From a virus (Duplodnaviria > Caudoviricetes), in the IMG/VR virus record IMGVR_UViG_3300030330_001389, positions 1 through 41,116 of that record: a DNA stretch of 41,116 nucleotides; one strand, given 5' to 3'. A program made the translations under genes and the position numbers. The notes beneath the pieces were generated by a model that saw only the letters and a list, made by a program, of their open reading frames with translations, searched no databases and had not been told where the DNA came from. Shown one piece after another: positions 1 to 41,116 of this stretch. The number at the start of each line of letters is the position of its first letter. The first letter of the stretch is position 1.

Positions 1-740
1 TTCATTGGTGCATGATTATCATACATCCTCTTTAACGCACCTGAAATAGTTTTAAAACTGATTACTTGTGCAGAACCAGTTCCATCACCATCTGTGTCAT
101 TGTAGAAGCAGTTACCACCTAGTGGGTTTACTGCTGCAGAGTTGTTAGCGTTTTTGTTTAATGTAATCCATACATCAAGACCATACATTTCTCTTGTTCC
201 TGACCCTGGGGTGGTATTAGCACCATCAGAGAAAGAACCATTGAATGCAAACCACTCAACTTCTCTTGCTACTTTTTCCATAGCTTTTTCAAGCTGTAAT
301 GCAAATTCATCATTTACTGGGTTACCACCAAATAATCCTAATTTATCTGCTGCTGTTACTGTTCCATCTCCATCAGATGAATTAGCAATATTAGCTGACA
401 AGTCAAAAGGATTTTGGTTGCCTGTTGATGCTAAAGCTGTGTAGGTCATTTGTACACCCTTGTGGAAAATTTGAGTTACATAAGTATATGCTGCTCTATC
501 TCTACCAAGATATTCTGTAGGGCTACTACCTTCTTGTCCTTTAGTTGGTTCTGAAGAAATGGTTGCATTATCTTCTACTTGGACTTGCCAATATGTAGAG
601 TTTAATGTTTTACCGCCATTTAAACCACCAACTGCTGACAATAATGGTGTTCTTTGACCACCAACTTTAAACAACTCACCACTAAAGTTATTAATGTTTT
701 GTGCATAAATTGTATCGTTTGTTAACGAAATACTTGCCAT
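1..740 (-). CDS. Major capsid protein, N-terminal part (DUF5309/SU10-type), runs off window start
   Basis: Not in ORF track. ATG at 740 with AGGAG SD, open to base 1: MASISLTNDTIYAQNINNFSGELFKVGGQRTPLLSAVGGL...YVTQIFHKGVQMTYTA...DEFALQLEKAMEKVAREVEWFAFNG...GTREMYGL. TP(L/F)LS, TQIF and R-x-M-x-G motifs fit this capsid family; follows the scaffold gene. Confidence 0.85.
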   Translation of the reverse strand, partial: MASISLTNDTIYAQNINNFSGELFKVGGQRTPLLSAVGGLNGGKTLNSTYWQVQVEDNATISSEPTKGQEGSSPTEYLGRDRAAYTYVTQIFHKGVQMTYTALASTGNQNPFDLSANIANSSDGDGTVTAADKLGLFGGNPVNDEFALQLEKAMEKVAREVEWFAFNGSFSDGANTTPGSGTREMYGLDVWITLNKNANNSAAVNPLGGNCFYNDTDGDGTGSAQVISFKTISGALKRMYDNHAPM

Positions 741-794
741 TTTTACTTCTCCTATAAGTTAATTGTCTAAATTGTTTGAAGAAGTTTAGAAAAT

Positions 795-1250
795 CTATTT
801 AGAGTTTTTCTTCGCTTCCTCTATAACAGATAACTTGGCAGCTATTGAATTTCGTATGTTGCCTGTTTTTTCTACTTCACGAACTTGCGATACTACATCT
901 TCGTTGTATAAATCTACAACTGAATTTTTTTGTATATTGTTTAATCTATCTTGACTTTGTTCTACATTATCTTGTAATCTGTCTTGATTCCCAAACTCAA
1001 CTTGAAATTCTTCTGATGCGTATTGCTGTATTCCTTCTACAGATAAATCACCTTCATACATCATCTCAACTGCTTTTCCAACACCTTTAGTAGTGTCAAG
1101 ACCCGCTTGTTTAAAAACTTCTTGTCTTTCTTTACCTTCGTATTCTGCGATTTTTGCTTCGTAGAGATTAAGTTTTTCTCTCATCTCTTTCCAGTTTTTA
1201 TCGCCTGTGTCAGAGTTGTTTAGTTCTTCTGTCATTATTCTATTGTCCAT
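795..1250 (-). CDS. Putative capsid scaffolding protein (true start may be ATG 1235)
   Basis: Acidic coiled-coil 151 aa immediately upstream of the capsid gene. Confidence 0.6.
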   Translation of the reverse strand: MDNRIMTEELNNSDTGDKNWKEMREKLNLYEAKIAEYEGKERQEVFKQAGLDTTKGVGKAVEMMYEGDLSVEGIQQYASEEFQVEFGNQDRLQDNVEQSQDRLNNIQKNSVVDLYNEDVVSQVREVEKTGNIRNSIAAKLSVIEEAKKNSK

Positions 1251-1253
1251 TCT

Positions 1254-1401
1254 TCTACGATATTTTTACAAGAGGTGTAGAGTAACCTCTGTATTTTAGT
1301 CTTACACTACTGTTTTTATTTGACAGGTCTTGTCAGTAGGCATCAAGACCGATTACAAAATGAAGGTCAAGTTTAACCCCCAGACCTATCTATAGGGTCA
1401 A
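1254..1401 (-). ncRNA. Structured 5' leader with three tandem H-type pseudoknots
   Basis: Three hairpins, each with a loop that has a downstream complement (see findings). Confidence 0.5.
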
Positions 1402-1405
1402 TTTA

Positions 1406-1414
1406 ATTATAACA
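1406..1414 (-). promoter_or_regulatory. Extended -10 promoter for scaffold/capsid
   Basis: TGTTATAAT on minus strand, TTGCAC 15 nt upstream of TATAAT. Confidence 0.6.
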
Positions 1415-1433
1415 GATATTTATAAGGTGCAAG

Positions 1434-2516
1434 TTATTGTTCAGTTAATCCTGTAACTTCTCCAGTTTGTGCTTTTGCTGCACCTAAGTTTACTGCAGAT
1501 TGTGATGCTTGTTGTTCAGTTATTCTTTGTACTAATTGTATATCATCAGCTTCACCTAATTGTGAACCAATAAATTGTTCTTCAGTTAATCCTCTACCTT
1601 GTGATGCTGCAGCACCCATAAGTCCTGGTACAACTGCTGATGTAGTTTGAAATATTTCTTTAGCTTGTGTTTGTGTTAATCCTTGTCTTGCAAGACTTGT
1701 TGCAAATGCTACATTGACCATACCCATACCTGCTACTTCAGCTTCAGCTAGTATTTGACTAGCAAGTATTTGTCCTTTTAATATATTATCACCAACAGTA
1801 GGTGATATAAACATTGAAAATATAACTTCATCAGGAAAATCAATACCAAAATTGTCTAAATATGCTTGTTTAACTTCAGGTATATTATTAATAATACCTT
1901 CATAACCTAGTTCTAATCTTGTACCAAATTCATCTGGAGATACATTACCTGCAATAGCAGCTACTATATCATCCGCAAACACAGATGGATTTAAGTTGTA
2001 ATCTCTTAAATAACTTTGCATGGTATCTACTGCAGATAAATATTCTACCTCTGTCATTCTTAAAACACCTGTATCTTTATTTCTAATACCAGGAAATACT
2101 TCATCCATTAAAGGATTTGCTCTCATTTCATCTAATGATTCTTCCATATCTTGTGTTTCTGTGTAAGCATTTAACAAAACATCTACCAATCGTGAATCTA
2201 AATATGGGTATCTTTTAGCCATTTCTTCTTTAGTAGTAAATCTAGCTTTAGGTGGTTCTAATTCCTCTAAATTTCCTGAAGCTGTAATTCTAAATTCATT
2301 TGCTTTAAAACCTGGTGAATCTCCTTCGTATTCTTCTGTAACAACTCCAACTTCTTCTCCGCCTTTAAAACCTTCTCTTCCAGGTATTACACCTCTTAAT
2401 AATCTGTCTAATTCTGATTCTGGTTTGCCATCTGGTCCTATTGGGTCTGTTGGTCTTGCTACATTGTTTGCTGTGGTTCTTGCACCATTTGGTCCTAATA
2501 CTACTACTTGTGCCAT
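1434..2516 (-). CDS. Putative internal virion protein
   Basis: 360 aa between portal and capsid genes; Q/A-rich C-terminus. Confidence 0.5.
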   Translation of the reverse strand: MAQVVVLGPNGARTTANNVARPTDPIGPDGKPESELDRLLRGVIPGREGFKGGEEVGVVTEEYEGDSPGFKANEFRITASGNLEELEPPKARFTTKEEMAKRYPYLDSRLVDVLLNAYTETQDMEESLDEMRANPLMDEVFPGIRNKDTGVLRMTEVEYLSAVDTMQSYLRDYNLNPSVFADDIVAAIAGNVSPDEFGTRLELGYEGIINNIPEVKQAYLDNFGIDFPDEVIFSMFISPTVGDNILKGQILASQILAEAEVAGMGMVNVAFATSLARQGLTQTQAKEIFQTTSAVVPGLMGAAASQGRGLTEEQFIGSQLGEADDIQLVQRITEQQASQSAVNLGAAKAQTGEVTGLTEQ

Positions 2517-2518
2517 AA

Positions 2519-3763
2519 TTACCTCTTATAAATTGTTGATGCGTTAAACACACCAGATATATCTTGTGTTAAACTTCTAGATGCTTTTGTTAATATTTCT
2601 TCTTGTACAAAAGGAGTGTCTATATATTCTTGATACATAGATGTTTCAAAATCTTCATAATTACCTTGAAATTTTTGTGCTTTTCTAGCAACAACTAATT
2701 TTTGTCCTTCTGATAATGTTGTTTGTCCTAATATATTTCTTGTTAAACTTTCAAAACTTGAACCCCAGTTTCCATATTTACTGCCTTTTGCAAAAGGATA
2801 TAAAGCATCTGCTGCTTTTTGTAAATCTTCTTTTATTAATGTTTCATTAGTACTTGTGTTAAATTCAGCATCTAATCGTAATTTACTTGCAATTTCATCT
2901 AACTTACCATTTGTCCTATAACCATCTAAAAGTAATGGTCCACCATAATCTAATATTAAAAGTTCTGCTGCAGCATAACCATTTCGTGTTTGTTTTATTT
3001 TGCCAATGTATTGATGATATTCTTCTGGAATAATAGATTTACCCCCCATCAATTTTAATCTAGCTGAATCTCCTAAATTTTTAATAATATCTCCTGCTAC
3101 AGCTTCATCTAATTTACCTGTAATTACTGCTGTGTTTAATTCAGCAATTAAATCATTAACACCTTCTCCTGCTAAACCTGCACCACCTGAAAACAATTTA
3201 TAATAAGCTAAATTATCAGCAATAATACTTGCAGCTTCATCTGGAAATCTATTTTCGTACTCTATCCATGCTCTTGCTGAATCTGTAGGATTATCCTTAT
3301 AAAAACTTGTTTCTTGTAATATTTCAATAGGCACAGTATCTAAATCTAATAAAGCTGATAAACCATACGCATACAACATATCTAAATCTAAATAATGGTC
3401 GCCATAAAATTTTGCTTTTATTTCCATTTGATTTTGTGTTACTGATAACAACGCATCAGTTGTAGTAAATCCTGAATTTTCTAATTCTTGAACTGTCATT
3501 AATTCACTCATGCCTTGCCAGTGTTCTATAAATACAAATTCTCCATTAGCTTCATCAAGTGCATCTATGCTGTCATATGTAGCATCAATAACATGTCCAG
3601 GATTTAACATATCTGGATTATCTACCTTTAAATATATAGGCAATAATCCTGCTTTGTTACCTTCTACATCATATACTTGCATATATATAACACCATACAA
3701 AACACCTGCTACAGATATAAGTTCATCTGGTTCTACAAACTCTGGTTTAAAATTGTCTGCCAT
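2519..3763 (-). CDS. Hypothetical, putative internal virion protein
   Basis: 414 aa, tightly packed with neighbours in the structural operon. Confidence 0.5.
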   Translation of the reverse strand: MADNFKPEFVEPDELISVAGVLYGVIYMQVYDVEGNKAGLLPIYLKVDNPDMLNPGHVIDATYDSIDALDEANGEFVFIEHWQGMSELMTVQELENSGFTTTDALLSVTQNQMEIKAKFYGDHYLDLDMLYAYGLSALLDLDTVPIEILQETSFYKDNPTDSARAWIEYENRFPDEAASIIADNLAYYKLFSGGAGLAGEGVNDLIAELNTAVITGKLDEAVAGDIIKNLGDSARLKLMGGKSIIPEEYHQYIGKIKQTRNGYAAAELLILDYGGPLLLDGYRTNGKLDEIASKLRLDAEFNTSTNETLIKEDLQKAADALYPFAKGSKYGNWGSSFESLTRNILGQTTLSEGQKLVVARKAQKFQGNYEDFETSMYQEYIDTPFVQEEILTKASRSLTQDISGVFNASTIYKR

Positions 3764-6700
3764 TAATATCCTATGCTTTCAAATTCTTCAGCTAATTTAA
3801 TATAATTGTCAACAGTATATAAATACTCTTCGTTTCCATTGTACAACAATTCATCATTTTTTTGCCACAATGGTGAATTGTTTATTTGATTCATTTGATT
3901 GTAAATATTTTTTTGATAATTTTCAGTTCCATATTCTTGTTGTGCAATATTAAAATTATTATTTATACTGTCAAATTGTTCATTATATTTAGGATTATAT
4001 GTATTAACTTTATTAAATATATCTAAATTGTTTTGTGCATAGTTTGACATGTTTATTATTTCTTTTTTATTTTGATTGTATTTTTGATTGTATAAACCAA
4101 CACCTTCTTCTATACCATAACCTACACCTTCAACTACTTTCTTACCAATATATCCTGATAATGAATGGTCCTCTTGCCATTCTAAACCTTTCCATACATT
4201 TTTACCTGTGCTTGTCCAAAAGCGTTTCCATGCACCATCTCCTGGATTATCATCTCTTAATTCTTTCATAAGTTTATGTGTGTCACTAAATAAGTCGCCT
4301 TCTTTTACTAATCCAACCATCAAAGCACCTATTTCAGCAGCAGCATATATAGCTAATAAACCTCCAACAACTGGTGCTGCTGCAGTTCCTGCTAATGCAC
4401 CACCTGCTGCACCAATTCCAAATTTACCAAATCCTTTTTTAAATCCTGTTTGTATTATTTTGCTTTTAGACAACAAGCCACCTACTGGTTTAATAGCTGC
4501 TACTGCTATTTTGTCAGCAAAATCTATTTTTTCTAATAATCGTAATGCACCACCTATTGGTGTAAATGCAAGTTTAAATATTGAAGGAGATTTTTTTGCT
4601 ACATTAGCAATATCTGTTGGTGTAACTCTTCTGTGCCTTCTAAGACCATTATGTTCACTGTTATATCCTGATTCACTTGGCATTACAGTATCACCATAAT
4701 TTGTAGTATCAACTGAATAACCTATTCTATTAGGGTCGCCAGTATTACCAACTGGATATAAGTCGTGTGTAAAACTTTCTGGATTTGTTGAATGAGATGA
4801 TGTGTTTTGCCACAATTTATTATTTCTATTCTGTAATTCATAAATTTCTACGCCTGTATTGTTTATGCTTGTTTTAGCAGTTAATGGTTCACTTTCCATA
4901 ACTTTTGTAAGAAATGGATTGTAAGTATCTATTGTGTTTTCAAGAGGAATTTCTGTACGAGTAAAATTAAAATTTTTATCTCTCATTATATTATTAAAAT
5001 CTATTGCATCTTCAACATCACCGACAAAAGTAACAGTAGAATCACTTGTAAATCTTACTTCTTTAACTTGATATACTTCATTATTTAATTGGTCAAATAT
5101 TTTTATAAATTGTTTTTTTCCTGTAGGGTTTACAGTAGGATATAACCAAAAATATTTAAACATTGGAACTCTTCTACTTCTTGCTGTTTCTAGTTGTTCT
5201 GGTGTAAATACATTTTTAATATGTTCATCAATAACATTTACTATTTGGTCAGGAGTCATTTCAGGACTAGAAAAATTAATATTGCTTAACACTCCATTAA
5301 TATCCATAGTTGCAGTAAGGTTTATTGTATCTCCACTACTACCTTTTAAAACAAAATCTACATTTTCAAATACTACACCACCCATATTGTCTTGTGTATT
5401 TTTAAATCCTTGTAGTTCATCTAAGACATCATTTAATAAAATACTTATATCATCATTTTTAAATGGTTGTGCGGTAATTCCAGTTTGTACACGAATAGGA
5501 TTATTTATTACTGGATTTATTCTTACACCATCATCTAATAACAATTCTTCTGCTTCAATAAAAGCATCAGTTAATGGCATATTTATTTTTTCATTAAATC
5601 CAAATAAAACATTAACTCTTCTATTTCTTAATAAACCACCTAAAGTTTCTCCCCATGTTTTGCTATACATACTTGCATCAGGGTCATTATCAACAACTTT
5701 TAAAAATCCAAATGACTTAGCTATTCTGCCAGGAAGCACTCTTAGTGTTGGAATATTACCATCAGTACCAACTGATTCAGGCAAAAATTTGTCGCCATCT
5801 ACAACTTTGTTTTCATCTGTTATTCCATATATTTCCATAAGACTTTTTATAATTGCAGAATCTTTAACAGCATATTGTGGAACTAAAGCATCACTTAATA
5901 ACTGACTCATTCCACTTTGTGTATCGCTAGTAGGTAAGTTATCTACATAATGATGTATTCTTAATTCCCCTGTGTCTGCATCAAAAGAAAATGCAACTTG
6001 TGTGTAATGTCTTGTGTATGTACCTTGTTCTGCACCATACTCTATATACTGGCTCATACCTATATCAAATTCTAAAATATGTATTCCCTGTGCATCTACA
6101 GGTGGATATGTTTTTACAGGTGCAACATCTAAATGTAATATTTGAGCTTTTGGTAAATTAGTTACTTCATCAACATTACCTAATCCCATTACAAAATTAT
6201 CGTTGCCTTGCTGTAGTATTCTATTAGCAATTAATAAATTTCTTTTAAATATATCTTTTGTGTTTTCATTTACAAATGGTATAACAGTTGTGCCATCCAT
6301 TCTTTGTAAAAATTTATAAGCGTATAATCTATGCTCTGGGTCGGCAGTAACAAAAGTATTAACTATATCTACCGCATCTTCATAATTCATACCAGACATA
6401 AATGAATTACCTTGTGTCAACCCCATAACAGCTAATCTATAATCATCAAATTCTGTTAAATCAAAAAATCGTACACCATCATCTATAGCGTATGAACTTC
6501 GTTCCATGTTAGTTACATTTTCTGTAAGTGCATCTTCACTTAAATAATTAGTTTGAAAAGCAGGTGAATCATCATCAGACAATGCTTGAAGTAATTGACC
6601 ATATGGTCCTCTAAGTCTTTCTACTCCTTGTTGTGATTGTTGTCTAGAGCTTTGTATACCTTCTTGTCGACCTATTTGTCCTTGTGCATATTGTAATACT

Positions 6701-9222
6701 GTATTTATTTCATCTTTATCAATTCCTAAACTTTCTTCTAAACCTTGTAAATTTTCTTGTAAAGATTTTGCAAGTTCTTCCATTGTTACTGTTAAGTCAG
6801 GCATATCTATTCTTGTGTCACCAAAAACATCTATGTTATCTATCTCAATAAGACTATCTATAAACAATAAATTGCTTTTTATATTTGTAGGTAAATTGTT
6901 CATCAAATCTGTAGTTTCAAATTTTTTGTATAAATTATATAATAATTCAGGATTGTATTCAGCAATTTTACTTAATCTATAAATTGTTCCAGGTCCTAAA
7001 TCAGCACCTGATACTTCTGGAAATCCTGTTGGTGGTTCTGACAATGTAGTGCCAGGTAATACTTCGTTAAACAAATCTAATACTCTAGCAACTGCAGCAC
7101 CATTTGTTGAAGATGTTATGTTTCCTTTATCTAAATTTTTTATTTTTTTTCTTACATCTTCTGTGTAATTTACATTACCTATTCTTCCATCAAAATAAAT
7201 ATCTGGTAATACATTTTTATTACCTCTTAATATAAAAAGCATATTCCATAAATCATCTGCGGTTTTGTTAGATGTGTTTAAAAATACAAAACCACCTTTG
7301 TCATTTGCAGGTATAGCTAATATTCTTTGTTCATTGTCGTAGTATTCTCCACCTAAAAATGTTTTTAACAAAGTTCTTAAAAACTCTTCTTCATAATTAA
7401 GTGATGCCATAGATTTTCTTAATCGTAAATAAAAATCACTATAATGCGTAGGTTTATTACTATCCCATCCTTCTGTAGATGGGTACCTTACTTTTTTTTG
7501 TTCGTAACCAAGTGCAGGATTGTAAATTCGTGACCCATCAGGAGCTACAAGTTCTTTTTTTATATTTAATGGATTCATAATAAAACCTAAATCACTATCT
7601 GTAAATCTTTGTGCCATCCAACCTTTAGCAATATCTGTTGAATATTTACCTAAACTTTTTCTTGTTGGTATATTTCCACCAGTTTGTTTTGATAATTTTT
7701 TAACATACCTATATTGATTAGTTGTTAATATACTTCCTTTATCAATTTCTCTAAATTGTCCTGAAGAATCTAGCCAAGTTGCTTTTGAAGTTAATTGTAC
7801 AAATCTTGCATCTGTTAAAGATGAGGACATTGGTGAAAATACTTTCGTAACTACTTTAGGATTATCTATATATTCAGGAAGAATTAATACTTCTATATCA
7901 TTCATGCTTCCGCCATTTAATACTCTTGTATCAGTTGTAGTTAAACCCTCTAAACCTTTGTTCATGTCTTTGTATTCTTCTCTGCCAGGCAATAACATAG
8001 CACCAAATCGTTGATATAAATTTATTAAGTGCGGCATTCCAGGTGCAACCATAGCAGTCAAAGGTATTTTATGTGCTTTCATATGTTTCAATAATGTTTT
8101 TATTGGACTATTTTCACTAAGAAGAAATTTATTAAATACTTTACTTTTAAAAGTATTTACTCTTATGTCATTTAACAATGCTGCAAAACCATCAGCACTA
8201 GCAGGTTGAATAAAATCCCACTCAAAATAAACATATTCTTGGGGATAACCCATTTCACTCATTATCTCATTAATTACAGTGTTACTTATATTTAAAGTTG
8301 ACCTTTCACCTCTATCTAAATCAAATAATGTAGCAAATAAATATTTGATTGAATCTGCATCAACAATAGCTTCATCATTAATATGAAGGTTCATTCTACC
8401 TACTGCTACACCTGCAGGAACACCACCTATGCTTTTTAGTCGGCTAAAAAATCTAACAGTGTCTGCAGTTATATTTTCAAGAGCTAACAATTTATCACTA
8501 GGAACTAATTTAAAAGTAAATTGTGGTATTAAAGTATTATTTGCACCTGGAGAAGTATTTTCTAATAATGTAAATAATTTATTTTCCGCATTTATTTTTG
8601 TGCCATTTACAGGTGGTGTATCTAAAAATTGATTAAATTCATTTATTGTCATATTCCAACTTGTAGTATTTGAAGAAGTTCTATAAGCAATATGTGAAAA
8701 ATCTGATTCTATTGAAAAATAACCTTCTTTTATTCCAAATATTAATGCGTTATAAATATCTGGTGCATCTTGTTGAAGTTGAAAAAAGTTAAAATCTTTA
8801 CCTTCTCCTACATATGTACCGCTACCTGTCATTATTCCAATAACTCTGTTTAATATATGGTTGTGTAATGAGTTTCCTTGCCCATCTAATTTGACATCAA
8901 ATTCATTTGTATAATCTGGTATCTTGTCTAATTCAGATTGTGTTAAAGAAGAAACCTCATCAGATGTTTCTAAAAGAAAAGAATTTGGGTTATTAATGTT
9001 ACCAAAAGTTCTAGTATCATTTTTTTCTACTCCTAATATTTCAAAAAAAATTCTATCTGTCATTTCATCTACATCTAAACCTTTATCTTCTACAATAGTT
9101 TGTTTTGCACTAATAAATTCGTTGTAATACAAATCAAATATTTCAGCATATTCGTTAAAAAATTGTGATAATATTTCTATTCTTTTTAACTCTTCAAGTT
9201 CTTTTGCTTTTTTTATTGACAT
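3763..9222 (-). CDS. Large (1819 aa) putative ejected polyvalent virion protein
   Basis: Size and position; GNAT-like motif at about aa 375-410; glycine-zipper hydrophobic segment near aa 1600-1640; N/Q-rich tail. Confidence 0.55.
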   Translation of the reverse strand: MSIKKAKELEELKRIEILSQFFNEYAEIFDLYYNEFISAKQTIVEDKGLDVDEMTDRIFFEILGVEKNDTRTFGNINNPNSFLLETSDEVSSLTQSELDKIPDYTNEFDVKLDGQGNSLHNHILNRVIGIMTGSGTYVGEGKDFNFFQLQQDAPDIYNALIFGIKEGYFSIESDFSHIAYRTSSNTTSWNMTINEFNQFLDTPPVNGTKINAENKLFTLLENTSPGANNTLIPQFTFKLVPSDKLLALENITADTVRFFSRLKSIGGVPAGVAVGRMNLHINDEAIVDADSIKYLFATLFDLDRGERSTLNISNTVINEIMSEMGYPQEYVYFEWDFIQPASADGFAALLNDIRVNTFKSKVFNKFLLSENSPIKTLLKHMKAHKIPLTAMVAPGMPHLINLYQRFGAMLLPGREEYKDMNKGLEGLTTTDTRVLNGGSMNDIEVLILPEYIDNPKVVTKVFSPMSSSLTDARFVQLTSKATWLDSSGQFREIDKGSILTTNQYRYVKKLSKQTGGNIPTRKSLGKYSTDIAKGWMAQRFTDSDLGFIMNPLNIKKELVAPDGSRIYNPALGYEQKKVRYPSTEGWDSNKPTHYSDFYLRLRKSMASLNYEEEFLRTLLKTFLGGEYYDNEQRILAIPANDKGGFVFLNTSNKTADDLWNMLFILRGNKNVLPDIYFDGRIGNVNYTEDVRKKIKNLDKGNITSSTNGAAVARVLDLFNEVLPGTTLSEPPTGFPEVSGADLGPGTIYRLSKIAEYNPELLYNLYKKFETTDLMNNLPTNIKSNLLFIDSLIEIDNIDVFGDTRIDMPDLTVTMEELAKSLQENLQGLEESLGIDKDEINTVLQYAQGQIGRQEGIQSSRQQSQQGVERLRGPYGQLLQALSDDDSPAFQTNYLSEDALTENVTNMERSSYAIDDGVRFFDLTEFDDYRLAVMGLTQGNSFMSGMNYEDAVDIVNTFVTADPEHRLYAYKFLQRMDGTTVIPFVNENTKDIFKRNLLIANRILQQGNDNFVMGLGNVDEVTNLPKAQILHLDVAPVKTYPPVDAQGIHILEFDIGMSQYIEYGAEQGTYTRHYTQVAFSFDADTGELRIHHYVDNLPTSDTQSGMSQLLSDALVPQYAVKDSAIIKSLMEIYGITDENKVVDGDKFLPESVGTDGNIPTLRVLPGRIAKSFGFLKVVDNDPDASMYSKTWGETLGGLLRNRRVNVLFGFNEKINMPLTDAFIEAEELLLDDGVRINPVINNPIRVQTGITAQPFKNDDISILLNDVLDELQGFKNTQDNMGGVVFENVDFVLKGSSGDTINLTATMDINGVLSNINFSSPEMTPDQIVNVIDEHIKNVFTPEQLETARSRRVPMFKYFWLYPTVNPTGKKQFIKIFDQLNNEVYQVKEVRFTSDSTVTFVGDVEDAIDFNNIMRDKNFNFTRTEIPLENTIDTYNPFLTKVMESEPLTAKTSINNTGVEIYELQNRNNKLWQNTSSHSTNPESFTHDLYPVGNTGDPNRIGYSVDTTNYGDTVMPSESGYNSEHNGLRRHRRVTPTDIANVAKKSPSIFKLAFTPIGGALRLLEKIDFADKIAVAAIKPVGGLLSKSKIIQTGFKKGFGKFGIGAAGGALAGTAAAPVVGGLLAIYAAAEIGALMVGLVKEGDLFSDTHKLMKELRDDNPGDGAWKRFWTSTGKNVWKGLEWQEDHSLSGYIGKKVVEGVGYGIEEGVGLYNQKYNQNKKEIINMSNYAQNNLDIFNKVNTYNPKYNEQFDSINNNFNIAQQEYGTENYQKNIYNQMNQINNSPLWQKNDELLYNGNEEYLYTVDNYIKLAEEFESIGY

Positions 9223-9413
9223 TATAAATTACTTGCTAAACTCATAGCTTCTTCTATTTCTTCTATAGAAACTGTGTCATCCTTATCTAAAAACATAGTC
9301 CACAATTTTTCGTTTTTAAAACCATACTTCATTAACTCTTTAGGTTTATTTTCAACAAAAAGTTCAACTTCTTTTTCATCTGCTGTTGTCATTAAATAAT
9401 GTACTTCAATCAT
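9222..9413 (-). CDS. Small acidic hypothetical protein
   Basis: 63 aa, TAATG-coupled at both ends. Confidence 0.6.
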   Translation of the reverse strand: MIEVHYLMTTADEKEVELFVENKPKELMKYGFKNEKLWTMFLDKDDTVSIEEIEEAMSLASNL

Positions 9414-10324
9414 TAAAAAAACCTTCTTTTTTCTGGTTTGTTTTTTTCTTTAATAGTATTTCCACTCTTTGGTTTTATCCTACGAACATCAGCTAACATA
9501 TTAAAATAATCTTGTCCATTTTGCATAGGATTTGTTTCTGGTGGTAAATTTTGCACATTAGGATTTAATGAGTAACTACCTGGTCTTCTAAATTTATCAA
9601 ATTGTAAATTAGATGTATCACTAAATTTAGGATTTATTTCTTCAGGTTTTACTTCATCTGATTTTTCTGGTTTTCTTGGAAACCTGGTGTTTGGTACAGG
9701 CATAGGGTCAACAAATGGTTCATTTGTTTGTCCTCCATCATTATAAAAATCTTTATCAACAACACTAAAATCTTCTGTTTGTATTTGTCCTGGTTGCATG
9801 ACTACTTGTAAATTTGCTACATCCCTTAAATACCATTCATAAAACTCTTCTTTATTTCTAAATCCTGTAGCAATATAATCTGTTATTGCACCTGTATATA
9901 TTTCTGTTGCAATAGTCATACCATCTCCATATTCTAATTTGCTATACATAGGGTTATCACGACTTCCTGTACCTGTCATAAATCGTTGTGCAACATTATT
10001 CATATTTTCTAATGCAGGTAAAAATGCTTCGGCAAAACCTTCTTGGTCTTTTATGTCTGCATATTCAGGGTACATTTTAATATTTGATATGTAAGAACTT
10101 ACTATATCTTCATCATCCATTTGCATAAACTCTTCAGGTCCTGGTCCTTCTGGTGTCTGGTCGTTTAATTCTTCACCACTTCTAATAACAAGTTCTTTAC
10201 TTGCCATAAAAGCATATTGTTTGTCATCATCAAAATATTGACCTTTTGCTAAACTAACTAAGTCATTACGCATTTCTTCTACAGTTTTTCCTTTCCACCA
10301 ATCTAATGGTCCAAACTCTTCCAT
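9413..10324 (-). CDS. Hypothetical virion-associated protein
   Basis: 303 aa, coupled, Pro-rich C-terminus. Confidence 0.55.
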   Translation of the reverse strand: MEEFGPLDWWKGKTVEEMRNDLVSLAKGQYFDDDKQYAFMASKELVIRSGEELNDQTPEGPGPEEFMQMDDEDIVSSYISNIKMYPEYADIKDQEGFAEAFLPALENMNNVAQRFMTGTGSRDNPMYSKLEYGDGMTIATEIYTGAITDYIATGFRNKEEFYEWYLRDVANLQVVMQPGQIQTEDFSVVDKDFYNDGGQTNEPFVDPMPVPNTRFPRKPEKSDEVKPEEINPKFSDTSNLQFDKFRRPGSYSLNPNVQNLPPETNPMQNGQDYFNMLADVRRIKPKSGNTIKEKNKPEKRRFF

Positions 10325-12012
10325 TATGTATTAACACCTCCTCCAGTTAAATAATTTTGTGCGTTCATAAATCTATTTTGAAATTTAGCTGCTGCAGTTC
10401 TTAATCCATTATTAGTATTAACTGCACCAATCCTTCCTGCTAATTGTGTTTCTATTATTTTATTAAATTCTAACTCTGCGTTGTAAGTTTCTAATTTAGG
10501 TTGATTATATTTTTCTCTTAAATATTCTTCTGTAGCAGATATGTACTGTAAACCAGTAGATGTTGTTCTTACTCTTTCTTCTTCTACTGCAGTTTTATAT
10601 TCTTCATATTCTGCTAATGCTTTTACATATAAACCTTTGTCCTCAAAATCTTCTATCTTTGGTGGTTCTGTAACAGTTGCTAGTTTTTCTTCTGAAGGTA
10701 AAACGCTTTGAAACAAATCAAATTGTTTTTCTATTTCTAATTCTCTTGTAGCTTCTTTTTGTCTTGTTTCTAATAAATATTTACCAAATCTTACTGCATC
10801 TGATGATGTCATATTTAGTCCTAATTTATTAAAATAAGAAGATAGTTCTGCTTCCATTTCTGCTTCACTAGGGTTAACTAAATTATAAGACCTTTTTTTC
10901 CAATATGGAGTACCTGCACCTGATAAAGTATCTATCTCATCTATTGCAATTTTTTTATCTATTAAACTTTTGACAACACCTTTTTTGTTAGAACCAAATC
11001 CTAAATTATTCCAATGTGAAAAATCTGAATTAAAATCTGTTACTAAATTGTCGTACATATCTGGATTTAAAGCGTTTGCTAAAACGCTGTTATTAGCTTC
11101 TGCCATTAATAACGCTAGGAAAGCTATCTCAATATTATTACTACTTAACCTTCCTTCATTTTCTATTAGTGGTGCGTATTGTTCTCTATCAGTAAGAATC
11201 ATAAAATCATGTAATTCTTTTATCTGTGGTGCAGACAATTCTAGTGCTAATTTATCTGCATCTCCTAACTTAAATACTGCGTTAACAATGTTTCCTGCTT
11301 TATCTGTTACAGGGTCGCTTTCTAAATCATAAGCATTTATAAAAACACCATCTTGACCAATAACATATCCCTCTGACAATCCATAATATTCAGTTGTAAT
11401 TTGTCCTGTTGCATCTGTTAATGGAAGAAAATCTTGTGCAGCTAATCCTGATATTTCTGAATCTACAATAATTGCATTTACAGCAGATTCTTTTTGGTCA
11501 GGATTTTCAAATACTCCATACAACATAGATAATTCTGATGTATTGTAATTTAAAATTTCTTGATTAAATTGTTCAGATGCCTTAGCATCTTCTGTTGCCG
11601 AATTTACTTTTAATAAAGCATTGTAAATTATTGTGTGTAAATCAGGTATTTGTAAAGCAGGTTGATTTTGATATTTGTAAATTGCTGCACCAGGAATATC
11701 ACTAAAAACACCCTCTCTTATTATTGTTGCTAAAGCATTTTCTTCTTTGCTAAAATCAATTCCATAATCAGCACCAGTTTGTAATAAATCATCTAGTGTT
11801 AATGGTTGTAATGGCGGTCCTTTATATCCTGTAAATGCTGTACCTTCAGGATTAAATTCCGCAATAATTACTACACTAACAATATCTTTAATAATATCTG
11901 ATACTGTTTTTCCTTCTAATTCTGTAGGATTTGCTTGATACCAATCTAATAAATCTCCCCAGTATATTCTTCTATCTTCTTTATTTTCTGATACAACATA
12001 TATACCACTCAT
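10324..12012 (-). CDS. Putative internal virion protein
   Basis: 562 aa helical protein within the ejection-protein cluster. Confidence 0.55.
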   Translation of the reverse strand: MSGIYVVSENKEDRRIYWGDLLDWYQANPTELEGKTVSDIIKDIVSVVIIAEFNPEGTAFTGYKGPPLQPLTLDDLLQTGADYGIDFSKEENALATIIREGVFSDIPGAAIYKYQNQPALQIPDLHTIIYNALLKVNSATEDAKASEQFNQEILNYNTSELSMLYGVFENPDQKESAVNAIIVDSEISGLAAQDFLPLTDATGQITTEYYGLSEGYVIGQDGVFINAYDLESDPVTDKAGNIVNAVFKLGDADKLALELSAPQIKELHDFMILTDREQYAPLIENEGRLSSNNIEIAFLALLMAEANNSVLANALNPDMYDNLVTDFNSDFSHWNNLGFGSNKKGVVKSLIDKKIAIDEIDTLSGAGTPYWKKRSYNLVNPSEAEMEAELSSYFNKLGLNMTSSDAVRFGKYLLETRQKEATRELEIEKQFDLFQSVLPSEEKLATVTEPPKIEDFEDKGLYVKALAEYEEYKTAVEEERVRTTSTGLQYISATEEYLREKYNQPKLETYNAELEFNKIIETQLAGRIGAVNTNNGLRTAAAKFQNRFMNAQNYLTGGGVNT

Positions 12013-12015
12013 GTG

Positions 12016-15000
12016 CTAATCTCCATATCTCTTGTTATCTGTTTCTCTATAAAATACACCATAATACATATTACTCCAATGGTAGTCTGGAGATGGATAT
12101 TTTCTAATTAATTGCATAGCATAAGAATGTAATTCATTTCTAATGTCAGTACCCCAACTTCTTTCACTCTTTATATATGCACCATCAACAGTTTCATTTG
12201 GTGGAACAGTTATACCTTTGTAAGTTCCACCATTTCTTTGTAATCTAATAAATCTATCTCTTTCTTTTAAATACATTTGTAGTGGTACATTTGTAGGACT
12301 TTGACTAAAAAATTCATCTTTATCCCATTGATATGCCTCTACTATTTTTTGTTCCCATTCAGCAGGATTAACAGTTTCACCTAATGAACCAAATGCTTGT
12401 ACACCATACTCCAATTCTTTTTCAGTTCTAAATTTAGATAAAACACCATCTGGGTCTGTAATATTAGGATTTGCTTTTATTCTTGCTTTTTCTTGTCTTA
12501 ATTCAAGTTGTAACAGTGTTTGTTTTAATAAATTTCCATATTGACTTGGTTTTAACCTTTCATTAGCATCTAAATAAGCATCATAAGAAAACTCATCATC
12601 CCAACTATCTGGAAAATGATAAATACCTGTTAATGGAAATTTATTTAACAATGGTTCATTTTCTTCTGAAGACCAAAATTTATACGCATCTTTTGTTACA
12701 GGTCTATTACCAACTCTTGCTGTCTTTCTAGCATTTAGCGGTACAGGGTTTATACCATACTTGTCAATAAATTGATTAGTTGTTGTGTAATAATCGTAAT
12801 CATTTTCTACTAACATTTCTGAATACTTTTGTGTTAATGCTTGTATCTGCCACCATCTACCATCTTTATCTTCTAACTCGTATCTTGGTTGTACACCAGT
12901 AGGTAATGAAAACTTAGCACCACCTCTAAATATCCAATGATTTGATGCAGCTTGTTCTGCTTGTTCCCATGCTTTATCTTGTGATGTAGGGTCATCAGGT
13001 GTCCATTCACCTGCATAATATAACATTGTGTATATATCCATTACTGTTCCAAAATAAGCATTTGCGTATTCTTCATTATCTAAAATATCTCTAGCAATAT
13101 CAGAACCTTTTATAATATCTCTAGCCCAACCTACTTGGTCTAATATTGAAAATCTTTCTCTTCTATCTCCAAAAGAACCTAATATAAATTCTTCTAATGT
13201 TTCTGGTGGGTTAACTCCATAACGATATGTAAATGTTCTATAAGGAACAGTTACCGACCAACCAAAGCCAGGAGAATAACCATTAGCAGCTACTAAGTTA
13301 AGTCCTGATACATAACCTTGTGGATTAACTCTTACACCTTCTTCTTGATAGTTATTACCTAAAAATGCAGTCTGTAATGGTGCAGATGCTTTACCTAATG
13401 CACTAGGTAAATTTTTATCTGCTTGTTCTTGCATTTTTCTATTTAAAAATTTAGGTATTCCTAATGTCATAACATTAAATACATCAACCCAATTAAACAT
13501 TAATTCACCTGATACTGGGTCCTCTTCAAAAAATCCATTTTGACTATCCCATGGTTTGCCTTCTTCTCCTGCTTGAATAGCTAAGTTTGCTCTATAAAAT
13601 TTTTGTGGGTTGTCTTTAATTAAATTAGACCATGTTTTAGGAACTTCTGCCCATATTTCTGGAAATGGAACATAAGTTTTAAATACATCTGATGCCACAT
13701 GTCTATCTGAACTTGCATACAACAAATCACTTACAAACTCTAACGATTTTGATTTTAATCTAAGGTCCATATCATCTAAAGTCATAATTGATTCTTTAGG
13801 GTCAATAGGTGTTGTTTCTATAGCGTTTTGTATTTGTTTATTTAAGTCAGAACCTTTTAACCATTTATTAGCAAATATTGCTAACTCTTGTCTTGCATCT
13901 TTTGTTAAAAATGGTATTTCATCTTTTGATAAATGAAAATACGCCCACTTAAATAATGGTTCTCTATTTAAAGTGTCTGATGGTCTTGTAAGCAACATAC
14001 TGTAAGCATCTCTTAAAAATATATCTAATGCTTCTCCAAGATTTTGTGCATTAACTCCATCTGTCATATATTCTTTGTTCATATTTCCTGCAAGTTCTGC
14101 AGCACCTAATTTTAAATCTACAATATCTTTTTGAAATGCTTTTTTAAAAGAAGGCATAAAACTATTAATAAAACTTTTTTTAGCAGTATTTATGTTTACT
14201 TTTCTTGCAAACTCTACAAAATCTTCGCCATCTATAAATCCACCATTAGCAATAAAATCTAATACTTGTCTAGAGCCTTGTGTTAAATCTACTTCGTATG
14301 TGTGAAATAAAAATTCGCCTTCATCACTTTTTTTAAGTATGTCGTTATATCTACTCATTATTTCATTACCTGCATCATCAAATATTTTTATTGTAGGATT
14401 TCCTTGTAGTTGACCTATTCTATATGCTGCAGCTTTAACATACTTTTCTACACCGCCTTCTTTAAGTAATTCTTTACGCATATCATAATCTTCAGATTTT
14501 CTAATAAGCTGCTCTATGTATTCTTTTCCTGTTTTTGTATTTTGCAACCAACTAACTGTTTCATCTACACCATCTCTTGCAACACGAATATGTAATTCAT
14601 CAGTTGCTAAATTTAATATTCTTGTAGTAAAAAACCTCCACCATTCAGGTCTTATATTTCCACTTGCATCATATTTAGTAACTGTGTCGTAAAAATCATC
14701 TCTAATTTGATTTCTAGTTCTACCAGGTCTAAGTCTTTGTATTATAGATTGGTCTGCTGATGCTTTCATAAATTCATCAGTATGTTTAAAAAATGTTCCA
14801 TTAACTCTTGCAGAAGCAAATGTTCCAGGAGAAGAATCTACAATTTGTTGTAACACACTAAAATTTTCTTGATATAAATATTCCATTACATTTTTGTTTA
14901 CTACTGTGTTTATATTTACTTCTGATGTTAAATAATCTTTTATACTTCTTGTTTTACCTGCAACTTCTTCAGTAAGATATATAAGATAACCTTCATCTAT

Positions 15001-18000
15001 TTCATCTAATAATGGTTTTAAATCATTTGGTAAAGCGTTACCTAAACTATCAATAACATCTCTAGGAATAAATACTGATTGCTGATGTCCTTTTATTCCT
15101 AGTATTATTGTATTTTGTATTTGCCTTATAGTGTCACGAAGTGCTAAATCGCCTTTTTTTGTAATTTTAGGAACTGCAACGCTAACATCAAAATTCCATA
15201 CTTTGTTAGTAGCATCCCAATAATATCCTAAAACATGTCGTTCTTTTTCTAACAATGCTTTAACTTTAGGGTCAGATATATAATCTTCTAATATTATTTT
15301 TAAAGCATTTTCTCTATTTGTGTTATTTATTAATGCTTGTTGATTTACATAATCATCTGTAATTGTTTTTTGTAATGGCTTGTAAGGTGAAACATAACCT
15401 ATTGTGTCATCTGCATATTTAAGTGGGTCTTTTTGATTTAATGCAAAAGAACCACCTGTTGTATCTGTAGTGTTTATCATAGCTGATAGTTCATCAGCAA
15501 CTTGACTTACTGTTTTTTTATTTATTACGCCATCATCTAAAAGTGTTTTAAGTTCTCCTACAATATCTTCAAACTCCCAATATCTTGCATCATCACCTTG
15601 CAAAACAGCTTTTAGGTACCGACCACCTACTTGACCTTCTATATTGACACCTAAATTTAAAGTTTTTAATATTTGTTGTATTTCATCATAATTAATTTTT
15701 TTTAAACCATTAATTAATTCATCATTACCTAAAAGCTCTACAACATCTGCAACTTCATCTTTCATTATTCGTGTGTTAAAAATAACATTTTTTGTAGAGT
15801 CAACAAGAGAAACAGTTGGATTGTCTGCTCTACCTAACATTTTCATCATAAAAGGATTTAACAAATGATATTCATATGGATGGTTTACAACTGTAGGAAC
15901 ACCTTTAAAAAACATTCTTGCATGTTCTTCTCCAGGAACACGAATTGCTAATGCTGCTCTAAGCATCCAAGCAGGTTTTAACACTCTTTGTTGTACAATG
16001 TCATTGTAAATAAAACGCAATCTGCCTTCTGGTGCAATTTGTTCTATTCCTCTTGTTCTCCAAGATTTTTCAAGTCCTCTTCTTGGTATTTTGGCATACT
16101 GCAATATTTCTTGTGCTGTTTCCCACGACATAGGTTGAGAAAATACTTCTCTCATACGACTACCTTTAGGTCCAACTACCCTACGAAAAGTAGATGTTGC
16201 TCTAAGTAAATCTTCGTAATCTGGCAATACTGCATAATGTTCTGCCATTTCTCTTAAAGAAAATGCTGTAGGTACTGCTTCATTTAATTGAGTAATAATA
16301 TTTCCATCTGCATCAACAATAGAAGATGTATTAATTTTTGTTCCAGGAAACTGCATTGGTATTCCTTTTTCACCATAAAAATACATTCTTTCTCTACTTT
16401 CATCTTGAAATACTTTTGCTATGTAATCAAATAGTTCATCTTCATCTGTTAAATCAGGATTAGATTTTTGTATAGAATCTTCCATAGTTCTAAATACTTT
16501 ATTTACTACAGCATTAACTTCATTTTGATTTGTAGCTTTTAATAATTGAAATATTATTTCATCTCTTTGAGCAAAATCAGCACCTGATATTTTCATTAAT
16601 CTATCTAAATTATCTGCTGTTTCTGTCATTAAATTTACAGATGCAATTCTTGATGGTGCTAAACCAAATGCTCTTCTAAGTTTTATCGGTAGTACACCTG
16701 ATAACTGTCCTGTTAAACCAACAACACCACCAAAAGGATTATTAGTTCTTTTACCTAGTAACGCACCAACAGTTCTACGAAGTGGTGCAATATCTGTAGA
16801 TTTAACACCAGGTAATGTTTCAATAAGTTTGTTAGCAAGTGTCGGTAATGCTTTTGGTTGTACTGGTAATTTATTAAGAGGTCTTGTATTAATTAATTCA
16901 TTTAAAACTTTTGAATTAAAATATGCACCTGAATATGGTGCTAACAATATTCCTTCTAAATCTCCACCACGCATAAGACTTTTTACAACCTCACGCATAA
17001 CATCTTCATCTTTAACACCTACTAATAATTTTTTAATGTAAGGGTCTATATTTCTAAGTTGCGGTATATCGTTTAATCTAGCAATAGAATCGTTTTTGGT
17101 AAGACCAGTAATAAAATCTGCACCCCATTTTGAATTTAATATTTCATCTGCGGTTTTACCAAAAACCATTCTTCTAGCTTCTTTACCAGATTTTCCAAAT
17201 GGTAAAGCAGTTCTAATAGCTCTTCCACCTTTTGAAGTTCTATTTACATATGCTGTTCTTTCTGCTGTAGATACAATAGACCTTGCACCTGATTTAACAC
17301 CTGCACCATAGGCAAATAGCCAGTTAGTAGGGTCAGCACCCAATCTAAATACACCATCTACTAAAGCTGATGTTAACGAATAAGCAACAGAACCTTTTGG
17401 TGCATAAGTACCTGCAAGTATTCTACCTGGAGATATATTTACATCTCCTGCAACTTTTGTTTCATATTTAAACTGATTTTCATCTTTTGAAAATTCTTCT
17501 GTTATAGGATTTCCATAAACTGCTGCTGCTTCTCTTTTAGCAATTCTTGGTGATTTTCCTTGTTGTAGTGCTTGTTTATAAATTTCTGTGCTTTCTAATT
17601 CTAAAGAATCTGGTAAAAATCCAGTGCCTAAGTTTCTTATACCATATTTTTCTTTTGATTCTTTTGCCCTAGCAAATTCTGTTAAGCCATATTGTTCTCT
17701 AGCTCTTTTATACTCATCAGCAAATTTATCTCCCAAAGATACTCTTCTATTTATATCTGCTGCTTCTTTAGTAAAAGCCAAACCTGAAAATCCACTTTGT
17801 AAAACACCTTTAACTATATTTGTATCTGTAGCTTGTGATGCAACTGCTGCTGATTTAAAACTTCTTGATATTGCTTGAAAAGGTGCTTCTAAAGCTAACA
17901 TGGCACTTTGTGTAAATCTTTTAAATGGACTTACATCAGTAATTATTTTTTCTCTGTCTTGTTTTTCTTGTGAACTAAATTGTTTTGCAGCAACATCTAA

Positions 18001-18222
18001 TAACAATTCATCATCTGCATCTATACCCATTTGTGGTAAATATGCAATTAGTCGTTTATCTAATGTAGGATATGTACGACTTATATCTGCTGCTCTTTCT
18101 GCTACTTCAGGATTTGTACTTATTTGTTTTGTAAATAACGCTTCTTCTTTTTGATTAGCAGAAGATTGTTTAGAGTAATATTCTTCCAATCCTGGTGGAA
18201 TAAAGAAATATGGTTTTACCAT
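12016..18222 (-). CDS. Giant (2068 aa) internal virion/ejection protein
   Basis: Size; N-terminal SALVDGVFRLGADP segment typical of podoviral core proteins; internal SAM-lyase-like domain at about aa 920-1055. Confidence 0.65.
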   Translation of the reverse strand: MVKPYFFIPPGLEEYYSKQSSANQKEEALFTKQISTNPEVAERAADISRTYPTLDKRLIAYLPQMGIDADDELLLDVAAKQFSSQEKQDREKIITDVSPFKRFTQSAMLALEAPFQAISRSFKSAAVASQATDTNIVKGVLQSGFSGLAFTKEAADINRRVSLGDKFADEYKRAREQYGLTEFARAKESKEKYGIRNLGTGFLPDSLELESTEIYKQALQQGKSPRIAKREAAAVYGNPITEEFSKDENQFKYETKVAGDVNISPGRILAGTYAPKGSVAYSLTSALVDGVFRLGADPTNWLFAYGAGVKSGARSIVSTAERTAYVNRTSKGGRAIRTALPFGKSGKEARRMVFGKTADEILNSKWGADFITGLTKNDSIARLNDIPQLRNIDPYIKKLLVGVKDEDVMREVVKSLMRGGDLEGILLAPYSGAYFNSKVLNELINTRPLNKLPVQPKALPTLANKLIETLPGVKSTDIAPLRRTVGALLGKRTNNPFGGVVGLTGQLSGVLPIKLRRAFGLAPSRIASVNLMTETADNLDRLMKISGADFAQRDEIIFQLLKATNQNEVNAVVNKVFRTMEDSIQKSNPDLTDEDELFDYIAKVFQDESRERMYFYGEKGIPMQFPGTKINTSSIVDADGNIITQLNEAVPTAFSLREMAEHYAVLPDYEDLLRATSTFRRVVGPKGSRMREVFSQPMSWETAQEILQYAKIPRRGLEKSWRTRGIEQIAPEGRLRFIYNDIVQQRVLKPAWMLRAALAIRVPGEEHARMFFKGVPTVVNHPYEYHLLNPFMMKMLGRADNPTVSLVDSTKNVIFNTRIMKDEVADVVELLGNDELINGLKKINYDEIQQILKTLNLGVNIEGQVGGRYLKAVLQGDDARYWEFEDIVGELKTLLDDGVINKKTVSQVADELSAMINTTDTTGGSFALNQKDPLKYADDTIGYVSPYKPLQKTITDDYVNQQALINNTNRENALKIILEDYISDPKVKALLEKERHVLGYYWDATNKVWNFDVSVAVPKITKKGDLALRDTIRQIQNTIILGIKGHQQSVFIPRDVIDSLGNALPNDLKPLLDEIDEGYLIYLTEEVAGKTRSIKDYLTSEVNINTVVNKNVMEYLYQENFSVLQQIVDSSPGTFASARVNGTFFKHTDEFMKASADQSIIQRLRPGRTRNQIRDDFYDTVTKYDASGNIRPEWWRFFTTRILNLATDELHIRVARDGVDETVSWLQNTKTGKEYIEQLIRKSEDYDMRKELLKEGGVEKYVKAAAYRIGQLQGNPTIKIFDDAGNEIMSRYNDILKKSDEGEFLFHTYEVDLTQGSRQVLDFIANGGFIDGEDFVEFARKVNINTAKKSFINSFMPSFKKAFQKDIVDLKLGAAELAGNMNKEYMTDGVNAQNLGEALDIFLRDAYSMLLTRPSDTLNREPLFKWAYFHLSKDEIPFLTKDARQELAIFANKWLKGSDLNKQIQNAIETTPIDPKESIMTLDDMDLRLKSKSLEFVSDLLYASSDRHVASDVFKTYVPFPEIWAEVPKTWSNLIKDNPQKFYRANLAIQAGEEGKPWDSQNGFFEEDPVSGELMFNWVDVFNVMTLGIPKFLNRKMQEQADKNLPSALGKASAPLQTAFLGNNYQEEGVRVNPQGYVSGLNLVAANGYSPGFGWSVTVPYRTFTYRYGVNPPETLEEFILGSFGDRRERFSILDQVGWARDIIKGSDIARDILDNEEYANAYFGTVMDIYTMLYYAGEWTPDDPTSQDKAWEQAEQAASNHWIFRGGAKFSLPTGVQPRYELEDKDGRWWQIQALTQKYSEMLVENDYDYYTTTNQFIDKYGINPVPLNARKTARVGNRPVTKDAYKFWSSEENEPLLNKFPLTGIYHFPDSWDDEFSYDAYLDANERLKPSQYGNLLKQTLLQLELRQEKARIKANPNITDPDGVLSKFRTEKELEYGVQAFGSLGETVNPAEWEQKIVEAYQWDKDEFFSQSPTNVPLQMYLKERDRFIRLQRNGGTYKGITVPPNETVDGAYIKSERSWGTDIRNELHSYAMQLIRKYPSPDYHWSNMYYGVFYRETDNKRYGD

Positions 18223-18603
18223 TTACGAATCCAGTAATTGGTCAAATATAGGGTCTGGAAATATGTTCCTTGCTGCCATTAAAAAATTATCTACTGTATT
18301 TGTAACAAAAGGTTCTGGTCCATTATTACCTGGACCAAAAGGAATACCTGATGTAATAGGTTCGCTTGGTCTATTTGTAGGTGCTGATAATGAAATAGGT
18401 TGTGGTGTAATACCTCTATTTATTGGACTTGGAGGTCCAGTATTTATAGGTGGTGTTCCACCAACTGCAGCTATTTGATTTTCTATTGCTGTAGTTTGTC
18501 CTGTTGGGTCGCCTTCTTTTCTAGGTGGTGCAACAATATCTTGGTACGCACCTCCACCTGTCATGTCAGTTGCTTGTTTAAATTCTTTGCTTTTTCTTAC
18601 CAT
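18223..18603 (-). CDS. Pro/Gly-rich small virion protein
   Basis: PTNRPSEPITSGIPFGPG motif, downstream of portal. Confidence 0.55.
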   Translation of the reverse strand: MVRKSKEFKQATDMTGGGAYQDIVAPPRKEGDPTGQTTAIENQIAAVGGTPPINTGPPSPINRGITPQPISLSAPTNRPSEPITSGIPFGPGNNGPEPFVTNTVDNFLMAARNIFPDPIFDQLLDS

Positions 18604-18794
18604 AATTTATCTCCTAAATCTGGATTGTATTCATATTCAAATATTAAATTTATAAAAAAATGTGGATGCGGAGTTGGCAAAGTAAGAAATTGTTTCATTA
18701 CTGTACTTGAATTATTTTCCTCTCCAACATATACATCTTCTGACCAATCTTCTTGATTAATTATGTCAAAAAAAGTTTTATTTATATCAGGCAA
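18597..18794 (-). CDS. Small hypothetical protein
   Basis: 65 aa overlapping the portal stop and the next start. Confidence 0.5.
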   Translation of the reverse strand: MPDINKTFFDIINQEDWSEDVYVGEENNSSTVMKQFLTLPTPHPHFFINLIFEYEYNPDLGDKLW

Positions 18795-20574
18795 CTGGTT
18801 CTCCTTGTGGTTGCGGAGGACCTGCTTGTCCTAATGCACCTAATACTTGTGCTATACCTGCAGGTTGACCACCTGGTCCTGCAGCAATTTCTGGACCGCC
18901 TTGTCCAAGTAATGCTTGTTCTTCTGGTGAAGGTTCTTCACCTTCTGCTGTATAAAACTTGTCTAATATTTCTGACATTTTTTGTGGATTTTTTCTAATT
19001 TCTATAGCTGCCAATGTAGCTTTAGGATTTCCTTGTGCAGCTTGTGCCATTAATGATTCAAACAATACTGTTTCTGCTTTCTCTGCAGATATACGCTGTT
19101 GTATTTTTGTAATGTTATCTAAACCATCCATGTTTTCTTGTAAAGTTTGTGTGTCAATAATTCCTTGTTGTTTTAATTGCAAACCTGTAATAATTTTTTG
19201 TGGCTCATCAAATCCTGCCATTACACCATACACTCTTCTTGTTTCATAAACTTCTTTTATATCATTGTTAGGTGTATAGCTTTCTTTGTAAGCTGTGCCT
19301 TTGTGCCTTCCTGCAATAGGTTTTCTTTTGTTGCCAAACATAACTTCATCATATTCAAGTCGTTTAGCATCTAATTCTTGTAATGCTTCTTTTAATACTG
19401 TTTGATATTCTCTTACATGTAGTGATGCAGATTGTCCTAGTTCTTCTAGTCCTCTACCAGTAACAAAAGCATTTGGAGATTGTCCATCATCTGATACAGG
19501 ATATGCTGCACCAAGTCTTAAATGTCTTTCAAGCCTATCTACTTGTTGAAATAATTGATAAGGTAAATTGTTTACTGGTTTTGATACTTGTGAACCAGGT
19601 GTTAAATAGTTAACTGCAAATCTGCCTTTTCTATATTTTCCTGATTCTATTTCACCAACAATATTTGTTTCTGTAAACACTGCATCTTCCATAGCAATAG
19701 TTCCAAGAATATTTATTTTTGCCATATTAGCCATAAGACCTGTAATATGTTGAAATTGTGATTGCATTTGGTCAAACGCATATCTTTTTGCTACAACAAA
19801 ACAAGGACCTGATTGTAATACATTTGGCATAAAATCTATAATTTTTTTGTTTTCTGGTAAAAACACATATGTGCCTTCTTTATCTCTATATTCAACAACT
19901 ACTTTGCCATGCCCTGTTGAATTAGCCCAACTACCTGCTCTATCTGTAGAATCTATTAAAACAGAATATGGATTTTGAAATCCATCATTTTCTTCTGATT
20001 GATATATAAAACCTTTAGCTTCAGGATATTGTTCTGCTAATACATTGTGTGGAACTCTTCTAATTATTGCTAGTTCGTGAGGTTGTTGGTCATTACCAAA
20101 TGTTCCTGGATAACAAGTAAAGGGGTCTTGCAATTCTGCATATGGATATGGGTTACCATCTTTATCTTTTCTGTGTCCTATAGTCCAAGCTACAAAACCA
20201 TAACCTGGCAACCATCTTGCTGCTTGTGGTAATTGCATGTGTAATTTTTGAAATTTGTCGTATGCTAAAACAATTCTTTCTAATTTTTCAGATTTTTTTC
20301 TAGCTCTTTCGCTATCTTTTTCATTTATAATATCAACTTTTAAATCAGGGTTTCTACCAAGTTTTTGTGCAAATCTTTCTAATGCAGTTAAAAATAAATT
20401 AGGTGCAGGTAACTCGTGATATTCAACATTAATACTATTACCTAGTAATGCTTTTACAGCAGCTTCACCGCCATTCATAATGTCACGAATCCTAGACCTA
20501 TCAACCATTTGTTCTTGATTAACTACTCTAAGGTAATCTATTTTGTCATAAAGTGTTTCGCTATTAAGTGGCAT
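18787..20574 (-). CDS. Portal protein
   Basis: 595 aa directly after terminase; helical, TGRG motif, disordered P/G/Q tail as in P22/T7-type portals. Confidence 0.8.
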   Translation of the reverse strand: MPLNSETLYDKIDYLRVVNQEQMVDRSRIRDIMNGGEAAVKALLGNSINVEYHELPAPNLFLTALERFAQKLGRNPDLKVDIINEKDSERARKKSEKLERIVLAYDKFQKLHMQLPQAARWLPGYGFVAWTIGHRKDKDGNPYPYAELQDPFTCYPGTFGNDQQPHELAIIRRVPHNVLAEQYPEAKGFIYQSEENDGFQNPYSVLIDSTDRAGSWANSTGHGKVVVEYRDKEGTYVFLPENKKIIDFMPNVLQSGPCFVVAKRYAFDQMQSQFQHITGLMANMAKINILGTIAMEDAVFTETNIVGEIESGKYRKGRFAVNYLTPGSQVSKPVNNLPYQLFQQVDRLERHLRLGAAYPVSDDGQSPNAFVTGRGLEELGQSASLHVREYQTVLKEALQELDAKRLEYDEVMFGNKRKPIAGRHKGTAYKESYTPNNDIKEVYETRRVYGVMAGFDEPQKIITGLQLKQQGIIDTQTLQENMDGLDNITKIQQRISAEKAETVLFESLMAQAAQGNPKATLAAIEIRKNPQKMSEILDKFYTAEGEEPSPEEQALLGQGGPEIAAGPGGQPAGIAQVLGALGQAGPPQPQGEPVA

Positions 20575-22491
20575 CTATCTCCAATTATCTAAATCCATAT
20601 TACTTGTTTCGTACCCTGTAAAACTAGGATTGTAATCGTACCCTAGTTCTGCAAAGCGTTCTTTTTGCATACGCCTAATTGCTCTCATTGGAAACCAACT
20701 AGCCATAACTATATCTGTTTTTGTACCTATTGTTTTGCTTTTATTTTTAGCAGAACTAAAATACACTAACTGACTTGTATATAAGTTTACCTTTTCTTGT
20801 GCTTGAAAGCTAAGATATGGCAAAGAAATATTTTTTTCTTGAAACATTGGTCGCATAGCTGTAACACCATATAAAGGGTCAAATTTATTTTTAAATGTTT
20901 CGTGACCCTCTAAAAATATTCCATGTTTAGATGCAAAATCTCTAATACTTCTATCTTGTCTTATTGCTTTTTGAAATCCATTTTCTTCTATAACCCAATG
21001 TGACAAATTGTATTTTAACCACCATTCTTTAATAATATCTAATGCTTGTGGAATACCTCCACCTAGACTGTTGTTCATATCTACCATGTTTAATTTATTT
21101 TCTACTGGTTCATATGCCCACAAAAATGCAGCTTGATAACCTGTAGATGCAGGGTCTAATCCTGCTATTAATCTTGTACCATGTGGTATATGTCCTATGT
21201 CACGCTTTTGGTCACGACACTCTTCTATTTCTACTCTGTCAAATAAAGCAAGACCATCTGGCATAGCTACATTTAGATAAACCATTTCATATATTGCTCT
21301 ACCACCTGTAGTTTCTGCTGCTCTTTTTCTATCCATTAACCATTTGTAAGTTCTTTTACCAGACCACAACATACAATCTATATGTTCATCTTCGTTCCAG
21401 TCAGGTAAATTACAAGCTGTGTCGTGTGCTTCTTCTACAATTGTTTTCCAAGATTCGTTATCTAACAAATGAGAATATAAATCATCATAATGTTGCCTAG
21501 AACCAATTACAACCATAGCTGTATGTTCTTCTTTACGACTAGACAATGTTGTTGTCCACCAACTTCTTGTGTTTTCTCTTGATGCAGGTTGCATAGTAGA
21601 AGTATGGTCCTCAATGTCATCTGCAATAATTAAGTCACAATCACGAGAAAGTATTTTACCACCACGACCAATGCCTACCATTGTTGGTGATTTAATACCT
21701 GTAACTGTTCTAGTGCCTACAGTAAAACCACTTTGTGACCAGGACTTACCTGTTCTTGTTGTAGGTTTAAATTTAGGTCCTGGTCCACATATTTCTTCTA
21801 TTAACAATTCGTTACTTTCTAGTTGGTCAAGTACAGAACCTATTGCATTCTTTGCAATTTCTTCGTTACCGCCAACCCACAAAATACGAATGTTAGGTTT
21901 TGTGCATATGAGCCACACAGCAAAATGTATTAATAAATCTGTTTTACCATGTCGTGGAGGTGACAGTATCATTTGTTGGTCGCCATTTTCTATAGCATCT
22001 AAAATAGAGTTAATCCACTTAATATGAAAATCTGGTGTTTCGTATGATTCTCCTGTTTCTGTTTGAAAATATCTATCTCTAAATTTACTAAAACTTTCTA
22101 ATGATTTTTCTGCAACCTGCGGTAGTTCCCATTTATCTTGTGCAGCTTTTGTTTCTAAATCTTCTATGTATGCGTTGTATGCCATAGATACAGCAGCAAC
22201 AGTTGTTCCTAATATTTTTGCTACATCTGTTAATGTATTTTTTTCTTTAAGTATTTCTTCTGCTAAACCAGATTCAACAATGTCGTTGTAAACTTTACCT
22301 CTGCGTGATTCAACATTTTTACTAGGTATAGATAATTTTTTATCTTCTTGTTTCCATTCTATACCTTTGTCTTTAGCCCTTTTCTTTTGCATTTTAATTC
22401 TGTTAGAACATCTATCGCTACAAAATTTTGACCTGCCTTTTGGCAATACTCTATGACATCCTCCTGCGTAACATAATTTATTTTTTTCCAT
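20575..22491 (-). CDS. terL: Terminase large subunit with N-terminal Zn-finger and HTH extension
   Basis: Walker A SPPRHGKT, Walker B LIIADDIED, coupling motif GSRQHYDDLY, RNase H-like GLDPAS...IEENGFQ...TDIVMA. Confidence 0.92.
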   Translation of the reverse strand: MEKNKLCYAGGCHRVLPKGRSKFCSDRCSNRIKMQKKRAKDKGIEWKQEDKKLSIPSKNVESRRGKVYNDIVESGLAEEILKEKNTLTDVAKILGTTVAAVSMAYNAYIEDLETKAAQDKWELPQVAEKSLESFSKFRDRYFQTETGESYETPDFHIKWINSILDAIENGDQQMILSPPRHGKTDLLIHFAVWLICTKPNIRILWVGGNEEIAKNAIGSVLDQLESNELLIEEICGPGPKFKPTTRTGKSWSQSGFTVGTRTVTGIKSPTMVGIGRGGKILSRDCDLIIADDIEDHTSTMQPASRENTRSWWTTTLSSRKEEHTAMVVIGSRQHYDDLYSHLLDNESWKTIVEEAHDTACNLPDWNEDEHIDCMLWSGKRTYKWLMDRKRAAETTGGRAIYEMVYLNVAMPDGLALFDRVEIEECRDQKRDIGHIPHGTRLIAGLDPASTGYQAAFLWAYEPVENKLNMVDMNNSLGGGIPQALDIIKEWWLKYNLSHWVIEENGFQKAIRQDRSIRDFASKHGIFLEGHETFKNKFDPLYGVTAMRPMFQEKNISLPYLSFQAQEKVNLYTSQLVYFSSAKNKSKTIGTKTDIVMASWFPMRAIRRMQKERFAELGYDYNPSFTGYETSNMDLDNWR

Positions 22492-22573
22492 AATTTTTAC
22501 AATTTTTGTTCTTACACTTCATGTCATGTTTTGGTAATAACTCACTACCGCAACGAGGACATTTAATTATCAA
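22478..22573 (-). CDS. 31-aa zinc-ribbon micro-protein (TTG start)
   Basis: Translated by hand: MIIKCPRCGSELLPKHDMKCKNKNCKNYGKK; abuts upstream stop and overlaps terL start. Confidence 0.55.
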   Translation of the reverse strand: MIIKCPRCGSELLPKHDMKCKNKNCKNYGKK

Positions 22574-22717
22574 CTATTTTTTTTTGCGTTTGGGTAGTTT
22601 TTTAATTTTGCCATTGTGTGTTCTAGCAAATCTATGTGTTTTAGTTTCCATACTAGGTATAAGTGTTCCACTATAAGTTTTGCCACCCCACTTCCAACTA
22701 ACTTTTCTACCTGCCAT
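22574..22717 (-). CDS. 47-aa basic protein
   Basis: MAGRKVSWKWGGKTYSGTLIPSMETKTHRFARTHNGKIKKLPKRKKK; TAATG coupling. Confidence 0.7.
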   Translation of the reverse strand: MAGRKVSWKWGGKTYSGTLIPSMETKTHRFARTHNGKIKKLPKRKKK

Positions 22718-22893
22718 TATTTACCTACTTTCTTTTGTGCGTTTTTGTGTGCTTTAGTAAATGAAGTACCTCTTTTCATAGAGTTAGTCATAAACTGTAT
22801 ATGTTTTTTTGTATGGTGTTTAGCGTGTTTTTTCATAGTTGCCTGTTGTCTTTTAGTCAACTTAGATACATCAACACCTTTAATTTTTACCAT
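22717..22893 (-). CDS. 58-aa basic His/Lys-rich protein
   Basis: MVKIKGVDVSKLTKRQQATMKKHAKHHTKKHIQFMTNSMKRGTSFTKAHKNAQKKVGK; overlaps upstream stop. Confidence 0.7.
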   Translation of the reverse strand: MVKIKGVDVSKLTKRQQATMKKHAKHHTKKHIQFMTNSMKRGTSFTKAHKNAQKKVGK

Positions 22894-23144
22894 GCTTTAC
22901 AACTCCAATATCTAGGCGTAGTTTTATCAGTGGCAGTATCACATTTGTGTCTAGCACGAAATGATGCTCTAGCTTCTTTGTTATTTTTTCTAATTTTCAT
23001 GTTTGGGTCACCAAACATAACCTTTTTAACTTTGTCACCATCTTTAACATACACAACTGATTTTTTACGACCATGACCTGGTTCACCTTTTTTAATTGCT
23101 CTAGGTGAATTTAAAGTTACAGTCTTACCCTGATATGTTGCCAT
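22887..23144 (-). CDS. 85-aa basic phage protein
   Basis: KVMFGDP...RASFRARHKC...YWSCKAW motif, a type common in aquatic phages. Confidence 0.8.
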   Translation of the reverse strand: MATYQGKTVTLNSPRAIKKGEPGHGRKKSVVYVKDGDKVKKVMFGDPNMKIRKNNKEARASFRARHKCDTATDKTTPRYWSCKAW

Positions 23145-23254
23145 TACAATTTCTTTCTTCTTTTGTTATCTCTTAATTTTTTAAAATCAGCACCTGTAAT
23201 TTTATCAAAAGGTTTTGCTTGTTTAGCAATTTTCTTTTGTTTAGGTGATAACAT
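23144..23254 (-). CDS. 36-aa basic protein
   Basis: MLSPKQKKIAKQAKPFDKITGADFKKLRDNKRRKKL; TAATG coupling at both ends. Confidence 0.7.
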   Translation of the reverse strand: MLSPKQKKIAKQAKPFDKITGADFKKLRDNKRRKKL

Positions 23255-23325
23255 TAGTAACCCATTCTTTTACTCTTGCGTTTTGCAGAGTATCTCTTTT
23301 TTTTCTTACCTGGTTTATTAGGCAT
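23254..23325 (-). CDS. 23-aa protamine-like peptide
   Basis: MPNKPGKKKKRYSAKRKSKRMGY; AGGAG SD; first gene after the promoter. Confidence 0.65.
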   Translation of the reverse strand: MPNKPGKKKKRYSAKRKSKRMGY

Positions 23326-23352
23326 TTCTATCTCCTGTTGTTGCTTATTGTT

Positions 23353-23361
23353 ACTATAACA
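23353..23361 (-). promoter_or_regulatory. Extended -10 promoter for the packaging operon
   Basis: TGTTATAGT on minus strand. Confidence 0.55.
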
Positions 23362-23384
23362 CAAAACTCCACCGAAGTGGAGTC
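23362..23384 (-). terminator. Intrinsic terminator
   Basis: GACTCCAC-TTCG-GTGGAGTT followed by TTGTG; C(UUCG)G loop. Confidence 0.65.
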
Positions 23385-23540
23385 TTGTCGTACAGTATGT
23401 CCATTACTGTTATGAAAGAAAAAAAATAAACTTAAATCAATCACATAATCACAAACGCTATATGATGAAAAGCATACTTTCTTTTCTATTAGTTATAGAT
23501 ATTTATTTATAACTAAAACTTAGGACTTTCCTAAGTTAAA
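23362..23540 (-). ncRNA. Putative sRNA A (about 175 nt)
   Basis: TATAAT at 23549-23544; 5' hairpin AACTTAGGA/TCCTAAGTT; second hairpin TAGTTATA/TATAACTA; U-rich linker; terminator. Confidence 0.4.
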
Positions 23541-23571
23541 AATATTATAACGAGTGTTTTGCGGTTAGTGT

Positions 23572-23717
23572 AAAAAAAATTTTTTTTATTAGCTGTTTGT
23601 ACAGCAACCCCTGCTGTTGCCAGTAGGGGTTGTACTATACACAAACAAAGAAAGGAGGGCTATGAGTTAAGCACATGTTCCAGAAGGAACGAATCACTGC
23701 TCATGCCTTTCTTGTTT
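23572..23717 (-). ncRNA. Putative sRNA B with anti-SD tract (about 140 nt)
   Basis: TGTTATAAT at 23730-23722; contains CCCUCCUUUCUUUGUUUGUGUAUAGU; 3' hairpin with GCAA loop. Confidence 0.45.
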
Positions 23718-23755
23718 AATTATTATAACATAAATTATATTAATACAAATAAAGC

Positions 23756-23822
23756 TGCAGGGTTTCTGTGTGAATATGCGTAGGCGAAAGGAGGAAACTC
23801 CTACTATAACAAAAACCCTGCA
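23756..23822 (+). ncRNA. Branched stem-loop element
   Basis: TGCAGGGTTT/AAACCCTGCA outer stem; inner GTAGG/CCTAC or GGAG-GAAA-CTCC. Confidence 0.35.
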
Positions 23823-24112
23823 CTTAAATAATAGCATTTTTAAAGTAAGGTGGTATAGTAGAAAAACAAGCAGAGGTTTCTTCTTGCTTTTAGAAAAGGA
23901 ATCTTGACAATAAACACAGCAAACAAAGTGGATTAGCAGGACCATGGTAACTAGGGTGATAGCCTATTACTTCACATATATTTATTTGTTACTAATTTTA
24001 GTTCATTCTGGTTTGGGAGGGAGTGACACAGGGTTAGCACCACTATTCTTTTCTTTTATAAGTGATTAAAGATACTTACTTTATAAGTTACAATTACTAG
24101 CAATTAGGTACA

Positions 24113-24308
24113 CCACTATATGTAGTACCTTTATATAGAGTACCCCTTAACAGCATATATTTAGAGGGTGTACACACACACACAAGGCACCCCACATTTA
24201 ACCCCCCTATATCTTGTATATCCCATAAAACTACTATATATTGTACTACCATATGTCGTGGTATTGCGTACATACATACACTATATGTGGTAGTACTACA
24301 TCTAGTAT
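24113..24308. repeat. Array of six imperfect palindromes resembling NrdR boxes
   Basis: Cores CTATATGTAG 24116, CTATATCTTG 24207, CTATATATTG 24234, CCATATGTCG 24249, CTATATGTGG 24281, CTACATCTAG 24296. Confidence 0.6.
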
Positions 24309-24439
24309 GTATCAATATGTATACCTTTTGTTTCTAAACTGCGGGGTGGTGTGCTAACTATCAATAAGTAGAATCCTGGTAACAATAGAAGAACAACACA
24401 CACAGATAAGCCCAGTATTACTTAGGTTATTTTAAATAC

Positions 24440-24468
24440 TTGACAAGATATTAGCTATGTTGTATAGT
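24440..24468 (+). promoter_or_regulatory. Early promoter P1
   Basis: TTGACA-17-TATAGT. Confidence 0.8.
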
Positions 24469-24498
24469 TCTTTAGACAAACAAATTGATTGGAGAATA

Positions 24499-24888
24499 AT
24501 GAAAGAAATTAAGTATGGTAAGACAACAGTATTAGCAACTGCAGTATTACTAAGAACAGTAAGAGAAAATCTATCACAACTAGAAGAGATGAACTGGGAA
24601 AAAGGTAAGCCAGAGAATCATAACTTATTAACTAGCCATGAAGATTTTTTCAAGCTAACACAACTATCAGATAGTCTATTAGACCTTATAGGTATTGATA
24701 GTAATTTTGTAGATGAAATCACTAGAGATGGTGGAGATATTAGCGTTAGTATTTATGACCATTCTGGAGATGATACTGGATTAAGTCCGCAGTTATTTAC
24801 AACTGGAATCTATAGAGATAGTGAACTAACTAGCGACTGGTTAGGATGGTATCGCGATACACAAGAAGCGAAGAAAGAAGAAGAGTAA
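24499..24888 (+). CDS. Early hypothetical protein (start revised from 24457)
   Basis: GGAG SD before ATG 24499; the track start lies inside the promoter. Confidence 0.7.
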   Translation: MKEIKYGKTTVLATAVLLRTVRENLSQLEEMNWEKGKPENHNLLTSHEDFFKLTQLSDSLLDLIGIDSNFVDEITRDGGDISVSIYDHSGDDTGLSPQLFTTGIYRDSELTSDWLGWYRDTQEAKKEEE

Positions 24889-24901
24889 GGTATTTGACAA
24901 G

Positions 24902-24930
24902 TAGGGGAAGAAATAAAAACTCTTCCCCTA
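24902..24930. other. Perfect 10-bp hairpin between early genes
   Basis: TAGGGGAAGA-9 nt-TCTTCCCCTA directly after a TTGACA; no U-tract. Confidence 0.5.
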
Positions 24931-24962
24931 TAGAGCAAACATAAGAAATTGGAGGATAAATA

Positions 24963-25277
24963 ATGGTAGATTGGAAAGATGTTTTAACTAAAGCTGAATT
25001 GCGTTTAGCTGAATTAGAACAAACACGATTAGAAGTAGAAACAACTAATCAAGCACCTTATCTTAAGGTTACAGTACCTTATGAAACAGAGTGTATTGAT
25101 TGTGAAGTTAGCTACACAGACAGAGATGTTGAAAACGAAATTGAAGTCTATGAAGTTAATAAAATAGAAAGTGAATATCTATGCATGGATTGTGGATTTA
25201 CTTATGTTGATAAGGAAATATCTAACACAAAAATTCGTATTGATATGATTAAGGAAAAACTAAAATTTGACAACTAA
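24963..25277 (+). CDS. Early zinc-finger protein
   Basis: GGAGG SD; CIDC...CMDC flanked by coiled-coil. Confidence 0.7.
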   Translation: MVDWKDVLTKAELRLAELEQTRLEVETTNQAPYLKVTVPYETECIDCEVSYTDRDVENEIEVYEVNKIESEYLCMDCGFTYVDKEISNTKIRIDMIKEKLKFDN

Positions 25278-25295
25278 ACACACATAGTGTATAGT
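25267..25295 (+). promoter_or_regulatory. Early promoter P2
   Basis: TTGACA-17-TATAGT. Confidence 0.8.
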
Positions 25296-25324
25296 TGTTA
25301 ATACAAGCAAATTGATTGGAGAAA

Positions 25325-25597
25325 ATGAGTAAAGTAAAGACTAATAGTACTGGCAGCATGTCCAGGACTTTTGAAGATGGTGTAATACTTTTATATAGTT
25401 ACTACACAATAGTAGGTTATGTAAAAGATGGCAGAGCGGTTATTTGTTCTGGACCATATTCAACAACAACAAGCAAACATCTATCTAAGTATCGTGAGGA
25501 GTTCGGTATTGATAAAGAAGATACTTTTGAATATGCTGCATTCGTAAAACGAGCAGAGTTAGATGGTGTTAATGTCAGAGGAGGATGGAATGGCTAA
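25325..25597 (+). CDS. Early phage protein (YSY-x-T...YS-x-TTSKH type)
   Basis: GGAG SD before ATG 25325; motif frequent among phage early genes. Confidence 0.7.
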   Translation: MSKVKTNSTGSMSRTFEDGVILLYSYYTIVGYVKDGRAVICSGPYSTTTSKHLSKYREEFGIDKEDTFEYAAFVKRAELDGVNVRGGWNG

Positions 25598-25739
25598 TAA
25601 AACACATAGTTGGCAAGACATGGCTAACCTTACACATAAAACACAAGTAGAAAAATTTAACTTTTGTTTGTGTGAAGAGCAAATCCAGTTTCCATACGAA
25701 GACTGTCCAAAGGAGGATAATGAAAGCATACAAAATTAA
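25590..25739 (+). CDS. 49-aa Cys-containing hypothetical protein
   Basis: GGAGG SD; MANKTHSWQDMANLTHKTQVEKFNFCLCEEQIQFPYEDCP...; not in track. Confidence 0.55.
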   Translation: MANKTHSWQDMANLTHKTQVEKFNFCLCEEQIQFPYEDCPKEDNESIQN

Positions 25740-26127
25740 GAAAACTATGGTGCAAGAGTTTGTATCATTTGGAGAAACTAGAGAAGATGCAATAGCTAAT
25801 TTTGAATATTCACAAGGTTATGATTTTGACCAGGTGGAGATTAATGGTAAACATTTTGTTAATGGTGATGTCATTGATGGTAAAATTACTGCAACTTCAT
25901 TAGGTAGTGGTAACTTAGTAATCTTTAATCAAAAAGATTGGAAATTCGCTAAAGCTATGTGGTTACGAAATCATAATGACTCTATTAAGATTCGTGAATT
26001 TACTGGAGATGTTGTAGATGCACACGAACTAAGTTCAGAACAAGTAGCACAACATGAAGAAATAAGACAAGAGATACACGAAATAGCAGATAGATACAGT
26101 AGAAGGTTAGTTACTCCAGTCAAGTAA
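25720..26127 (+). CDS. Early hypothetical protein (start revised from 25672)
   Basis: AGGAGG before ATG 25720. Confidence 0.65.
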   Translation: MKAYKIKKTMVQEFVSFGETREDAIANFEYSQGYDFDQVEINGKHFVNGDVIDGKITATSLGSGNLVIFNQKDWKFAKAMWLRNHNDSIKIREFTGDVVDAHELSSEQVAQHEEIRQEIHEIADRYSRRLVTPVK

Positions 26128-26148
26128 CATACCAGGTATTATGCACAC

Positions 26149-26176
26149 TTGACAAGATTAGTTAAGTGTGTATAAT
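26149..26176 (+). promoter_or_regulatory. Early promoter P3
   Basis: TTGACA-16-TATAAT. Confidence 0.75.
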
Positions 26177-26204
26177 ACTATAGACAAGCAAACAAGGAGG
26201 AACA

Positions 26205-26453
26205 ATGGCTAAATATAAAAGTAGAGCTACACGACTAAGCGAAACTTTAGACATGACAGAAAAAATTGCTGATGTAGAGCAACTTAGAGAAGAGTTAGAG
26301 GAATGGTTAGACAACTTACCAGAAAACTTACAAAGTTCTAATAAAGCTGACATGTTACAAGAAGCAATAGACAATTTAGAAAATATAACAGATGAACTAG
26401 AGAACATACAGGAATTGCAACATGATGTTGAATTTCCAGGAATGTTTTCTTAA
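26205..26453 (+). CDS. Acidic helical early protein
   Basis: AAGGAGG SD; EEWLDNLPENLQSS...LQEAIDNLE. Confidence 0.75.
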   Translation: MAKYKSRATRLSETLDMTEKIADVEQLREELEEWLDNLPENLQSSNKADMLQEAIDNLENITDELENIQELQHDVEFPGMFS

Positions 26454-26463
26454 AGGAGGGTCA

Positions 26464-26814
26464 ATGGAAGATAGATTTGAAACAGTTGATTTAAAAACTG
26501 ATAAAAGAGAATCAATGAATATTCACATAAAAAAACAGGATATTCAAAGAACATACTATGAAAATAGCAGCATAGTAAAAATTACTTACACCGCAAAAGG
26601 TTGGTGGGGTACTGATAATTTTACACTTAGCAGAGATAAAACACTAAGCGAGTTTAGTAATTCTGGTGAGTGGGATGTTAGTTGGAGTTCTGGTGGACAA
26701 GATAACAGTATTAATGTTGTTACAAGATTAGAAACAGTTCAACAAATAATGGAGGATATGAAATATTTTCTAGAGTATGGAAAATTTATGAACGAAACAC
26801 AGGAGGAGAAGTAA
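26464..26814 (+). CDS. Hypothetical protein (start revised from 26422)
   Basis: AAGGAGGG before ATG 26464. Confidence 0.65.
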   Translation: MEDRFETVDLKTDKRESMNIHIKKQDIQRTYYENSSIVKITYTAKGWWGTDNFTLSRDKTLSEFSNSGEWDVSWSSGGQDNSINVVTRLETVQQIMEDMKYFLEYGKFMNETQEEK

Positions 26815-27128
26815 TGGGAAGTATGTATGCAGGAGGTATAGCAGCAACTGATATACCTTTAGAAAGACAAATAAAATTGCATTTGACTGGTAACTTTTAT
26901 CCACGACATGATGTTCGTTTAGTAGATGTTGCAGTTAAGTCTATCAATATTTATAACGAAAACATATGGGATATTGAGTTTAATGACAGTAGTTGCCTGG
27001 ACCAGGAATTACCACTAGCAGAAGGTATAGAGTTTAGAGGTAAAAACACTATCACTCCTGCAGAATGTATTGAAGTATTGAGATTAGATGCTTGGTTAGA
27101 ATTATCTGAAAAGGAGAAATGTGAATAA
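26814..27128 (+). CDS. Hypothetical protein
   Basis: AGGAGG SD, TAATG coupling. Confidence 0.65.
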   Translation: MGSMYAGGIAATDIPLERQIKLHLTGNFYPRHDVRLVDVAVKSINIYNENIWDIEFNDSSCLDQELPLAEGIEFRGKNTITPAECIEVLRLDAWLELSEKEKCE

Positions 27129-27801
27129 AAAAATTGTATTGCTAGGCGATAGCATTATTGACAATACATTATATGTAAATAAACATGATGTAGAGCAGCA
27201 TCTAAACACATTACTAGAAGATGACACTATTGTTAATCACTCTATTGATGGAAGTACAACAGTTGAAGTGTTAGATTTTATATCTACTTGTGCATTAGAT
27301 AAAGATACTACACATTTTGTTATTAGTGTTGGTGGTAACAATTTATTAGACAAAAAACAATTTTTGTTAGATAAAACTATTGATGATTGGTATAAAACAA
27401 TGCTGATACAACAAGATATATATTCTGAAATAAGTCCAGACTTAATGAATGTATTAACATACACACATTATTCAGGATATATGTTAGATGTTGAAAAGAT
27501 TGCAGTTCTTCTTCAGTATCGTTATCCAAAAGCAAAAATAATGTTTTTAGGATTGTACGAGGGTAATTCTACATGGAATCCAGAGTGGGAACCTGTAGAA
27601 CACTTGTTGCCAGGACTAATTAATACACATAATGAAAAACTACAACATATGATTGGTTCATTATCAGACAATGGTATTAATGCAAGTTATATAGACATAA
27701 CAAACACATTAAAACAAGAGGACTATTTTAATGACATAGAACCAAACGATAGCGGTGGATTATTGATTGCAGAAAAAATATCCACACATATAACTGAATA
27801 G
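27121..27801 (+). CDS. SGNH/GDSL hydrolase family protein
   Basis: LLGDSIIDN block I, SVGGNN block III, DIEP block V. Confidence 0.8.
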   Translation: MNKKIVLLGDSIIDNTLYVNKHDVEQHLNTLLEDDTIVNHSIDGSTTVEVLDFISTCALDKDTTHFVISVGGNNLLDKKQFLLDKTIDDWYKTMLIQQDIYSEISPDLMNVLTYTHYSGYMLDVEKIAVLLQYRYPKAKIMFLGLYEGNSTWNPEWEPVEHLLPGLINTHNEKLQHMIGSLSDNGINASYIDITNTLKQEDYFNDIEPNDSGGLLIAEKISTHITE

Positions 27802-27803
27802 TA

Positions 27804-27812
27804 TGTTATACT
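27804..27812 (+). promoter_or_regulatory. Extended -10 promoter
   Basis: TGTTATACT. Confidence 0.45.
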
Positions 27813-27840
27813 ATATACATAGTTATACAGAAGGATATTA

Positions 27841-28005
27841 ATGTATAAAGTTGAAAGTATATCCATATATGGTGGAACAATGGTGTGGGAATTTGATTCT
27901 CTTGACTTAGCTAAAAACAAAGTAAGGGAATTAAAAGACAATGGTAACACAAACCATTTTATCATTACGCTATACGACATGGATAAGCAAGAACTAATTA
28001 AGTAA
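27841..28005 (+). CDS. 54-aa hypothetical protein
   Basis: AAGGA SD; MYKVESISIYGGTMVWEFDSLDLAKNKVRELKDNG...; not in track. Confidence 0.65.
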   Translation: MYKVESISIYGGTMVWEFDSLDLAKNKVRELKDNGNTNHFIITLYDMDKQELIK

Positions 28006-28034
28006 ACAAACAAAAGAATAGTAAAGGAGGAAGT

Positions 28035-28265
28035 ATGGCTAATATATTTGATGAACCAAAGCTGCTTAAAGCATGGTGTATTAAATTAGCTAACGCTTGT
28101 GGAGGACAAAAAGTAGAAAAGTCTATTGTTCTTACGCAGCTAAATACTAAACGCATTACAGAACTATTAGATGAGTTTGTGCAGGACCATAACGAAAACA
28201 CAATGAAAGTTGCACAAGAATTAGATAATGGTATAGTGGACAATACAAACAAGGAAGAGGAATAA
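28035..28265 (+). CDS. Hypothetical protein
   Basis: AAGGAGG SD. Confidence 0.7.
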   Translation: MANIFDEPKLLKAWCIKLANACGGQKVEKSIVLTQLNTKRITELLDEFVQDHNENTMKVAQELDNGIVDNTNKEEE

Positions 28266-28390
28266 TGGCTTTATGCAGACATAATCAAATAATAATTGAT
28301 AATGGTAATTCATGGTGTGATGATTGTGGAGAATCTACTGGTGCTATTTATAAACCAGAGGTGCATTTACATGATGAGGAGAATTTATAA
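28265..28390 (+). CDS. 41-aa zinc-binding protein
   Basis: MALCRH...WCDDCG; TAATG coupling at both ends. Confidence 0.65.
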   Translation: MALCRHNQIIIDNGNSWCDDCGESTGAIYKPEVHLHDEENL

Positions 28391-28617
28391 TGTCATTCTT
28401 AATAGAATATTATGCCTATGTTATGGTCAGCATATTGACAGTTGTTGTAATACTAGGACTATTTACTGTATACATAGCGGTTATGACACTATGGGAAAAC
28501 AGACCATATTTTAAAGTAAGAGTAAGAGAAGAAGAACGACTTAGACATTTTAAATTGTCAGATGAGTTTTTAAAAGAAATAAATAAAATACAAAAGGAAA
28601 GTGGTATAGATGAGTAA
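28390..28617 (+). CDS. Membrane protein
   Basis: N-terminal hydrophobic helix. Confidence 0.65.
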   Translation: MSFLIEYYAYVMVSILTVVVILGLFTVYIAVMTLWENRPYFKVRVREEERLRHFKLSDEFLKEINKIQKESGIDE

Positions 28618-28822
28618 AGATACTGAACTATCTATTAAGTTAGGAGAAGTCCAGGACTTGATAGAAAAAAACAACACAGATAAAAAAATATTATTAGAGA
28701 AAAGAAATATTATTATTAAGCAATTAAAAAGAGCAGGATGGTCAGCAATTAGAATAGCAAAACATATTGGCATGACTAGAGATTTTGTTTACAAAGCAAT
28801 AGACACAGTAGAGGAGGACTAA
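28610..28822 (+). CDS. HTH DNA-binding protein
   Basis: GWSAIRIAKHIGMTRDFVYKAI. Confidence 0.75.
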   Translation: MSKDTELSIKLGEVQDLIEKNNTDKKILLEKRNIIIKQLKRAGWSAIRIAKHIGMTRDFVYKAIDTVEED

Positions 28823-29688
28823 TGGCTAAGTTTAACTTAGATAATTACGAAACAGTAGAAGAACGACTAAAGAAATTCTGGAAAGATTATCCTAATGGAA
28901 GAGTAGAAACAGAAGTTGTACACATAACTGAAGATGGAACATGTGTCACAATTAAGTCTGCTATCTATAAAGATATGAATGATACGCATCCAGTAGCAAC
29001 TGGTATTGCACAGGAAACTAAAGGACAAGGCGGATTTGCTAACGCTGATGCCTGGATGGAAAACTGCGAAACGAGTTCGCTAGGCAGAAGTTTAAGTAAC
29101 TGGATGTATCAAGGTGCTAACAAACCTAGACCAAGTAGAGAAGAAATGTCTAAAGTTAAGGTAGAAAAAAAACCAGTTAAACAACCTACTAAAAAAGAAT
29201 TAGAAGCTATGAACAAAGTAATTGATGAAATGGTAGCTGAACCAAAGAATGCAACTGGTGATGTAGGTAAGCAACTTAATCAATTACTTGCAGCTATGAT
29301 TCCTGATGAATCATTACGACAAACAATTAAAGGTAATGCCTACAATGAGCTAGTCAATAATGGTTTAGCAGACAAGGATATTAAATTGTGGACCAAAGAA
29401 AACATGGATGTCTTTATGACTAGAGCAGAGGACATGTTAAAGATGCTAGATAACAATACAAACGATACAGATATAGTAGAAGATGTATTTGGTGAGGTAA
29501 CAACAGCAGTTGTTAGAGCATGTCCAGAGTGTAATAGTCCAGACTGGATAGAGGACAACAGGGAAAAAAAGGCAAGTGATGAACGCTTTTCAAAGATACC
29601 TTCATGGAGTTGCAGCACATACCAAGGCAACAATGGTTGCGGTTGGACTGCATGGGGAGATACTGATTGTCCAAAAGAGTGGCTATAG
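28822..29688 (+). CDS. Single-strand annealing protein (Rad52/Sak-like) with C-terminal Zn ribbon
   Basis: YETVEERL...ATGIAQE...ENCETSSLGRSL; CPEC...WSC...GCG. Confidence 0.65.
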   Translation: MAKFNLDNYETVEERLKKFWKDYPNGRVETEVVHITEDGTCVTIKSAIYKDMNDTHPVATGIAQETKGQGGFANADAWMENCETSSLGRSLSNWMYQGANKPRPSREEMSKVKVEKKPVKQPTKKELEAMNKVIDEMVAEPKNATGDVGKQLNQLLAAMIPDESLRQTIKGNAYNELVNNGLADKDIKLWTKENMDVFMTRAEDMLKMLDNNTNDTDIVEDVFGEVTTAVVRACPECNSPDWIEDNREKKASDERFSKIPSWSCSTYQGNNGCGWTAWGDTDCPKEWL

Positions 29689-29972
29689 AAGATGGTATAT
29701 CAATTAATGTGGACAAACTTAAAGCTAAGTTGCAGGAAAGATACCCTAACTACAATTTTGATATACCACCTCCACCAGATACTAAACATAAGTCACCGCA
29801 TAATTGTAAATTTAATAAAGTATTTTATTACGATATGGAAGGAAACAAATACTGCGGTTGTAGATACAAAGAGGTAGATACAAACAATATACACAAATGG
29901 GAATACAAAGTGTGTCACGCACTTGTAGAAAAAGCAGAACAAGGAGGAGAACAAGATGCCATACCATTTTGA
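29667..29972 (+). CDS. Cys/His hypothetical protein (start uncertain)
   Basis: Fills the operon; ends in DAIPF, resembling an SSB tail. Confidence 0.55.
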   Translation: MSKRVAIEDGISINVDKLKAKLQERYPNYNFDIPPPPDTKHKSPHNCKFNKVFYYDMEGNKYCGCRYKEVDTNNIHKWEYKVCHALVEKAEQGGEQDAIPF

Positions 29973-30150
29973 AGAGATGAGTAAACCATTACAAGAGTTT
30001 TGGGGAAAGCAAAAAGAAATTGGTAATGTCAAAGCTACACCTCATTCAGGTAATTGTATGTTGTGTGCAAACACATTAACAAAACAAGACACAGACCACA
30101 GTGTATGCAATATATGTTGGGTTAAATTAGGCAGCGATAATGAAGTGTAA
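29956..30150 (+). CDS. Zinc-finger protein
   Basis: AGGAGG SD; CMLC...CNIC. Confidence 0.65.
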   Translation: MPYHFEEMSKPLQEFWGKQKEIGNVKATPHSGNCMLCANTLTKQDTDHSVCNICWVKLGSDNEV

Positions 30151-30268
30151 AATTTGTGGTCATGATTTGTCTATTGGATGGCGTAATGGTGATAAAGATG
30201 AAGATTTAGTTGCTTGTCATAATTGCGAAAAACAATGGGAAGTTGCTGAATATTTTGGAGAACATTAA
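30140..30268 (+). CDS. 42-aa zinc-ribbon protein
   Basis: MKCKICG...ACHNCEKQW; coupled to next gene; not in track. Confidence 0.65.
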   Translation: MKCKICGHDLSIGWRNGDKDEDLVACHNCEKQWEVAEYFGEH

Positions 30269-30744
30269 TGAGCAATACACATAAAAATAGTTACGAATCC
30301 AGGAATAGTGGAGAAGATATGGCAGATATAGCCATGCAAAATTATCTAGAAAAAATAGAATTAGTAGAATATAAAGATTACCTCCGCATAGGAACAGACC
30401 CTAAAATTAACAAGCTAGATTTATTTTGGTATGCAACAGAAATATTATTGTTACCTGATTATATTGTTGTACAAAAAGGTTACATATTTTTTGTAGAAGT
30501 AAAAGGTACTAAGCGACTTAAAGCATCAGATTATTACAAAATACAAGAAATGGACTGGAAAGGCAGCAAGTACAGAGAAGTTAAAGTTGGATTAATGTAT
30601 TTTAGTAATAAAAACGCAGAACCTAAATGGTACCCTGCTAATGTATTAGTAGATATATGGAAAGATTCAGATATACCTATGAAGTATTACCCAGAATTAG
30701 ATTTTAAAGGAAACAAAAAAGCATACAAGGAGATACCATACTAG
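30268..30744 (+). CDS. PD-(D/E)xK nuclease (resolvase-like)
   Basis: SGE...LPDYIV...FVEVKG. Confidence 0.75.
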   Translation: MSNTHKNSYESRNSGEDMADIAMQNYLEKIELVEYKDYLRIGTDPKINKLDLFWYATEILLLPDYIVVQKGYIFFVEVKGTKRLKASDYYKIQEMDWKGSKYREVKVGLMYFSNKNAEPKWYPANVLVDIWKDSDIPMKYYPELDFKGNKKAYKEIPY

Positions 30745-30764
30745 AATCTATTATCTTATCCTGC

Positions 30765-31157
30765 ATGATGTACATAACTGGACCGCTTACTCCAAACATG
30801 TTACAAGATTACAAATGGTGTGACAGTACTAATGAAAAAGTACAGCAAGTTTCTAACTGGACACATTTGGTCAGCACTTTTTTTGAAAAAAAAGATACAC
30901 AACAAGCATTATTAATTATTTATTGCGAAAGCAGAGGTAAATCTAGTGCTGTTGGACATAACAAAAATAAAACATACGACATAGGATTGTGGCAATTTAA
31001 CGACACGACATTTGCATGGTTACAAGATAAGTTAATTAATATGACTGGTAGTTGGAACAGGTTTGACCCTATATTTTCTACTAAACTTGCTAGTTGGTTA
31101 GTGTACAATGATGGTTGGCATCATTGGAATAGTAGTAAACATTGTTGGGGAAGGTAG
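30765..31157 (+). CDS. Lytic transglycosylase (SLT/Rpf-like lysozyme fold); start uncertain
   Basis: CES (catalytic Glu), GLWQF, GWHHW..SKHCW. Confidence 0.8.
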   Translation: MMYITGPLTPNMLQDYKWCDSTNEKVQQVSNWTHLVSTFFEKKDTQQALLIIYCESRGKSSAVGHNKNKTYDIGLWQFNDTTFAWLQDKLINMTGSWNRFDPIFSTKLASWLVYNDGWHHWNSSKHCWGR

Positions 31158-31169
31158 TATAATAAAACT

Positions 31170-31298
31170 ATGTCAGTATATGCAAAAGCTATGGCACAAA
31201 AAGCTATGGAACAAAAACAAAATAATTTTAAAGAAACTGGAATATACGAAACAAATATACAGAGAAAAAAAAGAGAATCTAATTTAGAGAATCTTTAA
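31170..31298 (+). CDS. 42-aa protein on a likely leaderless transcript
   Basis: TATAAT-AAAACT-ATG; MSVYAKAMAQKAMEQKQNNFKETGIYET... Confidence 0.5.
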   Translation: MSVYAKAMAQKAMEQKQNNFKETGIYETNIQRKKRESNLENL

Positions 31299-32453
31299 GT
31301 TATCCCAACCTTTTTCATTAACAGTAAAAGTCAATACTCCAGGATGCGACCACATACCAGTCCTTGCAGTAAAGTCTATTGACTTATCCAAACTAGGAGA
31401 TTGAAACCAGGTCCTATCACCTTGCTGCTTACTTCTAAAATGATGGTAATGACCAGTCACAAGAATTTGACATTGACCTGCAGGAAGAAAACCATACATC
31501 TGTCCTTTCCACCAGTTTTCTATTTTAGTTTCAGGATTAGCACCTCCACCTGATGTCATGTGTCCATGTGTCCATCCACATGTAATACCTTTTATGTCCA
31601 TTACTTGATGAAAACCATCAGGAATTTTTACCTTCACCTTTTTGTATCTATCAGGATTAGCTTTCATAATCTCACCACATATCTGCAAGTGCATGGTATC
31701 AGTATTATCTAATCTGTTAGTAACAACTTGACCTTTTTGTGACCGAGATGCTTCACCATGATTTCCTGGAGAACCTGCCAAAATTAATTTATCAGCAAGT
31801 GGTAGAAAAGTATCTACAGTTTTCATTATCATAGACCTAGCCAACGCATATTGTTCTATCATTGTAAGTTCAATATTAAAAGGTTGACTATCGTAAAACC
31901 CATAACAGTTTTCTGTAAGGTCACCTAATCCTATCATATAAATTTCATCTATCTGCACACCTATCTTACGCAGTTCTTTAATTCTATTTACTGCATCTTG
32001 TAAAGCTATGTCGTATCTTTTAATCGTGTTTTCTACTCCATAATCTTTTTTTCCAAGTTGCCAGTCTGCCATAAAAAATAAAAAAGCGGTGTCACCGCCA
32101 TGTGTTTTTAATTTAAGAGGTGGTTTACGACCTGCTTGTTTAAATAATGCCTGGAAATATTTGTCATGTCCTGGTCTTTTCTTTTTTACAATGCCTTTAA
32201 ATGCGTAAAAAGTTTCAGTCCTGCCACCTTTCAACTGTACATTCCAGGAAGATGCACGAACTGAACCTTCTATTTCATAATGTTTAGGGTCAAATCCCCA
32301 TTCTCTTAATATAGAATCAAATTTATTTCTATAATCTGGGTCTGTACCGACATGAGTTATTTCACCTAATCCTGTCTGTTCGTTAACTTCTAGTCCTGGT
32401 TGCCACCCTGACTTGTAGAAGTTATTACCCCATTCTTCTGGTACTTTAGGCAT
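31284..32453 (-). CDS. Calcineurin-like metallophosphoesterase (Mre11/SbcD-like)
   Basis: ADWQLG, LGDL, GNHG, THGH, GHYHH motifs; GGAGG SD. Confidence 0.85.
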   Translation of the reverse strand: MPKVPEEWGNNFYKSGWQPGLEVNEQTGLGEITHVGTDPDYRNKFDSILREWGFDPKHYEIEGSVRASSWNVQLKGGRTETFYAFKGIVKKKRPGHDKYFQALFKQAGRKPPLKLKTHGGDTAFLFFMADWQLGKKDYGVENTIKRYDIALQDAVNRIKELRKIGVQIDEIYMIGLGDLTENCYGFYDSQPFNIELTMIEQYALARSMIMKTVDTFLPLADKLILAGSPGNHGEASRSQKGQVVTNRLDNTDTMHLQICGEIMKANPDRYKKVKVKIPDGFHQVMDIKGITCGWTHGHMTSGGGANPETKIENWWKGQMYGFLPAGQCQILVTGHYHHFRSKQQGDRTWFQSPSLDKSIDFTARTGMWSHPGVLTFTVNEKGWDNLKIL

Positions 32454-32482
32454 AATACCTCCCTTGCCCTGTTGTTATAATC

Positions 32483-32764
32483 CTATTTGGATATTTGTTT
32501 TTTTGCGTAAGATTTAACCACAGCTAAAGCTGCACCACCACCTGCCAAAGCGGCAAGTTGAACAGTATTGGCATCAACAGATACCAATGGTGCTACTACT
32601 AACGCACCTAAAAATGCTTCAACGAAAGTCCAAAAGGTTCTTTCAAGCATGTCTTTTAAGTCATCACTCATTTTATAACTCCATGATTCTGACCAAGGTG
32701 TCCACGCTACATCCTTCTTGAATGTACCATCTTGGTTTCTTCTTCTTTTTGATTTCTCAAACAT
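32483..32764 (-). CDS. Holin (r1t/actinophage type)
   Basis: ERTFWTFVEAFLG...ALAVVKS with two TM helices, next to endolysin. Confidence 0.75.
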   Translation of the reverse strand: MFEKSKRRRNQDGTFKKDVAWTPWSESWSYKMSDDLKDMLERTFWTFVEAFLGALVVAPLVSVDANTVQLAALAGGGAALAVVKSYAKKQISK

Positions 32765-33408
32765 TATCTTATAATCCTCCCTCTAAGCATAGCTTGTGTT
32801 TGTATGACACCACCATTAACTTCAGAAATATCTTCTTTTAGTTCTTGTATTTTGTCCATAACTGTTCTAGCTAAAACTACATCATCTGTAGATGAATTAG
32901 ATAATGGATTTTCTAATGCTTTTGTTATAGCATTTGGAGATTGTTCTAATAATTTAGCTATGGTTGTATATTCAATAGATACTTTGTTGCCTTTTAATAA
33001 TTCTTTTGCCACCTTGCTATACAATTTTTTATACGCTATCACGCTACTGCCAATAAACCCATCATCATTTATATCTAAGTCTTGTTGGGTTTCTCCTACA
33101 ATTAAACAACCTGATGTGTGTTCATCTGTATTACCTGAGTGTATAAGTATATAAGTAAACCCAGGTACATCTTGTAAGTGCAACATACCATAGTGAGCAT
33201 TACCATATCTTTTTAAATATTTTGTATGAAATCCACCTGTTTTTCTAAATTTTATATTGTATGTTCCTTCAGGTATGCAAGTTTCGTGCATAACTTTTAC
33301 TGCTTGATATTGGTCCTCTAATGTATAACATTCAAACAAACCATTAACTAATAATATTCCATTGGTCGCATCAGTTCCCATTTGAGTTCTAACTACTGTA
33401 AGTTTCAT
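32764..33408 (-). CDS. DUF5675-family putative endolysin
   Basis: CYTLED, CIPEGTY, ILIHSGN...TSGCLIVG. Confidence 0.75.
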   Translation of the reverse strand: MKLTVVRTQMGTDATNGILLVNGLFECYTLEDQYQAVKVMHETCIPEGTYNIKFRKTGGFHTKYLKRYGNAHYGMLHLQDVPGFTYILIHSGNTDEHTSGCLIVGETQQDLDINDDGFIGSSVIAYKKLYSKVAKELLKGNKVSIEYTTIAKLLEQSPNAITKALENPLSNSSTDDVVLARTVMDKIQELKEDISEVNGGVIQTQAMLRGRIIR

Positions 33409-33526
33409 TGTATCTCCTGTTCTCTTTCTTAACTAAATAAAAAGATAATGGGTTAATTAGACTGTTCGCAACTGCAATTAATATCACCATACTTGCAGTT
33501 ACATATCTTAATAAATGACCCATCAT
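33389..33526 (-). CDS. Possible 45-aa membrane peptide
   Basis: MMGHLLRYVTASMVILIAVANSLINPLSFYLVKKENRRYNETYSS; overlaps the 29-aa ORF in another frame. Confidence 0.3.
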   Translation of the reverse strand: MMGHLLRYVTASMVILIAVANSLINPLSFYLVKKENRRYNETYSS

Positions 33527-33542
33527 CTTTAATTATAATCAT
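33453..33542 (-). CDS. 29-aa Cys-rich peptide
   Basis: MIIIKDDGSFIKICNCKYGDINCSCEQSN; ATG 2 nt after the upstream stop. Confidence 0.4.
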   Translation of the reverse strand: MIIIKDDGSFIKICNCKYGDINCSCEQSN

Positions 33543-33544
33543 TA

Positions 33545-34078
33545 TTAATGCCCATGTGTGTAACCCCATAAATCATTTATGGTGTTATTTATTTCATCTA
33601 TACGCCAATCAAAGTCATCAAATTTCCACCATTTGTCATTAAATTGTGTTTCTAAAACTAATACTCTGTCTTTTAATTGGTCAAATTCCCAAGATTCTAC
33701 TCCATTTGAATCCTGATTATCGTGATAATGATTGCTTTGATTAGCTTCTAAAAATGTAAGTCTATCTTCTATGTACTCTACATCATACATTTTAGAATCT
33801 AAATCAGAAACTTGTTGTTCTAATATTAAAACTCTATCTTCTATATATTGATTGTTGTAATTAGATTGTTCTAGCTGATATATTTTTTCGTATAATACAG
33901 ATATTTGTGCTTCAACTTGATTTTCAGCTATGATACTTTCAAGATTAGATACTCGTTCATCAATTGTAGATAATGTATCAACCATTCTACCTGCTGTATT
34001 AATACCACCTGCAACAGCACCCAAAACAGTAAAAAGACCAAGGACCAAACCAATGTTCTTACGAAGTTTTTCAATCAT
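33545..34078 (-). CDS. Membrane-anchored coiled-coil protein
   Basis: N-terminal TM; repeated (I/L)xDRVxxLE heptads. Confidence 0.7.
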   Translation of the reverse strand: MIEKLRKNIGLVLGLFTVLGAVAGGINTAGRMVDTLSTIDERVSNLESIIAENQVEAQISVLYEKIYQLEQSNYNNQYIEDRVLILEQQVSDLDSKMYDVEYIEDRLTFLEANQSNHYHDNQDSNGVESWEFDQLKDRVLVLETQFNDKWWKFDDFDWRIDEINNTINDLWGYTHGH

Positions 34079-34113
34079 CTACCACCGCAACAACCATTAC
34101 CGCAACAGTCCAC
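34075..34113 (-). CDS. 12-aa Cys-rich micropeptide MDCCGNGCCGGR
   Basis: GTG directly after upstream TAA, GGGGGTG SD, ATGA overlap with next gene. Confidence 0.5.
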   Translation of the reverse strand: MDCCGNGCCGGR

Positions 34114-34329
34114 TTATACACCCCCTAATTTTATAAGTATCTCTGTTATTGCAGAGTTAAGTTCCTGTTCTCTCATGGCTAAAGACATTAAATCTTCTTT
34201 AGCATCTGTTATTTGTACCATAAGTACAGATACTTCTTGTTGTAAATCATTTACAGTTTTGAATAGCCATCCCACCAATGCAGCTAATCCACCTTGCAGC
34301 ACTTGACTTAGATTAACTTGTGTTTTCAT
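34114..34329 (-). CDS. TM plus coiled-coil protein (start revised from 34344)
   Basis: ATGA coupling at 34329; LQGGLAALVGWLF then heptads. Confidence 0.65.
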   Translation of the reverse strand: MKTQVNLSQVLQGGLAALVGWLFKTVNDLQQEVSVLMVQITDAKEDLMSLAMREQELNSAITEILIKLGGV

Positions 34330-34439
34330 TCTATCCAATCCCATTCTTTTTCAGAATAATTATTGTTGCTTAATTGTTTTAGAATTACAAATATTTCTTT
34401 TAAAAAATATCCTAATAAAAATCCTATTATGTAATCCAT
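34326..34439 (-). CDS. 37-aa membrane peptide, likely leaderless
   Basis: MDYIIGFLLGYFLKEIFVILKQLSNNNYSEKEWDWIE; TGATATAAT ends 6 nt before ATG. Confidence 0.6.
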   Translation of the reverse strand: MDYIIGFLLGYFLKEIFVILKQLSNNNYSEKEWDWIE

Positions 34440-34460
34440 TTTTGGATTATATCATATTAT

Positions 34461-34763
34461 TTATTCAGGTTTAGGATTATCTGATTTAACTTTTGCTATG
34501 TGGTCTTTCCATGTTGTAGTGCCATTTACTTCATCCCAATACATCATATCTAACTGATTAGCAATAGAACCATATGCAGATTGTCTTGCAGAAATATAAC
34601 CAAATTGTTGTTCTTCCCATTTATAGTTGCCTATATCAATTTTATGTTGTGCGTATTCTTCTTCTGTTAATTCAGATGTTACACCATCAACTGACTTGGT
34701 TATAGGTTTTGCTGCTTCTACTTCAGCATCTGCTTCTAATTGTAGTTCTTCTTTTGTTGCCAT
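34461..34763 (-). CDS. Tail fibre assembly/chaperone-like protein
   Basis: RQSAYGSIANQLDMMYWD...WKDHIAKVKSDNPK. Confidence 0.65.
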   Translation of the reverse strand: MATKEELQLEADAEVEAAKPITKSVDGVTSELTEEEYAQHKIDIGNYKWEEQQFGYISARQSAYGSIANQLDMMYWDEVNGTTTWKDHIAKVKSDNPKPE

Positions 34764-34785
34764 ATAACTCCTATCTTACCATATT

Positions 34786-35313
34786 TTATTTTGACAATCC
34801 ATACAAGGTAAATTTTCCACGAAGTATATTACTTGTTGGACCTTCACACGATATTTCTACTCCATTTACTGCGGAATTGTGTGTATATACACCACCTCCA
34901 TGAATACCTAACATTGTTGTTGCATCTTCTGCCATATAAATAGTTTCTATTGTTACATGTGTGTGCATTGATGCGTTCGCTGCATTAAATATATATACAA
35001 ACATATTAAAACCTTTACCATCTGTATTGTTTAAGCTACCTGAACCAACAAAAAATGCTCTGTTTGTATCTGCTAAATTGTTGTAAGTTGCATCAGCTCG
35101 TATTGATTGTCCGCTTTCATCATAGTCGCTATTTGTAGTAGCAGTTCCACCTTCTGTAAATCTAAAATGAACATCAGCATTAGTTGTTACAGGGTTAAAA
35201 TCATTTACAACTAAAAGGTGTACATCATATGTACTATCAATTCCTGAAAGAGTTACGCTTGATTGTGATGATGTAACTGTATCTTCACTAATTTTTATTA
35301 AACTACCTGCCAT
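34786..35313 (-). CDS. Tail fibre/receptor-binding module, paralogue 3
   Basis: LIKI...SSVTLSGI..TYD...GKFTLYG. Confidence 0.65.
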   Translation of the reverse strand: MAGSLIKISEDTVTSSQSSVTLSGIDSTYDVHLLVVNDFNPVTTNADVHFRFTEGGTATTNSDYDESGQSIRADATYNNLADTNRAFFVGSGSLNNTDGKGFNMFVYIFNAANASMHTHVTIETIYMAEDATTMLGIHGGGVYTHNSAVNGVEISCEGPTSNILRGKFTLYGLSK

Positions 35314-35858
35314 TATCTTTTAACTCCCCATACTTTTATTGTTGCACCACTTTTAATACCATTACTACTACCAACATGAATAACTTGTATTCCTTTATGT
35401 GTTCCTGCTGTTGCTAATGTACCAATAGCTTTAGCTGAAAGAAACTCGTTACTTGTATTTACACCATAAGAATGTGCAATTAAAAATGAATAACTTGTAC
35501 TGTCGTGAGGAGAAAAAACATATAACACAGCTTCCCTTTGTTTACCTAAAGACAAATCTTTATCAGGTAAATGAGATATAAATATTTCATTTTGTCCTTG
35601 ATTTCTTACATCTAATTCAACACCACTACCACCATTTAAAACTCTTGAAGCATAGTTATAGGTAAAGGTATCGTTAATTGCAGCATTAGAACTATCTAAA
35701 AATCTAACAAATGTGTTATTAGCTACACCACTATCATCTTCAAATACATACACAACTTTGTAACAATCATAATCTGCTGTAAAACAATCACTAATACTTA
35801 ATATATCTGCATTAGAACTTGATGTTGCTGATTTAATAAACTCTAAATTACCTGGCAT
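35313..35858 (-). CDS. Tail fibre/receptor-binding module, paralogue 2
   Basis: LEFIKS...CFTADYDCYKV...ATIKVWG. Confidence 0.65.
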   Translation of the reverse strand: MPGNLEFIKSATSSSNADILSISDCFTADYDCYKVVYVFEDDSGVANNTFVRFLDSSNAAINDTFTYNYASRVLNGGSGVELDVRNQGQNEIFISHLPDKDLSLGKQREAVLYVFSPHDSTSYSFLIAHSYGVNTSNEFLSAKAIGTLATAGTHKGIQVIHVGSSNGIKSGATIKVWGVKR

Positions 35859-35860
35859 AA

Positions 35861-36439
35861 TTATTCACCCAAACCATATAACGAAAACACACCACTTGCT
35901 ATATCAGCACTTGTAAACAATACACGAAGTGCATTATTAGTTTCAGCAGTTGTAAACTTACCTGCACCAAAAGTTGAAATCATGTCAGGGTCCTGAGTAA
36001 CACCTGATAATTGATAATTTACTGTTGTAAATTTTGAACTGTTTCCTAAATTATATAAATAGACAAATGCACCACCAACGCATTCGCTACCACTATTACC
36101 TATGTTATGCACTAATGAAAAATGACTATCATTTGAAGCACCTTTATGTTGAAATGTACCATTAGCTTTCATATAATCAAACGACCAATAATAACCACTT
36201 GAACTATGATAACTGCTACCTCCATCATTGGATAGCTCTATTCTTACTGCTTTGTTATCTGCATCTGGCTTCATTCTAGATATTGTTAAAAAATGAGTTG
36301 CATAAACATCTTCTTTAATTGATGTAAAATTTACTGAACTTTGGTCAGTTGAAATAGTTTGTGTTTGTATTAATTCTAGTTTACCTAAATCAGCAATACC
36401 ACCTGTTATTAAAGCTCTAGCTGCACCTAATGGAGCCAT
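35861..36439 (-). CDS. Tail fibre/receptor-binding module, paralogue 1
   Basis: LELIQTQ...SVNFTSI...SGVFSLYG. Confidence 0.65.
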   Translation of the reverse strand: MAPLGAARALITGGIADLGKLELIQTQTISTDQSSVNFTSIKEDVYATHFLTISRMKPDADNKAVRIELSNDGGSSYHSSSGYYWSFDYMKANGTFQHKGASNDSHFSLVHNIGNSGSECVGGAFVYLYNLGNSSKFTTVNYQLSGVTQDPDMISTFGAGKFTTAETNNALRVLFTSADIASGVFSLYGLGE

Positions 36440-37518
36440 TATGCAAACGCTAGTTGACTAAATAAATATGGTGTTGTATTACCTACAAATACAAATGTAA
36501 GTATGTCTATAGCTCCTGCTGCTGTTGATAGTGTTAGTCCTGCACCACCTGCAGTCTTAGCAGTTGCATCACCACCACCATTTACACTTACTGCATCTAT
36601 GTCCATTGTTCTTGAACCTGTACCATCTTGTGTAACTATCAAAGTAAATGTTGATACTCCTGATGTAGGTACATTTGTAAAATGTAAGTCATCAACATTA
36701 GTAGCAATAGTTAAAGTACCAGTATTACCAAGTGCTAAATCTATAGCAAGGTCTGTCTGTGATGTAATAACTTGTGTTGTTTCATTATAATCTTTTAATA
36801 CTGCTGCTGATATTGTTTGGTCGCCACCTGTTACAGCACCTGATAAAGTTACAGCACCTAATGTTTTATTTGTAAGGGTAGCTGTTCCTGCATCTGCATA
36901 GTCTTTAACTGCTGCGGATGTTGGTAATGTAGTGTCATTATCATTTGATGCAATCGTTTCTGATTCAGTTACTAAACTACCTGCAGCAATTTCTGATGTA
37001 GTTAGTCCTCCAACTGTAAATGTTAAATCATATGGGTCTGCATCTGTACCATTGTCTGTATCTGTCCAGTTAATATCAATACCTGCACCTTCAACAAACT
37101 TAACTTCTCTTGCTGTATAAACTCCTGATGAAACAGAAGGGTTAATTGTTACCTCTGTGCCATCACCATCTTCTAATATAAAACCTTGTTGAATAGCATC
37201 ATGTGCTTCTTCTATGTGTTGTTTAACTACAGCTAATCTAACTTTAGTTCCTGCTGCATGTGTTGGTGCAGTAGAGGCATCTTCTGCTGTGCCATGCTTA
37301 CCATCTTTATCTCTTACTATTGTTGCAGATGCGTGGTTAGTTCCTGTTGACCATAAAACAACTTCTCTGTTGCTGTCATTATCAGGGTCAATTACAAAAT
37401 ACGCAGGACTATCTACTCCTGGGTCTGCTGTTAAATTCATTGATGTACCACCTTGTGCTAACTGTGCAGCTAATGTGGTTTCAAAAGCGTTTACTAAATT
37501 GGTTTCTCTAGCTACCAT
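36439..37518 (-). CDS. Tail fibre protein
   Basis: T/A/G-rich; NDNDTTLPTSAAVKDY, TLTNKT, TQDGTGSR, LSTAAGAIDILTF motifs. Confidence 0.75.
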   Translation of the reverse strand: MVARETNLVNAFETTLAAQLAQGGTSMNLTADPGVDSPAYFVIDPDNDSNREVVLWSTGTNHASATIVRDKDGKHGTAEDASTAPTHAAGTKVRLAVVKQHIEEAHDAIQQGFILEDGDGTEVTINPSVSSGVYTAREVKFVEGAGIDINWTDTDNGTDADPYDLTFTVGGLTTSEIAAGSLVTESETIASNDNDTTLPTSAAVKDYADAGTATLTNKTLGAVTLSGAVTGGDQTISAAVLKDYNETTQVITSQTDLAIDLALGNTGTLTIATNVDDLHFTNVPTSGVSTFTLIVTQDGTGSRTMDIDAVSVNGGGDATAKTAGGAGLTLSTAAGAIDILTFVFVGNTTPYLFSQLAFA

Positions 37519-37542
37519 ATCTCTCCATTATATACTATTTTT

Positions 37543-39465
37543 TTATCCAAATCTCATTACTGCAAAACCTTTTACGCCAGGTATATCGCCTGATGTTACT
37601 TGACTAAAGGTTTGCTGTCTTGTACCTCTGACAGTCAGTATAGCATATTGCGTAACGCTGCCAACATTTGGATTATTTTGTATTGGGTATGTAATATTTT
37701 CTACTACTCCTCTAACTATTTCTGCAGGGTCATATATTTCTAGCGTTACTGCATTACCTTCTTTATCTTTTAAAGATTGATATATTGTTTCTCCTAAATT
37801 TTTAACTCTTAAAGGTTTTCTGTAAGGTCTTTCAACTCTGTCAGAAATGTTGACTGGTATTTGTATTACTACAAGTTCTGGTCTTGCTAACGCTCTTACT
37901 CTAAATGCTTTAAACTTTGGAGATGTTGTTTGATTAGCAGACTTTAAAACAATTTTTGCCACTACATATCTAGCTACTCTTGATAACTGTACTGCTTGTT
38001 CACCAACTCCTGATTGTGCATTTACTTCTAAATCCCAAGTGCTGTCATTACTATCATTAATAGCTTCGTACTTGTTTGATAAATATAGTTCTACACTTTC
38101 ACCACTAGCAAGTTCCTCTACCTCTACACTAGCTTCTACAAACTGTTTATTTTCTGCTGTAAAAAAATCTGCAGGAGGTGCTATTAAAAAACCTTCAGTT
38201 TCAAAGTTAGATGTTTGTTGATATACTCCATCAGAGGTAACAGTAAATACAAACTTTTCATTTACATTAACTATATTATTTACTGTACCTCCTGCACTAG
38301 CTTTGTAATATCTAGCTATACCTGCTGTAGGTAAATAATATCTCCATAAAAAACTTGTACTTCCTGATTCTTTTACACCTGTATAAACACTATCTCTTGT
38401 AGTAAATAAAGCATTAGGTGAATTGTCTATACTATCCACATCCCATTGTTTTATTAATTGATTATTAGCAAGTACATACAAATCATCTGCAACTGTTAAA
38501 ACTGCACGATATAATCTTCCAATAACTTTACTACCTGTTTGTAATTCTTTAGTACCATAAAAAACTATACCTTGCGATTCAACAATACAAGTTGGTTGTT
38601 CTCCTGATATTTCTGTTTGTCCTTTTAACGCTAATGTACCTGCGGTATCTTTAAGAGAATATATTCTTCCATCTGTTGCTGTAACTAAAACAACAGCACC
38701 TACATCTGCAGCATCTGTAAATGTCTGTCCTGAAGGTAGTGTAACAATAGCTGAACCTACAGTTGTGTTTCCATCATACGCATGTAAAGCATTACCTATA
38801 CTTACAATTAATTGTCCTTTTACAGAAAATATTTTGTCATATACTGCTGCTGACATTTTTTGTGTTGATGTTCCACCGCTTGTTAAAGTTTCTATTTCAC
38901 CTGCTGAACCATTGTTAGCTGTAATATAAAGTAAATCTCCATGTGCAGCTAGTCCTTTTATTTGATAACCTGCAGTTAAACTTTCTGTAGTTGTACTCCA
39001 GTTATCACCACCATCATCTGAATGGTATAATGTTTCATCATCTGATACATATATTCTTGTACCAACTACTGCCATATGGCTTACAGCAGAAGATAGTGCT
39101 TGTTCTTTTTCTGTTGTATGTAGTAACTGTACATTATATCCTTTACCTAAGTCTGTGTTAAAAACATCTACACCTTGACTATCCCAAAACCTTTGTACAT
39201 CATTAGGATTGCCATTAGCTTTATGTGCATTGTCTAAATTAGAACCACCACTAAAATCATTTCGTGAATATATACGACCTATGTTTGATGTAAAATCTTC
39301 TGCATTCTGTTTTACATTAACTCCTTGTTCTTGTACATCAGATGATTGTATGGTCATTTCTCTACCAGGACCAATAGCACTTCTATAAAGTTGATTATCT
39401 ACACGAAAATCATAACCTTTTCTTTGTGGATTACTTTCTTCTGCTTGTGTTGTTAACCTAGGCAT
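37543..39465 (-). CDS. Tail nozzle/tubular protein B-like
   Basis: 640 aa, beta-rich with Asp-box SDDGGDNW, follows adaptor. Confidence 0.6.
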   Translation of the reverse strand: MPRLTTQAEESNPQRKGYDFRVDNQLYRSAIGPGREMTIQSSDVQEQGVNVKQNAEDFTSNIGRIYSRNDFSGGSNLDNAHKANGNPNDVQRFWDSQGVDVFNTDLGKGYNVQLLHTTEKEQALSSAVSHMAVVGTRIYVSDDETLYHSDDGGDNWSTTTESLTAGYQIKGLAAHGDLLYITANNGSAGEIETLTSGGTSTQKMSAAVYDKIFSVKGQLIVSIGNALHAYDGNTTVGSAIVTLPSGQTFTDAADVGAVVLVTATDGRIYSLKDTAGTLALKGQTEISGEQPTCIVESQGIVFYGTKELQTGSKVIGRLYRAVLTVADDLYVLANNQLIKQWDVDSIDNSPNALFTTRDSVYTGVKESGSTSFLWRYYLPTAGIARYYKASAGGTVNNIVNVNEKFVFTVTSDGVYQQTSNFETEGFLIAPPADFFTAENKQFVEASVEVEELASGESVELYLSNKYEAINDSNDSTWDLEVNAQSGVGEQAVQLSRVARYVVAKIVLKSANQTTSPKFKAFRVRALARPELVVIQIPVNISDRVERPYRKPLRVKNLGETIYQSLKDKEGNAVTLEIYDPAEIVRGVVENITYPIQNNPNVGSVTQYAILTVRGTRQQTFSQVTSGDIPGVKGFAVMRFG

Positions 39466-40481
39466 TATGCCTGTATTCCGAACACCATTCCATCAACTGA
39501 TACTGCTTCAGGATATTTGGCTCTTAAATATTTTCTTGCCTGATTAATAAGAAGTTGTTGATACTGCAGTAAAGAATTTCTTACATTATTTGAACTACCA
39601 ACAGGAAAGTTACTTGTTGCTAATTGGTCTGATATATAATCTGATGTAGCTGTAGGTATATCTCTACCTGCCATCATTTGTGCTGCTACACCTGCCATAA
39701 TTATTGGCACATACTCATCTTCTAATCCTACTGTTGCAAGTGTATCTGTTTCTGCAGTAGGTTCTATAAATTTCTTTTTAAATGTTACATGTGCGGTGTG
39801 ACCAGATGCTATACCCGCAAACTGTATTGCGTGTACAGTAGAAGGACCTGTGGTGTATGTTATAGTTCTTGATACTCCATCACTATCTGTGTATGTAAAT
39901 GGATTAGGTAACTCAACAAGTGAACAAGTTACAGGTGAAAAATTTACACCAGTTGTATCTGAACCTGCACTAAAATCTGTGTATTGTGATATTGCACTAA
40001 GTATTGAAACTAAATAATTGTGTGTTCCTGGTGCATCAAAACTTCCTATAAGCGTATACCCTGTTCCTACTGTTATTGTTTGAGTTTCAACAGCAAATAA
40101 AGTAGGAAATAAATTTTTTATTTGGTCACATACTGCATCAAAAACACTTTTGCGAGGAAATGGAGGTGCTATTTTTAATACACTACCATCTATATGTTCT
40201 GCTGCTGTTGTTCCTCTTACTCCTCTAACTACTGTTACCTTGTTATTTACTGTATCTAATGACACACAACGCATAAGTTCTGTTTCACATTCTATAATTG
40301 TTCCTGCATCCATAGCATCTTCTTCTTCTTGTGTAAGTAAATCACCATTAAATGTAATTACTGTATCTGATGCAGTTAAAGTACCGCCTTCATTTACTAC
40401 TGTGTAAGATGTTAAGTCATCCATAGGTTCAAGATATTCTCTATAAACTCTATCTACTAAATTGCCAATATTTGTACTCAT
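39465..40481 (-). CDS. Head-tail adaptor/tubular protein A-like
   Basis: Helical termini with inserted RGVRGTTAAEH domain; position after capsid. Confidence 0.6.
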   Translation of the reverse strand: MSTNIGNLVDRVYREYLEPMDDLTSYTVVNEGGTLTASDTVITFNGDLLTQEEEDAMDAGTIIECETELMRCVSLDTVNNKVTVVRGVRGTTAAEHIDGSVLKIAPPFPRKSVFDAVCDQIKNLFPTLFAVETQTITVGTGYTLIGSFDAPGTHNYLVSILSAISQYTDFSAGSDTTGVNFSPVTCSLVELPNPFTYTDSDGVSRTITYTTGPSTVHAIQFAGIASGHTAHVTFKKKFIEPTAETDTLATVGLEDEYVPIIMAGVAAQMMAGRDIPTATSDYISDQLATSNFPVGSSNNVRNSLLQYQQLLINQARKYLRAKYPEAVSVDGMVFGIQA

Positions 40482-40654
40482 TAAGCTACTCTATCCTCCG
40501 CTTTACCAAATGATGTTATGCCAAATGATGCTATACCAAAACCACCATTAGCAACTGTTTGGTCATCTATTATAGGAAATGAAGGTTCTAAATCTCCTAT
40601 ATTATTTTCAATAGTTAGATTTCTACCTTCTTTTAAAATTAAGAGCATACCCAT
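40481..40654 (-). CDS. 57-aa protein with FG repeats
   Basis: AGGAG SD; ...GGFGIASFGITSFG...; TAATG coupling; not in track. Confidence 0.65.
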   Translation of the reverse strand: MGMLLILKEGRNLTIENNIGDLEPSFPIIDDQTVANGGFGIASFGITSFGKAEDRVA

Positions 40655-40663
40655 TTGTATCTC

Positions 40664-40996
40664 CTAACTATGTCTAAAATGTAATATTATTTTTCTGTCT
40701 GCTGCTTCTGTGCCATTAGATGAAACTCTGATGTAACCATTACTTGCAAAAGCCCAACCACTAGGGTCAACTCTTAACACATCTCCTGCTGAAACTGTAT
40801 AACTTACTTCAGTTCCATCTGTTTCTTTAACATCAACCCATGAGTTGTTGTCTAAAGAAAAATCAAATGTAATTGCTGTACCTGTCATAGCTGCAGGAAA
40901 TTGTACGCCACAAAGTAACATACCTTCGGCTTTAACACCTAAAGAATCGTTATTATCTGCTGAAACATCTATTAAAGCTAATTTTGAACTTATCAT
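40664..40996 (-). CDS. Small beta-sandwich virion protein (decoration-like)
   Basis: 110 aa beta-rich, first gene after capsid. Confidence 0.6.
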   Translation of the reverse strand: MISSKLALIDVSADNNDSLGVKAEGMLLCGVQFPAAMTGTAITFDFSLDNNSWVDVKETDGTEVSYTVSAGDVLRVDPSGWAFASNGYIRVSSNGTEAADRKIILHFRHS

Positions 40997-41014
40997 ATCT
41001 TCCTTACTATAGCA

Positions 41015-41045
41015 GAAGAAAAGGGTGGAGGTGGAAGTCCACCCT
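41015..41045 (-). terminator. Intrinsic terminator after capsid gene
   Basis: AGGGTGGA-8 nt-TCCACCCT followed by TTTCTTC. Confidence 0.75.
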
Positions 41046-41061
41046 AATCTTCAATTTTAAT

Positions 41062-41116
41062 TTAAGCTACTGCTTGAATTTTACAATGGTATGAAGGAGG
41101 ACCAAATTCAAATCCC
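41062..41116 (-). CDS. Major capsid protein, C-terminal fragment
   Basis: GFEFGPPSYHCKIQAVA* fits the G-x-E-x-G...H-x-KI end of this capsid family; followed by terminator. Confidence 0.75.
   Translation of the reverse strand, partial: GFEFGPPSYHCKIQAVA

Follow-up and report, generated by a model that had tools for sequence, protein, structure and literature searches.

NrdR-box-like sites at a predicted genome end in a clade of phages without a recognisable ribonucleotide reductase

Organisation of the locus

The window, by which we mean the whole 41,116-bp viral record analysed here (99% complete, 32.5% GC), has genes for a terminase, a capsid protein of SU10 type, an exonuclease and a holin. 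Its late genes occupy the minus strand, and a short early arm runs along the plus strand. The terminase large subunit (20575-22491, minus strand) carries an N-terminal Cys4 finger and a predicted helix-turn-helix. Upstream of it lies a run of very small basic ORFs (22574-23239) common to other marine viruses; contigs from RNA libraries cover these small genes and the early ORFs, and not the array described below. A conserved non-coding element follows at 23926-24037, with both end motifs found in 39 of 51 loci. It contains a 4-bp hairpin (23952-23966) with compensatory changes at two pairs among 34 distinct rows, carries a CACAGGG word and has no Rfam match; over 23000-25000 as a whole, Rfam returns nothing near the gathering score. 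The early promoter P1 (TTGACA-17-TATAGT) lies at 24440-24468 on the plus strand.

Between this element and P1 lie the six 10-bp cores that an earlier note had described, all of them where it placed them (24116, 24207, 24234, 24249, 24281 and 24296) and with the 32-bp (fourth to fifth) and 62-bp (third to sixth) spacings that it gave. It did not mention that two of the cores stand 42 bp apart, that doublets at 15 bp occur, that a degenerate seventh core is present at 24131, or that the array lies at a predicted genome end. Box A1 (24113-24128) has the core CTATATGTAG, 31 bp before a conserved anchor, TTAACAGCATAT..TTTAGAGGG (24147-24168, plus strand), that ends in a G-run and is a predicted terminase signal. 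Box A2 (24128-24143) holds the seventh core and is placed by the anchor-aligned columns of 48 loci; it has lost C4 and T11, and relatives usually have an intact core at this position, 15 bp after A1. Beyond the anchor follow B1 (24204-24219), B2 (24231-24246), B3 (24246-24261), B4 (24278-24293) and B5 (24293-24308). The cores of B1, B3 and B4 form a chain, 24207 to 24249 (42 bp) to 24281 (32 bp), so that B3 belongs to both pairs, while B2, 15 bp before B3, and B5, 15 bp after B4, are without a partner at a spacing that NrdR is known to use. As the earlier note stated, the array does not overlap P1, which begins about 130 bp beyond the last box.

The window has the gene layout of Streptomyces phage cluster BF (Beephvirinae: Manuel, FlowerPower, Percastrophe), which also provides the closest cultured terminase and portal. 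The portal matches 29 Streptomyces phage records and two of ct2KA10, and no others among 50,697; the best terminase matches fall in the same group. In Manuel the terminase lies 661 bp from one end and the early genes enter from the other, and the window shares this arrangement of a BF-like terminase near one end with early genes running inward from the other. A nucleotide search of cultured phages gives short matches to one small gene and nothing else. We consider the phage likely to be a marine, BF-like podovirus with tiny ocean actinobacteria as hosts.

Likeness to NrdR operators

The NrdR box is described as a 16-bp partial palindrome with conserved C4, A6, A8, T9, T11 and G13 (PMC13584703), and NrdR requires two boxes separated by spacers of 14-17 or 24-27 bp (PMC12051234), equivalent to 30-33 or 40-43 bp from start to start, hereafter permissive pairs. 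Single boxes are bound 530-1000-fold worse (PMC12051234). Published work describes tetramers loaded with dATP and ATP that bind box pairs and kink each box by about 90 degrees, and the C..G frame of the box is reported as needed (PMC9110341). All six conserved positions are present in all six window cores. The stretch between C4 and G13 is 75-100% AT in five of them and 62.5% (5/8) in the core at 24249, which is borderline against a threshold of about 63%; across relatives, 191 of 194 sites have at least 6/8. Box B5 is identical at 14 of 16 positions to box 2 of E. coli nrdEF as listed in Table 1 of PMC13584703.

The pattern C(T/C)A(T/C)AT(A/C/G)TNG has ten distinct sites in the window, six of them within 190 bp. 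Its 13 strand matches compare with 4.5 +/- 2.5 in shuffled sequence (13 reached in 2 of 100 shuffles), a count that is not independent evidence because the pattern was fitted to these very sites. A matrix built from literature alone, the ten published boxes of PMC13584703 Table 1, ranks 24116, 24281, 24207 and 24296 first to fourth among all 16-mers of the genome. Its best two permissive pairs are 24249+32 and 24207+42, the weaker box scoring 12.0 bits in each; the next best pair reaches 5.0 bits, and 200 shuffles give a mean of 5.9 and a maximum of 11.0. With a matrix of likely-host boxes the same pairs again come out as the top two, at 9.4 and 7.1 bits, the better of which only equals the shuffle maximum of 9.44.

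The likeness to NrdR boxes that the earlier note had proposed is thus supported by the motif positions, the pair spacing, clade-wide conservation and the nrdR gene of the likely host, the last two of which are described below. The array resembles bacterial NrdR operators (E. coli nrdAB, nrdHIEF and nrdDG; S. coelicolor nrdAB and nrdRJ; the long-spacer sites of Streptococcus) in its 16-bp partial palindromes and in pairs 31-32 or 42-43 bp apart (PMC13584703, PMC12051234). It differs from them in standing at a predicted genome end of a phage without an nrd gene, and in having six to seven boxes that include 15-bp doublets; whereas NrdR operators overlap promoters upstream of RNR genes, the putative boxes of the window lie off the promoter.

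Conservation and spacing across relatives

We assembled loci from 80 terminase relatives, 80 anchor matches and three later additions; 96 had the anchor and enough flank, and 51 were left after removal of near-copies. When the distal A box is aligned on the anchor with no motif filter (48 loci, two skipped), the columns C4, A6 (98%), A8, T9, T11 and G13 are fixed and variation falls at the positions that NrdR leaves free. A counterpart of A1 is found at -31 to -34 from the anchor in most relatives. T10, present in all host boxes, occurs in 5% of phage cores, and T14, dispensable for NrdR in vitro, is kept in 99% of them.

A permissive pair is present in 39 of the 51 loci and absent from 12, and in 38 a pair stands at exactly 31/32 or 42/43 bp. 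Among 24 distinct gap arrangements, 18 hold such a 31/32/42/43 pair against 6.8-8.4 expected when the gaps other than 15 are redrawn (0 of 20000 draws), and the wider range of pair spacings gives 19 of 24 against 12.0-14.4 expected (p 0.002-0.029); since the arrangements share ancestry, these p-values overstate the effect. The common gaps other than 15 are 16, 17, 27, 28, 31 and 32, the values that yield 31/32 or 42/43, and two-turn pairs are absent from the pattern. By site, 93 of 215 belong to a permissive pair and 122 do not.

The commonest unit is a 15-bp doublet, which is all that the terminase side holds in 28 of 51 loci; the proximal doublet holds a constant place, near -32/-17 relative to the anchor. 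In all 14 loci where the terminase side holds three or more boxes, the predicted repeat contains fewer than two; of the remaining 37 loci, 32 have at least two inside it. Two or three events probably account for this complementarity.

The array occurs only where the terminase is at least 78% identical to that of the window, and all rows that carry it fall in a single clade (SH-aLRT 100; quick tree of 49 rows, with L080 truncated). Where the terminase is 51-73% identical, no more than two cores occur within 260 bp, and one locus alone has a pair. This locus, from a sister clade (L292, terminase 54%), has a well-formed 31-bp pair about 155 bp after the anchor, possibly an independent gain. The terminase of another locus, L081, looks chimeric: it is 73% identical to that of the window overall and has the N-terminus and end region of the sister type. 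L081 and four further sister-clade loci (L295, L324, L362 and L366) carry repeated palindromes with CCGAC/CAGAC arms after the anchor, near early genes, which are probably sites of a different regulator.

Related elements are found elsewhere in these genomes. Two loci (L048, L051) have a 15-bp core doublet 351-375 bp after the anchor, in an operator-like position downstream of the early promoter and ahead of the first ribosome-binding site. A second intergenic cassette, found 1.1-2.1 kb into the early arm in nine loci (L021, L042, L045, L048, L078, L079, L156, L166 and L333) and not in the window, combines a terminator, ATAGAGC..TTTA repeats, a solo core, GTTTAAAC and a promoter, and is possibly an origin or regulatory module; its solo core is conserved in 11 of 22 loci examined. 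Palindromes of the GTTTAAAC type also occur near the anchor in 18 of 51 loci (for example L037, L045 and L078; 31 against 9.8 expected), in many cases at loci without the inner box cluster. We considered WGTTTAAACW as a host regulon and dropped it, as each host genome holds 3-9 copies, below the control.

The array straddles a predicted genome end

We infer a genome end at the array from comparison with cluster BF, in which the terminal repeats of three genomes measure 276, 253 and 264 bp. Read in the orientation of the window, BF ends carry ..TT-GGGGACT just before the cut, are cut right after the G-run, have TTAAC and a C-run about 22 nt inside, and stop right before TGTAC. Similar, though not identical, words lie in the window at 24147-24168 (the anchor), at 24190-24207 and at 24318. 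The second of these, the C-box CCCCACATTTAACCCCCC (plus strand), is the counterpart of TTTAACAACCCC, 22 nt inside the BF right ends; from the G-run to TTTAAC is 28 nt in the window versus 25 nt in BF. The third opens a far boundary element (24318-24350, plus strand) made up of a (T/G)GTAC-type word, an A/T tract and a G-run. The distance from anchor to TGTAC stays near 170 bp throughout the 51 loci, with or without intervening boxes.

On this basis we predict a direct terminal repeat of about 147 bp (24171-24317), its left edge at 24171-24175 and its right edge at about 24317, possibly up to 24350. Five cores would fall inside this repeat and A1 just outside, on the terminase side. The prediction draws on BF end homology, on module length and, weakly, on read depth in one low-depth run (X9), in which a separate contig spans 24171-24374 at depth 6.4 against 3-3.8 in its neighbours; the boundary near 24170 had been set before this contig came up. 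Contigs from four other runs (X2, X3, X4 and X6), which come without local depth figures, pass through the predicted end, and IMG/VR contig ends show no pile-up there.

The BF repeats share with the predicted repeat similar words at both boundaries and a richness in ANATNT (9, 9 and 5 copies in the three repeats, less than one expected), and a C..G frame surrounds one of these 23. They differ in length, in having no NrdR pairs (best about 3 bits) and in their proteins, which are 21-27% identical to those of the window. Part of the likeness to NrdR boxes is therefore a habit of the wider family.

A likely host with nrdR and a paired-box RNR operator

An Actinomycetota MAG (G001) contains two relatives (54-57%) and a gammaproteobacterial MAG a third; terminase homologues across the host order occur in G001 alone among 65 genomes. 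The family of G001, with assemblies of 0.6-1.1 Mb and 32.6% GC, fits the description of Ca. Actinomarinales (PMC7771536), which points to an Actinomarina-like host family. The gene whiB, considered as a host marker, is absent from the window and from three complete relatives.

Of 61 genomes in this family, 52 have nrdR and 53 have RNR. One box pair precedes 27 of 30 RNR loci, at 31 bp in 24 and at 30 bp in three, and the five genomes checked hold one to three permissive pairs each. The RNR itself comes as a protein of about 835 aa (835-856 aa, 5 of 30 loci) or of about 1100 aa, both mostly behind a similar promoter and box pair, which suggests a class replacement. In the host-family NrdR the DSR and RRRR motifs are retained, and its alignment with the E. 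coli protein is broken only by a one-residue gap that follows the linker region. S. coelicolor NrdR is reported to bind 26-27 bp spacers only at 3.5-4.4 uM, and the one-residue gap suggests that the host-family protein may tolerate four-turn spacing better. Boxes from E. coli and from S. coelicolor are each bound by the NrdR of the other species (PMC13584703).

We further note, in 4 of 51 loci (0.3 expected) and not in the window, a GAAC-N4-GTTC palindrome that directly follows the array at about 150 bp from the anchor. It is nearly identical to the one at the host lexA-nrdR loci, and we take it for a LexA-type box from its likeness to actinobacterial SOS boxes. Its presence ties the clade to such a host and places a second host-type operator at the same end.

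Absence of RNR and phage-coded candidate binders

Many marine phages secure dNTPs through an RNR of their own. RNR and DNA polymerase families have no match in the 41 and 46 ORFs scanned, nor does RNR in a six-frame scan of the window, which agrees with the earlier note that this near-complete genome has no nrd gene. RNR is likewise absent from 22 of 22 related records in the array-bearing clade and from 27 of 27 in the array-less sister clades, and RTPR from 18 virus records. An RNR on contig C45 of G001, taken for that of an array-less phage, was dropped since the phage contigs are C30 and C36. The absence of RNR is thus a family-wide trait that does not discriminate array-bearing from array-less phages, and an anti-correlation between array and phage RNR, which the earlier note suggested as a check, could not show among these records, all of which lack RNR.

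The main phage-coded candidate binder of the cores is the terminase large subunit. No separate small subunit is recognised, and its N-terminal 135 residues, with the Cys4 finger and helix-turn-helix, may represent a fused one; they are 62-82% identical inside the array clade and 31-33% outside. A fold search of this region gives weak helix-turn-helix matches and none at E <= 0.001. Two other candidates were rejected. An early HTH protein (28610-28822) occurs, among the fetched loci, in the window only. The Zn ribbon that ends an annealing-protein-like ORF (28822-29688) aligns to NrdR with an HHalign probability of 12%, and in 6 of 15 homologues it is replaced by another C-terminus while the array stays; the C-terminal domain of this ORF is swapped among relatives between a Zn ribbon and a helical form.

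What reads the array

We think that NrdR probably binds the array. Several features count against this: the 15-bp doublets, which one NrdR tetramer cannot span, the solo cores, the 122 of 215 unpaired sites, the rarity of T10 beside a retained T14, the weak binding of long spacers by S. coelicolor NrdR and the unframed inner hexamer of the BF repeats. The doublets and solo cores are accommodated if the cores are instead sites of the terminase N-terminal domain, wrapping the end for cutting or packaging and resembling NrdR boxes by convergence on a bendable palindrome, since this would require no NrdR geometry. The lock of the doublet on the anchor, the confinement of the array to one terminase clade with its own N-terminal 135 residues and the inner hexamer that BF repeats hold outside the NrdR frame fit such a role too. 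It leaves unexplained, however, the 31/32 and 42/43 spacing without two-turn pairs, the exact NrdR degeneracy and the solo cores 1-2 kb from the end. Moreover, the end landmarks common to sister clades and BF (anchor, G-run, TTAAC-C-run, TGTAC) are other elements and more natural terminase signals; the first part of the anchor is kept in sister clades that have no array. The fold search of the domain also gave no significant match. We regard a terminase reader as a serious candidate, though a less likely one than NrdR.

The earlier note favoured a decoy, in which multiplied genome ends soak up NrdR, derepress the host nrd operon and provide dNTPs for a phage that lacks RNR. All support for NrdR binding counts here as well, as do the few pairs per host genome, the doubling of boxes inside the terminal repeat in each genome and the presence of a pair on either side of the cut, as if presence alone mattered. 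The sister clades, however, lack both RNR and the array, and a sponge would not need a proximal doublet locked in position to the predicted cut. NrdR is described as binding at high dATP only (PMC9110341), and should release unaided once replication drains dNTPs. In an illustrative calculation built on assumed numbers, about 10 genomes are required to titrate 10 tetramers, and 100 tetramers are too many. The decoy function thus finds no specific support and we regard it as unlikely. The note's secondary ideas, gating of the genome end and repeats read by the terminase, fit the location at the predicted terminal repeat better.

Very unlikely, in our judgement, is a reader that is some other host protein, or no reader at all for homogenised repeats, including back-to-back -10 hexamers as RNA polymerase bait. 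Two host genomes do share a solo ACTATATATAGT at a matching intergenic position, between divergent genes that are presumably cytochrome oxidase genes, and the perfect core amounts to two opposed TATAGT hexamers. Cores without TANNNT on either strand are, however, as frequent as chance (29 of 194 against 33 expected), so that the -10 bait shows no enrichment, and the remaining host matches of the ACTATATATAGT 12-mer are near control counts. That variation is limited to free positions among terminases only 78% identical argues for selection.

Our own reading, held tentatively, is that the six sites are host NrdR operators within the predicted genome-end module that act on phage DNA, and not mainly by titration. 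When host dNTPs are in surplus, NrdR would dock beside the terminase cut and fold the phage end into a U-turn, which would make end handling, whether protection, repeat duplication or a packaging switch, depend on dNTP status. Titration affecting the one nrd operator of the host would come late, as a side effect. A plausible history is that the bendable ANATNT repeats found family-wide acquired, in this clade, the C..G frame along with spacings of three or four turns.

Two known systems offer parallels. CtrA-site clusters in the repeats or gap regions of Alphaproteobacteria phages, described under 'lytic deferment', are likewise host regulator sites in terminal repeats that read host state (PMC9437464). 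Those are promoter sites with shown binding, whereas the putative regulator here is a dNTP sensor, the candidate sites of which flank a predicted cut. The DnaA-box array of T5 (Davison, bioRxiv 10.1101/866236) is similar in its ordered boxes for a host DNA-metabolism protein, its non-coding terminal region and its proposed action on DNA ends; it differs in the protein and in having a repeat of several kb that is injected in two steps. Here DnaA boxes show no enrichment (6 against 4.2 expected).

Implications for the BF-like clade

The predicted ends delimit the terminal repeat for a large clade of uncultured BF-like phages. In the literature searched, where matches were judged mostly by titles and the opening lines of abstracts, we found no paper that describes NrdR boxes in phages. 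If NrdR is indeed recruited or sequestered by non-coding phage DNA, this would be a new route of dNTP supply, and would give NrdR a role outside nrd promoters, for which we found no precedent in the published literature searched. It is a more doubtful proposition that in this clade of abundant marine actinophages the bendable elements of the terminal repeat have become true NrdR operators that serve twice, for end licensing and for derepression of host RNR. Were this dual use true, NrdR would act as a bending protein, gated by nucleotides, to license end processing, and its capture as a repressor would switch on host RNR as genomes multiply; 200 bp of DNA would then take the place of a phage RNR gene.
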